From the NCBI GenBank assembly GCA_963717505.1, contig OY970342.1:480001-544000 (forward strand): a stretch of DNA of 64,000 nucleotides. The letters run 5' to 3'. Made by a program: the position numbers and the translations under genes. Below, piece after piece: positions 1-64,000 of the stretch. Below the pieces are notes generated by a model. The model did no database searches and was not told where the DNA came from. It saw only the letters and a list, made by a program, of their open reading frames with translations. The stretch's first letter is position 1. Each line of letters starts with the position of its first letter. This DNA comes from Candidatus Eiseniibacteriota bacterium. Lineage in GTDB: Bacteria; Eisenbacteria; RBG-16-71-46.

Positions 1-1
1 T

Positions 2-2449
2 CCGGTCTGGGACCTGATCCAGCGCGCCCAGCGTTGGGCGACCGGCGCCGAGGTTTCGTTGGCGGCGCTTCCCGAACCCGCGGTGACGGTGGCGCCGGGC
101 AACGTGACGTGGCGCGACCTCACGCGTCTCTACCCCTACGACAACGCGCTCGAAGTGCTGGAGCTTTCCGGGGAGCAATTGCGCGAGGCCCTCGAGTGGT
201 CGGCCCGCTACTTCGAGACCTATCACTTCGCGCCGGGGGCGCCGATTGCGGTGGCCGGGATGCCCGGCTTCGCGTTCGACGCCGCGTCGGGCGTCGAGTA
301 CACGGTCGATCTGACGAAGCCCCCGGGTGCCCGCATCGTCGGCTTGAGTTTCGCCGGCGCGCCGCTCGCGCCCGACCGCAAGTTGCGCGTGGCGGTCAAC
401 GCCTATCGCGCGAACGGCGGCAATGGCTACGACATGCTGCGCGGCGCGAAGCGTTTGCCGCACGCCCCGTCCAAGGATGCGCGCAAGGCGCTCAAGCAGG
501 CGGGGTTCGGAAACGCGCCGCACGTGCGTGACGCAATCGCCGCGTGTCTGGCCTCGGGTGCGTGGGATGGCTCGTCTCAGTCGAGCTGGCGACTGCTGCC
601 CGACTACCTCGATCTACCCGAGCGCAGCCTGCTCGATCGACTGGTCCGCTTCCGCGCGCTGCCGGCGGATTCGCTGGCTTCGGCCGAGTTCCATCAGCCG
701 GCGAGCGCCGCAGAGCTGTCGCGCTGGCTCGGCCGCGCGTTCGGCAACCCAGGATCCGGAGCCAGCGATCCCCTGACGCTCGACGGCGCGGCACGGGCGA
801 TCGAGTCGGCCGCCGCCTCGGCGCTCTCGCTGGGCGACGAGGCCGCGCGCGCCTCGTTCCGCAGCGGGCTGGTCACCGGGACCAGTCTCGCCGGCGCCGA
901 GCGAAGCGAAGCGCCCCTGACGCGCGCCCAGGCCCTGGCGCTGATCGCCAACGCCCGCTTCCCATGGATTCGCGTGCTGGAGACCACGGACTTTCACGGC
1001 GCGATTCTCGGCGGCTCGACCGATCGCGACAGCGACAAGCCGATCGGCGGATCGGTCGCGGTCGCGGCGTGGATCCAGCGCCTGCGCGCCGAGAATCCTG
1101 AAGGCACGCTTCTGATCGACGGCGGCGACCTGTTCCAGGGCACCATGATCTCGAACTTCCAGTTCGGCGCCCCGGTGGTCGAGCAGATGAACGCGCTCGG
1201 TTACGCCGCGACCGTGATCGGCAACCACGAGTTCGACTGGTCGGCCGACACCCTGGCCCGCCGCGTGTCCGAGATGAACTTCGTGGCGCTGGGCGCCAAC
1301 ATTCGCGAGAAGCGAACCGGCCGAATCCCGGCCTGGGCGCGCGCCGACACGGTGGTGGTGCGGCGCGGCGTGCGGTTCGGGATTCTCGGCCTGTGCTACC
1401 GCTACACCCCTTCGGTGACGCTCTCCAAGTTCGTCAGCCATCTCGAGTTCCTCGATGACTCCCTGGTCGCGGTCGAGCGGGTGCCCGAGTTGCGCAGCCG
1501 CTCCGATCTGGTGGTCGGGATCGGCCACCTGCCGTGCACCTCCAATCGCGAGCGCCAGGCGCGCGGCGGCGATCTGGTGCGGCTGGCCCGTGCGGTTCCC
1601 GGGGTGGCCGCCTGGTTCGGCGGCCATAGCCACAACGCGGTGGTGGACCAGCCGGGCGGACTTCCGGTTGCGATCGCGAGCTCGCACGGGCGGCACATCG
1701 CGGTGTGCGACCTGTTGGTCGACGCCGTCCGCGATTCGGTGCTCGAGCGCGCGATCCGCCTCCAGGACGTGTGGGCCGACTCGCTGCCGGCGGACCCGGC
1801 GTGGACCGAACGGGTCGAGCGCTGGAACCGCGATGTGGCGCCGATCGCGTCCCAGCCGCTCGGGCGCAACGCGCGGGCGATGCTGCGCAACCGGAACGGC
1901 GAATCCGCCGTCGGCAACTTCGTCTCCGACGCGATTCGCGCGGCGACCGGAGTCGACGTCGCGCTCCAGAACGGCGGCGGCCTGCGCGCCGACCTGGTCG
2001 AGGGCACGATCACGCGCGGCTCGATCTTCGAGATCATGCCGTTCGACAACCGCGTGTACACCATGAAGCTCACCGGCAACGAGCTGAAGGTCGCGCTCGA
2101 GCAGGGGCTGGCGCGCGAGCGGATCACCCAGGTAAGCGGGATTCGCTACACCTTCGATCTCGGCCGGCCCGGGGGCAATCGCGTGATGACGCTGACGTAC
2201 CCCGACGGCCGCCCGCTCGATCCCAAACGCCGCTATCGAATCGCGTGCAACGATTTCATGGCCACCGGCGGCGACGACTACTCGGCGCTGGCCGCGGGGG
2301 CCGAGCGCAAGGAGACCGACCTGCTGGTGCGCGAGACGCTCGAGCGCTACGTCGAACGCATGACCCGCGCCGGCAAGGAGCTCGACGTCAAGACCGATGG
2401 TCGCATTCAGCGGACGGGATCGACCGCGCCGCAACGGGCGGATCGCTAG
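2..2449 (+). CDS. Bifunctional metallophosphatase/5'-nucleotidase with tandem modules (5' end outside window)
   Basis: Frame is open from position 2. A nucleotidase C-domain comes first, then TTDFHG, DGGD, GNHEFD and GGHSH metallophosphatase motifs, then NGGGLRA and MPFDN of a second C-domain. Confidence 0.9.
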   Translation, partial: PVWDLIQRAQRWATGAEVSLAALPEPAVTVAPGNVTWRDLTRLYPYDNALEVLELSGEQLREALEWSARYFETYHFAPGAPIAVAGMPGFAFDAASGVEYTVDLTKPPGARIVGLSFAGAPLAPDRKLRVAVNAYRANGGNGYDMLRGAKRLPHAPSKDARKALKQAGFGNAPHVRDAIAACLASGAWDGSSQSSWRLLPDYLDLPERSLLDRLVRFRALPADSLASAEFHQPASAAELSRWLGRAFGNPGSGASDPLTLDGAARAIESAAASALSLGDEAARASFRSGLVTGTSLAGAERSEAPLTRAQALALIANARFPWIRVLETTDFHGAILGGSTDRDSDKPIGGSVAVAAWIQRLRAENPEGTLLIDGGDLFQGTMISNFQFGAPVVEQMNALGYAATVIGNHEFDWSADTLARRVSEMNFVALGANIREKRTGRIPAWARADTVVVRRGVRFGILGLCYRYTPSVTLSKFVSHLEFLDDSLVAVERVPELRSRSDLVVGIGHLPCTSNRERQARGGDLVRLARAVPGVAAWFGGHSHNAVVDQPGGLPVAIASSHGRHIAVCDLLVDAVRDSVLERAIRLQDVWADSLPADPAWTERVERWNRDVAPIASQPLGRNARAMLRNRNGESAVGNFVSDAIRAATGVDVALQNGGGLRADLVEGTITRGSIFEIMPFDNRVYTMKLTGNELKVALEQGLARERITQVSGIRYTFDLGRPGGNRVMTLTYPDGRPLDPKRRYRIACNDFMATGGDDYSALAAGAERKETDLLVRETLERYVERMTRAGKELDVKTDGRIQRTGSTAPQRADR

Positions 2450-2496
2450 GCAAGAATCACGGTCGCCGCGGGCGGCGACTCCGGCGGTGGGCGGCG

Positions 2497-3720
2497 CTAG
2501 GGCGAGGCGCTGGACGAGGGATCGACCAGCGGAATTCCGGCCTTGCGGAAGTAGCTGCGCACGCCTTCGGCGAGCTGGCGGCCGAGCTGCTTCTGGAACT
2601 TGGGATCGGCGAGCAGCTTGGCCTCGACCGGGTTGTTGATGAACGCGGTCTCGACCAGCACCGACGGGAAGTCCACCGACTTGAGCACCGCGAACCCGGC
2701 CTGCTTGACGCCGCGCTGTTCGAGACGCCGCTCCTCGGCCAGGTGCTCGAGCAGAGTCTCGGCCAGCAGCTGGCTCTGGGTCAGCGCCGAGGAACGCTTG
2801 ACGTCGTAGAGGATGTTGACCAGTTCGTCCATCGGCCTCGGTCGGAACGCCGCCGACCAGGTCGGCCGCGTTTTCGAGGTCGGCCAGGTCCTGCGTCGGC
2901 CTGGTCGCTGGCGCCGCGCAGCGACAGGAAGTAGACCTCGGTGCCGCTGCCGCGCCCGCGGCGGCGCGACGAATTGGCGTGAATGCTGACGAACACGTCG
3001 GCGTTCATGCGCTCGGCGAAACGGTAGCGCTCGTGCAGCGGGATGAAGTAGTCGCCGTCGCGCGTGAGTGGGCGTGGATCCCGGGGATCGTGTTCAGCTC
3101 GTCGACCAGCGCCTTCGCCACCGCGAGCGTGACGCTCTTCTCGAGCACGCCGCTGGGCCCGCGCGCGCCGGGGTCCTCGCCACCGTGCCCGGCGTCAACC
3201 GCGATCACGCGCACCCGGTCGCGCCGCTTGGCCGTCGCGATGCTGGCCAGGCGCTGCTCCTCGGCGGCAGCCGCCACCCGGCCGCGACACGTCGACGACG
3301 ATGCGGTAGGGCTGTTCGCCCATCTCGTCGAGCGGGATCGGCAGCACGGTGAAGCGCACGCTGTCGCGAAACGCCATGCGAATCCGGGTGCCACCGGCGG
3401 CGCCCTGGAAGATCTCGACCGAGTCCACGACCCCGTCCGCGACGCGGGTCACACGCAGCAAGCCCTTGCCGCGCACCACTGAATCCGCGGGGAAGGTCAG
3501 CACCAGCTCGCGGCTGCGACCCGAATCGGGGGCGACCGGCACGACCACGTCCGAGAAGTCGAGGACGATGCGCGTGCTGGCGGCGCCGACCACGAGCGGA
3601 TGTCCTGCAGCGCCACGGCTTCCGCGGCCGAGGCCGCGAACGCGGCGCCGGCGCCCACAGTGTGAGCGCCAGCGCCAACCCAAAGAGTGCCGTGACCGCG
3701 TTGCGTCGATGCGCTCCGCC
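2497..3720 (-). CDS. N-acetylmuramoyl-L-alanine amidase (Amidase_3 plus AMIN-like N-terminus), frameshifted in this sequence
   Basis: Fragments in several frames carry VDAGHGGEDPGA, EK..L..A, FVSIHANS and SVLVETAFINNP. Start is approximate. Confidence 0.85.
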
Positions 3721-3722
3721 GG

Positions 3723-5217
3723 CTACTCGGCCAATTCGAGCGCGACGAATCGCGATTGTCCGTTGCCGTTGTTGACCAGCAGGACGGCATGTTTGCGGTC
3801 GGTCTTCGCATCGGCCCAGCATCTTTGCGAATTCCGTCGCCGATGTCACTGGTTTTCCGCCGACTTCCTCGATGATGTCACCCGCTTCGATGCCGGCGTC
3901 CTCGGCCGGGCTGCCCGGAGCGATGCCGGTGACCACGACCCCGCCGTCGACCTTCGCGGCATCACGCTCCTCGGACGACAGCGGACGCACTTCGAGCCCG
4001 GCCACGTTCTCTTCCCGGGGCGTCGGGCTGCCCGGAGCCTGATCGTTGCTCGCCAGTACCGTCTCGCGGTCGGCCAGCGTGACCTCGAAATTCATCTTCT
4101 TGCCGTCGCGCAGCACCGTAATCGGCACCTTGCGGCCGACCGGCGTGTCGGCGACCCGGAGGCGGAACTTCTGCAGCTCGGTCACCGGCTGGCCGTCGAA
4201 CTCGATCACCACGTCGTTGCGCTTGAGGCCGGCGCGGGCCGCCGGCGAATCGTCCTGGACATTCTGGATGATGACCCCGTTCTGCCCCTTGATGCCGAAG
4301 CCCTCGGCAATCTCCGGGGTCAGGTCCGCGAGGAACACGCCGAGCATGGCGCGCTTGACCGAGCCGTGGGCGACGAGCTGGTCGGCCACGTGCCGGGCGA
4401 GGTTGATCGGAATGGCGAAACCGATGCCCTGTCCACTGGGATTGATCGCGGTGTTGATGCCGATCGCCTCGCCGTGAATGTTGCAGAGCGGGCCGCCGGA
4501 GTTGCCGAAGTTGATCGAGGCGTCGGTCTGAATGAAGTCCTGGAAGACCGGAGAACCCCCGAAGATGTTGAGATCGGAGCGCCCCTGGGCGCTGATGATG
4601 CCTACGGTCACCGAGCCGCGCAGCATGCCGAGCGGGTTGCCGATCGCGATCGCCCAGTCGCCGACGCGGATCTTGTCCGAGTCGCCGAGCGACAGCGTCG
4701 GCAGGTTGGTGCCGTCGATCTTGATCACGGCGACGTCGGTCTCGGGATCGGCGCCCGATCACGCGCGCCTTGAAGTTGCGGCGATCGTTGAGCGTCACCG
4801 TGATGTCGTCGGCGTCACGCACCACGTGGTTGTTGGTCAGGATGTGCCCGTTGCTGTCGATGATGAAACCCGAGCCCGAGCTGGGCTGGGTCTGCTGGCG
4901 GCGCGGTGCTTCCTGGCCGAAGAACCGCCGGAACAGCTCGTCCTGCGGTCCTCGCTCGAACCCGACTTCTTGCGAACGTCGATGAAGACGACCGCGGGCA
5001 ACGTCTGCTCGACCACCTTGACGAACGGGCTCTCAGCCCCGGCGATCGCAGGCGCCGAAGTCGACGGCGCGTTGGTCGCCTTCTGAGCGGTCGAAGTCTT
5101 CTGCAGATCGAGTGCCGCGCTCAGACCGAGCCCGATCACCAGCCCGACGGCGACCAGCAGGCCGGCGCCCATGAAATACCCGCGAGGACGACTCGACTGA
5201 AACGGGTGATGACTCAT
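3723..5217 (-). CDS. degP: HtrA/DegP-type serine protease with two PDZ domains, frameshifted in this sequence
   Basis: N-terminal membrane anchor; GSGFII and TNNHVV; IQTDASINFGNSGGPL; two PDZ (SPA..AG) domains. About three frameshifts. Confidence 0.88.
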
Positions 5218-5482
5218 CGTGCGATCTCCTTGTCGACGGCGCGTCGCCGAAGTGCGCACACGCCGCATGTGCCGAGACGAATCTGCGTTGATGCCTCAAG
5301 AGGTTATCGACCCAAAACTTGCTCCTGTCAGCCCCGGGTCAATTTCCCCCGGGATGCCCCCCGAATCGATACCAACGTACCGATGCAACCGCCGGGCGCG
5401 CCGGTTCGACCGGGTTCGGACCCGAGCCCCGCTCGCCCCTGGCCAAGTGGTGTTTCGAAAAGCCTTTGCTAGACTGCGCCGC

Positions 5483-6229
5483 ATGTCTCCGGGGGCCGCG
5501 TTCTTCATTTCCGACGCTCACCTGGGCGCGGAACCGAGGAGCGAAGAGGCCTCGCGCGAGGCGATGCTGCACGACTTCCTCGCCCACCTCCCCGGCCGCG
5601 CCTCCGCCCTCTACATCATCGGCGACCTCTTCGACTTTTGGTTCGAATATCGGACCTGCATCCCGGCCCGCCACTTCCACACCCTGAGCGCCCTGGCCAA
5701 CGTGCGCCGAGCCGGAATCCCGATCACCTACCTCGGCGGCAACCACGACTTCTGGGTCGGGCGCTTCATGCGCGAGGAACTCGGGATCGAGGTCCATGAG
5801 AACCCTCTGACACTCGACCTGCAGGGGCGAAAGCTGTGGATCCATCATGGGGATGGACTGATTGGCGGCGATCTCGGTTACAGGATCCTGAAAAGAGTGT
5901 TGCGGAACCCCCTGTGCATCGCCCTCTATGGGTTGGTGCACCCGGATCTGGGCATTCCGTTCGCGGGCTGGGTGTCGCGCTGGTCGCGCGGCTCGCGCGA
6001 CGTCCGGCCGCTCGACGGCCCCCGGCTGGTGCGGGAGGTCGCGGCACCCCGGTTCGCCGCGGGCTTCGACGCGGTCATGATCGGGCACTTCCATCACGTC
6101 TACGATCATCGCGACGGCGGAAAGCGGTTCCTGGTTCTCGGCGACTGGATCCGACACATGAGCTACGCCGTGCTGGAAGGCGGCGAGCTGAGCCTCAGAC
6201 GCTGGCCGGACTCTAGAAAAGAGCCGTGA
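5483..6229 (+). CDS. lpxH: UDP-2,3-diacylglucosamine diphosphatase (LpxH-like metallophosphatase)
   Basis: FISDAHLG, GDLFDFW, GNHDF, HGD, GHFH and LGDW motifs. Confidence 0.8.
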   Translation: MSPGAAFFISDAHLGAEPRSEEASREAMLHDFLAHLPGRASALYIIGDLFDFWFEYRTCIPARHFHTLSALANVRRAGIPITYLGGNHDFWVGRFMREELGIEVHENPLTLDLQGRKLWIHHGDGLIGGDLGYRILKRVLRNPLCIALYGLVHPDLGIPFAGWVSRWSRGSRDVRPLDGPRLVREVAAPRFAAGFDAVMIGHFHHVYDHRDGGKRFLVLGDWIRHMSYAVLEGGELSLRRWPDSRKEP

Positions 6230-7133
6230 ACCCGAAGCGATGGGTGTCGCCGAGGTCGAGGCGGAGTGGAACGTAGGCGTAGTCGAGCCGGAGACCGCTC
6301 ATCGCGTACCCGGCGCCCACGCTGTAGGTCGTCGCGTCGTCGTTGAACCGCCAGCCGCCGCGCAGCGAGGCGCCGGAGGCGTCCCGCAGCTCGAGGCCGG
6401 CCATGCTCTGACCCGCACGGCCGCGCGTGAAACGCCCTTCCAGAGCGCCCTGGAGTTCGAGTCGCTCGCCGGCACGCATCGTGTAGGTGCCGCCCCCCTG
6501 GAAGGCCATCGGCAGTCCGACCGGCTCGCCTTCGACGTCGTCGATCGTGTAGTGCGCCGAGGGGCCCAGATTCTGAACCGCACCGCCGAGCCTCAAGCCC
6601 TCGAGCCTGGCCGGCGACCACGTCGCGCCGGCGCCAAAGGCGTAGGTCGTGGCCGCGAGATTGGCGATGCGCTCGCGAATGACCTGGCCTGACAGGCCGG
6701 CGTCGAGCCCGGGCAGCAGCGCCCACCCATAGGCCACGCCCAGCTCGAGGTCGTGCGAGCCGAAGGTGCCGACGAGATTCCCCAGGTCGTCCCGCTCGTC
6801 GATCGGCTCGGTGTAAAACGCGCGAAACGACCCCGCGAGTCCGCCGCCGGCCACGCGGCCGCCGGCCGAGAAGGTGTCGTGGCGCAGCCCCGCAATCAGC
6901 TCGGTGTGCGTGCCTTCGACCTGAAACGTGCCGAGCGATGAAAGCCCCGCGGGATTCCAGAACTGGGCCTCGATGCCGCTGGCCATCGCCGTGAATGCGC
7001 CGCCCAGGGCGGCCGCGCGGGCGCCACTCGGGATCTCGAGGAACGCAAAACCGGGCGGCGCGGCGAAGGCCACGGCTGGAGTGGTGAACGCGGCCAGCGC
7101 GAGCGCAAGAAAGCGCCGGAAGTGCAGGGTCAT
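6213..7133 (-). CDS. PorV/PorQ-family outer-membrane beta-barrel protein
   Basis: Signal peptide; FLEIPSGARAAALGGA..A...WNPAGL; C-terminal DYAY...LGDTHRF and terminal Phe. Confidence 0.8.
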   Translation of the reverse strand: MTLHFRRFLALALAAFTTPAVAFAAPPGFAFLEIPSGARAAALGGAFTAMASGIEAQFWNPAGLSSLGTFQVEGTHTELIAGLRHDTFSAGGRVAGGGLAGSFRAFYTEPIDERDDLGNLVGTFGSHDLELGVAYGWALLPGLDAGLSGQVIRERIANLAATTYAFGAGATWSPARLEGLRLGGAVQNLGPSAHYTIDDVEGEPVGLPMAFQGGGTYTMRAGERLELQGALEGRFTRGRAGQSMAGLELRDASGASLRGGWRFNDDATTYSVGAGYAMSGLRLDYAYVPLRLDLGDTHRFGFTALF

Positions 7134-7221
7134 TCGAGCTCCAGATGTGGGGTCAACGAACAGCGGCCCGCCATTATGCCACGGCGGGCCGCTGCGCGCG
7201 TCGAGCGGGGTCGCGGTCGAA

Positions 7222-8718
7222 TCAGCGGCGAGTCCTGGCCCCACCACCCGAGGAACCTCCGCCGGCCGGTGCGGACATTCGGCCGTGAGACGCGCTGCCC
7301 GAAGGCGGCGAGAAATCCCGGGCCGCAGGCTGCGGCTGATATGCGGGCGGGGCCGAGCGTGCGCTGGGCTCCGGTCGGGATGAGCCGCGGGTCTCGCGCA
7401 TCGCGGGCGCTGGTGGCGCTTCGTACCGGCGGTCGGCGACTCGCTCGTAGCGGGGCGCCTCGTAGTCGGGCGCCTGGGTCGCCGGCACGCGAGGCGACGA
7501 GGGACGGCTCTCCCTTTGATACGAGCGCGACGGCCTCGGCGAATCCTCGCTCGGGGCGCGTGATGCAGGCACGCGATTCCGGCCTTCGCTGCGCACCCCA
7601 GAGGTATTGGGCCGGCCTACCGGATTCTGATTTCGGCCAGTGCGATCGACGACCTCGCGCTGTTCGATCGCTTCGCGATCGCCGACTTGCCGCCATGCCG
7701 CACCGACCGGAACCCGAACATTCCCTCCGCGCGCTCGCAGGTCGTGGGCACCGGCCATGAATCCCGGCGGCAAGGCACGGGTCGCGTCGCGGCGACGGAA
7801 CTCGCCGTCGTACTTGCTCGGCGGGATGTAGCCCGGAGGCGCCGAGGGCTTGAACCGGCGCATGCCCCCCCAGGCGCGTTGCCACGATGCCCAGCCGTAC
7901 CACGAGGTGACGTAGCGGGTCGGATACACCACGTAGCCCGGCGCGCAGCCCGGGACCCATGAGTAGACGTAGTAGGGCACGGTGCCGAACCAGTAGCTCG
8001 GGCCCCACGCCCAGCCGTAGTTCACCCGCACCGTGAACACGGAGCAGGTCGCGTAGTAGGGATCGAATCCGGACCACCACGACCAATACCCCGGACGGTG
8101 ACAGTCGTTGCACAGGTAGCGCGGATAACGAACCTCGTGGTGGACGTAGTAGCCCGAGTACGAGGTCGCGAACGACTCGGCGTCGTCGGGACTCGCCAGC
8201 ACGGTGCGGCGGATGCGCTCCATCGCCACGAACGGGTCACCGACGATCTTGCCGTCGGCGGTCACGCCCTCGGCGTCGCGCTCTTCGGCCGGAGCTTCTT
8301 CGTATCCCAGCTCCGCGGCATGCGGATCGTACGGTCGCAGATACCAGGGCAGGTCACGGAATGGATCGCGCGCGGCGATCGCAACCAGGTAGCCCTGGCC
8401 GACAGGGCCCTGGACGACCAACTGGAAATCCGGACGCTCCTCGCTCAGCCGATAGGTGCGACCGCCCTCGACCATGCCACCGCGCACGTCGAAGGGAAAG
8501 ATGAGATGGACCGCGCCCTCCGCGTCGATCTCGTAGACGATCAGGTAGGCATCGTCGGAAGAGTGCACGCGCAGGTCGATGGCCTCGCCGGGCTGGTAGA
8601 CCGAATCGTGGCCGCGCTCGGTGGTCAGGTCCACCGAGAATGCCGCGGCGATCGCAGGCAGTGCTGTGAGCGCAAACAGCGCGGCGGCCAGAACGGAAAC
8701 TCGGAAGCGTGGAGTCAT
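7222..8718 (-). CDS. Secreted DUF4384-domain protein with aromatic-rich middle and disordered Arg/Pro tail
   Basis: Signal peptide; YQPGE.I......DAYL.VY.ID..G.V.LIFP pattern typical of DUF4384. Confidence 0.7.
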   Translation of the reverse strand: MTPRFRVSVLAAALFALTALPAIAAAFSVDLTTERGHDSVYQPGEAIDLRVHSSDDAYLIVYEIDAEGAVHLIFPFDVRGGMVEGGRTYRLSEERPDFQLVVQGPVGQGYLVAIAARDPFRDLPWYLRPYDPHAAELGYEEAPAEERDAEGVTADGKIVGDPFVAMERIRRTVLASPDDAESFATSYSGYYVHHEVRYPRYLCNDCHRPGYWSWWSGFDPYYATCSVFTVRVNYGWAWGPSYWFGTVPYYVYSWVPGCAPGYVVYPTRYVTSWYGWASWQRAWGGMRRFKPSAPPGYIPPSKYDGEFRRRDATRALPPGFMAGAHDLRARGGNVRVPVGAAWRQVGDREAIEQREVVDRTGRNQNPVGRPNTSGVRSEGRNRVPASRAPSEDSPRPSRSYQRESRPSSPRVPATQAPDYEAPRYERVADRRYEAPPAPAMRETRGSSRPEPSARSAPPAYQPQPAARDFSPPSGSASHGRMSAPAGGGSSGGGARTRR

Positions 8719-8762
8719 GGCCAGCACCTCGTGGGCGGCTCGGGAACGCCTTCTATTATGCC

Positions 8763-9584
8763 TCATGGCAGCCCCGTTCGCCGCACTCTTTCGCCGTCCC
8801 TGAGGGCTCGGCGCGCGGCCAGTTCGGGGTTGCCCGGGTCCACCTGGTAGGCCCAGTCCATGACCAGTGAGCCCCCGGTCAGGCGGCTCACCCGCAACTT
8901 GGCAAAGTGATTGTCATGGGTCCAGACGAGGTAGCAGTGCCCGGGGATCAACTCTACGGTCCCGGTCGGCGACCAGCCGCCGTTCGGCGCGAAGTCGATC
9001 GCATCGAGCGTGTTCGCGTAGCCGGCATCCTGGATGTCGGTATCGGTGAACGGCGCGATCATCAGATCGGCGCCGTTCGACACCACGTAATAGACGTCGA
9101 CCGACGGATCGTCGAATGCCCGGCGACGATAGTCGGAGAAGTCCCAGCCGCTGGTCGCGGGCGCCGCCGCGGCGTCGGTCAGGACCTCGTCGAACCCCTC
9201 GGGCCGCGGCGTATCGAACACGTTTTCCTTGGACAGTTCGCTCTCGTTGCCCGCGTGGTCCACAGCCGTAACCGCGTAGTAGAGGGTGACCCCGTTCTGC
9301 AGGCTGCCGACGTTGAACTGGGTGAGCGTGGTCGAGCCCACCGGTTCGTAGAGGCATTGCGGACCGTCGGGACAGTTCGCGATGTAAATGCGATAGCCGG
9401 CGAGATCCGCTTCCGGATTGCCGAGCCAGCGGAGGTAGACCGTCTGGTCGCCGGTGACGCTGTAGACGCCACGCGGCGCCGATGGCGGATAGACGTCGCG
9501 CGGAGCCGTGGTGTCCTTGCAGCCCGAGACTGCGAGGGCGGCGAGCAACATTGCGACCGAAGAGAAGGAGGCGCGAAGGTCCAT
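8763..9584 (-). CDS. Lipoprotein with fibronectin type III domain
   Basis: Lipobox AVSG-C; PPSAP, LRW..NPEADLAGYRIY and YYAVTAVD.AGNES. Confidence 0.8.
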   Translation of the reverse strand: MDLRASFSSVAMLLAALAVSGCKDTTAPRDVYPPSAPRGVYSVTGDQTVYLRWLGNPEADLAGYRIYIANCPDGPQCLYEPVGSTTLTQFNVGSLQNGVTLYYAVTAVDHAGNESELSKENVFDTPRPEGFDEVLTDAAAAPATSGWDFSDYRRRAFDDPSVDVYYVVSNGADLMIAPFTDTDIQDAGYANTLDAIDFAPNGGWSPTGTVELIPGHCYLVWTHDNHFAKLRVSRLTGGSLVMDWAYQVDPGNPELAARRALRDGERVRRTGLP

Positions 9585-9661
9585 GACATACCCCTGCTAT
9601 CGAGGGCGCGCCGCGGCCGCGATATTCGGCTCGGTGGCGCCACAATCCAAGATGATCAAGG

Positions 9662-9676
9662 GCAATGGCCGTGCCA
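9662..9676 (-). promoter_or_regulatory. Sigma54 -24/-12 promoter of the lipoprotein/DUF4384/PorV-like operon
   Basis: Minus strand reads TGGCAC-GGCCA-TTGC, a perfect consensus, ~78 nt upstream of ATG 9584. Confidence 0.8.
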
Positions 9677-9858
9677 CCGGCCGGCCATCGGCAGGCGTTG
9701 AGCTAACTCATTGCCCTGGAATGGATCAGAGCATCCAATCGGGCCTCGCCGGCGGGCGTGTCGAGGGTCGATTCAGGTGCGCTGGCGACGCAGGTGTGCG
9801 GCTGGCGCCACACCCTCGCTTCTTGGGGGGTGCACAGGCCCAAAACCCCTTCTCAGCC

Positions 9859-10256
9859 AAAAAAACGAGGACACCGGCCCCGAAGAGCTAGCCACATCAG
9901 CCGAGACATCCCCCAATGTTGGCCAATGTCGCTGGAGACCGGTGTCCTAACAAAGAACCCGGAGCACCGCGCCACTTCCCCGGCGGGTGTTGTGGAGCCC
10001 TCGTCGTCAGCGAACCCGCCGATCTCAAGTGCTCCGGGTGTGAGGCCTTGCTCAGGTGCTGCTCGGTATTCCTCAAGCTACTTTGGTGCTTCCTGCGTCA
10101 TCTCCGAGCCAGCCGGTAGTAGAAGGTCGGTACAATGTCCAGTAGACGGGGCTCGTAACCCTTGACCTGACCCACTACAAACCGGCTAGCCCAGATTTTC
10201 TGCAACGGCCCGAGATTGTCTTCGAACCGCTTTTTGGAGGTCCCCCCCCTCCGATC
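9859..10256 (-). ncRNA. Putative ~400-nt structured sigma54-dependent ncRNA
   Basis: Upstream sigma54 motif; three long hairpins (10108-10190, 9957-10039, 9868-9948) plus small 5' hairpins; terminal U7 tract; no credible ORF. Confidence 0.6.
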
Positions 10257-10266
10257 AAGTAGATCA

Positions 10267-10282
10267 AGCAGCATCGATGCCA
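10267..10282 (-). promoter_or_regulatory. Sigma54 -24/-12 promoter upstream of the putative ncRNA
   Basis: Minus strand reads TGGCAT-CGATG-CTGCT with exact GG-N10-GC spacing. Confidence 0.65.
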
Positions 10283-10499
10283 AGCACACAATCCTCGAAC
10301 AAGAAACCCGTAATGCGTTGCGATGCAACGAGCGGTGTCGCGTGCGGCGGCGCGGTCGTGCACACGAGGCAGGCTCGCGAAGCGGTCGATCGGAAAACAA
10401 TTTGATCCCGAAAAACGCTTCGAGCGCGCAAACGCTTGCGCCGCAGAGGAATCAGGCGTGCAAGACTTTTGATAGGAGGTGGGGCGGGATTTGAAGGGG

Positions 10500-13658
<3,159 letters not shown>

Positions 13659-13678
13659 TCAGTTTTTTCCGAGATCAG

Positions 13679-13984
13679 TTACCAGCCGACCCCGAAATAC
13701 CTTTGAGCCATGAACGTCACGAACCAACGGATGTCGCCATTACCGCGCATCGTGATTCCGACATCGCTGTCGGGATCGCTGTTCGGACCTGACGTTGGGT
13801 CCTTCTGACCGCCGCCAACATCGGGTTCCCCGGTGCTCGTCGAGGGGCCGATGTCATCGACTCCCCACGTCGCCGGTCGCTTGCCGTGAAACACGGAGCG
13901 AGCCGACGCGTCGTTCGCGACGAACGCCGTGGCGGTGATCAGCAGGGTCGTGATGATCAGGAGGCTGTTGCGAAACTTGAGCAT
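13679..13984 (-). CDS. Small secreted protein / putative signalling pro-peptide (101 aa)
   Basis: AAGGGAG RBS; Sec signal ending in ASA; acidic G/P/D-rich mature part; aromatic C-terminus; ends 20 nt upstream of the activator ORF. Confidence 0.75.
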   Translation of the reverse strand: MLKFRNSLLIITTLLITATAFVANDASARSVFHGKRPATWGVDDIGPSTSTGEPDVGGGQKDPTSGPNSDPDSDVGITMRGNGDIRWFVTFMAQRYFGVGW

Positions 13985-14160
13985 TCGTTGCTGCTCCCTT
14001 AATCCCCTGGTCCATATCAAGACGCTTGACAGTAAGCCGGTTCGAGGAACGCCGGATCTATCAAGCTATCGACCGGATGGAGGGGACCTCTGGAGTACCG
14101 GTAGCAGCTCTTCTTACAACCAGACGCTCATTTTGCTTTTTCTTGCTCTGTTCGCCGGCT

Positions 14161-15153
14161 TCAGTATCCGCCCGCGGGGGAACGGTCGTCAACGGTCGAA
14201 TCACCCAATCCGGGGGGAGAAGCCCCCCTTGGCCCGACGGCTGCCATGCGGGCCAGGCCGTAGCGGAGCCCCTGGGTCGAGCAAATGAGGGCGGTGGAGG
14301 GGAATCGCTCGACCAGGGCATGAACGACGCGGCAGCCTGCGACCACGATGTCGGCCCGTCCTTCACCCATGGCGGGCCACAGGCGCCGCTCCCGATCGGT
14401 CGATTTCTCGATCTGCCCCATCAGGCCCGCGAGCCTGTCTCCGGTTATTCGCCAGCCCTCGAGGAGGCCGGGGTCGTAGGTGACCATTTGCCTGTCGAGC
14501 ATGGCGAGCACGGTGATCGTTCCCCCGACTCCGGCCAGCAACGGCGCTTCCAGCGGCATCAATGCACATTCATGCATAAGATGTTCGGCGACGTGCCGGT
14601 CCAGGCTTTCGATTTCCTCGGCCGCGGGTGGGTTGGTCGAGAGGAAGCGCTCGGTCAGGCTGACGGCGCCGAATGGCAGGCTGGCCCAGCGCCCGGGAAC
14701 TGTTCCCACCCCGCTGACCACCTCCGTGCTTCCGCCGCCAATATCGAAAACCAGGCAGGCGCTTCCGGCGCCCGGTCCCCCCAGCCCGGTGACGACCGCG
14801 TGATAGACGGTTCGAGCTTCCTCGTCGCCGGTGAGGATCCGAACCGGAACTCCGGCCCGATTCGAGATCAGCCGAGCGACGTCCGAGCCGTTGCGCGCAG
14901 AGCGCAGCGCCGCCGTGGCGCCCGCGAGAAGCCGCGTCGCCCCGAGGGAACGGGCCCGGCCGGCAAACTCGGTCGCGATCCGAGCCGCCCGCTCGGCCAG
15001 CTCGGGGAGAATCTCGCCGGTCCGGCCCAGATCCCGGGCCAGCCGGCAGGGCTCACCCGCTCGCGTCACGGTCGTGAGGGGCCCATCAGGAACGACGTCG
15101 GCGACCAGCAGCCGAACGGAATTCGAGCCGATATCAATTGCACCGACACGCAT
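14161..15153 (-). CDS. ppx: Ppx/GppA exopolyphosphatase family protein
   Basis: IDIGSNS, ATAALR.A.N, EEA, DIGGGSTE, GRADI and GLRYG motifs. Confidence 0.9.
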   Translation of the reverse strand: MRVGAIDIGSNSVRLLVADVVPDGPLTTVTRAGEPCRLARDLGRTGEILPELAERAARIATEFAGRARSLGATRLLAGATAALRSARNGSDVARLISNRAGVPVRILTGDEEARTVYHAVVTGLGGPGAGSACLVFDIGGGSTEVVSGVGTVPGRWASLPFGAVSLTERFLSTNPPAAEEIESLDRHVAEHLMHECALMPLEAPLLAGVGGTITVLAMLDRQMVTYDPGLLEGWRITGDRLAGLMGQIEKSTDRERRLWPAMGEGRADIVVAGCRVVHALVERFPSTALICSTQGLRYGLARMAAVGPRGASPPGLGDSTVDDRSPAGGY

Positions 15154-15155
15154 AG

Positions 15156-15677
15156 TTAGAGGAGGTAGTCCTCGAGTTCTCCGGTTTTCCTGGGCCCTCT
15201 CAAGCGGACCGGTGCCTCGCCAGGGTCGGGAGCAGCCGGTGGAGCCAGATCGGCGGCAGGAACTTCAGGTGTGGGTGCTGACGAACGCAGCTTCCTCTTG
15301 AGGAGCATCGCCGGGGGCCGGGGCTCGGTCGGGACGTCCGAAGATCGGGCTTGAGTCTTCCGAGTCTGGGTCGATCGGGCCCCGGCCGCCTCGCGCGAGC
15401 CCGCTTCGCCCCCGAGCGCCCAGGAGACCAGGCTGGCAACCTGATCCCCCCCCGCGACCGAGAAGACCACGCGTTTTCCGTCCCGCCGGCGCTCGACCAC
15501 CCCAACCCGGGTCAGGGCCTGCAGGTGTCGAGTGGTACAGGACTGCGAGAGTCTGACTCGCCTGGCCAGATCGGTGACGCACAGCTCGCGACGCTGGAGT
15601 TCGACAAGGACCCGGAAACGTGATGGGTCTCCGACGCAGGCCATCAGGTCCCTGGCTCGATCCTGTCGATCTTCCAT
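15156..15677 (-). CDS. ArsR/SmtB-family transcriptional regulator
   Basis: DPSRFRVL, LCVTDLA, SQS..TRHL..L...GVV..RRDG winged HTH; disordered tail. Alternative start at 15692. Confidence 0.85.
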   Translation of the reverse strand: MEDRQDRARDLMACVGDPSRFRVLVELQRRELCVTDLARRVRLSQSCTTRHLQALTRVGVVERRRDGKRVVFSVAGGDQVASLVSWALGGEAGSREAAGARSTQTRKTQARSSDVPTEPRPPAMLLKRKLRSSAPTPEVPAADLAPPAAPDPGEAPVRLRGPRKTGELEDYLL

Positions 15678-15691
15678 TGCATGGACATGCA
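15678..15691. promoter_or_regulatory. Palindromic operator candidate for ArsR autoregulation
   Basis: TGCATG-GA-CATGCA abuts the arsR start; a divergent rlmN promoter TTGACT-17-TAGCGT lies at 15707-15735. Confidence 0.5.
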
Positions 15692-15765
15692 TAACATCGG
15701 AACTCGTTGACTGCAAATGCCTGCGTTGATAGCGTCCGACGGCCGTCGAACCCTCGAGCCCACTC

Positions 15766-16824
15766 ATGGTGTCACGCAACACGGCCTTCGGGCCCCCTAG
15801 CTTCTACGGATTCAGCCGAGATCAGCTGGTAGAGCGCCTCGCCTCTCTGGGCCAGGCACCTTACCGCGCCGACCAGATTTTCTCCTGGGTCTACCTGCAT
15901 CATGAGCGAGACCCGGGTCGGATGACCAATCTGCCCCAGGCGCTGCGCAATCGGCTGCCCGAGGTGTGCGGCCTCGAGCCTGTCCGCGGCACCGAAATCC
16001 GCGGCACCCTCGACGGCTCGACCCACAAGTTCGTCCTGGCACTCGACGATGCCGCCCGGGTCGAATCGGTTTCGATGAGGACCGAGCGCAGGCTCACGTT
16101 CTGCCTCTCGAGCCAGGTCGGGTGCGCACTCAAGTGCTCGTTCTGTGCCACCGGCTTGATGGGGCTCAAGCGCAACCTGCGGCCCGACGAGATCGTGGCT
16201 CAGGTGGTGGCGATGGGCGACCATCACGACTGGCGCGATGACCGCTTCAATCTGGTCTTCATGGGCATGGGCGAGCCCCTCGCCAACTACGACGCCGTCC
16301 TGCACGCGATTCGCATCCTGAACGACCCGCGCGGTCTCAACGTCGGAATGCGGCGGGTCACGGTCTCGACCAGCGGACTCGTGCCGCAGATTCGCCGATT
16401 GGCGGAGGAAGGGCTCGCGCTCGGGCTCGCGGTGTCGCTGCACGCGACCACCGATTCCCTTCGGGACGAACTGGTGCCGGTCAATCGGCGCTGGCCGATC
16501 CGGGAGCTGCTCGATGCCGCCCGCGACTACGGTCGCACCGTCGGCCGGCGCGTCACGCTCGAGTACACCCTGATCGCCGGCGTCAACGATTCCGAGGCGG
16601 ATGCCGACCGACTGGCGGCGTTCGCGCGCGAGCTGCCGAGCAAGATCAACCTGATCCCCTACAATCCGGTGCCCGGCTTGTCCTGGCAACGACCCACGCC
16701 GGAATCGGTCCGCGCCTTCGCGGAACGTCTATACCCGCGGGCCCCCGCGGTCACGGTGCGCCACACGATGGGTGGAGAGATCTGGGCCGCGTGCGGACAA
16801 CTCGGCGGCCTGGGATCCGGTTGA
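15766..16824 (+). CDS. rlmN: 23S rRNA/tRNA m2A methyltransferase RlmN
   Basis: CLSSQVGC...CSFC radical-SAM motif; MGMGEP; SLHA; AACGQL. Confidence 0.95.
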   Translation: MVSRNTAFGPPSFYGFSRDQLVERLASLGQAPYRADQIFSWVYLHHERDPGRMTNLPQALRNRLPEVCGLEPVRGTEIRGTLDGSTHKFVLALDDAARVESVSMRTERRLTFCLSSQVGCALKCSFCATGLMGLKRNLRPDEIVAQVVAMGDHHDWRDDRFNLVFMGMGEPLANYDAVLHAIRILNDPRGLNVGMRRVTVSTSGLVPQIRRLAEEGLALGLAVSLHATTDSLRDELVPVNRRWPIRELLDAARDYGRTVGRRVTLEYTLIAGVNDSEADADRLAAFARELPSKINLIPYNPVPGLSWQRPTPESVRAFAERLYPRAPAVTVRHTMGGEIWAACGQLGGLGSG

Positions 16825-16837
16825 GCCGCACCACCCG

Positions 16838-18385
16838 GTGACGCTCCGCACGCGGCTGTTCCTGTCCCTGCTGCTGCTGGCGCTGATTCCGACGGCCGCA
16901 TTCACGCTCTTCACCTGGGACCAGCTCAACCGATCGATCGCCCGCTGGCATCGCCCCGGAGTCGCGCGCGCGCTCGAAGCCGGGCTCGAAGTCGGCCGCT
17001 CGTCCATGGCGCGGCTCGAGGGGTCGTTGCGCGCCAGTGCTTCGACCTGGTCACGAACCTGGCCGCCGGCACCCTGGTCCGACGCGCAGAGAAGCACGCT
17101 GGCGGGAGCACTCAGTGGCGCCGGCGTCGACTTCGTCCAGGTCTACGGCCGCACTCCTGATGGAACGTGGCGGCAGATCGACCAGATCACGCCGCCGGAA
17201 GTGTTGCTGGCCGCACCGGTGGACCTCGCGACCGAGATCGACGCGGCGCTCGAGGAAGATCACACGATCCGATCGGGAACGATCGCGGGTGCGGATCGAA
17301 TGCCGTCGGGCGACGTCCTGATCGCGGCGATCCAGGTTTCACCCGACTTCTTCGGGCAACTCGAGTCGCTCGGACAAGGAGCCGTGTATTATCGCCAGCT
17401 CGGCGCCACGGTCGACCTGCAACGACGCTGGTACGCACTGCTGGTCGGCGCGATCGTGGTGGTCCTGGCAGTGGTCGCTCTGTTGTTGTCGCGCCTGCTG
17501 GCGCGCAGCACGGCGCAACCGATCTCGGAGTTGTCGTCGGCGTTCGATCGCGTGGCCGCCGGCGAGCTGTCGGCCCGGGTGAGGCCCGAAGGCGCTTCGG
17601 AGCTGGCGCGGCTCGGCATGGCATTCAACACGATGACCGGCAGGCTGGAAGCCGCACGCGCCTCCCTCCTGCTCGCGGAGCGCGAAGCGGCCTGGCGTGG
17701 CGTCGCACGCACGCTCGCTCACGAGTTCAAGAACATGATCACGCCGATGAAATTGAACCTGCAGCTGATCGAACACCGGGTCTCCGACATGCCGGGAGTC
17801 GAGGGCGACGCCTTTCGCCGCGAGCTGCGGAGCGTTGGTGTCGAAGTCGATCACCTCGCCCGGCTGTCGCAGCAGTTCGCGCAGTACGCGCGCCTGCCCG
17901 AACCGCGGCTCGAGCCACTCGATGCCGGCGAAGTCGCCGAGAATGCCGTGCGCGCCGACGTTTCGCTCGCGCCGCGCGTCGTAGTCCGTCGCGTGACCTC
18001 CCCGCGCGTTCAGGCCGACCGGCTGCTCCTGGGTCGCGCGATCCACAACCTGGTCCTGAACGCGGTCGAGGCCGACCCCTCGGGGCAACCGGTCGACCTC
18101 GAGGTCTCGACTACCGGCACCGACGCCGTGATCGAGATTCTCGACCGCGGGCCGGGGCTGCCTTCCGAGCTGGCCGGCCGCCTGTTCGAGCCCTACGTCA
18201 GCACCAAACGCCGGGGCAGCGGTCTCGGGCTTTCCCTGGTGCGCGACATCGCCCGCCAGCATGGCGGCAGCGCCGAGCTGTCGGATCGCGAAGGCGGCGG
18301 TGTCCGCGCGCGGCTGGTTCTGCCGCTCGCAGCCTCCGGCGCCGACGAAGTGAATCCTCGCGGCCCGGCCGCCGAAGTGTCATGA
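16838..18385 (+). CDS. NtrY-like membrane sensor histidine kinase (HAMP-HisKA-HATPase)
   Basis: Two TM segments, HAMP, AW..VAR.LAHEFKN, DRGPG, FEPYVSTK and GSGLGL. Confidence 0.9.
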   Translation: MTLRTRLFLSLLLLALIPTAAFTLFTWDQLNRSIARWHRPGVARALEAGLEVGRSSMARLEGSLRASASTWSRTWPPAPWSDAQRSTLAGALSGAGVDFVQVYGRTPDGTWRQIDQITPPEVLLAAPVDLATEIDAALEEDHTIRSGTIAGADRMPSGDVLIAAIQVSPDFFGQLESLGQGAVYYRQLGATVDLQRRWYALLVGAIVVVLAVVALLLSRLLARSTAQPISELSSAFDRVAAGELSARVRPEGASELARLGMAFNTMTGRLEAARASLLLAEREAAWRGVARTLAHEFKNMITPMKLNLQLIEHRVSDMPGVEGDAFRRELRSVGVEVDHLARLSQQFAQYARLPEPRLEPLDAGEVAENAVRADVSLAPRVVVRRVTSPRVQADRLLLGRAIHNLVLNAVEADPSGQPVDLEVSTTGTDAVIEILDRGPGLPSELAGRLFEPYVSTKRRGSGLGLSLVRDIARQHGGSAELSDREGGGVRARLVLPLAASGADEVNPRGPAAEVS

Positions 18386-19731
18386 GCGCGCGCCCGAGTC
18401 TCGCGGTGTTGGTGGTCGACGACGATCCCGCGATCCGTGGCGCGCTGCGCGAGATTCTCGAGCATGCCGGCCATACCGTGACCGAAGCGGAAACCGGCGA
18501 ACGCGCCGTGGCGGCCCTCGAAACCGCCCGCGCCGACGTGGTGCTGCTCGACCTGGCCATGCCCGGAATGCACGGGCTCGAGGCCCTCGAACGCATTCGC
18601 GAGCGCGCCCCCGATACCGGCGTGATCGTGATCACCGGTGAAGCCACGCTGCGGCACGCGATCCAGGCGGGCCAACGCGGCGCGTTCGATTTCATCGAGA
18701 AGCCGCCGGACCGCGAGCATCTGCTGGGCGTGGTCGAGCAGGCGGCGCGGGTCACTCGGCTCAGGCGCGTCGAGCCGGCGCAGGCGGCAGCCGCTGACGG
18801 GCTCGGGATCGTCGGCAACAGCCCGGCCATGGCGGGAGTGGTGGAGCAAATCCGGAGAATCGCACCCTCGCAGGGTCGCGTGCTGATCACCGGCGAGAAC
18901 GGCTCCGGCAAGGAGCTGGTCGCGGAGGGAATCCACGCGTTGTCCAAGCGGGCGTCGGGACCATTCGTCAAACTCAACTGCGCCGCGATTCCGCGCGAGC
19001 TGCTGGAGAGCGAGTTGTTCGGATACGAGCGGGGCGCCTTCACGGGCGCGGTTCAGGCCAAGAAGGGACGCTTCGAACTGGCGCACGAGGGCACGCTGTT
19101 CCTCGACGAGATCGGGGATCTGGCCCTGGACGCACAGGCCAAGCTCCTGCGCGCGCTGGAAACCGGCGAACTCGAGCGGCTCGGTGGCACGCGCACGCTG
19201 ACCTTCGATGTCCGCGTGCTGGCGGCGACCAATCAGGACCTGCGCGAGCGCGTCGAAGCCGGCGATTTCCGCCAGGATCTCTTCTACCGGTTGAACGTGC
19301 TCCCGATTCACGTGCCGCCGCTGCGCGAGCACGCGGCCGACATCGTCCCGCTCGCCGAGCACTTCCTCGCGCGATTTTGCGAAGCCGAGGGCCGGCCACC
19401 GGTCCGGCTGGACCCGGAAGCCGCATCGTTGCTCCAGGAGTACGGCTGGCCGGGCAATGTCCGCGAGCTGCGCAATCTCATGGAACGTGCCGCGATCCTG
19501 GTGCGCGGTTCCTCGGTGACCGCCGGGGACTTGGCCCCGTGGTTGTCGGACAGCCCCGGCCGGCCCGACGCGACCGGACTGCGCGGCGAGATCGAGCGCC
19601 GCGAAGCCGAGGCCATCCGCCGGGCACTCGAAGGCGCCCACTGGAACGTGACCCAGGCCGCGGCCGGCCTCGGAATCGACCGTACCAACCTGCACCGCAA
19701 GATGCGGAAGTACGGGATCAGCCGCCATTGA
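18382..19731 (+). CDS. NtrX/NtrC-family sigma54 response regulator
   Basis: REC domain (VVDDD, LLD, EKP); GENGSGKE; GAFTGA; Fis HTH; ATGA overlap with the kinase. Confidence 0.93.
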
Positions 19732-19877
19732 GCGGAATCGCGACACCGCGTCGCGCAGTCGCCACGAACGCCACCTTCGCTGCGCTACGAACTGTGGTTC
19801 GCCCTCGCGGCATGCATCCGGGTCCGAGCCGCTGCCAGCGCTCGACGTCCAGCGGTCGCTCACGCGGGTCACAGCCC

Positions 19878-19892
19878 TGGAACGACCGTTGC
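19878..19892 (+). promoter_or_regulatory. Sigma54 promoter upstream of the barrel/DUF4390 genes
   Basis: TGGAAC-GACCG-TTGC (GG-N10-GC), ~87 nt before GTG 19979. Confidence 0.6.
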
Positions 19893-19978
19893 GAGGTCAG
19901 CATCCCGCGATCATGCTGCGCGCTTCCGCTGCGGAGCCGCGCGGTGCCGGCTGACCCCCGAATCGGAGCCCTCGCCCC

Positions 19979-21274
19979 GTGACCCAGACCCGATCCCCGT
20001 CGACGACGCGCCGGTGGTGCGCGCTCGCTGCGTTCCTGTTGGCTGCGAGCCTTCGCGCCCTGCCCGCCGTGGCGTTCGAAACCGACACGCTGGTGTTCCG
20101 CCCGGCCGCCGAGGACTCGCTCGCGTTCTCGTTCGAGGAGTTTCATGCCCCGGGTGCTTCGCCACCGCCGCGCACGCCCTATGGCGAGAACCTGTTGACC
20201 GACCCGCGCGCCTGGCGGGATCAGGACCGATTCGGACGGCTGGATCTGCTGGGGGACTACAACCGGGTCGACCGCCTCCGGCTCGGCGTCCAGTGGGAGC
20301 TGCAGCAGCCCGAAACCAATCTGCCGCGCGTCGCCGGCCGGATCGAGTATCCGTTCGACCGCGGGCGGTGGCTCTACGGCGTCCAGGTCGAACAGCCGTT
20401 CGGCCCGGGGCAGCAGGCGGCGGTCGGCGCGTCGATGGACCGGCGCACGGACCACAATGAGCTCCAGCAAGTGCCGGACTTCGAGAACAGCCTGGCCTTG
20501 CTGTTCGTCCGCGACGACTTCCGCGACTATTTCGAGCGCGAGGGCGTCGGCGCCTATGTCGCCGCGCGGATACCGCATCTCACCCGCGCGAGCTTTCACG
20601 TCCGGAGCGACGCGTACTCCAGCCTGCCACTCAATGCCGGCACCCGCTCCTGGTTCAACCGCGATCGACCGCTGCGCGACAATCCCGCGATCGACGATGG
20701 CAGTGCCTACACGCTCCAGCTCCGTTTCGAGCGGCAGAGTCATGCCGATCGCCATCCGCACGGCGTCGATCACTGGATCGTGATCGAGCGCGGCGGCATG
20801 GGCCTGGGCGGTGATTTCGATTACGTGCGCGCCTTCGCCGACTTTCGCAGCATCGTCCGGTTGTCCCCCGCCTCGACGCTCCTGCTGCGGGGCGTGGCCG
20901 GGCACGGGGCGAGCGGTGACCTGCCGGCGCAACGTGAATTCCTGGTCGGCGGAGTCGACGGCCTGCGTGCCCACCCCATGGCTGCTTTTCGCGGCAATCA
21001 GATGGTACTGGCGCAAGCCGAGTACATCGTCGGACTATGGCGGCTGCGGTCGCCGTACTTCGATGGCGGGCTTCACCTGATCGCGTTCGTGGACGTGGGC
21101 CGGGCTTGGGATTCACCGGAGCACCATTGGGACGTCGCCAGTCAGCGGATCGAGACGGATGGCGGGTTCGGCTTCGGCTCGTCGGAGGAGACCCTGCGTC
21201 TGACTTTTGCCAAGAATCTGCGCGAACCCGATTCGGATTTCGTCGTGAGTCTGAGACTTCAGCGTCCGTTCTGA
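19979..21274 (+). CDS. Outer-membrane beta-barrel protein (BamA/TamA-like C-terminus)
   Basis: Signal peptide; YNRVD; LP.Q..F.VGG...LR; FVDVGRAW; terminal RPF. Confidence 0.7.
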   Translation: MTQTRSPSTTRRWCALAAFLLAASLRALPAVAFETDTLVFRPAAEDSLAFSFEEFHAPGASPPPRTPYGENLLTDPRAWRDQDRFGRLDLLGDYNRVDRLRLGVQWELQQPETNLPRVAGRIEYPFDRGRWLYGVQVEQPFGPGQQAAVGASMDRRTDHNELQQVPDFENSLALLFVRDDFRDYFEREGVGAYVAARIPHLTRASFHVRSDAYSSLPLNAGTRSWFNRDRPLRDNPAIDDGSAYTLQLRFERQSHADRHPHGVDHWIVIERGGMGLGGDFDYVRAFADFRSIVRLSPASTLLLRGVAGHGASGDLPAQREFLVGGVDGLRAHPMAAFRGNQMVLAQAEYIVGLWRLRSPYFDGGLHLIAFVDVGRAWDSPEHHWDVASQRIETDGGFGFGSSEETLRLTFAKNLREPDSDFVVSLRLQRPF

Positions 21275-21285
21275 CCCCGGCGCCC

Positions 21286-21996
21286 GTGGCCCCGTCGCTC
21301 CCGTCCGGTCCGGAGGGTTTCCGCGTTCGCGCCCTCGTACGCGCGGCGGGGTCGGCCTTCCTGCTGCTCGCGCTCGCCGGGGTCGCTGAAGCGTTCGAGG
21401 TCTCCCTGCAGCGGGTCTACGCGGAGGCGGGCGTCCTGCGCACCGATCTCCGGCTCCGGGACGTGTTCGACGAGCGCATCGAAGCCAGTCTGGCTCGCGG
21501 CATGCCGGCGACACTGTTGATCCATGCCGAGCTGTGGCGGAGCCGGACCGCGTGGTTCGACCGTCTGGTGTCGAACGCAGACGTATCGATCAAGGTGCGC
21601 TTCGAGGCGCTGCGGGGACGCTATCGCATCCAGAGGTCGGGGCTGCCGGATCTCGGCTTCGATTCGATGGACTCGGTGCGGACCATGCTCTCGCGCGCGA
21701 TTCCGATGCCGGTCGGGCGAATGGAAGTGGTCAAGCTCTCGGCGCGCCACTACATGATGATCTCGGTGACGCTGCAGCCGATGACCGTCGAGGATCTGCG
21801 CGAGGGCGAGGAGTGGCTGTCGGGCGAAGTCGAAGCCGGGCGCGATGCCGGATTCGGAATCCTGGCGAGCCTGCCCCGCTCGGTGTTCGACGCGTTGCGG
21901 GACTACGCCGGGCTCGGCGATCGGCGCGCGCGCGTCGTCTCGCCCGACTTCGTACCCGAATCGCTGCCGGTCGACTGGCCTACGGAGTCCAGATGA
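21286..21996 (+). CDS. DUF4390-domain periplasmic protein
   Basis: Signal peptide; L..G.P......ELWR.R..WFD pattern. Confidence 0.7.
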   Translation: MAPSLPSGPEGFRVRALVRAAGSAFLLLALAGVAEAFEVSLQRVYAEAGVLRTDLRLRDVFDERIEASLARGMPATLLIHAELWRSRTAWFDRLVSNADVSIKVRFEALRGRYRIQRSGLPDLGFDSMDSVRTMLSRAIPMPVGRMEVVKLSARHYMMISVTLQPMTVEDLREGEEWLSGEVEAGRDAGFGILASLPRSVFDALRDYAGLGDRRARVVSPDFVPESLPVDWPTESR

Positions 21997-22963
21997 AACG
22001 CGCGCCGCGGGCTCCCGGTGAGCGCGGGCGCGCGAACATCACCTGGGGGCCCGTCGATCCCGCGATCGATCGCGCGTCTGCGAACCACTCGACCACGCCG
22101 CCCGAACTTCGCGGCTCGACGGTCATCAAACGGCGGCCCTGAGCGTCGAATAGATCGAGCGGAACGAACGGTCCACCGGTCCGTCGGAACCGAATCGGGC
22201 CGCGTGCGGGATTGGGCGACACCTCGAGTCCGGCGGCGACGCTCGGGCCCGCGAGTTCGGCGAGAAACGAACGCAGGCCGGAAACGCTCCTCGGCGGGGT
22301 CAGGGCAGCGTTCTCGATGCCGCCCGAGCCGACCGCGAGGGCGCCGCCGAACAGCACCCGAAAGTCCTCGGCGAAGATCTCGTGCGGCCGGTCCTGGTGT
22401 TGGGCGTTCGCATGGTAGAGACCTTCATCTGCGATGCCGCGCAACGCGCGGTAGGCGGCCCAGCGTTCGACGTCGTGGTCCGGCATGACCGTGTACTGGA
22501 CGATGTGTCCCAGTTCGTGGGCGACCTCGGCGTGCTGGTGCTCGCGGCTCAAAGGCTGAACGCCGGGCGAAAGCAGGATCAGTCCGGGACCGGCGGCCGA
22601 GCTCAGGGCGCCCCGGCGCGGGTAGGGCAGGATGTAGATGTCGACTTCGATGCTCGCGAGCGGAAAGTCCAGCTCGCGAATCGCGGCGTCGACTTCATGC
22701 GCCTCGAACGGATGGAACGCGCCGTCACCGGGATTGGCGATCGCGGGATCGAGCACCGAAGTGATCAGCTCGAAGCGCTGGCCGCCGGGCAGCGTGAACC
22801 ACAGCGTGCCGTCCTGGTCGCGGGTGCAGTGACTGCCGAGCACGGTCGCCGCGTCGCGCACCACGAGACCACGGGCCGGGGACGAGCGTTCCAGCTCATC
22901 GGCCGCGGACGGAAGGGCAAGAGCCCCAAGCAGCAGGACCGGAAGGAGGACGCGGGTGCACAT
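21980..22963 (-). CDS. Secreted zincin-like protein with degenerate T9SS-type C-terminal domain
   Basis: Signal peptide; AHELGH and E.FAEDF; VSPNP..G and LFDAQGR tail. Confidence 0.7.
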   Translation of the reverse strand: MCTRVLLPVLLLGALALPSAADELERSSPARGLVVRDAATVLGSHCTRDQDGTLWFTLPGGQRFELITSVLDPAIANPGDGAFHPFEAHEVDAAIRELDFPLASIEVDIYILPYPRRGALSSAAGPGLILLSPGVQPLSREHQHAEVAHELGHIVQYTVMPDHDVERWAAYRALRGIADEGLYHANAQHQDRPHEIFAEDFRVLFGGALAVGSGGIENAALTPPRSVSGLRSFLAELAGPSVAAGLEVSPNPARGPIRFRRTGGPFVPLDLFDAQGRRLMTVEPRSSGGVVEWFADARSIAGSTGPQVMFARPRSPGARGARFIWTP

Positions 22964-23148
22964 GTCCCCACGTCATTTGCCACATCCATGCCCCGGAGCC
23001 ACCCGTTGTCAGCGTTGGGCACAACTCGGCAGCGGGTTGCGCGACAGCGGCTTACCGTGTGGGCGCGGCGACCCGGACGCGTTCGCGAACCGGCGGCCGG
23101 CAGAATCCGGGGGGAAAGTTCCCAGGCGGGGCTCCGGGCCCCGCCGGT

Positions 23149-24348
23149 TCACCCAGCGACGGTCGGCGAGGCCGGAACCTGCGGACCGGCGCCCAGGGTC
23201 GACCCGGACATCGCCGGCTCGGGCACTGCCCGTGGTCCGGCGCCAAAGCGCGACAGCAACACCGCGCCGATTCCCACCGTCGAGAGTCCGACCACGAACA
23301 GCATGCCGAGCAGGGTGAAGAACAGCGCGGCGGTGCGCGACAACCCCGGCGGGCCCGCGAGCACGGCGGCCAGCACGAAGAATCCGGCGACGAACAAGGT
23401 TCCTGCCGCCAGCGCGCCGTAGGGATTCACGGCGTTCAGCGGCCGCCGGAGCAGGCGCGCGCCGATCACCTGGGTGCACGCGAGCTGGCCGCCCCACAGC
23501 GCGAGCTTGTAGGCCAGCGGCAGCAGGATCGCGAATGGGATCCCGACCACGGTGATCAGTAGAAGCACGATCAGGATCACGACCATGGGCGCCGAGGCGA
23601 TCCCCATCAACAGCGAGGCCCCGGTACGCTGCACTGCGGTCTGGCTGACCCTCTGCATCCGCTCCGGTGCGATCAGGAGCAGGAGACTGCCGAACAGCAT
23701 GGACACCAGCCAGCAGGTGAACACGATCGCGAGCAGCATGGGCAGCGCCGGCATCGACGGCGCCCACGACAGAATGCCGAGCGAAACGCTCTCGCCGCGC
23801 ACATCGGCTCCGGACTGATGGTCGAGCGCCCCGCCGATCGCGACCACGTCACCATCCACGACCGCGGTCGGCTTCAGGATCACCGAACCGAAGACCGCGA
23901 CCACATCGCCGTCGACCTGCCCCTCGACCTCTACCGAACCGAACACGGCGACCACGTCGCCTTCGATTCGTTCGTCGGGTCCGACTTCGGCGTCGGCGAA
24001 CACGCGCACCAGCCCCTCGTCGTCATCGTCGACGATGATCATCGGGCCGCGGATGTCGACGCGATTGCGGCGACCCGTGCCGTCGTCTTCGTCTTCGTCA
24101 CTGCGGATCTGGATGGTACCGCCGCCCACATCGACCTTGACGTCTTCGTCCTTCGTCGTCGACCGAATTCGAATGCCGCCGACGTCGACTTGGGTGGTCT
24201 CGGGGCGAGACGAGGACTTGGACTTGGACTTGGACTGGGCCTGGGACTGGGCCTGGGCGTCGAGTCCGCCCGCCACCATCAGGGTCAGGACCAGGACGGC
24301 GCCGAAGCAGCGCGCGGCCCTGCGCAACGTCGTCTCGAACCGGTGCAT
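23149..24348 (-). CDS. Bactofilin-like (polymer-forming) beta-helix membrane protein
   Basis: Repeated GDVVAVFGSV motif followed by about 5 TM helices; lies in the ECF operon. Confidence 0.75.
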   Translation of the reverse strand: MHRFETTLRRAARCFGAVLVLTLMVAGGLDAQAQSQAQSKSKSKSSSRPETTQVDVGGIRIRSTTKDEDVKVDVGGGTIQIRSDEDEDDGTGRRNRVDIRGPMIIVDDDDEGLVRVFADAEVGPDERIEGDVVAVFGSVEVEGQVDGDVVAVFGSVILKPTAVVDGDVVAIGGALDHQSGADVRGESVSLGILSWAPSMPALPMLLAIVFTCWLVSMLFGSLLLLIAPERMQRVSQTAVQRTGASLLMGIASAPMVVILIVLLLITVVGIPFAILLPLAYKLALWGGQLACTQVIGARLLRRPLNAVNPYGALAAGTLFVAGFFVLAAVLAGPPGLSRTAALFFTLLGMLFVVGLSTVGIGAVLLSRFGAGPRAVPEPAMSGSTLGAGPQVPASPTVAG

Positions 24349-24987
24349 TCAGACCCCCAGGACGCCGAGCGGATCCACCCGGCGGGACGAGCCCCGCTCG
24401 CGCCGATGAATCAGGGCGAGCAGGAGCATGCTGATGAACAGGGCGGCCGACGTGGCGCCAAGGACCGTCGGCTCGGTGAGCACGATGCCGAGTGCCCGAG
24501 GCACGGCGGCGAGGCTTTGCGACATGCCGAGCACGTCGCCCCAGCCGTTGGCGATCCCGAGCGTGATCGCGCCCAGCAGGCTGAATACCGCGGTGACACC
24601 CTGGACCATGAACCACGACGCCCCGGACGAAACCCGCTCCCAGGTCGCCATGGTCCCGGGCAGAGCCAGGACCACCGCGATCGCCGCGACGCTGGCGGCG
24701 AGTGAGCCGGCGTAGGTCCAGCCGAATGCGCGCACCCAATGGCGCCGCGCGGGCACGACGGCAGCGAGAATCCGGCGCGCCAAAGCCGGCCCCGGATCGA
24801 TCAGAGGCGTGGCATCCAGCTCCGCGAACACGCGGACGAACGCCTGGTACTCGCGATCGCAGGTGGCGCACGCGTCGAGGTGTTCGCGAAACGCGAGCGC
24901 GGCCGGCTCGGCGAGCAGACCATCGAGGTAGTCGTGGATACGCTCGAGCTGAGGACAATGCGGAGTGAGTTCGCGCTCGAGGGTCAT
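24349..24987 (-). CDS. zf-HC2 zinc-binding anti-sigma factor
   Basis: YLDG.L and HLDACATC (HxxxCxxC); TM helices. Confidence 0.88.
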   Translation of the reverse strand: MTLERELTPHCPQLERIHDYLDGLLAEPAALAFREHLDACATCDREYQAFVRVFAELDATPLIDPGPALARRILAAVVPARRHWVRAFGWTYAGSLAASVAAIAVVLALPGTMATWERVSSGASWFMVQGVTAVFSLLGAITLGIANGWGDVLGMSQSLAAVPRALGIVLTEPTVLGATSAALFISMLLLALIHRRERGSSRRVDPLGVLGV

Positions 24988-25550
24988 GCTTCCCCCCGTT
25001 CCAGCAGTTCGCGCAACAGGGCGCGTGCGCGATGGATTCGGGCTTTGATCGTTCCCAGCGGCATGTCGAGCGCCTCGGCGATCTCTTCGTATGACAGGTC
25101 TTCCTGATGTCTCAGCATGACGACTATTCGGTAGTGCTCGGGCAGTCGGTCCACGAGGGCCCGCATGCGTCTTTCTTCCTCGAGCTGTTCCGTCTCCTCG
25201 ACCGGCCCGGGTCCCTGATCCGGAAGCTCCAGAGTCCACTCTTCGTTGGAGCCTTGCTCTCTCTGGAACATCGAGATCGTCGGCACCCGCCGGCGTCTCA
25301 TGTGATCGATGCACAGCCGCGACGCGATCGTGAACAACCACGATGAAAACGGTCGCTCCGGATCGTATCGATGGGCGGCCCGAAACATCCGCACGAACGT
25401 CTCCTGCGCGATGTCTTCGGCATCCTCCCGCACTCGAAGCATCCGATACGCGAGCGAGTAGACCCGAGCCTGATATCGCAGGACCAATTCCCGGTAGGCC
25501 CGCTCGTCCCCCGCGACGCACCGTCCGACGAGCGCCGCGTCGTCATTCAC
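24984..25550 (-). CDS. ECF sigma factor (SigW/RpoE-like)
   Basis: DAEDIAQETF, FSSWLFTIA, LSYEEIAE and GTIKARIHRAR. Confidence 0.93.
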   Translation of the reverse strand: MNDDAALVGRCVAGDERAYRELVLRYQARVYSLAYRMLRVREDAEDIAQETFVRMFRAAHRYDPERPFSSWLFTIASRLCIDHMRRRRVPTISMFQREQGSNEEWTLELPDQGPGPVEETEQLEEERRMRALVDRLPEHYRIVVMLRHQEDLSYEEIAEALDMPLGTIKARIHRARALLRELLERGEA

Positions 25551-25581
25551 GCCACGGCCGTTCGCCTGACGACAACCCGAG

Positions 25582-25608
25582 TACGCGGCCCATGCGGCGG
25601 AGGTTTCA
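25582..25608 (-). promoter_or_regulatory. Autoregulatory ECF promoter
   Basis: TGAAAC-N17-CGTA, matching the SigW-type consensus, ~30 nt upstream of the sigma gene. Confidence 0.7.
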
Positions 25609-25624
25609 TGTCGGGCCAAGATAG

Positions 25625-27013
<1,389 letters not shown>

Positions 27014-27065
27014 CCGGGGCTCCCGCGAAAGGATTCGCGGGAGATCGCAGGAGGACACGGAAGTC

Positions 27066-27443
27066 ATGCGCGACATCGAACGCCGCATCAGCCGCTACCA
27101 GCTCGGACGCTATGGCGCCGAGGGGATTCCGGTGCTCCGCCGTCTCCGTTGGATCTGGTTGGTGGCGCTGGCGTGGGTGGTGTGGGCCGGACTCCTGAGC
27201 GAACACAGCTTCTTCCGGCTGTGGCGCATGGAGCGAGAGAACGCCCGCATGCGCGCCGAGCACGTCCAGGTGCGCGCCGACATCCAGCAGCTCGACCGTG
27301 AGCGCACCGACGCCGACCTCAAGCGCGAGCGCACCGAGCGCCTGCTGCGCGAACGGGCCGGCATGGCGCGGCCCGATGAGATCGTCTACCGCATCCGGAC
27401 CGAGTCGTCCGACACTCTGACGCGGGGAATGAACGAGCGCTAG
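27066..27443 (+). CDS. ftsB: Septum formation initiator FtsB/DivIC
   Basis: TM helix plus coiled coil plus RE..GM..PDE.VY; conserved position downstream of eno. Confidence 0.8.
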   Translation: MRDIERRISRYQLGRYGAEGIPVLRRLRWIWLVALAWVVWAGLLSEHSFFRLWRMERENARMRAEHVQVRADIQQLDRERTDADLKRERTERLLRERAGMARPDEIVYRIRTESSDTLTRGMNER

Positions 27444-28192
27444 AGACCGATCGCGACCGCGAGCTTCACGCCGAACCCGCTCAGGTCCAGCGTGTAGGGC
27501 CCGCCCTCGAGATCGTAGAGCGGCTGTCCGGTGGCTCGTTCGACCATCTTGTCGATGACCGCGTCGCGGTAGACGCCACTCAGCATCACGGAGTAGCGCG
27601 CGGCGAAGAACATGTGCCCGCCCATCTCGACGTAGTACCCCGGCGCGTCCTGGACTGCCACGGTCATGACACTCGGGATGCCGGGCACGTTCCGCACCTC
27701 TTGCTGGAACAAGGCCCGGCTGTACACCTGGCTGGTCAATCCGGCGCCGAAAAAGGCGCGCGCCTGGAAGTCGCCCTGGTTGTAGGGCGCCAGGTAGTAG
27801 GCGCCGCCGACGTGGACCGGAACCGTGAGCACCTCGCCATGGAGCTGGATCGCCGCGCCGAGGAACGGCAGGTACTCGCGATCGGTCGTGATGCGCATCT
27901 GGCCGACGCCGGCGTTGATCGCGATGTTCGGGCGAACGAAGTAGCGCACCTGGGCCTCGAACATCCATCCCAGGCTGATCTTCTTCATGCCCTCGAGGCC
28001 GAAGGGTTCGAGCCCCGTGCGGTTGATGAAGTCGATGGTTTCGTTGAAGTCGCCGCCGTCGACCGACATTGGGCTGCCGGAGAGGACGATGCTGAATCGG
28101 CGGACTTCGGCGGCCGCGCGCGCGTCGCGCGCAGACCAGCCCACCGCCCCGGCCGCGACCAGGACGGCACACACTAGAATTCTCGATTTCAA
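27440..28192 (-). CDS. Outer-membrane beta-barrel protein
   Basis: Signal peptide; alternating strands; LDLSG...K C-terminus. Confidence 0.65.
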   Translation of the reverse strand: MKSRILVCAVLVAAGAVGWSARDARAAAEVRRFSIVLSGSPMSVDGGDFNETIDFINRTGLEPFGLEGMKKISLGWMFEAQVRYFVRPNIAINAGVGQMRITTDREYLPFLGAAIQLHGEVLTVPVHVGGAYYLAPYNQGDFQARAFFGAGLTSQVYSRALFQQEVRNVPGIPSVMTVAVQDAPGYYVEMGGHMFFAARYSVMLSGVYRDAVIDKMVERATGQPLYDLEGGPYTLDLSGFGVKLAVAIGL

Positions 28193-28345
28193 GTTGCGGA
28201 TCCTCCGCGACTCTGGCGGGCACTCCCGGTGCGGAAACGAGATCGGGCAGGATAGTCAGCCGGACGATGTGCCGCAAATCGCGGTCCGCGTAACGGCCTG
28301 CAGGGCTTGACTTGGCCCCGGCCCTGGCCTACCGTCCTGGCCGAT

Positions 28346-28422
<77 letters not shown>

Positions 28423-28430
28423 ATCTAGAC

Positions 28431-28464
28431 GGGCGGATCCCCAGGGATTCGCCCGGATTTTTTT
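28431..28464 (+). terminator. Intrinsic terminator after the tRNA
   Basis: GGGCGGATCCC-CA-GGGATTCGCCC hairpin followed by a T7 tract. Confidence 0.75.
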
Positions 28465-28472
28465 GCGGCGCC

Positions 28473-29384
28473 TCACGATCCCGTGAGCAGCCGGACCGCC
28501 GCATCGACCGTCAGGGCCGCGTAGAGCGCGAACAGGTAGAGGATCGAGAAGCGGAAGACGCGCACGGCATCCGCGGTCGCCGCCGAAGCCTTGAGACGGT
28601 GGACATCGCGCAGGAACTTGGCCCCGAACACGACGGCCGCCAGCGCGAACACCGGTCCGCGCACCAGCCACGCCACGCCCAGCGTGGTCGCGAACAACAG
28701 CCACGTATAGAGGACGATCTGCCGCCGGGTCTCGGCCTCGCCGTGAGTCACCGGCAGCATCGGCAGATTGGCACGCAGGTAGTCCTCGCGGCGGTAGAGC
28801 GACAGGGCCCAGAAGTGCGGTGGCGTCCACATGAAGACGATCGCTGCCATCAGCACGGCGGTGATGCTCACCGTGCCGGTCACCGCCGCCCACGCGATGA
28901 TCGGCGCTGAGGCTCCGGCCGCCCCGCCAATCACGATGTTGTGGGGCGTGCGCCGCTTGAGCCATACGGTATAGAACACCGCGTAGTAGACGATGGACGC
29001 GAGGGCGATGCCGGCCGCGAGCAGCGTCGTGCCTCCGGCGAGCACGATCATCGACAGGATGCCGAGCCCGAAGCCGACGATCAGGGCATGTTCGGGGCGC
29101 AGGATTCCTGCGGGCAGCGGCCGGGTCGCAGTGCGCCGCATGAGGGCGTCGATGTCGCGATCGAAATAGTGGTTGAAGGCGGCCGCGGAGGCCGAGGCCA
29201 GCGTGATTCCGGCGAGCGTCGCCGCGGCGACCGCGGGATCGAGTCCGGTGCCGCCGGCCAGCATGAGCGCCGGCACGCCGGTGACCAGGACGAGCAACAC
29301 GATGTTCGGCTTAGTCAGCTCGAAGCACGCCGAGATCCGGCGCGCGAGGGTCGGCCGGTGTGTGAGGGCTTCGGCCGTGGTCAC
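28473..29384 (-). CDS. ctaB: Protoheme IX farnesyltransferase (heme O synthase)
   Basis: LTKP, N..FDRDID..M.RT..RPLP, LKRRT..NIVIGG and WTPPHFWAL; GTGA overlap with ctaA. Confidence 0.95.
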   Translation of the reverse strand: MTTAEALTHRPTLARRISACFELTKPNIVLLVLVTGVPALMLAGGTGLDPAVAAATLAGITLASASAAAFNHYFDRDIDALMRRTATRPLPAGILRPEHALIVGFGLGILSMIVLAGGTTLLAAGIALASIVYYAVFYTVWLKRRTPHNIVIGGAAGASAPIIAWAAVTGTVSITAVLMAAIVFMWTPPHFWALSLYRREDYLRANLPMLPVTHGEAETRRQIVLYTWLLFATTLGVAWLVRGPVFALAAVVFGAKFLRDVHRLKASAATADAVRVFRFSILYLFALYAALTVDAAVRLLTGS

Positions 29385-30328
29385 GATGCCTTCATCGTCA
29401 TCGCGCTTCCGCCGACTCGTGCCGGCGAACGGAGCCCGGACCACGCGCGCAGGGTGACTGCGCTCAAGAGACCCAACAACACGGTGGCGACGCCGAGGTG
29501 GATCGCAGACAGCCAGAACGGAGTGCGCAGGAACACGTTCAGGATCCCGAGCACCGCCTGGGAGACGCCGACCGCCAACGCCAGCGCCGTGCCTCGGCGC
29601 AGCCGCGGATCGGGCGAGCGTCGCGCCGCGATCGCAACGCCGAGCAGCGCGGCCAGCAGGACGTAGGCGACGAAGCGATGCATCATCTGGAGGCCGACGA
29701 GGCCGACGAGGGGCGGGAACAGCTCGCCCTGGCATGCCGGCCAGTCGGGGCACACATTGCCGGCATGGCTGGTGCTCACCACCCCGCCGAGCACGGCTTG
29801 AACGAAGGTCAGCACGGTCACCGCGAGCAGGGCCAGCGCGAGCCCGGTGGAACCGGCGGAGACCAGCGTGCGGCCGTCCTCGGGCTTCGCCAACAACGCC
29901 ATCGAGAGCACGGTCACGAACAACAGGAGTGCGGTCGCCAGATGACTGCTGACCACCGACGGGCTGAGCAGGTGCCACACGGTGAGTGCGCCCAGCAGGA
30001 TCTGGACGAACAGGAGCAGGACCGAAAGCCCGGCGATCGCGCCGAGCCGGCGACGGGTTTCACGCCGCGCCCAGATCCAGGCCACGGTCGTGAACAGGAA
30101 GAGACTGACCAGCAGCGCCACCGTGCGGTGCCACCACTCGATCAGAACGTTGAATTGGAAGCGCGGAATGATGCGGCCTTCGCACAGTGGCCAGTCCGGA
30201 CACGCCAGACCGGAACCGGTGGTGCGAACGACCGAGCCGAGCACCATGAGCCCAAGCATCAGGGCCGCAGTGATGCCGGCGAGACGACCGGCGATGGTGA
30301 ACGATCGGGTGGGTGACAGGGGTGACAC
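29381..30328 (-). CDS. ctaA: Heme A synthase (COX15/CtaA)
   Basis: SGLACPDWPLC and EWWHR; a second CPDWP.C and HR; multi-TM. Confidence 0.93.
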   Translation of the reverse strand: MSPLSPTRSFTIAGRLAGITAALMLGLMVLGSVVRTTGSGLACPDWPLCEGRIIPRFQFNVLIEWWHRTVALLVSLFLFTTVAWIWARRETRRRLGAIAGLSVLLLFVQILLGALTVWHLLSPSVVSSHLATALLLFVTVLSMALLAKPEDGRTLVSAGSTGLALALLAVTVLTFVQAVLGGVVSTSHAGNVCPDWPACQGELFPPLVGLVGLQMMHRFVAYVLLAALLGVAIAARRSPDPRLRRGTALALAVGVSQAVLGILNVFLRTPFWLSAIHLGVATVLLGLLSAVTLRAWSGLRSPARVGGSAMTMKAS

Positions 30329-30480
30329 TCCAGCGAGTCTCCGAGGCGGCTGGCGACGGTAGCACAGCATGCTGGAGCGGGCGAGCGGATGGTCTCGAGT
30401 CGCGGAGCATCCTCGCTTTGCCCGGTTCGTGCGGCGCACTATTCTCGCTCGGGAACTCGACGGTCGCCCATGGGGGTCGC

Positions 30481-30942
30481 ATGACCGAATTCACCTACGT
30501 CTCACGCAGCCGCATCGAGAAGGTCGCCGGACTGCATCGCCGCGCCCATCTCGAGTCCGGCGCCGACTGCGACTTCGGCGTCCATGGGGTGATCAAGGAA
30601 CACTATCGCTTGTCCCCCGAGCGAGAGCTGCCGCTGCCGGTGGACTACATCGTCGCGGCCACGGCGGGTTGAATGCTGGGCACCCTGAATGGCGCACTGG
30701 AGGTGCGCCAGGTGAATCTGCCGCCCGATGCGATCGCGGCTCGGGCCGAGGGTCACCATGAGATTCGCGACGGCCTGCCGGTGCTGACCGAGATCCACGT
30801 GCACTACACCCTGCGGATTCCCGCCGGCTCCCGCGAGACCGTCGACCGGGCCCTGGCCCGCCACCAGGAAAAGTGCCCGACCGCGGCCACGCTCAAAGGC
30901 GCCGTCCTGGTTCGCTGGACGGCGGACATCACCGAAGTCTGA
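30481..30942 (+). CDS. OsmC/Ohr-family protein with in-frame UGA (probable selenocysteine)
   Basis: One reading frame: ...YIVAATAG-UGA(30670)-MLGT...KCPT. The UGA sits at the first catalytic Cys position and a downstream hairpin is present. Confidence 0.85.
30681..30714 (+). promoter_or_regulatory. Bacterial SECIS-like hairpin
   Basis: TGGCGCAC-TGGAG-GTGCGCCA perfect 8-bp stem starting 17 nt after the UGA, flanked by CACC/GGTG. Confidence 0.7.
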
Positions 30943-32012
30943 TGTCAGGCTCCCTCGGAGAACGCAGCGTCGAACTCGACGCCCGGGCGAGCGGGGCCGC
31001 GGTCGCCGGGCACGATCGCGCGTGGACGCGCCGGGTGCTCCCCCGAGTTTCGCGCACGTTTGCGGTCAACATCCGGGTCCTGCAGGGTTCGCTCGGCGAC
31101 GCGGTGCGCACCGCGTACCTGTTGTGCCGGGTCGCCGACACGCTCGAGGACGCATGGTCCGGGTCCGCCGAAGAGATCGGGGCGCGCTTCGATCTGCTGG
31201 CCGCGTCACTCGACCAGGATCGCGCCGCCGCCGCGGCACTCGCCCGGGACGCCGCGCGCCAGCCGCGCCAGCCCGATCTCGACCTGGTCGCCGATCTGCC
31301 GGCGCTGCTCGCCGAGTTCGAGCGCCTCGATGTCGAGGATCGAATCATCATCATCGAAGCCGTGCAGACCATGATCCACGGCATGCGCGGATATGCGATG
31401 CGGGCCGCCGAGCGCCGGGACCAGGAGCCGGTCCCCTACCTCGACACCGAGGGCGAGCTGCACGACTACTGTTGGGTGGTCGCCGGATGCGTGGGCGTGA
31501 TGCTCACGCGGCTCTACGGTCTGCGCCATTCGGGAGACGCCCCGAATGTGATCGCGCGCCGGCTCGACTTGTCCCCGGTCGTCGGCGAGGCGCTGCAACT
31601 CACCAACATCCTGCTCGACTGGCCTCGCGATCTGCGGCGCGGGCGCTGCCACATTCCCGCGAGCTGGCTGGCGGATCAGGATCTCACGCTGAACACGTTG
31701 ATCGAGCCCGTCGACGATCGACCACGACGGGTGGCGGAACGACTCGAGACCCTGGCCCGCGCCGCGTTGGCTCGGGTTCCCGACTACCTGGTCCTCTACC
31801 CCGCCTCGTCGGTGCGCTATCGAATGTTCGTGCTGTGGCCGGCCCTCTGGGCGCTGGCTTCGATCCGTCATGCGCGCACCGACCCCGCGTTTCCCTTCAC
31901 TTCCCATCGACCGCGCCTGCCGCGAGGAGAGGTCCGGCGAATCGCGGTCGCGGCGTCGGTGGCCGGCCACACGCGGGGTGGGGTTCGGCACCTGTTCGAC
32001 TCGACGCTCTAG
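30942..32012 (+). CDS. Squalene/phytoene synthase family protein
   Basis: VSRTFA, YLLCR.ADTLED, YC..VAG.VG and LQLTNIL.D. Confidence 0.88.
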   Translation: MSGSLGERSVELDARASGAAVAGHDRAWTRRVLPRVSRTFAVNIRVLQGSLGDAVRTAYLLCRVADTLEDAWSGSAEEIGARFDLLAASLDQDRAAAAALARDAARQPRQPDLDLVADLPALLAEFERLDVEDRIIIIEAVQTMIHGMRGYAMRAAERRDQEPVPYLDTEGELHDYCWVVAGCVGVMLTRLYGLRHSGDAPNVIARRLDLSPVVGEALQLTNILLDWPRDLRRGRCHIPASWLADQDLTLNTLIEPVDDRPRRVAERLETLARAALARVPDYLVLYPASSVRYRMFVLWPALWALASIRHARTDPAFPFTSHRPRLPRGEVRRIAVAASVAGHTRGGVRHLFDSTL

Positions 32013-32168
32013 TTGCTGGGACCGCCGCGATGTCGCAGCGATCGGGCCTGAGCCGTTCCCCCTGCCGTGGGTTCTTGAAGAAGAGGTGGCCCCCGACGCC
32101 CTTGATGCCTCCACCTAAACAAAGGAAGCAATCGGTCGCGAGTGTCGGGTGGTTTCCCGGGTTTTTCG

Positions 32169-32197
32169 TTGACATGACCTCTGACGGAGCCTAACGT
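32169..32197 (+). promoter_or_regulatory. Sigma70-type promoter
   Basis: TTGACA-17-TAACGT, ~450 nt upstream of ATG 32644. Confidence 0.55.
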
Positions 32198-32643
32198 TCC
32201 GCCCCAGGTACCCGACGATTTTCCAGCAAACCCGCGCGGTGGCCGCCGTTTGTTGTTCGACGCGCCCAGGCCGCGCCATTCAATGCTCCTAGCCGCTTTG
32301 CGCTTGAAAGCAGAGCGCATGTACACGACGGAGATCGTCCCGGGTTTCGTTTCGTGTACGGCTGGACCCCCCACCAGCCTGTCAGGACGCGGTGGCCGCC
32401 GCTGATCAAATGCGTCCGGAGCCGCGCCATGGCCTCAATTGGTTTCGTTCTCACTCGGAGTGCGAACTCCCGGTGCGAAAGTGAGGTGTTTGGCTCTTTC
32501 TTTTGTTCAGCCTCCTGGCTGACTCACTGAACTTGCCCCTTGGCTCATTCGCAATTTCATTGACGTTTCAGGCCGCGGCTTCGCTTCCACATTCGAGTCG
32601 CGAAAACGTTCGGCAACACCCCCAGTGGAACGGAGGAAATGCG

Positions 32644-35600
32644 ATGACGCACACGAGAACTCGCCCCAAGACATGGCGACATGGTTGGGGCGTCTTGATT
32701 TTCCTGGCCGCCTTGCTGGCCCCGGCAGCCGCGCACGCGATATCGAGCGATATCGTGATCAGCCAGGTGTACGGCGGCGGCGGCAATGCCGGCTCCGTAT
32801 TCACCAATGACTTTATCGAGCTGCACAACCGTGGCACGTCGCCGGTGAATGTTTCCACGTGGAGCGTTCAGTACGCATCCGCGGCGGGCACCTCGTGGCT
32901 GAAGACGAACCTCACGGGGACCGACCCCATCCCGGCCGGCGGGTACCTGCTGATTCAGATGGCGGCAGGGACAGGTGGCACAACTCCCCTCCCGACACCG
33001 GAAGTCATCGGGACGACCAACATGAGCGCTACGGCCGGCAAGGTGGCGCTGGTCAATGATCAGACCACGATTGGAGCAATTTCCTGTCCCACCGGGGCCA
33101 CCATCGTGGACTTCGTTGGCTTCGGCACAACTGCCAACTGCTTTGAGGGCACAGGGCCGACGCCGGCGCCAAGCAATACCAACGCGGTGCTCCGTGGCGA
33201 CGCGGGCTGCACAGAAACCGACAGCAACTCCAGCGACTTCGCTGCGGGCGCCCCGACACCGCGTAACAAAGTTTCGGCCCCCGTCGCCTGTTTCTACAGC
33301 CTGACGACCACTGTCGTCGGCAATGGCTCGGTGAGCCGCAGCCCGAATGCTGCCGACTACCTGCCGGGAACTAGCGTCGATCTCAGCGCCTCCGCCGATC
33401 CAAACTGGCACTTCGTCGGATGGAGCGGCGACGCCAGCGGCTCGTCGAGCCCGGTTAGCGTATTGATGGACATGAACAAGATTGTGACCGCGACGTTCGA
33501 GATCGACACCTACACCCTGACCTATCTGGCCGGGGCCGGTGGCATGATCTCGGGCACCACTACGCAGGTGGTCGGCTACGGCAGTGACGGCACCGAAGTG
33601 GTCGCCGTGGCCAACACCGGCTACCACTTCGTCACCTGGGACGACGGCGTGCTGACCGCGGCGCGCACCGATCTCGGCGTCACCGCCGACCTCACGGCGA
33701 CCGCGTCATTCGCGATCAACACTTACACCCTGACCTACACGGCAGGCGCGAACGGCATGATCTCGGGGACCAGCCCGCAGGTCGTCGACCACGGCGCCAA
33801 CGGCAGCGAGGTGACGGCGGTGGCGGATGCCAACTATCACTTCGTCAGCTGGAGCGACGGGGTGCTGACGGCGACGCGCACCGATGAAAACGTCACCGGC
33901 GACATCACCGTCTCCGCGACGTTCGCGATCAACACCTACACCCTGACCTACACGGCCGGGGCAGGTGGCTCGATCTCCGGATCCGCAGCACAGGTGGTCA
34001 ACCACGGTGCTGATGGCACAGCGGTGACGGCGGTGGCGGATCCCAACTATCACTTCGTCGACTGGAGTGACGGGAATCCGAGCGCTTCGCGCACCGAGAC
34101 CAACGTCACGGCCAATCTCAGCTTCACCGCCAACTTCGCGATCGACACCTACACCCTGACCTACTCGGCCGGGGCAGGTGGCACGATCTCCGGATCCGCA
34201 GCACAGGTGGTCAACCACGGTGCTAATGGCACAGCGGTGACGGCGGTGGCGGATCCCAACTATCACTTCGTCGACTGGAGTGACGGCGGGGTGAACGCGA
34301 CGCGCTTCGAGACCAACGTCACGGCCAACCTCAGCTTCACCGCCAATTTCGCGATCGACACCTACACCCTGTCCTATACGGCCGGGCCCGGTGGCACGAT
34401 CTCCGGATCCGCAGCACAGGTGGTCAACCACGGTGCTAATGGCACAGCGGTGACGGCGGTGGCGGATCCCAACTATCACTTCGTCGACTGGAGTGACGGC
34501 GGGGTGAACGCGACGCGCTTCGAGACCAACGTCACGGCCAACCTCAGCTTCACCGCCAATTTCGCGATCGACACCTACACCCTGAGCTATACGGCTGGGC
34601 TCGGTGGCACGATCTCCGGATCCGCAGCACAGGTGGTCAACCACGGTGCTAATGGCACAGCGGTGACGGCGGTGGCGGATCCCAACTATCACTTCGTCGA
34701 CTGGAGTGACGGCGGGGTGAACGCGACGCGCTTCGAGACCAACGTCACGGCCAACCTCAGCTTTACCGCCAATTTCGCGATCGACACCTACACCCTGTCC
34801 TATACGGCTGGGCTCGGTGGCACGATCTCCGGATCCGCGGCACAGGTGGTCAACCACGGTGCTAATGGCACAGCGGTGACGGCGGTGGCGGATCCCAACT
34901 ATCACTTCGTCGACTGGAGTGACGGCGGGGTGAACGCGACGCGCTTCGAGACCAACGTCACGGCCAACCTCAGCTTCACCGCCAACTTCGCGCTCGACAC
35001 CTACACCCTGAGCTACACGGCGGGTACGGGTGGCTCGATTACGGGTAGCACGCTGCAGGTCGTCAACCACGGTGCCAATGGCACAGCGGTGACGGCGGTG
35101 GCGGATGCCAACTATCACTTCGTCGACTGGAGTGACGGCGGGGTTAACGCGACGCGCTTCGAGACCAACGTCACGACCAACCTCAGCTTCACCGCCAACT
35201 TCACGATCAACACCTACAAGCTGGCGGTGATCATCGTCGGCTCGGGAACCGTGACCAGGGATCCGGTCGCGGAGTTCTACGACTACGGGACGACCGTCGA
35301 GTTGGCGGCCACGCCCGCGGCCGGTTGGTACCTGGTGAACTGGACGGGAGCGGCCTCGGGAACGACGAGCCCGGTGTTCGTGTTCATGGACGCCATCAAG
35401 TCGGTCACCGCGACGTTCGCGATCAATACCTACTCGCTGGACGTGACAGTGGTGGGCAGCGGCTCGGTGGCCAAGAACCCCAATTTCCTCGAGTACAGCC
35501 ACGGCGCCAGCGTCGATCTGAGCGCGACCGCGCCCTTCGGCTGGACCTTCTCCAGCTGGAGCGGCGACGCGACCGGCAGTTCGAATCCGGTCACCCTGCT

Positions 35601-37467
35601 CATGGACGCGAACAAGGCCGTGACCGCGACCTTCATCATCAACGTCTACACGCTGACCGTGTCGACGACCGGCACGGGCTCGGTCGCCAAGAGCCTGAAT
35701 CAGGCGACGTACACCCACGGCACCAACGTGGATCTGACCGCGTCGGCGGGCGCCGGCTGGTTCTTCGTGAACTGGACCGGTAGTGCGACCGGCTCGGCGA
35801 ATCCGTTGACGGTGTTGATGGACGGCAACAAGTCCATCACCGCCCACTTCGCCGTGTCGGGCATGGTGGTCGTCAGCCAGATCTACGGCGGCGGCGGCAA
35901 TACCGGCGCGACGCTCAAGAACGACTTCATCGAGTTGTTCAATCGCAGCGACGCCCCGGTCAGCCTCGCCGGCTGGTCCGTGCAATACACCTCGGCGACC
36001 GGGACCGGAACGTGGTTGACGACCCCGCTCGCGGGTTCGATTGCAGCAGGGGGCTACTACCTGGTTCAGCAGGCTCAAGGAGCCGGCGGAACCGTGGACC
36101 TGCCCACGCCGGATGCCATCGGCACCATCGCGATGGCCCTGGGCGCTGGAAAGGTGGCCCTGGTCTCGAATACCACGGCGCTCTCGGGTTGCCCGGGCAG
36201 CGGCAGCGTCTCCGATCTGGTGGGCTACGGTTCGACGGCCAACTGCTTCGAATCCGCGCCGACCGCGACCCTCAACAACACGACCGCCGGGTTCCGCAAG
36301 GGCAACGGCTGCGTCGAAACCAACAACAACTCGGCTGACTTCCTGACGGGCGCTCCGGCGCCACGCAACAGCGCGTCGCCGATCAACACCTGCCAGTACA
36401 CGATCACGGCTTCGTCCGATCCGGTCAGCGGCGGCAACGTCGCCCTGGCCCCGAACCAGGCCTCGTATCAACTGGCGACCGTCGTCCAGGTCACCGCGGT
36501 CAAGGCCTACGGCTATCACTTCGTCGGCTGGAGCGGAGACGCGAGCGGCCTGGTCAATCCGATCCAGGTCGTGATGGATGGCGACAAGACGTTCGTGGCC
36601 CACTTCGCGCTGAACACGGTTGCCGGCGTGGTCGTCATCAGCCAGGTCTACGGCGGTGGCGGCAACACCGGAGCGCAGTACACGAACGACTACATCGAAC
36701 TGTTCAATCGCGGCAACGCCACGATCGACATCACCGGCTGGTCGCTGCAGTACGCGGCGGCGGACGGAAACACGTGGACGGGAACGACTCTGGTGGGCTC
36801 GATTCCGGCCGGGGGCTACTTCCTCGTCCGGCAGGCGGCCGGTGCGGGTGGGATCGGCGCTCCCCTGCCGACGCCCGACAACATCGGCGACATCGAGATG
36901 GGCGCCGTCGAAGGCAAGGTCGCGCTGGTCAGCAACACGACCACGCTGTCCTCGAACTGCCCGACGGGTGTGCACATCATCGATTTCGTGGGCTACGGCG
37001 CAGCGGATTGCTCCGAAGGCTCACCCGCCTCCGACATCGACAACGTCACGGCGCTGTTCCGTAACGAGGATGGATGCCGGGACAAGGACGACAACCTGAC
37101 CGACTTCTCGGTGGCGGCTCCGGCGCCGCGGAACAGCGCGACGCCGATCAACACCTGCGACGAGTGGCTCGCCGTGGACGAGGAGCCGGCCGTGGAACTC
37201 GCCCTTGGAGCGCTTTCACCGAACCCGACGCGGGGTGCGCTGCACATTCCGTTCGCACTGCCGCGAGAGTCGGAGGTCCGAATCCGGGTGCTCGACATCC
37301 AGGGCCGCATCGTGGCGTCTGTTGCCGAGGGAGTGTTCTCGGCGGGACGGCATGAGCTGACGTGGTCCGGGATCACTCGGAGCGGCCCCGCTCGCTCGGG
37401 AGTGTATTTCGTCCAGATGAACGTGGCCGGCAAGGACTTCGTGAAGAGGATTTCGGTCACGAACTAA
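32644..37467 (+). CDS. Large secreted protein: three lamin-tail domains, InlB-B-type repeats and a T9SS/FlgD-type CTD
   Basis: GGAGG RBS and signal peptide; three ISQ.YGGGGN..NDFIEL.N domains; repeats; PNP...DIQGR...SGVYF tail. Confidence 0.88.
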   Translation: MTHTRTRPKTWRHGWGVLIFLAALLAPAAAHAISSDIVISQVYGGGGNAGSVFTNDFIELHNRGTSPVNVSTWSVQYASAAGTSWLKTNLTGTDPIPAGGYLLIQMAAGTGGTTPLPTPEVIGTTNMSATAGKVALVNDQTTIGAISCPTGATIVDFVGFGTTANCFEGTGPTPAPSNTNAVLRGDAGCTETDSNSSDFAAGAPTPRNKVSAPVACFYSLTTTVVGNGSVSRSPNAADYLPGTSVDLSASADPNWHFVGWSGDASGSSSPVSVLMDMNKIVTATFEIDTYTLTYLAGAGGMISGTTTQVVGYGSDGTEVVAVANTGYHFVTWDDGVLTAARTDLGVTADLTATASFAINTYTLTYTAGANGMISGTSPQVVDHGANGSEVTAVADANYHFVSWSDGVLTATRTDENVTGDITVSATFAINTYTLTYTAGAGGSISGSAAQVVNHGADGTAVTAVADPNYHFVDWSDGNPSASRTETNVTANLSFTANFAIDTYTLTYSAGAGGTISGSAAQVVNHGANGTAVTAVADPNYHFVDWSDGGVNATRFETNVTANLSFTANFAIDTYTLSYTAGPGGTISGSAAQVVNHGANGTAVTAVADPNYHFVDWSDGGVNATRFETNVTANLSFTANFAIDTYTLSYTAGLGGTISGSAAQVVNHGANGTAVTAVADPNYHFVDWSDGGVNATRFETNVTANLSFTANFAIDTYTLSYTAGLGGTISGSAAQVVNHGANGTAVTAVADPNYHFVDWSDGGVNATRFETNVTANLSFTANFALDTYTLSYTAGTGGSITGSTLQVVNHGANGTAVTAVADANYHFVDWSDGGVNATRFETNVTTNLSFTANFTINTYKLAVIIVGSGTVTRDPVAEFYDYGTTVELAATPAAGWYLVNWTGAASGTTSPVFVFMDAIKSVTATFAINTYSLDVTVVGSGSVAKNPNFLEYSHGASVDLSATAPFGWTFSSWSGDATGSSNPVTLLMDANKAVTATFIINVYTLTVSTTGTGSVAKSLNQATYTHGTNVDLTASAGAGWFFVNWTGSATGSANPLTVLMDGNKSITAHFAVSGMVVVSQIYGGGGNTGATLKNDFIELFNRSDAPVSLAGWSVQYTSATGTGTWLTTPLAGSIAAGGYYLVQQAQGAGGTVDLPTPDAIGTIAMALGAGKVALVSNTTALSGCPGSGSVSDLVGYGSTANCFESAPTATLNNTTAGFRKGNGCVETNNNSADFLTGAPAPRNSASPINTCQYTITASSDPVSGGNVALAPNQASYQLATVVQVTAVKAYGYHFVGWSGDASGLVNPIQVVMDGDKTFVAHFALNTVAGVVVISQVYGGGGNTGAQYTNDYIELFNRGNATIDITGWSLQYAAADGNTWTGTTLVGSIPAGGYFLVRQAAGAGGIGAPLPTPDNIGDIEMGAVEGKVALVSNTTTLSSNCPTGVHIIDFVGYGAADCSEGSPASDIDNVTALFRNEDGCRDKDDNLTDFSVAAPAPRNSATPINTCDEWLAVDEEPAVELALGALSPNPTRGALHIPFALPRESEVRIRVLDIQGRIVASVAEGVFSAGRHELTWSGITRSGPARSGVYFVQMNVAGKDFVKRISVTN
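33511..35214 (+). repeat. 8 x 213-bp intragenic tandem repeat (71 aa)
   Basis: Units start at 33511, 33724, 33937 and so on; central copies are nearly identical. Confidence 0.95.
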
Positions 37468-37561
37468 CCCGCTTCGCAATCCGTATCGCTTCATCGCGGT
37501 CCCTCGGCATCCGGCCCCTAGCATCGGGCCGGGCCGGGGGACTGCGCGTTTCGGCTCGATC

Positions 37562-38827
37562 TCAGCCGAGCTTCTCGACGTGCGTCGGCGGAGTGGCCGA
37601 CGTCTCTGCGGCTTCGCGCGCCGCGATCACGCGCAGGCGATACGCGACCCAGAACGCCCCGGCGAACAGAACCAGGGCACTGAAACTGGTCGCCCACGGA
37701 GCGCCCCAGCGCTGGGCGATCGAGCCGCACAGCAGAGCGCCAAATGGGGCCGAGCCCACGAACATGACCGTGTAGAAGCTCATCACCCGGCCTCGATAGC
37801 GATCGTCGGTGGTGACCTGGAGCAGCGTGTTCGTGGTCGCGACGTAGAGGATGAGCCCGAATCCGGACAGGAACCCCCCGGCCATCGAAAGCGAAAGCGT
37901 CCGGGACCACGCCAGCGTCAACATGCCGGCTGCAGCCACCAACAGGCCAATCAGCAGGTTGCGGCGCAGATCCCAGCGGCTCAGGCGGCGAGTCATCAGC
38001 ACCGCGGCGACCAACGAGCCAACCCCGAACGCCGACACCAGGAGCCCGTAGCCGTGCGCACCCGAGCCCAGGATTTCGCGCGCATAGACCGGCAGCAGCA
38101 CCATGTACTGAAAGCCGAGACCGGACACGAATCCGAGCAGAACCAGGAGATTGCGCAGCGGTCGCAGCTCGAGGACGTAACGCAAGCCCTCGCGCAGGGT
38201 GAGCTCGGAGCCCGACCGAGCGCCCGACGGCGGTTTGGCGCCGATCCGCGCCAGGCAGTAAAGCACGACCAGATAGGAAACAGCGTTGATCCAGAAACAG
38301 GCGGCCTCACCCAGGCTCGCCACCAGGATTCCGGCGATCGCGGGGCCGACGATCCGTGCCGTGTTGAACGCCGCCGAGTTGAGCGCAATGCCGTTCGACA
38401 AGTCCTCCTTGCCCACCAGATCCACCAGGAACGACTGGCGGGCCGGCAGGTCGAAGGCGTTGAAAACGCCATAGGCGAACGCGAACACCAGGATCATCCA
38501 GGGCTGAACCACCCCGGTCGAGACCGCGGTCGCAATCGCCACCGCCTGAGCCAGGGCGGCGCTCTGAGTGAGCATGAGCATGCGGCGCTTGTCGGTGCGA
38601 TCGGCGATCACGCCGGCCCACAGGCTGAACATGAGCACCGGAACGAACTGGGTGAACGTCAGCAGGCCGAGCATGAACGCCGAAGAGGTCAGGCGATGCA
38701 TGAGCCAACCCTGGGCCACGCTCTGCATCCAGGTGCCGATCAGCGAGACCAGCTGTCCGCTCCAGTAGAGGCGGTAGTCGCGGTGGCGGAGCGCGCGAAA
38801 GCGATCGCTCAATGCGTGGGCGGACAT
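37562..38827 (-). CDS. MFS transporter
   Basis: GQLVSLIGTWMQ, G.IADR.DKR and RGRV motifs; about 12 TM helices. Confidence 0.92.
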   Translation of the reverse strand: MSAHALSDRFRALRHRDYRLYWSGQLVSLIGTWMQSVAQGWLMHRLTSSAFMLGLLTFTQFVPVLMFSLWAGVIADRTDKRRMLMLTQSAALAQAVAIATAVSTGVVQPWMILVFAFAYGVFNAFDLPARQSFLVDLVGKEDLSNGIALNSAAFNTARIVGPAIAGILVASLGEAACFWINAVSYLVVLYCLARIGAKPPSGARSGSELTLREGLRYVLELRPLRNLLVLLGFVSGLGFQYMVLLPVYAREILGSGAHGYGLLVSAFGVGSLVAAVLMTRRLSRWDLRRNLLIGLLVAAAGMLTLAWSRTLSLSMAGGFLSGFGLILYVATTNTLLQVTTDDRYRGRVMSFYTVMFVGSAPFGALLCGSIAQRWGAPWATSFSALVLFAGAFWVAYRLRVIAAREAAETSATPPTHVEKLG

Positions 38828-38872
38828 GCAGGCGCGCACGCTACAGGCGCGCGGTCGCGACGCCAAACTTCG

Positions 38873-39757
38873 TCAGGCGCTGGTTTCGTGTTTCGTGACC
38901 CACCTCGCGATGTGGCCCGTGAGCCACTCCGGCCGTGACAGGGGATGCAGGTGGCTGACCTCGGGCGCGACTTCGAACGCGGCCCCGGGAATGCATTCGC
39001 GCAGCTCGTCGGCGGCGCCACGGGCGAACACGCTCTCGCGCTCGCCCACGACGACCAGGGCCGGAGGCTCGAGGCCCCGCAGCGCCGCACGCGTGTCGTG
39101 CCGGAACACCAGCTCGAGGCACGCGCGAGCCTGGGCCCAGGTCGTCGCGCGCATGCACTCGCGAACGAACGTCAGCACGTCGTCGTCGCAGTACGGGTCG
39201 TAGACCCAGGCGTAGCGCCGAGCCAGTCGGCGAGCCACCTCCTGCGCGGCGCGGTCGGGGAGCAGCCGCTGCCCGGCCACGACCAGCGGCTGCTCGACGA
39301 ATCGCGCCCACCGGTTGCCGCGCGGATTCGTGACCCGCGCGAAGCTGCTCGACAGGACCAGGGAGCGAACCCGCCACGGGTGGGCCAGGGCCCACCGCTG
39401 CGCGAGGGCGCCGCCCATCGAGTGGCCGACGAGGTGCAGCGGCTCGGGAGCGAACGCGTCGAGGATGCGGTCGAGGTCGCGCAGCAGGGCGTCCCAGGAA
39501 GGTGGCTCGCCATGCCCGACCCGCAGGTCCATCGTCACCACCCGGAACCGGCGCGCGAGCAGCGGGGCGCACCGAATCCACGCCTCCTTGAATCCGGGCA
39601 GAGGCGGGAGGAGCACGACGCTGGGCCCACTTCCCATCTCGATCACCTCGGTCGCGCCGGGTTCGAGCCGGAAGTGCCGCGGCGCCCAGCCTTCGAGCCA
39701 GCGTGCAGGCACCTTCGTGCGCCAGGCCGGATGCAACCGACTATCGGGAGTGGCCAG
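38873..39757 (-). CDS. Alpha/beta-fold hydrolase
   Basis: GHSMGG nucleophile elbow and C-terminal His. Start is approximate. Confidence 0.85.
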   Translation of the reverse strand: MATPDSRLHPAWRTKVPARWLEGWAPRHFRLEPGATEVIEMGSGPSVVLLPPLPGFKEAWIRCAPLLARRFRVVTMDLRVGHGEPPSWDALLRDLDRILDAFAPEPLHLVGHSMGGALAQRWALAHPWRVRSLVLSSSFARVTNPRGNRWARFVEQPLVVAGQRLLPDRAAQEVARRLARRYAWVYDPYCDDDVLTFVRECMRATTWAQARACLELVFRHDTRAALRGLEPPALVVVGERESVFARGAADELRECIPGAAFEVAPEVSHLHPLSRPEWLTGHIARWVTKHETSA

Positions 39758-39787
39758 CGTGCCTCCGTGAAAGGTAGGGTAGTTCGC

Positions 39788-41743
39788 GTGAGTATAGCGT
39801 TGCCGCGGATGTCGGCGGCTGTGGCCGCCCTTCTCCTGTCGCCGGTGCTCGCGGTGGCCGGGGACTCGCGAGAAAAGGCCGAGTTCCTGTATCGATCCGC
39901 CATCGAGCGGTTCGAACGCGGCACGGTCGATGATCGTCGTGCCGCCATGGAACATCTGCGCGAGGCGGTGAGCCTCAATCCACGGGAGCCGCGCTATCTG
40001 CTCGCCCTGGGCCGCACCAACGACCGCATGGGGTACTACTCCGAGGCCCGGCGATACTACGAAGACGCACGAGAGCTCGCGCCGAACGATCCGCAGGCCC
40101 TGACCTGCATCGGGCTCAGTTGGAAGCGAGAATGGCTGCACCACTTCGAGTCGGCCGCCCTCGACAGCGCCCTGATCGCGTGCACCGAGGTCACGCGGCT
40201 CCGGCCGTACTCCAGCGACGCCTGGCTGGCGTTGGTTCCGCTGCGCAGCGAACGCGGCGACGCCCAAGGTGCATTCGAAGCGGCCGAACGTGCTGCCGCG
40301 TTGTCCCCCCGACGTCCCGGCCCGTTGCTGGCCCGCGCCTGCATGGACGTGAACATGGGAAACAACCAGCGTGCTGACACCACGTTCGCGGCAGCGCTTC
40401 CGCGCCTCGACCCGACGCTGCGCGGATTCATCGAGGATTTCTCGCCGATTGCCGACCCGGCCATTGCCGCCAACATCCGCGTGCTGCCCGACTCGCTGCA
40501 ACCCTCGGCGGTCGCGCGGTTCTGGGCCCGGCTGGATCCCGACCCGACCTCGCGCGAGAACGAAGCGCTGCTCGAGTACCGTGCCCGCGCCGTCTATGCC
40601 TGGCTGTTGTTCTCCGATCCGATCACCGGCGCACTCGATACGCGCGCACAGATCTACAAACGCTATGGTCCACCGGACGCAATGATCCACAATCCGATGG
40701 GCGAGCGTCTCGAATACACGCACAACCGCAACTATCTCGGCGCGGGAGGCATGGCCTTCAACTGGCAGACCCGTAACCAGAGCCTCGCGAGCTATTCGAT
40801 GAACGCGCTGGTGTGGCACTACCCCGAGGTCGGCATGCGCATTCTACTCAACGATCGTTCGCTGACCGGCTTCTGGGACTACCCGATCCAGCTCGATTTC
40901 GATCCGCAAACGGCGCCGCGCAAAGACATGGTCGCCCGACAGGGCGACCTGATGACCACCGGCGATGGGCGCGGCCTGTTCCACACGCTGCCGCCGCGTG
41001 AGCGGCGGCTCGACGTCCAGGGCGCGATCGCACGTTTCCAAAGCGATCGCGGCCCGCGCATGCTCGTCCAGGTCGGCGTCCCCGGTGGCCCCGCCGAACG
41101 GCTCGAGTCGAGCTGGGTCGTGCTCGACTCCACCGGAACCGAGGTCGCGCGTGGCGCGGCCGAGGTCGAGCTCTCGGCGTGCGACCCCGCCGAGACTCGA
41201 ATCGCGTCGTTTGCCACCGACGTTCCGCCCGGCGACTACCAGGTCGCGCTGTCGGTCACCGACGCCCGGGCGCGGAAGGGGCTGTACAAGTCGCGCGCCT
41301 CGCTGGCGCCGACCCCGAGCGGGCTCGCCTTGAGCGACGTGGTTCTGTCGTGCGCGGGGGTCACGACCACGCTCGAGCCGGAGAATCCGCGCATCGAGAT
41401 CGACGCGAGCGGCCGGGTGCGCGGCATCGAACCTCTGGTGGTCTACTTCGAGATCTATGGCCTGGTCCCCGAGGCGAGCGGCCAGGCGCGGTTCGAATAC
41501 GACGTGCGGGTCCGGCCACTGGTCGATCGACGGGGTTGGTGGCAGCGGGCGTTTGGCGGCTCCGTGCCCCCACCGGTGGTCCAGGTTCGCCGGGAGGAAT
41601 CGAATGTCGGCGCCCTGCGCCGGCAGTTCGTCACGGTTCCCGCGCGCGAACTGGCGCCCGGGCACTACCGGCTCGAGATCGACGTGCGCGACCAGGTGTC
41701 GGGCGCCACCGTCACCGGCACCGCCGAGTTCGTGGCCGACTGA
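39788..41743 (+). CDS. TPR plus GWxTD-like domain secreted protein
   Basis: Signal peptide; TPRs; FW...DP.P...ENE...EY..R and R..IY.RYGPPD; Ig-like tail. Confidence 0.78.
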   Translation: MSIALPRMSAAVAALLLSPVLAVAGDSREKAEFLYRSAIERFERGTVDDRRAAMEHLREAVSLNPREPRYLLALGRTNDRMGYYSEARRYYEDARELAPNDPQALTCIGLSWKREWLHHFESAALDSALIACTEVTRLRPYSSDAWLALVPLRSERGDAQGAFEAAERAAALSPRRPGPLLARACMDVNMGNNQRADTTFAAALPRLDPTLRGFIEDFSPIADPAIAANIRVLPDSLQPSAVARFWARLDPDPTSRENEALLEYRARAVYAWLLFSDPITGALDTRAQIYKRYGPPDAMIHNPMGERLEYTHNRNYLGAGGMAFNWQTRNQSLASYSMNALVWHYPEVGMRILLNDRSLTGFWDYPIQLDFDPQTAPRKDMVARQGDLMTTGDGRGLFHTLPPRERRLDVQGAIARFQSDRGPRMLVQVGVPGGPAERLESSWVVLDSTGTEVARGAAEVELSACDPAETRIASFATDVPPGDYQVALSVTDARARKGLYKSRASLAPTPSGLALSDVVLSCAGVTTTLEPENPRIEIDASGRVRGIEPLVVYFEIYGLVPEASGQARFEYDVRVRPLVDRRGWWQRAFGGSVPPPVVQVRREESNVGALRRQFVTVPARELAPGHYRLEIDVRDQVSGATVTGTAEFVAD

Positions 41744-41769
41744 AGCATGGCGCCCTGGAGTCTGGCAGC

Positions 41770-43083
41770 GTGACCGAGCGGAGTTTTCCGGACGGGTTCC
41801 TGTGGGGTGCGGCCACGTCCCACCATCAGGTGGAGGGCAACGACTTCCACAACGATTGGTGGCGATTCGAGCAATTGCCGGGCTCGATCCACCGAGGTGA
41901 CGTCAGCGGTACGGCGTGCCGGCATTGGGAGCGCTACGACCAGGACTTCTCGCTGGCCGCGGGTGACGGCCACAACGCGCACCGTTTGTCGATCGCCTGG
42001 AGCCGCATCGAGCCCGAGCGCGGCCGGATCAACGGCGCCGCCGTCTCTCACTACCATGAAGTGTTCGCCTCACTCCGGCGCCACGGACTCCTGCCGATCG
42101 TCACGCTCCATCACTTCACGAATCCGCTGTGGATCGCCGACCACGGCGGCTGGGAGTCCCGGGCGACCGTGGATGCCTTCTGCGATTTCGCCAGGTTCTG
42201 TGGCGGCGAGTTCGGCGGGGAGGTGGACTGGTGGTGCACGGTCAACGAGCCCGAGGTCTACGCGTTCCGCGCGTATTCCGAAGGGCTTTGGCCGCCGCGA
42301 AAACGGGACGACGGGGCGGCACTGGGGGTCATCGCGAACATGCTCGAGGCCCATGGCCGAGCCTACCGCATCCTCCACGACGTCGACCGGATCGACGCCG
42401 ACGGCGACGGCCGGCCGGCGATCGTCGGCTTCGCCAAGCACCTGGTTCAGCTCGAGCCGGCGTGGCCGTGGTTTCCGCCGGACGCGCTGCGAGCGCGGAT
42501 CGAAGACCAGGTCTTCAACGCCTCGGTCATGAACGCGGCGGCAACCGGCGAGATCGCGCTGGCGATCCCTGGCGTGCGCCCGGTCCGGCGCAGGGTTCCC
42601 GAACTGGCGGGGGCCATGGACTACTTTGGCCTCAACTACTACACGCGCTGGCTGGTGAAGGCCCTTGGACCCGAGCCGCACGTTGCTCGTAGCGGGGCCC
42701 CGCTCAACGATTTGGGCTGGGAGCTCTACCCCGAAGGACTGGCGCTGGCGGTTCGCCGGGCCCACGAAGCCGCCCGCCGGGTGCGCCCCGACGTACCGGT
42801 CCTGGTCACCGAGCACGGTATTGCCGACGCGGCTGACAGCTTCCGACCCCGCGAACTGGTCGCAGCACTGACCGCCCTCCAGGGAGCCATCGCGGGTGGC
42901 GCCAACGTGCGCGGGTACCTGCACTGGTCCCTGATGGACAATTTCGAGTGGGCGGATGGATTCCGAGGGCGATTCGGCCTCTATGGGGTGGACTTCAGCG
43001 ATCCCGAGCGGCCGCGCACTCGTCGCCGGAGCGCGGAGCAGTTTTCGGCCATCGCGCGGAGCAACCGACTGCCGCCTGGTTAG
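41770..43083 (+). CDS. Glycoside hydrolase family 1 (beta-glucosidase)
   Basis: FP.GFLWGAATS.HQVEG; TVNEP; VTEHG; WSLMDNFEW. Confidence 0.95.
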   Translation: MTERSFPDGFLWGAATSHHQVEGNDFHNDWWRFEQLPGSIHRGDVSGTACRHWERYDQDFSLAAGDGHNAHRLSIAWSRIEPERGRINGAAVSHYHEVFASLRRHGLLPIVTLHHFTNPLWIADHGGWESRATVDAFCDFARFCGGEFGGEVDWWCTVNEPEVYAFRAYSEGLWPPRKRDDGAALGVIANMLEAHGRAYRILHDVDRIDADGDGRPAIVGFAKHLVQLEPAWPWFPPDALRARIEDQVFNASVMNAAATGEIALAIPGVRPVRRRVPELAGAMDYFGLNYYTRWLVKALGPEPHVARSGAPLNDLGWELYPEGLALAVRRAHEAARRVRPDVPVLVTEHGIADAADSFRPRELVAALTALQGAIAGGANVRGYLHWSLMDNFEWADGFRGRFGLYGVDFSDPERPRTRRRSAEQFSAIARSNRLPPG

Positions 43084-43403
43084 GAACACGAAACCTTGTG
43101 ACGCACTCGATGCAGGAATGGCCCGCTCCGAGTCCGAGTTCGGGGCGGCTGCCCCAGGAGAGAAACTAGGACTCGCCTCGGCCCACGATCTGAGGCTAGA
43201 ATCGCCAGCGGTCCCTGGCACCGCCTTCCCGCTAGGTTGGTCCAGGGTCGAAGTCGTTAGCGCGACAATTGACTCCGGTTCTTCCTCCCCCAGGGTGTCG
43301 GCGCTGACTCGAGCAACCATTTTCCGTTTGTCGCGTGTGACGGCTGGCATGGTTTGCTCGCCACCGGTCATGCACCGCGTCACACTTTGGAGAGTGTGTC
43401 CCC

Positions 43404-46400
43404 ATGCGCCGCGAATTCGACCACGGAAGGCGATCTCTGGGCAGCATCGTGCACGCGCACCTCGCCCTTGCGATCCTGGCTGGATCGGTTCTCATCGCCC
43501 CGGAGGTGGACGCCCAGACGCCGATCGAAGCCGGGTATCGCGACTTCAATTTCGGCACGGTCGTCAACGACACTCCCACCGGCGAGAAGCCACAGAGCAA
43601 GGTATGGTGGAACGACGGCAGCTGGTGGGGGATCCTGTGGGACCCGACGTCCAGTCGCTACGAGATTCACAAGCTGAACACGTCCACGCAGGCGTGGACC
43701 AGCACCAACGTCGCCGCGGACACGCGCTCGAGCGCCAAAGGCGACGCGTTGTGGGATGGGACGCGCCTCTACCTTGCGTTCCATGTCTTCTCGAACGGCT
43801 CGCAGAACGTCAGTCCGTCTCAGGCGGCACAGCTCTACCGATACTCGTACGACGCCGGCACCGACCAGTACTCGCTGGATCTCGGCTTCCCGGTCACGAT
43901 CAACAGCTCCAACTCCGAGACCCTGGTTCTGGCCAAGGACGGCACCGGACAGTTGTGGATCACCTGGATCCAGTCCGGCGACGTCATGGTCAACCACTCG
44001 GTGGGCAACGACCTGACGTGGGGCACTCCGTACCGGCTCCCGATTCAGGGCAACGACGCGGATGGGGACGACATCTCGTCGGTCTTCTCGCTCCCGGGCA
44101 GGATCGGGATCTTCTGGACCAACCAGGAGGACGAGGCCGACTATTTCGCCGCCCACCTCGACGGAGCGGCCGACAACGTCTGGCAGCCGCGCGAGACCGC
44201 CCTCAGTGACGGTAGTCTGTCGGTGGCGGATGACCACATCAGCATGGCCTTGGACGTATCCGGCAACCTCTACGTGGCGACCAAGACCAGCCTGAACTCC
44301 ACGGGCCAGCCGCTGATCTACCTCCTGCGCCGAACGCCCTCCGCGGTCTGGACGCGCTACGTCCTGGGACTGGTCGAGAACGACCACACGCGGCCAATCG
44401 TCCAGGTCGACGAGGGTGGCACGATCTACGTGCTCATGGCGAGCCCGCTGGGCGGTCGTGAGCGCATCTACATGAAAACGTCGAGCACGAGCAACATTTC
44501 ATTCCCGGGCGGATTGGGAACGCCTTTCATCAGCAGCTTGAGCGACAACACGATCCGAAATCCTTCCGGCACGAAGCAGTTGCTGACCGCGGCCTCGGAC
44601 ATGCTGGTGATCGCCAGCGACCAGGGTACCGATCGCTACTTTCACAATCTGCTGGCGATCGGCGGCTCGGGACCGGCGATCGCGTCGTTCGTCCCGGCCA
44701 GCGGCGTTCCCGGCAACCAGGTCACGATCAGCGGTTCCGGGTTCACGGGCGCGACCAGCGTCACCTTCAATGGCGTGAACGCGCCCGGCTTCATCGTCGA
44801 CTCGGCCAATCAGATCCGGGTCAACGTCCCCGCGACGGCAACCACCGGGCCGATCCGGGTGGTCACCCCCCAAGGCACCGCGGTCAGCAGCGCGAACTTC
44901 GTGATTGAGGCGGCCCCGACCATCGCGTCGTTCACGCCCGGCAGCGGGCCGCCGGGAATCGAAGTGACGGTGACCGGCACCAGCTTCGTGGGCACCACCG
45001 ACGTGCGGTTCAACGGGCTGTCGACCAGTTTCACGGTCGATGGCGACACGCAGCTGCGCGCGAACGTGCCGGGTGGCGCGACCACCGGCTCGATCTCGAT
45101 CACCAACGGCGTCGGCACGGGAACCAGCTCCAGCAGTTTCGTCGTCACCGCGCCGCCGCCGGTGGTGACGTTCACTGCGGTCCACGACGCCCGGGTCGAG
45201 TCCGGCAATCCGACCTCGAACTACGGAACCGGAAGCGGCAATACCACCCTGCTGCGCGTGCGCGCCGGGCCCGAGATCGACTCCTACATCAAGTTCAACG
45301 TCTCCGGTCTCAGCGGGCCGGTGGTCAGTGCCAAGTTGCGCTTGTTCTGCATCGACGACAGTCCGGATGGCGGCCGGGTCTACGCGACCTCGAACAACTA
45401 CCTGGGCACCTCGACGCCATGGACCGAAACCGGAATCATCTGGAACAACGCGCCCGGAGTCGGCGGAACCATCCTCGACCACAAGAACAACGTCGCCGTC
45501 AACGCCTGGGTCGAGTTCGACGTCACCCCCGCGATCACCGGCAACGGCACATTCAGCCTGGGCCTGACCAGCGGCCTGAGCAACATCGCCGGGTACCAGT
45601 CCAAGGAGTGGGCGAACCCGCCGCAGCTCGTGGTGTCGACCGCGGCCGGCTCGCCCACGATCGCGTCGTTCACGCCCTCGAGCGGCCCGCCGGGCACCGT
45701 GGTCACGATCACCGGCGGCAACTTCGGCACGACCTCCGCCGTGGCGTTCAACGGCGTGACGGCTGCGTTCATCATCGACAACAACACAGAGTTGCGGGCG
45801 ACCGTGCCGTCGGCGGCGTCTTCGGGTCCGATCAGCATCACCAACGCGATCGGCACCACCGCGAGTGCGGCGATCTTCACGGTGACGCCGCCGACGATCA
45901 CCGGCTTCACGCCGGACAGCGGCCCGATTGGCGCCACGATCACGATCACCGGAACCCAATTCGCGACCGTGAGCGTCGTCCGGTTCGCCGGCACTGCCGC
46001 TTCGTTCGTGATCGACAGCCCGACCCAGATCCGCGCGACAGTCCCCGTGGGCGCCGCCAGTGGGCCGATCAGCGTGGTCAACCCCGCTGGTTCGGCTTCG
46101 AGCGCCACGAGCTTCACCGTGATCCTGCCGCCGACCGTCGCCTCGTTCAGCCCAGCCAGCGGGCCCCCCGGCGCTCAGGTGGCGATCACCGGGACCCAGT
46201 TCAGCATCGCGACCGCGGTGACGTTCAACGGCGCGTCGGCGTCCTTCGTGATCGACAGCCCGACCCAGTTGCGAGCAACGGTCCCCGCCGGCGCGTCCAC
46301 CGGCCTGATCGGCGTCACGAATCTCGCGGGCTCGGCGACCAGCCCGACGGCCTTCACCGTCCTGCCCTCGGGTGCTCCGACGATCGCGGACTTCGCACCG

Positions 46401-47465
46401 ACCTCGGGACCCGTCGGCACCGTCGTCTCGATCACCGGGACCCAGTTCACAGGCACGACGACCGTGAAGTTCAACGGCGTCGCATCCGCGTTCACCGTCG
46501 TCGGGCCGACCCAGATCTCGGCGACCGTGCCCGCCGGGGCGACCCCGGGGCCGATCGCCGTGACCAACCAGGTCGGGACCACGTCGAGCGCAACCGACTT
46601 CGTGGTCACGATTCCGCAGACTACGTTCCTGCCCACGGCTGACGCGCGCGTCGAGTCCGCCAATCCAACGTCGAACTTCGGCTCGGGAGCCGGCACCCGC
46701 CCCTTGCTGCGCGTCCGGACCGGTCCTGCGATCAACTCGTATCTCAAGTTCTCGGTCAGCGGTCTGGTCGGTCCGCCGACTCAGGCCCGTGTCCGGTTGT
46801 TCTGCCAGGACGAGTCGACCATCGGTGGCACGATCTATCTGGTTTCGAACGACTATGCCGGGACCTCGACCCCCTGGACGGAGAGCGGCCTCATCTGGAA
46901 CAACGCGCCCGCAATCGGCGGCGCAGCACTCGACGCGAAAGGCGCGGTGGCGATCGGTCAGTGGGTCGAGTTCGACGTCACGCCGGCGATCACCGGCGAC
47001 GGCATCTACAGCTTTGGCCTGACCAGCAGCACCGGCAACATCGCCGGCTACACCTCGCGCGAAAGCACCACGCCGCCCGAACTGGTGATCGGCGACGGCG
47101 CCGTCGCCTCGTTGTCGGCCGGGGGCGGATCGACGCCGGTCCAGCGCGCGGCCTCGAGCGACCTCGTGATCGACGCCGAGTCGGTGGCCACGATCGCACT
47201 CGGCCCGATCCGTCCGAATCCGTTCCGCGGCGAGATGTCGTTCCGGGTCGACCTGCCACGGAGCGATCGGGTCCGGCTCGTGGTCTTCGATCTCATGGGG
47301 CGCCGGGTTCGAACGCTGGTCGAGGGGATTCTGGATGCGGGCGCGCACGAGTTCTCGTGGGATGCTCGCGACGACGGCGGGGCCCGGCTCGAGGCCGGGC
47401 TCTACCTGATCCAGCTCGACACACCCGGATTCACGACACGCCGAAAGGCCGTGCTCGCCCGATAG
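43404..47465 (+). CDS. Large secreted protein: propeller-like N-domain, six IPT/TIG, two DNRLRE/CBM96-like domains and a FlgD-type CTD
   Basis: Repeated PTI.SF.P.SG..G..V.ITG; two DARV.S.NP..N.G...SYxKF; PNPF...FDLMGR tail. Confidence 0.85.
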   Translation: MRREFDHGRRSLGSIVHAHLALAILAGSVLIAPEVDAQTPIEAGYRDFNFGTVVNDTPTGEKPQSKVWWNDGSWWGILWDPTSSRYEIHKLNTSTQAWTSTNVAADTRSSAKGDALWDGTRLYLAFHVFSNGSQNVSPSQAAQLYRYSYDAGTDQYSLDLGFPVTINSSNSETLVLAKDGTGQLWITWIQSGDVMVNHSVGNDLTWGTPYRLPIQGNDADGDDISSVFSLPGRIGIFWTNQEDEADYFAAHLDGAADNVWQPRETALSDGSLSVADDHISMALDVSGNLYVATKTSLNSTGQPLIYLLRRTPSAVWTRYVLGLVENDHTRPIVQVDEGGTIYVLMASPLGGRERIYMKTSSTSNISFPGGLGTPFISSLSDNTIRNPSGTKQLLTAASDMLVIASDQGTDRYFHNLLAIGGSGPAIASFVPASGVPGNQVTISGSGFTGATSVTFNGVNAPGFIVDSANQIRVNVPATATTGPIRVVTPQGTAVSSANFVIEAAPTIASFTPGSGPPGIEVTVTGTSFVGTTDVRFNGLSTSFTVDGDTQLRANVPGGATTGSISITNGVGTGTSSSSFVVTAPPPVVTFTAVHDARVESGNPTSNYGTGSGNTTLLRVRAGPEIDSYIKFNVSGLSGPVVSAKLRLFCIDDSPDGGRVYATSNNYLGTSTPWTETGIIWNNAPGVGGTILDHKNNVAVNAWVEFDVTPAITGNGTFSLGLTSGLSNIAGYQSKEWANPPQLVVSTAAGSPTIASFTPSSGPPGTVVTITGGNFGTTSAVAFNGVTAAFIIDNNTELRATVPSAASSGPISITNAIGTTASAAIFTVTPPTITGFTPDSGPIGATITITGTQFATVSVVRFAGTAASFVIDSPTQIRATVPVGAASGPISVVNPAGSASSATSFTVILPPTVASFSPASGPPGAQVAITGTQFSIATAVTFNGASASFVIDSPTQLRATVPAGASTGLIGVTNLAGSATSPTAFTVLPSGAPTIADFAPTSGPVGTVVSITGTQFTGTTTVKFNGVASAFTVVGPTQISATVPAGATPGPIAVTNQVGTTSSATDFVVTIPQTTFLPTADARVESANPTSNFGSGAGTRPLLRVRTGPAINSYLKFSVSGLVGPPTQARVRLFCQDESTIGGTIYLVSNDYAGTSTPWTESGLIWNNAPAIGGAALDAKGAVAIGQWVEFDVTPAITGDGIYSFGLTSSTGNIAGYTSRESTTPPELVIGDGAVASLSAGGGSTPVQRAASSDLVIDAESVATIALGPIRPNPFRGEMSFRVDLPRSDRVRLVVFDLMGRRVRTLVEGILDAGAHEFSWDARDDGGARLEAGLYLIQLDTPGFTTRRKAVLAR

Positions 47466-47536
47466 GGTCGGAACGATTGCCGGCTTCCGGAGCCTGCGTT
47501 AGGCTTGAGGCCCCCTCGCTCCTGGAGCCCGCCGCC

Positions 47537-47980
47537 ATGTCGAATCCGCCCGATGATCCTTTCGAGAACCTCCAGCGCGAGGTTCAGCGGCTGTTCCACG
47601 ATTTGGTTTACAGCCGCCATCCGGTCGCACACTTCGCCGAGCCGTCGTGGTCGCCGCCGGCGGATCTGGTGGTCAGCGCGGACGAGGCGCGGGTGATCGT
47701 CGAGCTGGCCGGCGTCCCGCGCAAGAACGTGCGCGTTCGCCTGCACGGCAACCTGCTCGAGGTCTGGGGTCAACGCACGCCACCTTCGCGCCTGCATGGT
47801 GCTCGCTACCACCGGGCCGAGATCTACTACGGCGAGTTTCGGCGACTGATCGAGCTGCCCTGGCCGGCCGACGAGGCCAAGGTCGAGGCCCGCTATCGCG
47901 ACGGACTCCTCGAGATCTCGCTGGTTCCCGCCGGCCGACTGGAGCCTCGGGAAGTCGCCATCCAGACGCCGGTGCGCTGA
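47537..47980 (+). CDS. Hsp20/alpha-crystallin small heat-shock protein
   Basis: W.PPAD, ELAGV, YGEFRR and A.YRDGLL; promoter TTGCCG-17-TAGGCT at 47477-47505. Confidence 0.9.
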   Translation: MSNPPDDPFENLQREVQRLFHDLVYSRHPVAHFAEPSWSPPADLVVSADEARVIVELAGVPRKNVRVRLHGNLLEVWGQRTPPSRLHGARYHRAEIYYGEFRRLIELPWPADEAKVEARYRDGLLEISLVPAGRLEPREVAIQTPVR

Positions 47981-47990
47981 GGTCCGGCCG

Positions 47991-50659
<2,669 letters not shown>

Positions 50660-51241
50660 CAGGATCCCTCGCTGATCCGCAGGAAGGGCATCCAGGGTCA
50701 GCAGTTAACGGTCGTTGTCACCGCCACCGACAGCAACGATGGCGCTAGGACTTATCACGCTGCATATGTGGACAAGGCCGGAATGTCCTGGAACGCGAGC
50801 ACCCGCACATTCAAGTGGACGAATGCCGGGCCCGCCGGCACGTACTACGTGAAATTCTGGGTGACCAATGGCTCTGTGGCCGGAGGCGCGCAGAACGGTG
50901 CAATGGATGCGATCCTCGCCCAGATCACAGTAACATCGAGTAGTCCCGAGCGATCGGGGATGCCCTCAAAGGTCCAGCTTCAGCAGGCGCCACTGGTTTT
51001 CGGACCCAACCCCACCCGCGGCGAGTTCGTGGTCCTGACCCCGGCGAGGCGCGAAGCAGCCACTCTGGAGATCTTCGACGTCCGCGGACGACTCGTGAGT
51101 CGGGACTTCCAGGCCGCCGCTGACCGCGTCGTCTGGGATGGAAAGGATCGTCTTGGAATGGCGGCAGGTCCTGGCGTCTACCTCTACCGCCTGAGAGTAG
51201 GCACCGATCTGCGAGAAGGCCGCGTCGTGGTCGTGAAGTGA
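50660..51241 (+). pseudogene. 5'-truncated Ig-like plus T9SS/FlgD-CTD gene fragment
   Basis: Frame is open from the lon stop; no signal peptide; TATD Ig-like strand; PNP..IFDVRGR..GVYLYR. Confidence 0.55.
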
Positions 51242-51873
51242 TCCGCATCGCGTTCCTTGTGACTGTCGGTATCCTCCTTCAATCCGTCCCGCATGCGGAA
51301 GCCGACTCTTGTGCGACCACGACGTCCGTGGCAGTAGATACGAGCGCTATCAACGATCACATTCCTGCTTACTTCGGGAAAGCGCCGGGCCAGACGTTCT
51401 TCGCAAGTGACACGATGATCAGGTCGCTGACCGTCTGGCGTTCCTCGAACGTGGGACCCAATGGCACGGGGATGAAGCTCTGGATCACCGACGTCGATTC
51501 TACCGGTATGCCGCTGACCCTGCAGGTGGTTGTCGACGGACCGGTGCTCTCGTTGCCGATAGATGATGGGCATACACCCATAGAGGTGCGCTACGAGTGG
51601 GACCCTCCGATAGCGCTTCCTGGGACGGGACGGTATGCGTTCTTCATCCAGCAGTACTTATGCGATGGCACCTTCGATTTGCACACTGCTCCCGACCTGT
51701 ATCCAGGAGGCAGCCTATGGCGGACTCATCGCGGCATTCCCTATTGCGAGCTTCGCGAGCGGCCCCAGAACTGGACCAACTACGACCTTGTGTTCTCGAT
51801 CGAGTTCTGCGGCGATGCCTCGACACCAGCGGTTCAAAAGTCGTGGGGCCAGGTCAAAGTGCGGTACCGGTAG
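51238..51873 (+). CDS. Secreted hypothetical protein with C-terminal SWGQVKVRYR motif
   Basis: Signal peptide; four Cys; TP...SWG.VK..YR tail. Confidence 0.75.
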   Translation: MIRIAFLVTVGILLQSVPHAEADSCATTTSVAVDTSAINDHIPAYFGKAPGQTFFASDTMIRSLTVWRSSNVGPNGTGMKLWITDVDSTGMPLTLQVVVDGPVLSLPIDDGHTPIEVRYEWDPPIALPGTGRYAFFIQQYLCDGTFDLHTAPDLYPGGSLWRTHRGIPYCELRERPQNWTNYDLVFSIEFCGDASTPAVQKSWGQVKVRYR

Positions 51874-53826
51874 CTACTCCCTCCGCTCGATGACCATCCG
51901 TCGCACGATCACCAGCGCGTCCAGGTCCGACTGGAGCGCGATGTCGACCGTGCCCCCGCCGTAGCGGATGCCGACCCGATCCGGCGCCTGCGCGAGCACG
52001 GCTTCGGTCGCCGAGTCGCGAATCCAGACGTTGACTCCCGGCAGGCTGGCTTCGATCGACACCACCCACACGCCGGGCGAGAGCGTGATCCCGGTGACAC
52101 CGGTGACCCGTTCGGGCCGAATCGTGACTCCCGCATTGCCGAGATCGTCGAGCCGCACGGTGCTCGCAGGGTCGGCGCTGATGTGCCAGCCCGGGATCAC
52201 GATTCGGCTGTCCGAGATCTCGATGCCCAGTGGCCCGCCGTCGCGTCGCATCCAGATGCGCGAGCGCGTCTTGTACGGCTCCGGGGTCTGGAAGTTGACG
52301 ATCGCATAACGCTCGAGGAAGCGCGGGTGGGCGCGCATTTCGAGGCCGCCTCTGTAGTAGGCGGTGTCGCCTCCCGCGGGATTCCGGAACAGGACCAGGT
52401 CCGGCTCGCGGCTCATCAGGTACTCGCCGATCGTGCCATCGCCCGGAGTGAGCTCGCGGACCGAGCCTCGCGGCAGCGACGCGAGATGGCTGTCGTTCGT
52501 CCCCGCCATGTCGATCGCCGGGAGCCGCGAGAAGTAGGGAATGGCGCCCGGTTGTTCCACGGCGATTCGCGGCCGCATCGAGCGAAACCCGCTCCCCAGC
52601 ATGCGCCCCACCGCTTGGGCCTCTTCGAGTTCCACGTCGCCGGCGTGCACGCCGCGCATCGCTGGATCGAGTATCTGGAGCGGCACGTAGATCGCGAGCG
52701 CAACTGCGGCGAGCAGCGCGAGACGCGGACCCGAGACGCCGCGCTCCCGAGCGAGCGTCAACGCTCGTGCCGCCAAGAACGCAAGCACGACCAGCGCTGG
52801 CAACATGAAGCGGCGCGCGGGCAGGTCGTCGCCGCCCATCAGGATCACGCACGCCAACCAGCCCCCGAGCATCACGAGCAGGAATCGCATCGCGCCGCGA
52901 TCCTCCGTCGCGGGAGCCGCGGCAGCCTCCGGCGCCGAAACCCGGCGTCTCGCCCACCACACAGCCGCCACCGCGACCAGCACGATCGGCGCCACGGTCG
53001 GAATCGCATCCACCACGTAGATCGCGCCGCCGAGGAGTCGCCCCGGTCCCAGGTCGAGCTGCTCGCGCACCGTGCTCGGCAGCAGGTTTCCGTGATAAGC
53101 GACGCGGAACAGACTGTGCGCGACGAGCGCCGCACCTGGCCACGCGAGCAATGCACCGATCTCACGCCGTGATCGTCCAGCCGCCCACAGCCCGGCGGCC
53201 GCCGCGATTCCGAACACAACACCTTCCGGACGAGCGATCGTCAGGAGCGACAGCATCATTCCCGCGGGAATCAGCGCCGTCCACGCGATCTCGTCGCGAT
53301 CGAGCAACGGCAGGACCAGCGCGATTGACCATGCGAGCAACGCAGCCACCATCGTGGCCTCGAAACCGCTGATCGACCACGCGGCGAGCGGCCCCGAACA
53401 CCCAATGGCCAGCGCCGCAAACGCGCCGGGCACCAGGTCGGCGAGCTCGGCCACCCGGCGCCGCCACAGCACGGCCACCACCGTCGCGACCGCGGAGGCG
53501 ATGCCGAGCATCCAGCTCGCTCGCACCAGGTCCACTCCCAGGGATCCGACCCCCGCCGTCGCCAACACCCACAAGAGGCTCGAGTAGCCCTCGATTCGCT
53601 CGCCACCGGTCCAGGTCAAACCATGCCCCTGAAGGATTCGATCGGCATAGCGCAGCGCCACGTAGGCGCGATCGAGATGGAACGGGAAGACGTATGCCGG
53701 AAACGCGAGGGCTGCCGCGATCGCGGCGGCGACCAGCGCCCACCACCCGGCGAGCGTCGATGCGGCGGGGCGCGCGGTTGCCGCTTCGGAGTGTGCGGAA
53801 CCGCGGGCTGCGCGCCGGGATTTCAC
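51874..53826 (-). CDS. Multi-TM GT-C-like membrane glycosyltransferase
   Basis: D.AY..LRYA, EGYSS.LW, SGFE, RPEG, RF.LP and GAIPYFS...IDM.G.ND. Confidence 0.7.
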   Translation of the reverse strand: MKSRRAARGSAHSEAATARPAASTLAGWWALVAAAIAAALAFPAYVFPFHLDRAYVALRYADRILQGHGLTWTGGERIEGYSSLLWVLATAGVGSLGVDLVRASWMLGIASAVATVVAVLWRRRVAELADLVPGAFAALAIGCSGPLAAWSISGFEATMVAALLAWSIALVLPLLDRDEIAWTALIPAGMMLSLLTIARPEGVVFGIAAAAGLWAAGRSRREIGALLAWPGAALVAHSLFRVAYHGNLLPSTVREQLDLGPGRLLGGAIYVVDAIPTVAPIVLVAVAAVWWARRRVSAPEAAAAPATEDRGAMRFLLVMLGGWLACVILMGGDDLPARRFMLPALVVLAFLAARALTLARERGVSGPRLALLAAVALAIYVPLQILDPAMRGVHAGDVELEEAQAVGRMLGSGFRSMRPRIAVEQPGAIPYFSRLPAIDMAGTNDSHLASLPRGSVRELTPGDGTIGEYLMSREPDLVLFRNPAGGDTAYYRGGLEMRAHPRFLERYAIVNFQTPEPYKTRSRIWMRRDGGPLGIEISDSRIVIPGWHISADPASTVRLDDLGNAGVTIRPERVTGVTGITLSPGVWVVSIEASLPGVNVWIRDSATEAVLAQAPDRVGIRYGGGTVDIALQSDLDALVIVRRMVIERRE

Positions 53827-54680
53827 GCGAGCGCGCGCAGCTCGCTGCCGGCTTCGTTGATCTCGCCCAGGTCCGCGGCAAAGCCAGCCGCACCGTGGGC
53901 GCGCGCATAGCGCACGGCGTCGGGCAGCGTCGAGGCGCCACCCGCGCACAAGTCCTTGGCCACGATGTGCAGACCTGATCCACGCACGGCGGCGAGCACT
54001 TCATCGGGGTTGGGCTTCATCCCCAGTCCTCCCGGGTTGACCGGCGCGACCACGAAGTCCGGCACGAGTTTCCACTCGTCGAGCCGCCCGATCAAGGTGC
54101 CGAGATTGTGGGATTCGAATCCCGCGAGCGTGCGAAACCGTCTGCGGACAAAACGCAGGAACGATTCGAACACGCGGGCATTGCCGGCGGCGAGGGCGAA
54201 GTCCGTGATCCAGGCATCGAGCACGACGCCGCGCAGCGAATGTCCGGTGAGCGACGCCAGTTCCGACTCGACCAGCACCGGAAGTCGCGAGGCCCAGTCG
54301 CCACCGTAGAACGCCGCGGGCCGGGTGATGCGGGTGAGCGCCGAGCGCATCGACGAGCCGTTCCGTTGCCCGCGCCGGTGCAGGAGCGGCTCGACGCCGG
54401 GCTCGAGCTCGAGGCGCTCCACTTCCGAGAGCGCCGGAACCACCGCGAACAGGGGCACCTTGCGCTTGAGCTTCTTCATCGCATCGACCAGCATGGGCGA
54501 GGGACTGGCGAGCAACCCGTCGACGCCGGCTTCGAGTGCTCGCGCGATGGTCACCGCCAGCGATCCGGCTTCGCGGTAGCGAGCGGTCACGTCGAGCACG
54601 CGCTTGCGCGGCAGCAGCGACATGCCGTTGAGCGAGCGCGTCCCCATCAGAATGCGCGGCGGCGCCGGCAGCGGCTTCAT
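53823..54680 (-). CDS. Hypothetical TIM-barrel-like protein
   Basis: Coupled ORF with overlapping start/stop on both sides; weak aldo-keto-reductase-like pattern. Confidence 0.6.
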   Translation of the reverse strand: MKPLPAPPRILMGTRSLNGMSLLPRKRVLDVTARYREAGSLAVTIARALEAGVDGLLASPSPMLVDAMKKLKRKVPLFAVVPALSEVERLELEPGVEPLLHRRGQRNGSSMRSALTRITRPAAFYGGDWASRLPVLVESELASLTGHSLRGVVLDAWITDFALAAGNARVFESFLRFVRRRFRTLAGFESHNLGTLIGRLDEWKLVPDFVVAPVNPGGLGMKPNPDEVLAAVRGSGLHIVAKDLCAGGASTLPDAVRYARAHGAAGFAADLGEINEAGSELRALA

Positions 54681-55774
54681 GGCGTGCCCACGATGTCGAT
54701 CTGGGCGCCATTCGAGCGCGCCGAGGCGTAGAGGGCCGCGATGGCACGCACGGCGGGCAGGCAGGCCTCGATTCGAGTCGGTGACGGGGCAACACCTGCC
54801 GCGTCCGCCAGGAACTCCGCCATCAAGGCGCTCGGCGCCTCGCCGTCCAGGTCGAAGCGCGCGGCGTGTGGCAGGTCGGCGCGGCCGAGTCGCGTGACGC
54901 CCGACGGCCAGCGGCCCATCGGGAACACCAGCTCCAACTCGAGCGCATCGTCGGACGCCAACATGCGTCCGCGATCCCCTTCGACCTCGATCACGGTCAT
55001 CGGACGCGGGTAGCCGGGCACGCTCCAGCTCGCCTCGAGGATGATCTCGCGGCCATCGGAGCGCACCAGGGTCCCGCGGATCTCGTCCTCGTGGGGTCCG
55101 TACAGCCGGCTCGCAGTGGCGCTGGCGCGCACCGGGTCGCCGAACATGGCGGCGAGCACATACGCGAGTTCGCTGCCATCGTGGGCCAGAACTCCGCCGT
55201 CGACGCCGTCCTGGACGCGCGCCCGTTGCCCGGCGGCGTTGAACACCCTCGACACCGAGAACGACGCCCGCACCTGGGACGGACGCCCGGGCACGCCGCT
55301 GGCCACCGCGCGTGCGGCCATCGCGAACACCGGATGGTGTGCGAGCGGACAGGCCACGACCACGGTGCGCTGGCGCTCGCGCGCCCGAGCCGTGAGCGCC
55401 TGCGCTTCGACCACCGTCAGCGCCGGCGTGCCATCGATCAACACCGAGGCGCCGGCATCGAGGGCCGCGAGAGCGGCCTCGAGCCGCGCTTCGGGCTCGA
55501 GACTGACGATCACCGCTTCCGGCGTGTCGTGCTCCAGCATGGCCTCGACCGATACATGCGGTCGCAAGCCCAGTCCCATCCCGCGCGCATTCCGGCGCGT
55601 GGCCGGGCGCGGATCGGCGAGCCCGACCAGCTCGGCCTGCGGCAACACTGACAGGGTCGCGGCGTGCAGCAAGCCGGAGCGTCCGAGACCGGCGACTGCC
55701 GCGCGGACGGTCGCGTGCCCGGGTCCGAACGGGGCGAGCGCGGGTGCGGCGATTGACTCTTCCGTGAGTGCCAT
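54677..55774 (-). CDS. Gfo/Idh/MocA-family oxidoreductase
   Basis: GLGRSG..H Rossmann motif; GGVL..; IEVEG..G. Confidence 0.85.
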   Translation of the reverse strand: MALTEESIAAPALAPFGPGHATVRAAVAGLGRSGLLHAATLSVLPQAELVGLADPRPATRRNARGMGLGLRPHVSVEAMLEHDTPEAVIVSLEPEARLEAALAALDAGASVLIDGTPALTVVEAQALTARARERQRTVVVACPLAHHPVFAMAARAVASGVPGRPSQVRASFSVSRVFNAAGQRARVQDGVDGGVLAHDGSELAYVLAAMFGDPVRASATASRLYGPHEDEIRGTLVRSDGREIILEASWSVPGYPRPMTVIEVEGDRGRMLASDDALELELVFPMGRWPSGVTRLGRADLPHAARFDLDGEAPSALMAEFLADAAGVAPSPTRIEACLPAVRAIAALYASARSNGAQIDIVGTP

Positions 55775-55853
55775 GGCGATCAGGGTAGAAGGTAGGAAGC
55801 GGCGGCGCAACGCCCGGACGGATCGGTTGTGCTTCGTGCCGCCGCGTTCGTCG

Positions 55854-56429
55854 TCATGCCGTCATCCGGAACTCGATCTTGGGATCCTCGCGGTCCGACT
55901 CCTCGACCTTGAACAGCTCCTGACGCTGACAGTGGAGCCAGCCGGCGACGTACATGTCGGGAATCTGCTCGATGCGCGTGTTGAATGTGGTCACGGTGTC
56001 GTTGTAGTACTCGCGGCGGTCGGCGATCTGGTTCTCGAGATCGCTGATCCGGTGCTGGAGCGCCATGAATCCCTGGTTGGCCTTGAGGTCGGGGTAGGCC
56101 TCGGCGACCGCGAAGAACGAACCGAGCGCCCGAGTCAGTGTGTTCTCGGCGTCGGCGCGCTGCGCCACGGTCTGCGCCTGCGCCAGCGCCGCCCGGGCTT
56201 CGCTCAGCTTGTCGAACACCGCACGCTCGTGCTGCATGTAGCCTTCGCACACCTTGACCAGCTTGGGCAGCTCGTCGTGCCGCTGCTTGAGCAGCACGTC
56301 GATGTTCGACCACGAGCGCTGGATGTTGTTCCTCAGCGCCACCAGGCTGTTGTAGATGCCGAGGAAATACCCGAGCACCCCGACCACCGCAAACAGCACG
56401 AGGACGAGAACGATCACCTCACCGATCAT
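55854..56429 (-). CDS. lemA: LemA family protein
   Basis: YNSLV, WSNIDV.L..R.D, EAYPDLKA and R..YN..V..FN. Confidence 0.93.
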   Translation of the reverse strand: MIGEVIVLVLVLFAVVGVLGYFLGIYNSLVALRNNIQRSWSNIDVLLKQRHDELPKLVKVCEGYMQHERAVFDKLSEARAALAQAQTVAQRADAENTLTRALGSFFAVAEAYPDLKANQGFMALQHRISDLENQIADRREYYNDTVTTFNTRIEQIPDMYVAGWLHCQRQELFKVEESDREDPKIEFRMTA

Positions 56430-56467
56430 GGCGTCTTAACCCCCCTTGCAACGCGGCCTCGGGCCGC

Positions 56468-57559
56468 CTACCTCGCCCCCATCGCGGGAGCGAGAACGAA
56501 GAGCCAGTACATCAGTCCGAATACCGTCAGCAACGGGCCGCCGATCAGCTTGGCGAACGTCAGCAGGCCCAGGGTCGTGGTCAGCGATTCTTCCGACTCG
56601 CGGCTGATCAGGAACGTCGGGTCGTTGCGTCCGCGCCGGATGACGGCGACCACTTTTCGATGCAGCGCCTGTACGCGGCCCGGGCCGTGAGCGGTGTCGC
56701 CGGCGGAAGCGGCGCGCCGGCGCGCCTGGATCATGTCGTACGCGGCCCCGGCCATGAGGGCTTCGGGGCCCGCTTGCCGAAAGACTCCCGCGGCGATCAC
56801 GGTTCCGGCGAGCACGTCGTCGCGACTGCCGGCCACAGGGCGCATGGCGGGGACCACCTCGCCGGCCGCTACCGGTCGCGTGGTCCTCGGGCGGGTCGCC
56901 TCGATGCCGGGCGCCATCGGGCCATCCGTGCCGGTGGCCTCGAGCGGAACGTTGGACTCGGCAATCGCCGCCGCCATCGGTTGTTCGTTCAGCTCGACGT
57001 GTGAGATGTCGCGGCTCTGCGGTCGCGGCTCGGCCGAGCCCAGGACGTAGACCTTCTCGCCCTCTTCGACCCGGTGCTCGCGGAAGCGCATCTGCGAGAA
57101 GCGCCACAGGAATCGCCGCCACAGGCGCCGATTCGCCATGAACTCCGAGTACACGTCGGGGATCAGCGCGCCGACGCAGGCCTCCTCGGCCGAAGGCGGC
57201 ACGCGGCAGATCGAGCCCTTGGGGTAGACCATCGCCACACCCGTGCCGTCGTCCACGTAGAACGGTTGTCCCGAGGTTTCGCGGTACACGGTCGTCCAGC
57301 CGTGCTTCTCGTTCATCCGCAAGGCGATCTCGACCTCCCAGTAGGCACACGGCTGATTCGAGAATGGCGCTCGCACCGAGCTGCGCTGCAGCACATCGCC
57401 GTAGATCTCGACCAGCCCCATGGCCATCGAGCGAATGCGCGAGGTCGGCGTGTTCTGGATCAGGCGATGGAGCCTCAGGTCGCGGAAGCCGCGAAAGAAC
57501 AACACCGGCCCCGCGCACAACGCGGCCATCGCCCAGAATTTGAGTTCCATGTCGTTCAT
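56468..57559 (-). CDS. GIDE-domain membrane protein
   Basis: TM, TPTS.IRS...GLVE..G, PFYVDDGTG, VYVLG, FLIS..SE, TM; adjacent to lemA. Confidence 0.7.
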   Translation of the reverse strand: MNDMELKFWAMAALCAGPVLFFRGFRDLRLHRLIQNTPTSRIRSMAMGLVEIYGDVLQRSSVRAPFSNQPCAYWEVEIALRMNEKHGWTTVYRETSGQPFYVDDGTGVAMVYPKGSICRVPPSAEEACVGALIPDVYSEFMANRRLWRRFLWRFSQMRFREHRVEEGEKVYVLGSAEPRPQSRDISHVELNEQPMAAAIAESNVPLEATGTDGPMAPGIEATRPRTTRPVAAGEVVPAMRPVAGSRDDVLAGTVIAAGVFRQAGPEALMAGAAYDMIQARRRAASAGDTAHGPGRVQALHRKVVAVIRRGRNDPTFLISRESEESLTTTLGLLTFAKLIGGPLLTVFGLMYWLFVLAPAMGAR

Positions 57560-57804
57560 GCGCGATTCACTCGATGGGTGGACTCGTCCCCTCGACCGCC
57601 GGAACGCCGTATCACGGCCAACGCAGCGAACGCTCTGCGGGCCCGGGGGTTATCGGCGGGTGCCCCAGCCGTCCCCAGCCCGAATTGGCCCGATCTCGGC
57701 GGGTGGCGGGATGCGCCGAGCGGGGAGTCCGGAGGGCATCGACCCCTTCGCCCCATGGTAGGCTCGGGGCTGCCGGCTCCCCGGCCCTTTCCAGGAGTGA
57801 ACCC

Positions 57805-58197
57805 ATGAAGCGCCCGATTTTCGCCCTGGTCGCTATCCTCCTCACGCCGCTCGCCACAGCCCCCACCCGCGCGGCGGTCAACGTCGAGCGCCACGGCGCG
57901 GAGAACCCCATGGTCGAGATCTCACGATCGATCCTCTACGGCGGACTCGCCGGGCTCGCGATCGGCGGCGCCATCGCCATCGCCGACGAGGACAGCGACA
58001 ACACCGATCCGCTCAAGTACGGGTTGGTTGCCGGCGTGTTCGCCGGCGCGGCGGTCGGGTTCTACTGGGTCATGTCGCGCCCGCAGCCGTCCGCGGCGCT
58101 CGAGCTCGACTCGGAGTCGCTCGCGCTGCGACTGCCAACGCCGGTGCTCACCCGGGATGGCGGGACGCGCGTCAGTTTGGTCGCGTATCGGTTTTGA
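57805..58197 (+). CDS. Small glycine-zipper-like membrane/secreted protein
   Basis: AGGAG RBS; signal peptide; two Gly-rich helices. Confidence 0.7.
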   Translation: MKRPIFALVAILLTPLATAPTRAAVNVERHGAENPMVEISRSILYGGLAGLAIGGAIAIADEDSDNTDPLKYGLVAGVFAGAAVGFYWVMSRPQPSAALELDSESLALRLPTPVLTRDGGTRVSLVAYRF

Positions 58198-58421
58198 GGC
58201 CTGTTCGGCGGGGAATGGCTCCCCAACAGGAAAGTTGTTGACCGATGGGGGCTGGGGGTGTAAGGCTTCGCTTGCGGTTGCTGACGAAGCGCATCTCTTT
58301 GGGCGACCCCCAACTCTTCTGAGATGAGCTTCGCGCGCCGCACCGAGGTTGTGTGCGTCCACTGGCCGCGATTCACTTCCGTGGGACGTCACGCGCTCGC
58401 CGTCTGATCGAGCCCTGTCGC

Positions 58422-59225
58422 ATGTGGGCATGGCTTGCGGCTGCGGTCGCGCTGCTGGCTCTGCCGCACCCCGATCTCCGGGCCGACCAGTTCGTTCTTC
58501 AGCCGCCCGCTGAGGGCTTCAAGGTCGGTGGCGAGTCCAACCGTGTGCTCGTCCGCCTTCTCAGCGAATCCGACCGACCAGGGTTGCAGTTCGATCTTGT
58601 CTACAACACTGCATTCCTGCGCCCGGTGGAGGTTTCGGGCGTCGGCCGGCTGAGCGAAGCGGACCTACTCCACTACTCGATATCGCCCCCCGGCGTGCTC
58701 CATTTGGTTGCGTACGAGGCCCGGGGAAACCTTTGGACGATCTCCGCCGGCACGGATCCGGTCGTTGCCGTGACCTTCGATGTCCTGGATACGCCGCCCT
58801 CCGGAACGCTGCAGCTTGCGGTGGTCCGCGGACTTGCTGCGGCCGGCGCCAACGGACCGATCGCCCTCCCCCCGACCACGGTCGACATCGCGGTGGAAGC
58901 GGGCGAAAGCGCACGAGACCCCGATCCAACCCAGGACGGGAAGCTGCCCACCCGTTTTGCTCTGTACCAGAACAGCCCGAATCCGTTCTCGAGCTCGACT
59001 TCATTTCGTTTCGACGTCCCGCGCGCGAGTCACGCGCGCATCGTGGTCTATGACCTGTCCGGGAGATCCGTGTCCGTCCTTGCTGATGGCAAGTTCGCTC
59101 CAGGACGTCACGCGGTGACTTGGACCGGCAAGGCGCGGAGAGGCCGCGCACGTCCCGGAATCTACTTCTGCGTCATGGAGGCGGAGAGCTTCCGAGTGGT
59201 GAGGAAGTTGATTCGTCTGGAATAG
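58422..59225 (+). CDS. Cohesin-like domain plus T9SS/FlgD-type CTD protein
   Basis: Signal peptide; GLQFDLVY and ISAG..PVVAVTF.V; QNSPNPF..VYDLSGR..GIYF. Alternative start at 58353. Confidence 0.72.
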   Translation: MWAWLAAAVALLALPHPDLRADQFVLQPPAEGFKVGGESNRVLVRLLSESDRPGLQFDLVYNTAFLRPVEVSGVGRLSEADLLHYSISPPGVLHLVAYEARGNLWTISAGTDPVVAVTFDVLDTPPSGTLQLAVVRGLAAAGANGPIALPPTTVDIAVEAGESARDPDPTQDGKLPTRFALYQNSPNPFSSSTSFRFDVPRASHARIVVYDLSGRSVSVLADGKFAPGRHAVTWTGKARRGRARPGIYFCVMEAESFRVVRKLIRLE

Positions 59226-59246
59226 CTGCTCACGAGGTCGCAACAC

Positions 59247-62200
59247 GTGAATTCAGGGCCGCAAACGAAGTCCCCTCCTGGCACTCCAGTGGTGTCCAGG
59301 CAGAGCGCTGACCCGTCCGAAAGCTTCATCGGGCGGCTCCGCGCCAGTTCCCCCATGCTGGCCATCCTGGTGCTGGGCCTTCACCTGCTGCCCTGGAGGC
59401 CCGCGGAGGCGGCTGGACGGACTCGCGGGTTCGCGACGCCGATTGAGCCCGTGAGGGTTGCCGGCGATCTCAATGGCGATGGCAAGGTCGACGTGATCGA
59501 CCTTCTCCGACTTCGCGACCTCGCGTTTCGGCTGGGAACCATCGCCACCGCTGCGGAGAACGAAGCAGGCGACCTGACCGGCGATGGGAAACTCGACTCG
59601 CTCGACGTTGCCGCCCTTCAGGATCTCGTGCTTCGCGTCGACGCTGCCGCGGAATCGCAGTCGCTGCGGGCGGGAGCCGCGGTCCACACCGGCCCCAACA
59701 TTGCCAACGGCACGTTCGAAGCAGGTCTCATGAGTTGGCAGGTGTTCAGGAACAACCCTGCCAACACGGTGACAACGGAGCTCGACAGTGAAATCCCAGG
59801 CAATAGTGTCGCGCACTTCAACATCCAGGACGCCTCAGGCTCGGGTTGGTACCTGAACCTGGTCCAGTGGTCGGATCAGGGCCCCCTGAATCTCCAATCG
59901 GCGACGACGTACATGATCCGCTTCAAGGCGCGCGCCTCGAGCGATCGCGTGCTCAAGCTCGAACTCGCGGCGTTCCAGCCCACCTATCGGAATCTGGGCC
60001 TGCTGGAGAGCGTCAACCTGACCATGCAGACCCGGGAGTACACGGTGCCGTTTCGCACCGTGGACAACGTGCCCGCCACCGGCGTCCTGTTCTCGATGGT
60101 CTCCACGCAAGTGGCCGGCGACATCTGGGTCGATGACGTGAGCATTGAGCTCGTGCCCCTGGTCACGTTTGTCGGCAACGACACGCAAATCGCTTCGTTC
60201 GACGGTGGCGAATCGTGGGATGGCGGCGCGATCGACACGCTGCAGGTTCGAGAGGGCGACGCGGGCCTGCGATTGACCGCAGCCACGAACGGGTTTCAAC
60301 ACGTCACCCGCGAAGTGCCCATGGATCTGAGCCAGACGCCCTGGGAGATGACGTTCTGGGTGTACACGGAAACACCGGTCTCCGTGGGCCGCCTCTCGCT
60401 TCTCTGGCGCTCGGGCTCGGGTGAGGACGCCGAAGGCTCCTACGTCGCCTGGGCCCTCAGTGGACTCGCCTCGGGTTGGAACTTCGTGGTCATACCTGCC
60501 GAGGCGTTCTTCAAGCCGTATTGGTACGTCAACAACTTCACGTGGCAGGGTGCGCGCACCGTGGCGTTCAAGCTCGAGGCCAATGGCAATGGCCCGGCGT
60601 CGGTCACACTCGACGACCTGAGGATCGAACCCGTGTCCATGAGTGACCGCAGGTCCCCGGTGGTCTCGCACATCAACGTCGTGGACGTCGGCCCGACGAG
60701 CGTCACGATCCGGTGGCTCACGCAGGAACCGGCGGTCGGGGCGCTGCACTACGGTGCGAACACCGCCTACGGGACAACGGTCACGGCGGGCGCGCCGGAT
60801 ACCGCGCAGCAAGTCATCCTCACCGGGTTGACCCCGGCCACTCGCTATCACTGCCGGATCGCCGCGACCGACAACGCCGGCCTGCCGGGATCATCCGGGG
60901 ACTTCACGTTCGCCACCGAGCCGGCCACCCCGCCATTCCCGCCCGATTCCACTCTGGACTTCGAGCTCGGGCTGTACACCGTGTACGGAATGACCGACCT
61001 CGCCGGACTCGCCGGCATGCCCTTCACTCATGTTCACAGCTTTCAGTTCAGCCGCTGCACCATCAGCATGGAGGCCATGCAGCAGTATCTCGACACCGCG
61101 CAGGACATTGGCGTCAAGGTGATGCTCGGGGTCAGCTGCAATCCCATCGTCGAAGCCAACAGCATCCCGATCGTTCAGGCGTTCAAGACTCATCCGGCAA
61201 CGGACAGCTGGTACCTGTACGACGAACCGGAGGGGCACGGCATCTCGCCGGCCTATCTCATCAGCGCTTACAGCGTGATCCAGGCGGAAGACCCCACTCG
61301 TCCAATCGTCATCAGCTCGTACGCATTTGGACAACCCGGGTTCCCGTACTTGCTGGGATTCGATCGGGTGCTGTTCGACGCGTACCCAGTGCCCATCCAC
61401 CCGGTGGACTGGCTCCTGCCCCAGCTCGATGCCGCCGGCGCGGACGGACGGCCCTGGGGCTTCGTCTTTCAGGCGTTTCAATGGGACGTCGATCGCTGGA
61501 TCGAACACGCTGGAGGCCCCACCCGCTATCCGACCGCTGCAGAAATGCGCGCGATGCCGTTCCTCGCGATCAACCGCGGCGCACAGCATCTGTGGGCCTT
61601 TTCGTACAACGACCTCAATGACCTCCCGGGATCGGAGTGGAAGTGGAGCGAACTCCTGACGCTCGCTCAGGAGCTCAAGCGACTGCGGCCCTTGTTCGCC
61701 TCGACGACGGCACCGACGATCACGGCAACGACTTCGGAGCCGGCTCTCGATCTCGCGACCCGTCGCTATGGCGAGCGGGAGTACGTGATTGCCGTGAACT
61801 CGAGTGCGAGCAGTGTGTCGAGCTCGATTGCCCTCACCGGGGTTACGGGCGTGAACGCGATCAGAGTCGGAGATGGCCAGACACTGCCGCTCAATGGAGG
61901 CAGTCTGACCGACGTGTGGAGCCCCTACGACGTTCGCCTGTACGAGGTAACCCCGCTGGATGCGGACGACGTGTCGCCCACGCTGGCGATCACGGAGCCG
62001 CCCGCCGGGGACTACACGAGCGGCGCGACGACCGTAGTCGTCGATGCCAATGACGACATGCTCATCGATTACGTCCAGGTGTTCGTCGATGGTTCGCCGG
62101 TGGGCCCGCCCCTGACTTCCGCTCCGTACACGATGATCTGGGACGCCGTCCAGCACAGCGGCGGCGCACACATCCTGTCGGCGGTCGCGTACGACGTCTC

Positions 62201-64000
62201 GAACAACTACGCCACCACCGAGATCGACGTCACGGTCGACAACGTCGCCCCGAGTGTGGTCCTGGCCGAACCCGCCGACGGCGGGGTGATCTTTGGAACG
62301 TCGATCGCAGTCAACGCCACGGCCAGCGACAATGACGCGGTGGTCGGGGTGCAGTTCACGCTCGACGGCAATAACCTCGGTGCGGAAGACGCGACCGCGC
62401 CCTACGAACTGACCTGGGACTCCGCTTCGGCACCCGATGGCCCACACGTTCTCGCCGCCATCGCGCGGGATCGGGCCGGGAACTCGCAGCAGGGCATCGC
62501 GGCGATCGTGGTGGACAACACCCCGCCCGCGGCGGCTCTGACCGCTCCGGCCGACGGCTCGGTGCTGGTCGCGACCCCCGTTCCGGTCAACGCAACGGCA
62601 ACCGACGCCCGGGGCATCGCCGGTGTGCAGTTCCTGCTCGACGGCGCCGCGCTCGGCGTCCCCGACACCGGAAGTCCCTATGGCGTCACCTGGAGCAACG
62701 CCACCGACGGTCCCCACGTTCTGACCGCTACCGCGCAGGACAACACGGGCCACAGCACGACCACGGCGAGCGTGGCGGTCACGGTCGCGATTCCGCCCAC
62801 CGTGTCCCTGACCGCACCCGCCGTCGGCAGCGTCCTCTTTGGCACGTCGGTCGCGGTCAACGCCACGGCCAGCGACAATGACGCGATTGTCGGCGTGCAA
62901 TTCACACTCGACGGCGCCAACCTCGGTTCGGAGGACACGGCCGAACCCTACGAAATGGCGTGGGACTGCACCTCGGCGCCCGACGGTCCACACGTCCTGG
63001 CGGCGCTGGCACGCGATCCGGCAGGGCACGTGTCGTCGCAGAGCGTGGCGATCGTCGTGGACAACACGCCGCCCGCGGCGGCAATGACCGCCCCGGCCAA
63101 CGGAGCTGTCCTGGTCGCGACCTCCGTTCCGGTCAGCGCGTCGGCGACCGACGCCCGGGGCATCGCCGGTGTGCAGTTCCTGCTCGACGGCGCAGCCCTT
63201 GGCGCCATCGACACCGGAAGCCCCTACAGCGTCACCTGGAGCAACCCCACCGATGGCCCCCACGTCCTGACCGCGACCGCCCAGGACAACACGGGCCATA
63301 GCACGACCACGGCGGGCGTATCGGTCACCGTCGCCATTCCCCCCACCGTGGCCGTGACCGCACCCGCCAACGGCAGCGTCCTCTTTGGCACGTCTGTCGC
63401 GGTCAACGCCACGGCCAGCGACAATGACGCGATCGTCGGCGTGCAGTTCACGCTCGACGGCGCCAACCTCGGCCCGGAGGACACGACCGCGCCCTACCAA
63501 CTGACCTGGAACTCCACCTCAGCGCCCGACGGTCCCCACGTCCTGGCGGCGCTGGCGCGCGATCCGGCAGGGCACGTGTCGTCGCAGAGCGTGGCGATCG
63601 TCGTGGACAACACGCCGCCCGCAGCGGCAATGACCGCTCCCGCTAATGGCGCCCTCCTCGCGGGGACCTCCATCCCGGTCAGCGCAACGGCGACCGACGC
63701 CCGAGGCATCGCCGGCGTTCAGTTCCTACTCGACGGGGCGAACCTCGGCGCCCGCGACACGCAAAGCCCCTACAGTGTCACCTGGAGCAACCCCATCGAT
63801 GGTTCCCACGTCCTGACCGCGACCGCACAGGACAATACCGGCCATTTCACCACCGCTACGAGCGTGGCCGTGATCGTCGACAACACGCCGCCGCCGGCGC
63901 CTGGCGCGGTGCGCGACGGCACCGGTGCCGATCTGCAATTCACGAACGTCAGTACGCAACTGTCGGCCAACTGGAACGCGGTCACGGATCCGGGATCGGG
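59247..64000 (+). CDS. Large secreted dockerin-CBM-FN3-glycoside hydrolase (clan GH-A-like)-Ig repeat protein, 3' end outside window
   Basis: Hand translation of the frame with codons at multiples of 3 gives GDLNGDGKVDVIDL and GDLTGDGKLDSLDV, NGTFE (CBM4/9-like), FN3, WYLYDEP and GVQF.LDG Ig repeats. Alternative ATG at 59355. Absent from the ORF track. Confidence 0.85.
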   Translation, partial: MNSGPQTKSPPGTPVVSRQSADPSESFIGRLRASSPMLAILVLGLHLLPWRPAEAAGRTRGFATPIEPVRVAGDLNGDGKVDVIDLLRLRDLAFRLGTIATAAENEAGDLTGDGKLDSLDVAALQDLVLRVDAAAESQSLRAGAAVHTGPNIANGTFEAGLMSWQVFRNNPANTVTTELDSEIPGNSVAHFNIQDASGSGWYLNLVQWSDQGPLNLQSATTYMIRFKARASSDRVLKLELAAFQPTYRNLGLLESVNLTMQTREYTVPFRTVDNVPATGVLFSMVSTQVAGDIWVDDVSIELVPLVTFVGNDTQIASFDGGESWDGGAIDTLQVREGDAGLRLTAATNGFQHVTREVPMDLSQTPWEMTFWVYTETPVSVGRLSLLWRSGSGEDAEGSYVAWALSGLASGWNFVVIPAEAFFKPYWYVNNFTWQGARTVAFKLEANGNGPASVTLDDLRIEPVSMSDRRSPVVSHINVVDVGPTSVTIRWLTQEPAVGALHYGANTAYGTTVTAGAPDTAQQVILTGLTPATRYHCRIAATDNAGLPGSSGDFTFATEPATPPFPPDSTLDFELGLYTVYGMTDLAGLAGMPFTHVHSFQFSRCTISMEAMQQYLDTAQDIGVKVMLGVSCNPIVEANSIPIVQAFKTHPATDSWYLYDEPEGHGISPAYLISAYSVIQAEDPTRPIVISSYAFGQPGFPYLLGFDRVLFDAYPVPIHPVDWLLPQLDAAGADGRPWGFVFQAFQWDVDRWIEHAGGPTRYPTAAEMRAMPFLAINRGAQHLWAFSYNDLNDLPGSEWKWSELLTLAQELKRLRPLFASTTAPTITATTSEPALDLATRRYGEREYVIAVNSSASSVSSSIALTGVTGVNAIRVGDGQTLPLNGGSLTDVWSPYDVRLYEVTPLDADDVSPTLAITEPPAGDYTSGATTVVVDANDDMLIDYVQVFVDGSPVGPPLTSAPYTMIWDAVQHSGGAHILSAVAYDVSNNYATTEIDVTVDNVAPSVVLAEPADGGVIFGTSIAVNATASDNDAVVGVQFTLDGNNLGAEDATAPYELTWDSASAPDGPHVLAAIARDRAGNSQQGIAAIVVDNTPPAAALTAPADGSVLVATPVPVNATATDARGIAGVQFLLDGAALGVPDTGSPYGVTWSNATDGPHVLTATAQDNTGHSTTTASVAVTVAIPPTVSLTAPAVGSVLFGTSVAVNATASDNDAIVGVQFTLDGANLGSEDTAEPYEMAWDCTSAPDGPHVLAALARDPAGHVSSQSVAIVVDNTPPAAAMTAPANGAVLVATSVPVSASATDARGIAGVQFLLDGAALGAIDTGSPYSVTWSNPTDGPHVLTATAQDNTGHSTTTAGVSVTVAIPPTVAVTAPANGSVLFGTSVAVNATASDNDAIVGVQFTLDGANLGPEDTTAPYQLTWNSTSAPDGPHVLAALARDPAGHVSSQSVAIVVDNTPPAAAMTAPANGALLAGTSIPVSATATDARGIAGVQFLLDGANLGARDTQSPYSVTWSNPIDGSHVLTATAQDNTGHFTTATSVAVIVDNTPPPAPGAVRDGTGADLQFTNVSTQLSANWNAVTDPGS
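62255..63890 (+). repeat. 3 x 546-bp intragenic tandem repeat (paired Ig-like domains)
   Basis: GTCAACGCCACGGCCAGCGACAATGACGCG occurs at 62310, 62856 and 63402. Confidence 0.92.

Follow-up and report, generated by a model that had tools for sequence, protein, structure and literature searches.

A conserved, structured non-coding RNA adjoining a sigma-54 activator gene in Candidatus Eisenbacteria

The locus and its promoters

The window, i.e., the whole 64,000-nt stretch of DNA analyzed here, belongs to a genome of Candidatus Eisenbacteria, a group of which, to our knowledge, no member has been cultured. On its minus strand, an activator gene, a predicted RNA and an envelope-protein operon follow one another, with the following features, listed in the direction of transcription:

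10500..13658, minus strand: gene for a 1052-aa enhancer-binding protein (TPR repeats, GAF, sigma-54 interaction AAA+ domain, Fis-type HTH), from Pfam matches
10311..10320, minus strand: IHF-like site CAACGCATTA (CAAnnnnTTR), ~30 nt upstream of the -24 element
10267..10282, minus strand: predicted sigma-54 promoter TGGCAT-N5-CTGCT, with -24 GG and -12 GC
9859..10256, minus strand: full-length predicted RNA of 398 nt, its start and its U7 end both being predictions
10236..10252, minus strand: 5' hairpin GGAGG-GGGGGGA-CCUCC, beginning 4 nt past the inferred start
10204..10231, minus strand: variable hairpin P2 (AGCGGUUCGA/UCGGGCCGUU), from covariation
about 10195-10102, minus strand: hairpin 1 (H1), from folds, covariation and covariance model R1
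10040..10101, minus strand: A/C-rich linker, poorly conserved on comparison with orthologues
9957..10039, minus strand: hairpin 2 (H2), varying in length and sequence among 33 orthologues
9868..9948, minus strand: hairpin 3 (H3), basal helix GGACACCGG/CCGGUGUCC, from covariation and model R2
9859..9865, minus strand: U7 tract, forming an intrinsic terminator together with H3, from a terminator scan
9776..9815, minus strand: conserved element GGGTGTGGCGCC..GCACACCTGCGTCGCC..GCGCACC, kept in most f1 loci
9662..9676, minus strand: second predicted sigma-54 promoter, TGGCAC-GGCCA-TTGC, ahead of the envelope operon
6213..9584, minus strand: downstream operon of three genes, from Pfam matches
8763-9584, minus strand: first operon gene, for a 273-aa lipoprotein with a weak fn3 match
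7222-8766, minus strand: operon gene for a DUF4384 protein
6213-7247, minus strand: operon gene for a UPF0164-like protein

The product of the activator gene matched the Pfam models Sigma54_activat (5.3e-64), TPR_12 (2.7e-36), GAF (8.2e-10), and HTH_8 (6.2e-10), and the stop codon of the gene lies 243 nt from the RNA start. We compared the locus across a sample of 151 Eisenbacteria genomes, whose families are designated f1, f2, and so on, with f1, f2, and f3 making up the window's order. An orthologue of the activator gene was found immediately ahead of the RNA and in the same orientation at every examined locus with enough flanking sequence, i.e., at all such loci of f1 to f3 and at 17 of 17 loci examined in nine further families. 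Judged from this linkage, the TPR-GAF enhancer-binding protein is most likely the activator of the RNA promoter.

The promoter sequence, TGGCAT-CGATG-CTGC at 10282-10268, has its GG and GC dinucleotides in the canonical -24/-12 register of TGGCAC-N5-TTGC and predicts a start at 10256; both the promoter and the start near that position had been put forward in a preliminary description of this DNA, and both were recovered. Among 132 distinct loci, which were themselves selected by a promoter-plus-hairpin pattern match, the same register recurred 132 times, the -12 GC always lay 13-15 nt ahead of the 5' hairpin, and the -24 box read TGGCAC in 100 cases and TGGCAT in 32. The window's genome carries rpoN, whose Sigma54_DBD match (161 bits) is divided between two frames. 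Strings resembling CAA-N4-TT(A/G) occur in orthologous loci at the place occupied in the window by CAACGCATTA, which we take to be IHF-like from the IHF consensus.

Behind the RNA, the element at 9776-9815 has a core that, outside coding sequence, is unique to this locus. The element probably falls outside the RNA and is a candidate site at which the activator could bind to serve the next promoter. This candidate upstream element, searched for genome-wide as CACAC(C/G)TGCG(A/T)C, gave five other matches, which look like coding sequence and form no repeat family. In orthologous loci, the fn3 lipoprotein gene has a TGGCA(C/T)-N5-TTGC box ahead of it, and the same activator probably also drives this second sigma-54 promoter of the envelope-protein operon. 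The first operon gene is syntenic in most families, with other genes in its place in f10, f14, f4, and f5.

Fold and conservation of the RNA and its presence in RNA libraries

RNAfold, applied to the minus strand from 10256 to 9859, gave a minimum free energy (MFE) of -178.8 kcal/mol, compared with -153.2 ± 5.9 kcal/mol for 100 dinucleotide shuffles (z -4.37). None of the shuffles folded as well, and a check proposed at the outset was thereby answered in favor of the native sequence. The plus strand folded less well (-145.8, z -2.66); G-U pairs and fold energy thus agree in preferring the minus strand, as had been claimed. The small hairpins and the three long ones of the preliminary description were all located in place, and RNAfold reproduced all of their stems.

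The most widely conserved element is the 5' hairpin, which was invariant in alignment A1; its variants preserve the stem through compensatory change (e.g., GGAGA/UCUCC in genome G058), and the spacer of the repeat differs by 1-2 nt among loci. P2, the second helix, showed both-sided changes in 7 of its 9 pairs in 34 sequences. H1, for which the per-sequence folds were concordant across the 34 sequences, has at its base a 14-bp helix (UCUGGGCUAGCCGG/CCGGCUAGCUUGGA); since this helix is nearly invariant and showed no covariation within the order, it stands neither supported nor explained. Further up come a middle helix that covaries and a three-way junction with two hairpins, the invariant GGGU-ACGA-GCCC and a small one of GUC/GAC, and H1 helices 4 and 5 had 7 and 3 pairs with both-sided changes, respectively. 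The stretch from H1 to H3 measured 40-260 nt in 33 orthologues and held a hairpin in most, often with a CCCGGU string, the size of H2 ranging from a stub to >120 nt. Above its basal helix, H3 has a middle helix that covaries; its apex, GGCCAACAyUGGGGGAUGUCnnGGCU (window 9924-9898), is invariant and recurs on different stems in f5, f10, and f17. The CG-U7 described after the last hairpin is present, ends at 9859, and was called by the terminator scan; a T-rich tract follows H3 in 18 of 33 orthologues.

Covariation within these parts exceeded both kinds of control. In the 5' domain (34 sequences), 91.2% of cells were paired and both-sided changes affected 18 pairs and 84 cells, compared with 24.9 ± 5.9 cells in shuffles (0 of 500 reaching 84) and a maximum of 38 in slid controls; the corresponding values for H3 were 15 pairs and 72 cells against 26.4 ± 4.6 shuffled (0 of 500) and a slid maximum of 45. 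Compensatory changes were found in five helices. No conserved reading frame was found in the 5' domain, where every frame was stopped in 24-34 of the 34 sequences and lengths were evenly spread over the three classes modulo 3. The H3 block, whose frames had stops in 7-19 of the 34, is too short to inform on this point. The protein-coding signature that might have spoken against a non-coding RNA was thus sought in the 5' domain and not found.

At the gathering score, no family of Rfam 15 matched in the window apart from one tRNA. The sole matches at E<=10, i.e., mir-1269, SECIS_4, and sR39, lay far below their gathering scores and were therefore taken as chance. The genome encodes RNase P, 6S, and tmRNA at other positions, and the locus is none of these three, as had been stated. 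In the literature, we found no regulatory RNA reported for Eisenbacteria; candidate-motif lists in the supplements of ncRNA-discovery papers might contain the motif. The preliminary description of an unrecognized, structured non-coding RNA of ~400 nt agrees with the predicted 398 nt, the covariation, and the Rfam result, and we conclude that the RNA is a genuine conserved non-coding gene, previously undescribed.

We next consider its range. Covariance model R1, built from the 5' half of the RNA, matched 69 of the 151 genomes, once in each. These included all 68 other genomes of the window's order (f1, 59 of 59; f3, 6 of 6; f2, 3 of 3), and 0 of the 82 genomes of other families was matched. Model R2, built from H3, matched 56 of 59 f1 genomes and 6 of 6 f3 genomes, and blastn found matches in 35 of 36 genomes of the window's own family; the window's own genome holds a single copy. 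The shorter elements reached further: the 5' hairpin motif occurred in 136 of the 151 genomes, about once per genome, and the promoter plus 5' hairpin (GGAGG-G4-6-A-CCUCC) in 129. In species-representative genomes, promoter and hairpin were found together in at least 119 stretches, and most of the matches listed were from Candidatus Eisenbacteria. On sequence comparison, the RNA family spans Candidatus Eisenbacteria, with a constant 5' module (hairpin and H1-like part), an often-present H3 module, and a variable middle. A looser pattern, GGCTAGCCGG-N10-35-ACGAGCCC, was discarded because it gave mostly chance matches in these G+C-rich genomes. Family f11 departs from the common form, having a short RNA with a single long hairpin. 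In three distant families the loci are at most possible orthologues: no sigma-54 box was found in the stretch examined for f8, the transcript of f18 differs, and a GGAGC-GUGGG-GCUUC hairpin in f13 begins just 9 nt past the -12 TGC, a spacing at which part of the hairpin may escape transcription.

In four studies, RNA libraries yielded contigs that match within 9859-10239 with 0-4 differences, although such contigs show neither strand nor true ends and may derive from DNA in RNA libraries. Contig X16 covers 9868-10003 (a 136-nt insert) without differences and has adapter sequence at both ends, X20 covers 9954-10048 without differences, and X19 covers 9859-10021, ending exactly at 9859. The second record of X13, from a relative, covers 9859-10047 and 10144-10195 in one contig, with 95 unlike letters between. 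Its match stops at 9859 and is followed by 32 unlike letters; since this contig comes from a relative and runs on past 9859, it is no marker of the 3' end. In four RNA runs, 9588-9822 and 10246-10527 were uncovered, such gaps not being evidence of absence. Together, conservation, covariation, the fixed spacing from promoter to hairpin, and the RNA-library contigs support the reading of the locus as a non-coding RNA, predicted to be transcribed from the minus strand by sigma-54 RNA polymerase and to end at a hairpin and U-tract.

Proposed function and alternative readings

We favor, with a probability of roughly 0.6, the reading that the locus encodes a stand-alone, structured regulatory RNA that is transcribed by sigma-54 polymerase, is likely controlled by the neighboring activator, and probably acts through its two G-rich loops. 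The TPR-GAF activator would sense a signal and turn on the sigma-54 promoter, the IHF-like site lying between gene and promoter. The transcript would start 2-4 nt before the invariant GGAGG-G4-6A-CCUCC hairpin and, in the window's order, would run through the small covarying hairpin, H1, H2, and H3 (apex UGGGGGAUGUC) to the U-tract end. It would act in trans, binding a partner through the two G-rich, GGA-containing hairpin loops, and the activator's signal would thereby be passed on to post-transcriptional control.

A protein may be what these loops bind, CsrA being the sole candidate that can be named; this is a tentative proposal, ranked as likelier than base-pairing of the loops with C/U-rich sites in mRNAs, which we consider doubtful. 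When the whole genome was searched for complements of the invariant loops, the gene itself was the sole match, and no extended complementary site was found elsewhere. RNAduplex, a program unsuited to sequences of such length, gave -140.7 for the whole RNA with the 5' region of the activator mRNA (shuffled, -141.9 ± 7.8) and -99.8 with that of the downstream operon (shuffled, -104.2 ± 5.6), and both pairings were rejected. In a broader conjecture, which we hold to be improbable but worth stating, the twin invariant G5A loops (5' hairpin and H3 apex) would dock an RNA-binding protein other than CsrA. Turned on by the TPR/GAF-sensing sigma-54 activator, the RNA would then stand at the center of a Csr-like global post-transcriptional circuit that is specific to the phylum and operates in bacteria lacking Hfq. 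On this conjecture, the conserved 5' and 3' modules can also flank coding cargo, namely an AAA+ ATPase in f10 and f14 and a small secreted protein in genome G027, and genes so placed would come under the same control.

If CsrA itself is the target, the RNA would titrate the genome's single CsrA through GGA hairpin loops as CsrB and RsmZ do, which on present evidence seems unlikely. Both invariant loops terminate in GGA, and f7, f12, and f16, all families with CsrA, retain GGA in 5' loops that have otherwise diverged. The H3 apex GGGGGAUGU and an extra f3 hairpin, GCAGGGAUGU, resemble the consensus RUACARGGAUGU that Dubey is said to have obtained for CsrA by SELEX in 2005, a study cited in PMC13443453. 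The window's genome has one CsrA gene (91 bits; G000 C1:3982879-3983037), which does not adjoin fliW, and gave no match to Hfq, FliW, or flagellin; since FliW was also found in 0 of 59 f1 genomes, a CsrA antagonist other than FliW would make sense. However, GGA was no more frequent than in dinucleotide shuffles (mean z 0.06), with 5-12 motifs per RNA and just 1-5 of them unpaired in the MFE structure. Conservation extends to no more than two or three sites, which lie ~300 nt apart; H1, which makes up most of the conserved structure, has no GGA loop; and the Rfam models of CsrB, RsmY, and RsmZ were unmatched.

The distribution of CsrA likewise speaks against this reading. Family f10 keeps the 5' hairpin in 7 of 7 genomes, the locus being intact in 4 of 4 examined and an H3-like hairpin present, yet CsrA was found in 0 of these 7 genomes (88-100% complete), so the RNA does not co-occur with CsrA throughout. 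The f2 and f3 genomes retain the RNA despite having FliW next to CsrA, and f11, with CsrA in 30 of 32 genomes, has the short RNA form and no FliW. A phyletic test of CsrA and FliW, as partner or as alternative, gave neither clean co-occurrence nor complementarity. The GGA motifs of the linker, to which attention had been drawn, are present in the window but are not conserved and form part of no enrichment; a CsrA-type sponge in the CsrB/RsmZ sense is not upheld, whereas a weaker form, with two conserved GGA-containing loops, is retained.

More doubtful still is a role in cis, in which the 5' hairpin with H1 and H3 would be a 5' leader and a 3' end controlling the stability, termination, or translation of what lies between or behind them, the forms without an ORF being remnants or attenuators of the downstream operon. 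In f10 and f14, the only families with an ORF directly behind the 5' module, this module leads into a WHD-AAA ATPase ORF with no T-tract or evident terminator between, and an H3-like hairpin follows ~1.7-1.9 kb further on; in G027, an ORF of ~125 aa lies between H1 and H3. The modules of these genomes resemble the untranslated regions of mRNAs and so fit a cis role, and since 15 of 33 orthologues have no T-rich tail after H3, read-through is conceivable. However, most genomes have no ORF between the modules, all frames being stopped and lengths not being multiples of three. A sigma-54 promoter and an upstream element, both conserved, belong to the downstream operon itself, and the f11 form ends in a strong hairpin and U7 ~230 nt ahead of that promoter. 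Moreover, the gene behind the RNA varies by family while the activator in front is constant. A riboswitch or leader of the following gene is thus not what was found, most forms having a terminator and then a separate promoter, with differing genes downstream.

A polycistronic precursor had also been suggested; processing would release three sRNAs of ~80 nt, each from a different long hairpin, and we regard this as very improbable. The lengths are indeed matched in the window's genome (83, 83, and 81 nt), and X16 is a discrete insert bounded by adapters; however, equal length is not conserved in 33 orthologues, as the range of H2 makes plain, the three hairpins bear no sequence relation to one another, and f11 has only one. 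The X16 insert covers parts of two hairpins rather than one, and the second X13 record, spanning both of its matched segments in one contig, joins all three hairpins in the relative. The polycistronic precursor is not supported. Least credible of all is that there is no RNA feature, the inverted repeats being DNA operators or the region encoding a small protein: GGAGG-N5-7-CCTCC and GGCTAGCC are palindromic in DNA and adjoin the promoter, and both strands have ORFs of 40-135 aa that overlap the region, but compensatory changes, the strand preference of G-U pairs and fold energy, the 1-2 nt variation of the 5' spacer, stops in every frame, and RNA-library contigs on the region all weigh against it.

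The RNA ranks among the most conserved non-coding sequences of its phylum. It occurs as a single copy, is missing from very few of the genomes sampled, and is tied to a single sigma-54 activator; an important sensory pathway therefore probably has this RNA as its chief output. With its presumed activator, the RNA forms a defined pair suited to reconstitution in a laboratory host, and it could serve as a specific marker of Eisenbacteria activity in metatranscriptomes. Should the partner of the G-rich loops prove to be a new protein, a new post-transcriptional system would be at hand.

Comparison with known systems

The layout is best read as analogous to those of Pxr and CrcZ. As described in PMC5568312, pxr of Myxococcus xanthus follows nla19, a gene for a sigma-54 regulator, from which it is set apart by an intergenic region of ~260 nt containing a sigma-54 promoter; its RNA forms several stem-loops, the first of them conserved (PMC5568312, PMC5684412). 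The likeness to Pxr of M. xanthus and other myxobacteria is in the placement of the RNA just downstream of a sigma-54 regulator gene, here with a gap of 243 nt; as regards Hfq, the window's genome has no match. However, Pxr is ~108 nt and the RNA described here is three to four times longer in the window's order, the neighbor of Pxr is an activator of the response-regulator type rather than a TPR-GAF protein, and the phyla differ. Rfam likely has a model of Pxr, and no sequence or structure match to Pxr was found here, Rfam giving none at E<=10.

Of CrcZ and CrcY of Pseudomonas, CrcZ is ~400 nt long and resembles the present case as an RNA of about this length encoded right after its own sigma-54 activator gene. 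According to PMC5113210, crcZ lies immediately downstream of cbrB and its transcription requires CbrB and RpoN; CrcZ sequesters an RNA-binding protein (PMC5113210, PMC4063720). CrcZ does so with repeated A-rich motifs bound by Hfq/Crc, whereas the window's genome has no Hfq match and the RNA has no enriched repeated motif, and there is no homology to CrcZ or CrcY.

The GGA-containing hairpin loops and the CsrA gene in the genome recall CsrB, RsmY, and RsmZ. Those RNAs have about 7 to over 20 GGA loops and depend on sigma-70 via GacA/UvrY; in contrast, we found two or three conserved loops, no enrichment, a sigma-54 promoter, and the RNA in f10, where CsrA was not found. GlmY and the Qrr sRNAs, for which Rfam models exist, are sigma-54-dependent RNAs encoded beside the activator genes glrR and luxO, respectively, and share this arrangement with the locus. 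They are limited to Gammaproteobacteria and act as a decoy for RapZ and by Hfq-dependent pairing, respectively. However, they are much shorter, their Rfam models were unmatched here, and their mechanisms have no identifiable counterpart. The locus would add a further case of an activator gene with a sigma-54-dependent RNA behind it, from a phylum distant from the Proteobacteria and Myxococcota in which this layout is known.

Promoter, fold and predicted ends of the RNA

The predicted transcript (10256-9859) lies among the following features of the window, listed in the direction of transcription.

10500-13658, minus: activator gene (1052 aa; TPR repeats, GAF, sigma-54 interaction domain, Fis-type HTH), upstream of the RNA
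10282-10268, minus: sigma-54 promoter TGGCAT-CGATG-CTGC, GG-GC spacing ten bases
10252-10236, minus: 5' hairpin GGAGG-GGGGGGA-CCTCC (sequence reading)
10231-10204, minus: small hairpin P2 (sequence reading)
~10195-10102, 10039-9957 and 9948-9868, minus: long hairpins 1, 2 and 3 (sequence and RNAfold)
to 9859, minus: CG-T7 end (sequence reading)
9776-9815, minus: element GGGTGTGGCGCC..GCACACCTGCGTCGCC..GCGCACC, past the RNA terminator and ahead of the second sigma-54 promoter
9676-9662, minus: second sigma-54 promoter TGGCAC-GGCCA-TTGC, conserved, ahead of the downstream operon
6213-9584, minus: downstream operon (lipoprotein with a weak fn3 match, DUF4384 protein, UPF0164-like protein)

The promoter, small hairpins, three long stems and U-tract all stood where the preliminary description had placed them, and the GG/GC register of the 10282-10268 box predicts a start near 10256. 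RNAfold of minus-strand 10256-9859 reproduced the stems at -178.8 kcal/mol, against -153.2 +/- 5.9 kcal/mol for dinucleotide shuffles (n = 100; z -4.37). The plus strand of the same region folded less well (z -2.66), in agreement with the strand first proposed, and a terminator scan called hairpin 3 with its T-tract. An Rfam 15 scan of the window returned a tRNA outside the region as its sole match, and at E <= 10 the region gave three matches, all at chance level. Given the stems, the fold, the terminator call and the chance-level Rfam matches, the initial observation of a structured RNA region is confirmed. RNase P, 6S RNA and tmRNA were each located elsewhere in the genome, and its description as an ncRNA of no recognised family also held.

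Small shares of the stretch occurred in six RNA-library runs, and contigs of four runs, from four studies, were compared with the window.

X13: 9859-10047 and 10144-10195, 2 differences in each piece, one contig of a relative
X16: 9868-10003, 0 differences, adapter sequence at both ends
X19: 9859-10021, 2 differences, contig end at 9859
X20: 9954-10048, 0 differences; 10144-10239, 4 differences

These contigs support transcription but do not prove it, being strandless and drawn from RNA libraries, which can contain DNA.

Conservation and covariation within the order

A blastn search with 9840-10300 matched 41/61 related genomes and 35/36 genomes of the same family; the gene is single-copy in the window's own genome. 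The blocks conserved by blastn were the 5' part through hairpin 1, and hairpin 3. One alignment was built per block (A1 and A2; 33 non-identical orthologues plus the window copy), with consensus structures taken from per-sequence folds.

Covariation in the two blocks (5' domain; hairpin 3)
Share of cells that pair: 91.2%; 88.2%
Pairs changed on both sides: 18; 15
Cells changed on both sides, observed: 84; 72
Cells changed on both sides, shuffles: 24.9 +/- 5.9; 26.4 +/- 4.6
Shuffles that reach the observed cells: 0/500; 0/500
Cells changed on both sides, maximum of slid controls: 38; 45

Changes on both sides exceeded shuffled and slid controls in both blocks. They sat in the variable stems, which are P2, hairpin 1 (its middle helices) and hairpin 3 (its middle helix). 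Nearly invariant, and therefore uninformative on pairing for or against, were the 5' hairpin, the 14-bp helix at the base of hairpin 1, the small hairpin GGGU-ACGA-GCCC and the hairpin 3 apex GGCCAACAyUGGGGGAUGUC. An overlapping reading frame found no support, as each of the 5' domain's frames was broken by stops in 24-34 of 34 sequences and domain lengths were not frame-bound, spreading evenly over the three classes modulo 3.

Covariance models of the 5' domain (R1) and hairpin 3 (R2) were searched against 151 sampled genomes of the phylum. R1 matched 69/151 genomes, once each (59/59, 6/6 and 3/3 in families f1, f3 and f2 of the window's order; 0/82 in other families), and R2 matched 66/151 (f1 56/59, f3 6/6, f2 0/3, with three weak matches in f10 and f14). 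The f3 counts include the unpublished genome G038 (5/5 without it), on which alone no claim depends. Four f3 loci (L184, L185, L187, L190) carried ~140 extra nt after the 5' hairpin and ahead of hairpin 1; within this stretch L184 and L185 have an additional hairpin, GCAGCA-GCAGGGA-UGUUGC, with a loop similar to a CsrA site.

The interval between hairpins 1 and 3 ranged from 40 to 260 nt among orthologues, comprising an A/C-rich linker and then, usually, a hairpin that differs greatly in length and sequence. The equal length of the three hairpins, prominent in the preliminary description, is thus a coincidence of the window's genome.

A phylum-wide family beside the activator gene

The window's genome, one contig of 4.16 Mb, contains rpoN. 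Matches to the sigma-54 DNA-binding domain were split over two adjacent frames (G000 C1:3872746-3873223), which points to a frameshift or to a homopolymer error in the assembly.

The motif GGAGGGGGG-N1-3-CCTCC occurred in 136/151 genomes, usually once (f10 7/7, f11 32/32, f15 5/5, f16 7/10, f17 10/12); a reversed control of the hairpin pattern was rare in the same sample. Promoter plus hairpin was found in 129/151 genomes and in at least 119 stretches of species-representative genomes; among the matches listed, nearly all were labelled Eisenbacteria or unlabelled, and seven stood under other phylum labels. The -12 GC lay 13-15 nt ahead of the hairpin in 132/132 distinct loci, and an activator orthologue was directly upstream in all 17 loci examined (f4, f5, f9, f10, f11, f14, f15, f16, f17). 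In f11 this orthologue is full-length (~42% identity over 1000 residues); directly 3' of it follow a sigma-54 box, the GGAGGGGGGGACCUCC hairpin as in the window, one long hairpin and U7, a form of ~135 nt, and then a second sigma-54 promoter and an fn3 gene, the latter being absent downstream in f10, f14, f4 and f5.

The RNAs of these families fold alike, with a 5' hairpin and a long hairpin of family-specific sequence, and the hairpin 3 apex GGGGGAUGUCCAGGCU reappears in f5, f10 and f17 on stems unlike in sequence. Pairing was kept in 5' stem variants of G058 (GGAGA/UCUCC) and f7 (GGAG/CUCC, loops GUGGAAG and CUGGGAAC). The RNA is a new family whose regulatory layout is of known kind. A literature search, with motif lists in supplementary files outside its scope, found no Eisenbacteria regulatory RNAs; the one paper naming both Eisenbacteria and sRNA treats CsrA variation, with no mention of this RNA (PMC13443453).

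Some forms carry cargo, and for this reason a module acting in cis is retained as the main structural rival to a trans-acting RNA. In f10 and f14 (L210-L213, L218, L250), a winged-helix and AAA ATPase gene, with no orthologue in the window's genome, follows the 5' module without an intervening T-tract, and an H3-like hairpin lies beyond it, at a distance of ~1.7-1.9 kb from the 5' hairpin. In G027 (L026), a ~700-nt insertion between hairpins 1 and 3 holds a cysteine-rich ORF of ~125 aa, which has an N-terminus like a signal peptide and a Shine-Dalgarno sequence of its own.

Probable control by the activator and possible partners

We hold with moderate confidence that this is an activator-controlled regulatory RNA acting in trans through G-rich loops: a signal to the activator would lead to sigma-54 transcription of the RNA, which would presumably act through its two invariant loops, both G-rich and ending in GGA. 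No complementary target was found among invariant-loop complements genome-wide or duplexes with the activator and downstream-operon 5' regions. Binding of a protein seems likelier than base-pairing.

CsrA might be the protein partner, considering that it is encoded in the window's genome, where Hfq, FliW and flagellin had no match, and that both invariant loops end in GGA. However, f10 retains the RNA with CsrA found in 0/7 genomes, FliW co-occurs with the RNA in f2 and f3, and GGA is not enriched. The earlier suggestion of a CsrA-type sponge is not supported in the form proposed, as the 5-12 GGA motifs per RNA equal dinucleotide shuffles (mean z 0.06) and only 1-5 are unpaired. The single csrA (G000 C1:3982879-3983037, L191) adjoins a PAS histidine-kinase gene, not fliW; FliW was found in 0/59 sampled f1 genomes.

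The downstream operon and the RNA probably belong to one regulon. The 9776-9815 element is kept in most relatives, and ahead of the RNA promoter stands a related CACACGCGAC-like string; the two are candidate activator-binding sites. Just past the activator stop codon, several loci (L007, L010, L013, L017, L021, L025 and others) bear a hairpin with conserved loop CACUUAGCC, with a TTGATAAT-like box before it and a U-rich stretch after it. This hairpin may be a terminator of the activator gene or another small RNA; in the window the copy has diverged. A Ppx/GppA phosphatase gene (14161-15153, minus) precedes the activator gene on that strand.

The locus runs from the activator gene through an intergenic stretch of ~240 nt, which holds an IHF-like site, to the sigma-54 promoter and the RNA. 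The same layout is seen for pxr behind nla19 (PMC5568312) and crcZ behind cbrB (PMC5113210), and from this common arrangement we read the RNA as a putative direct, conserved target of the upstream activator.
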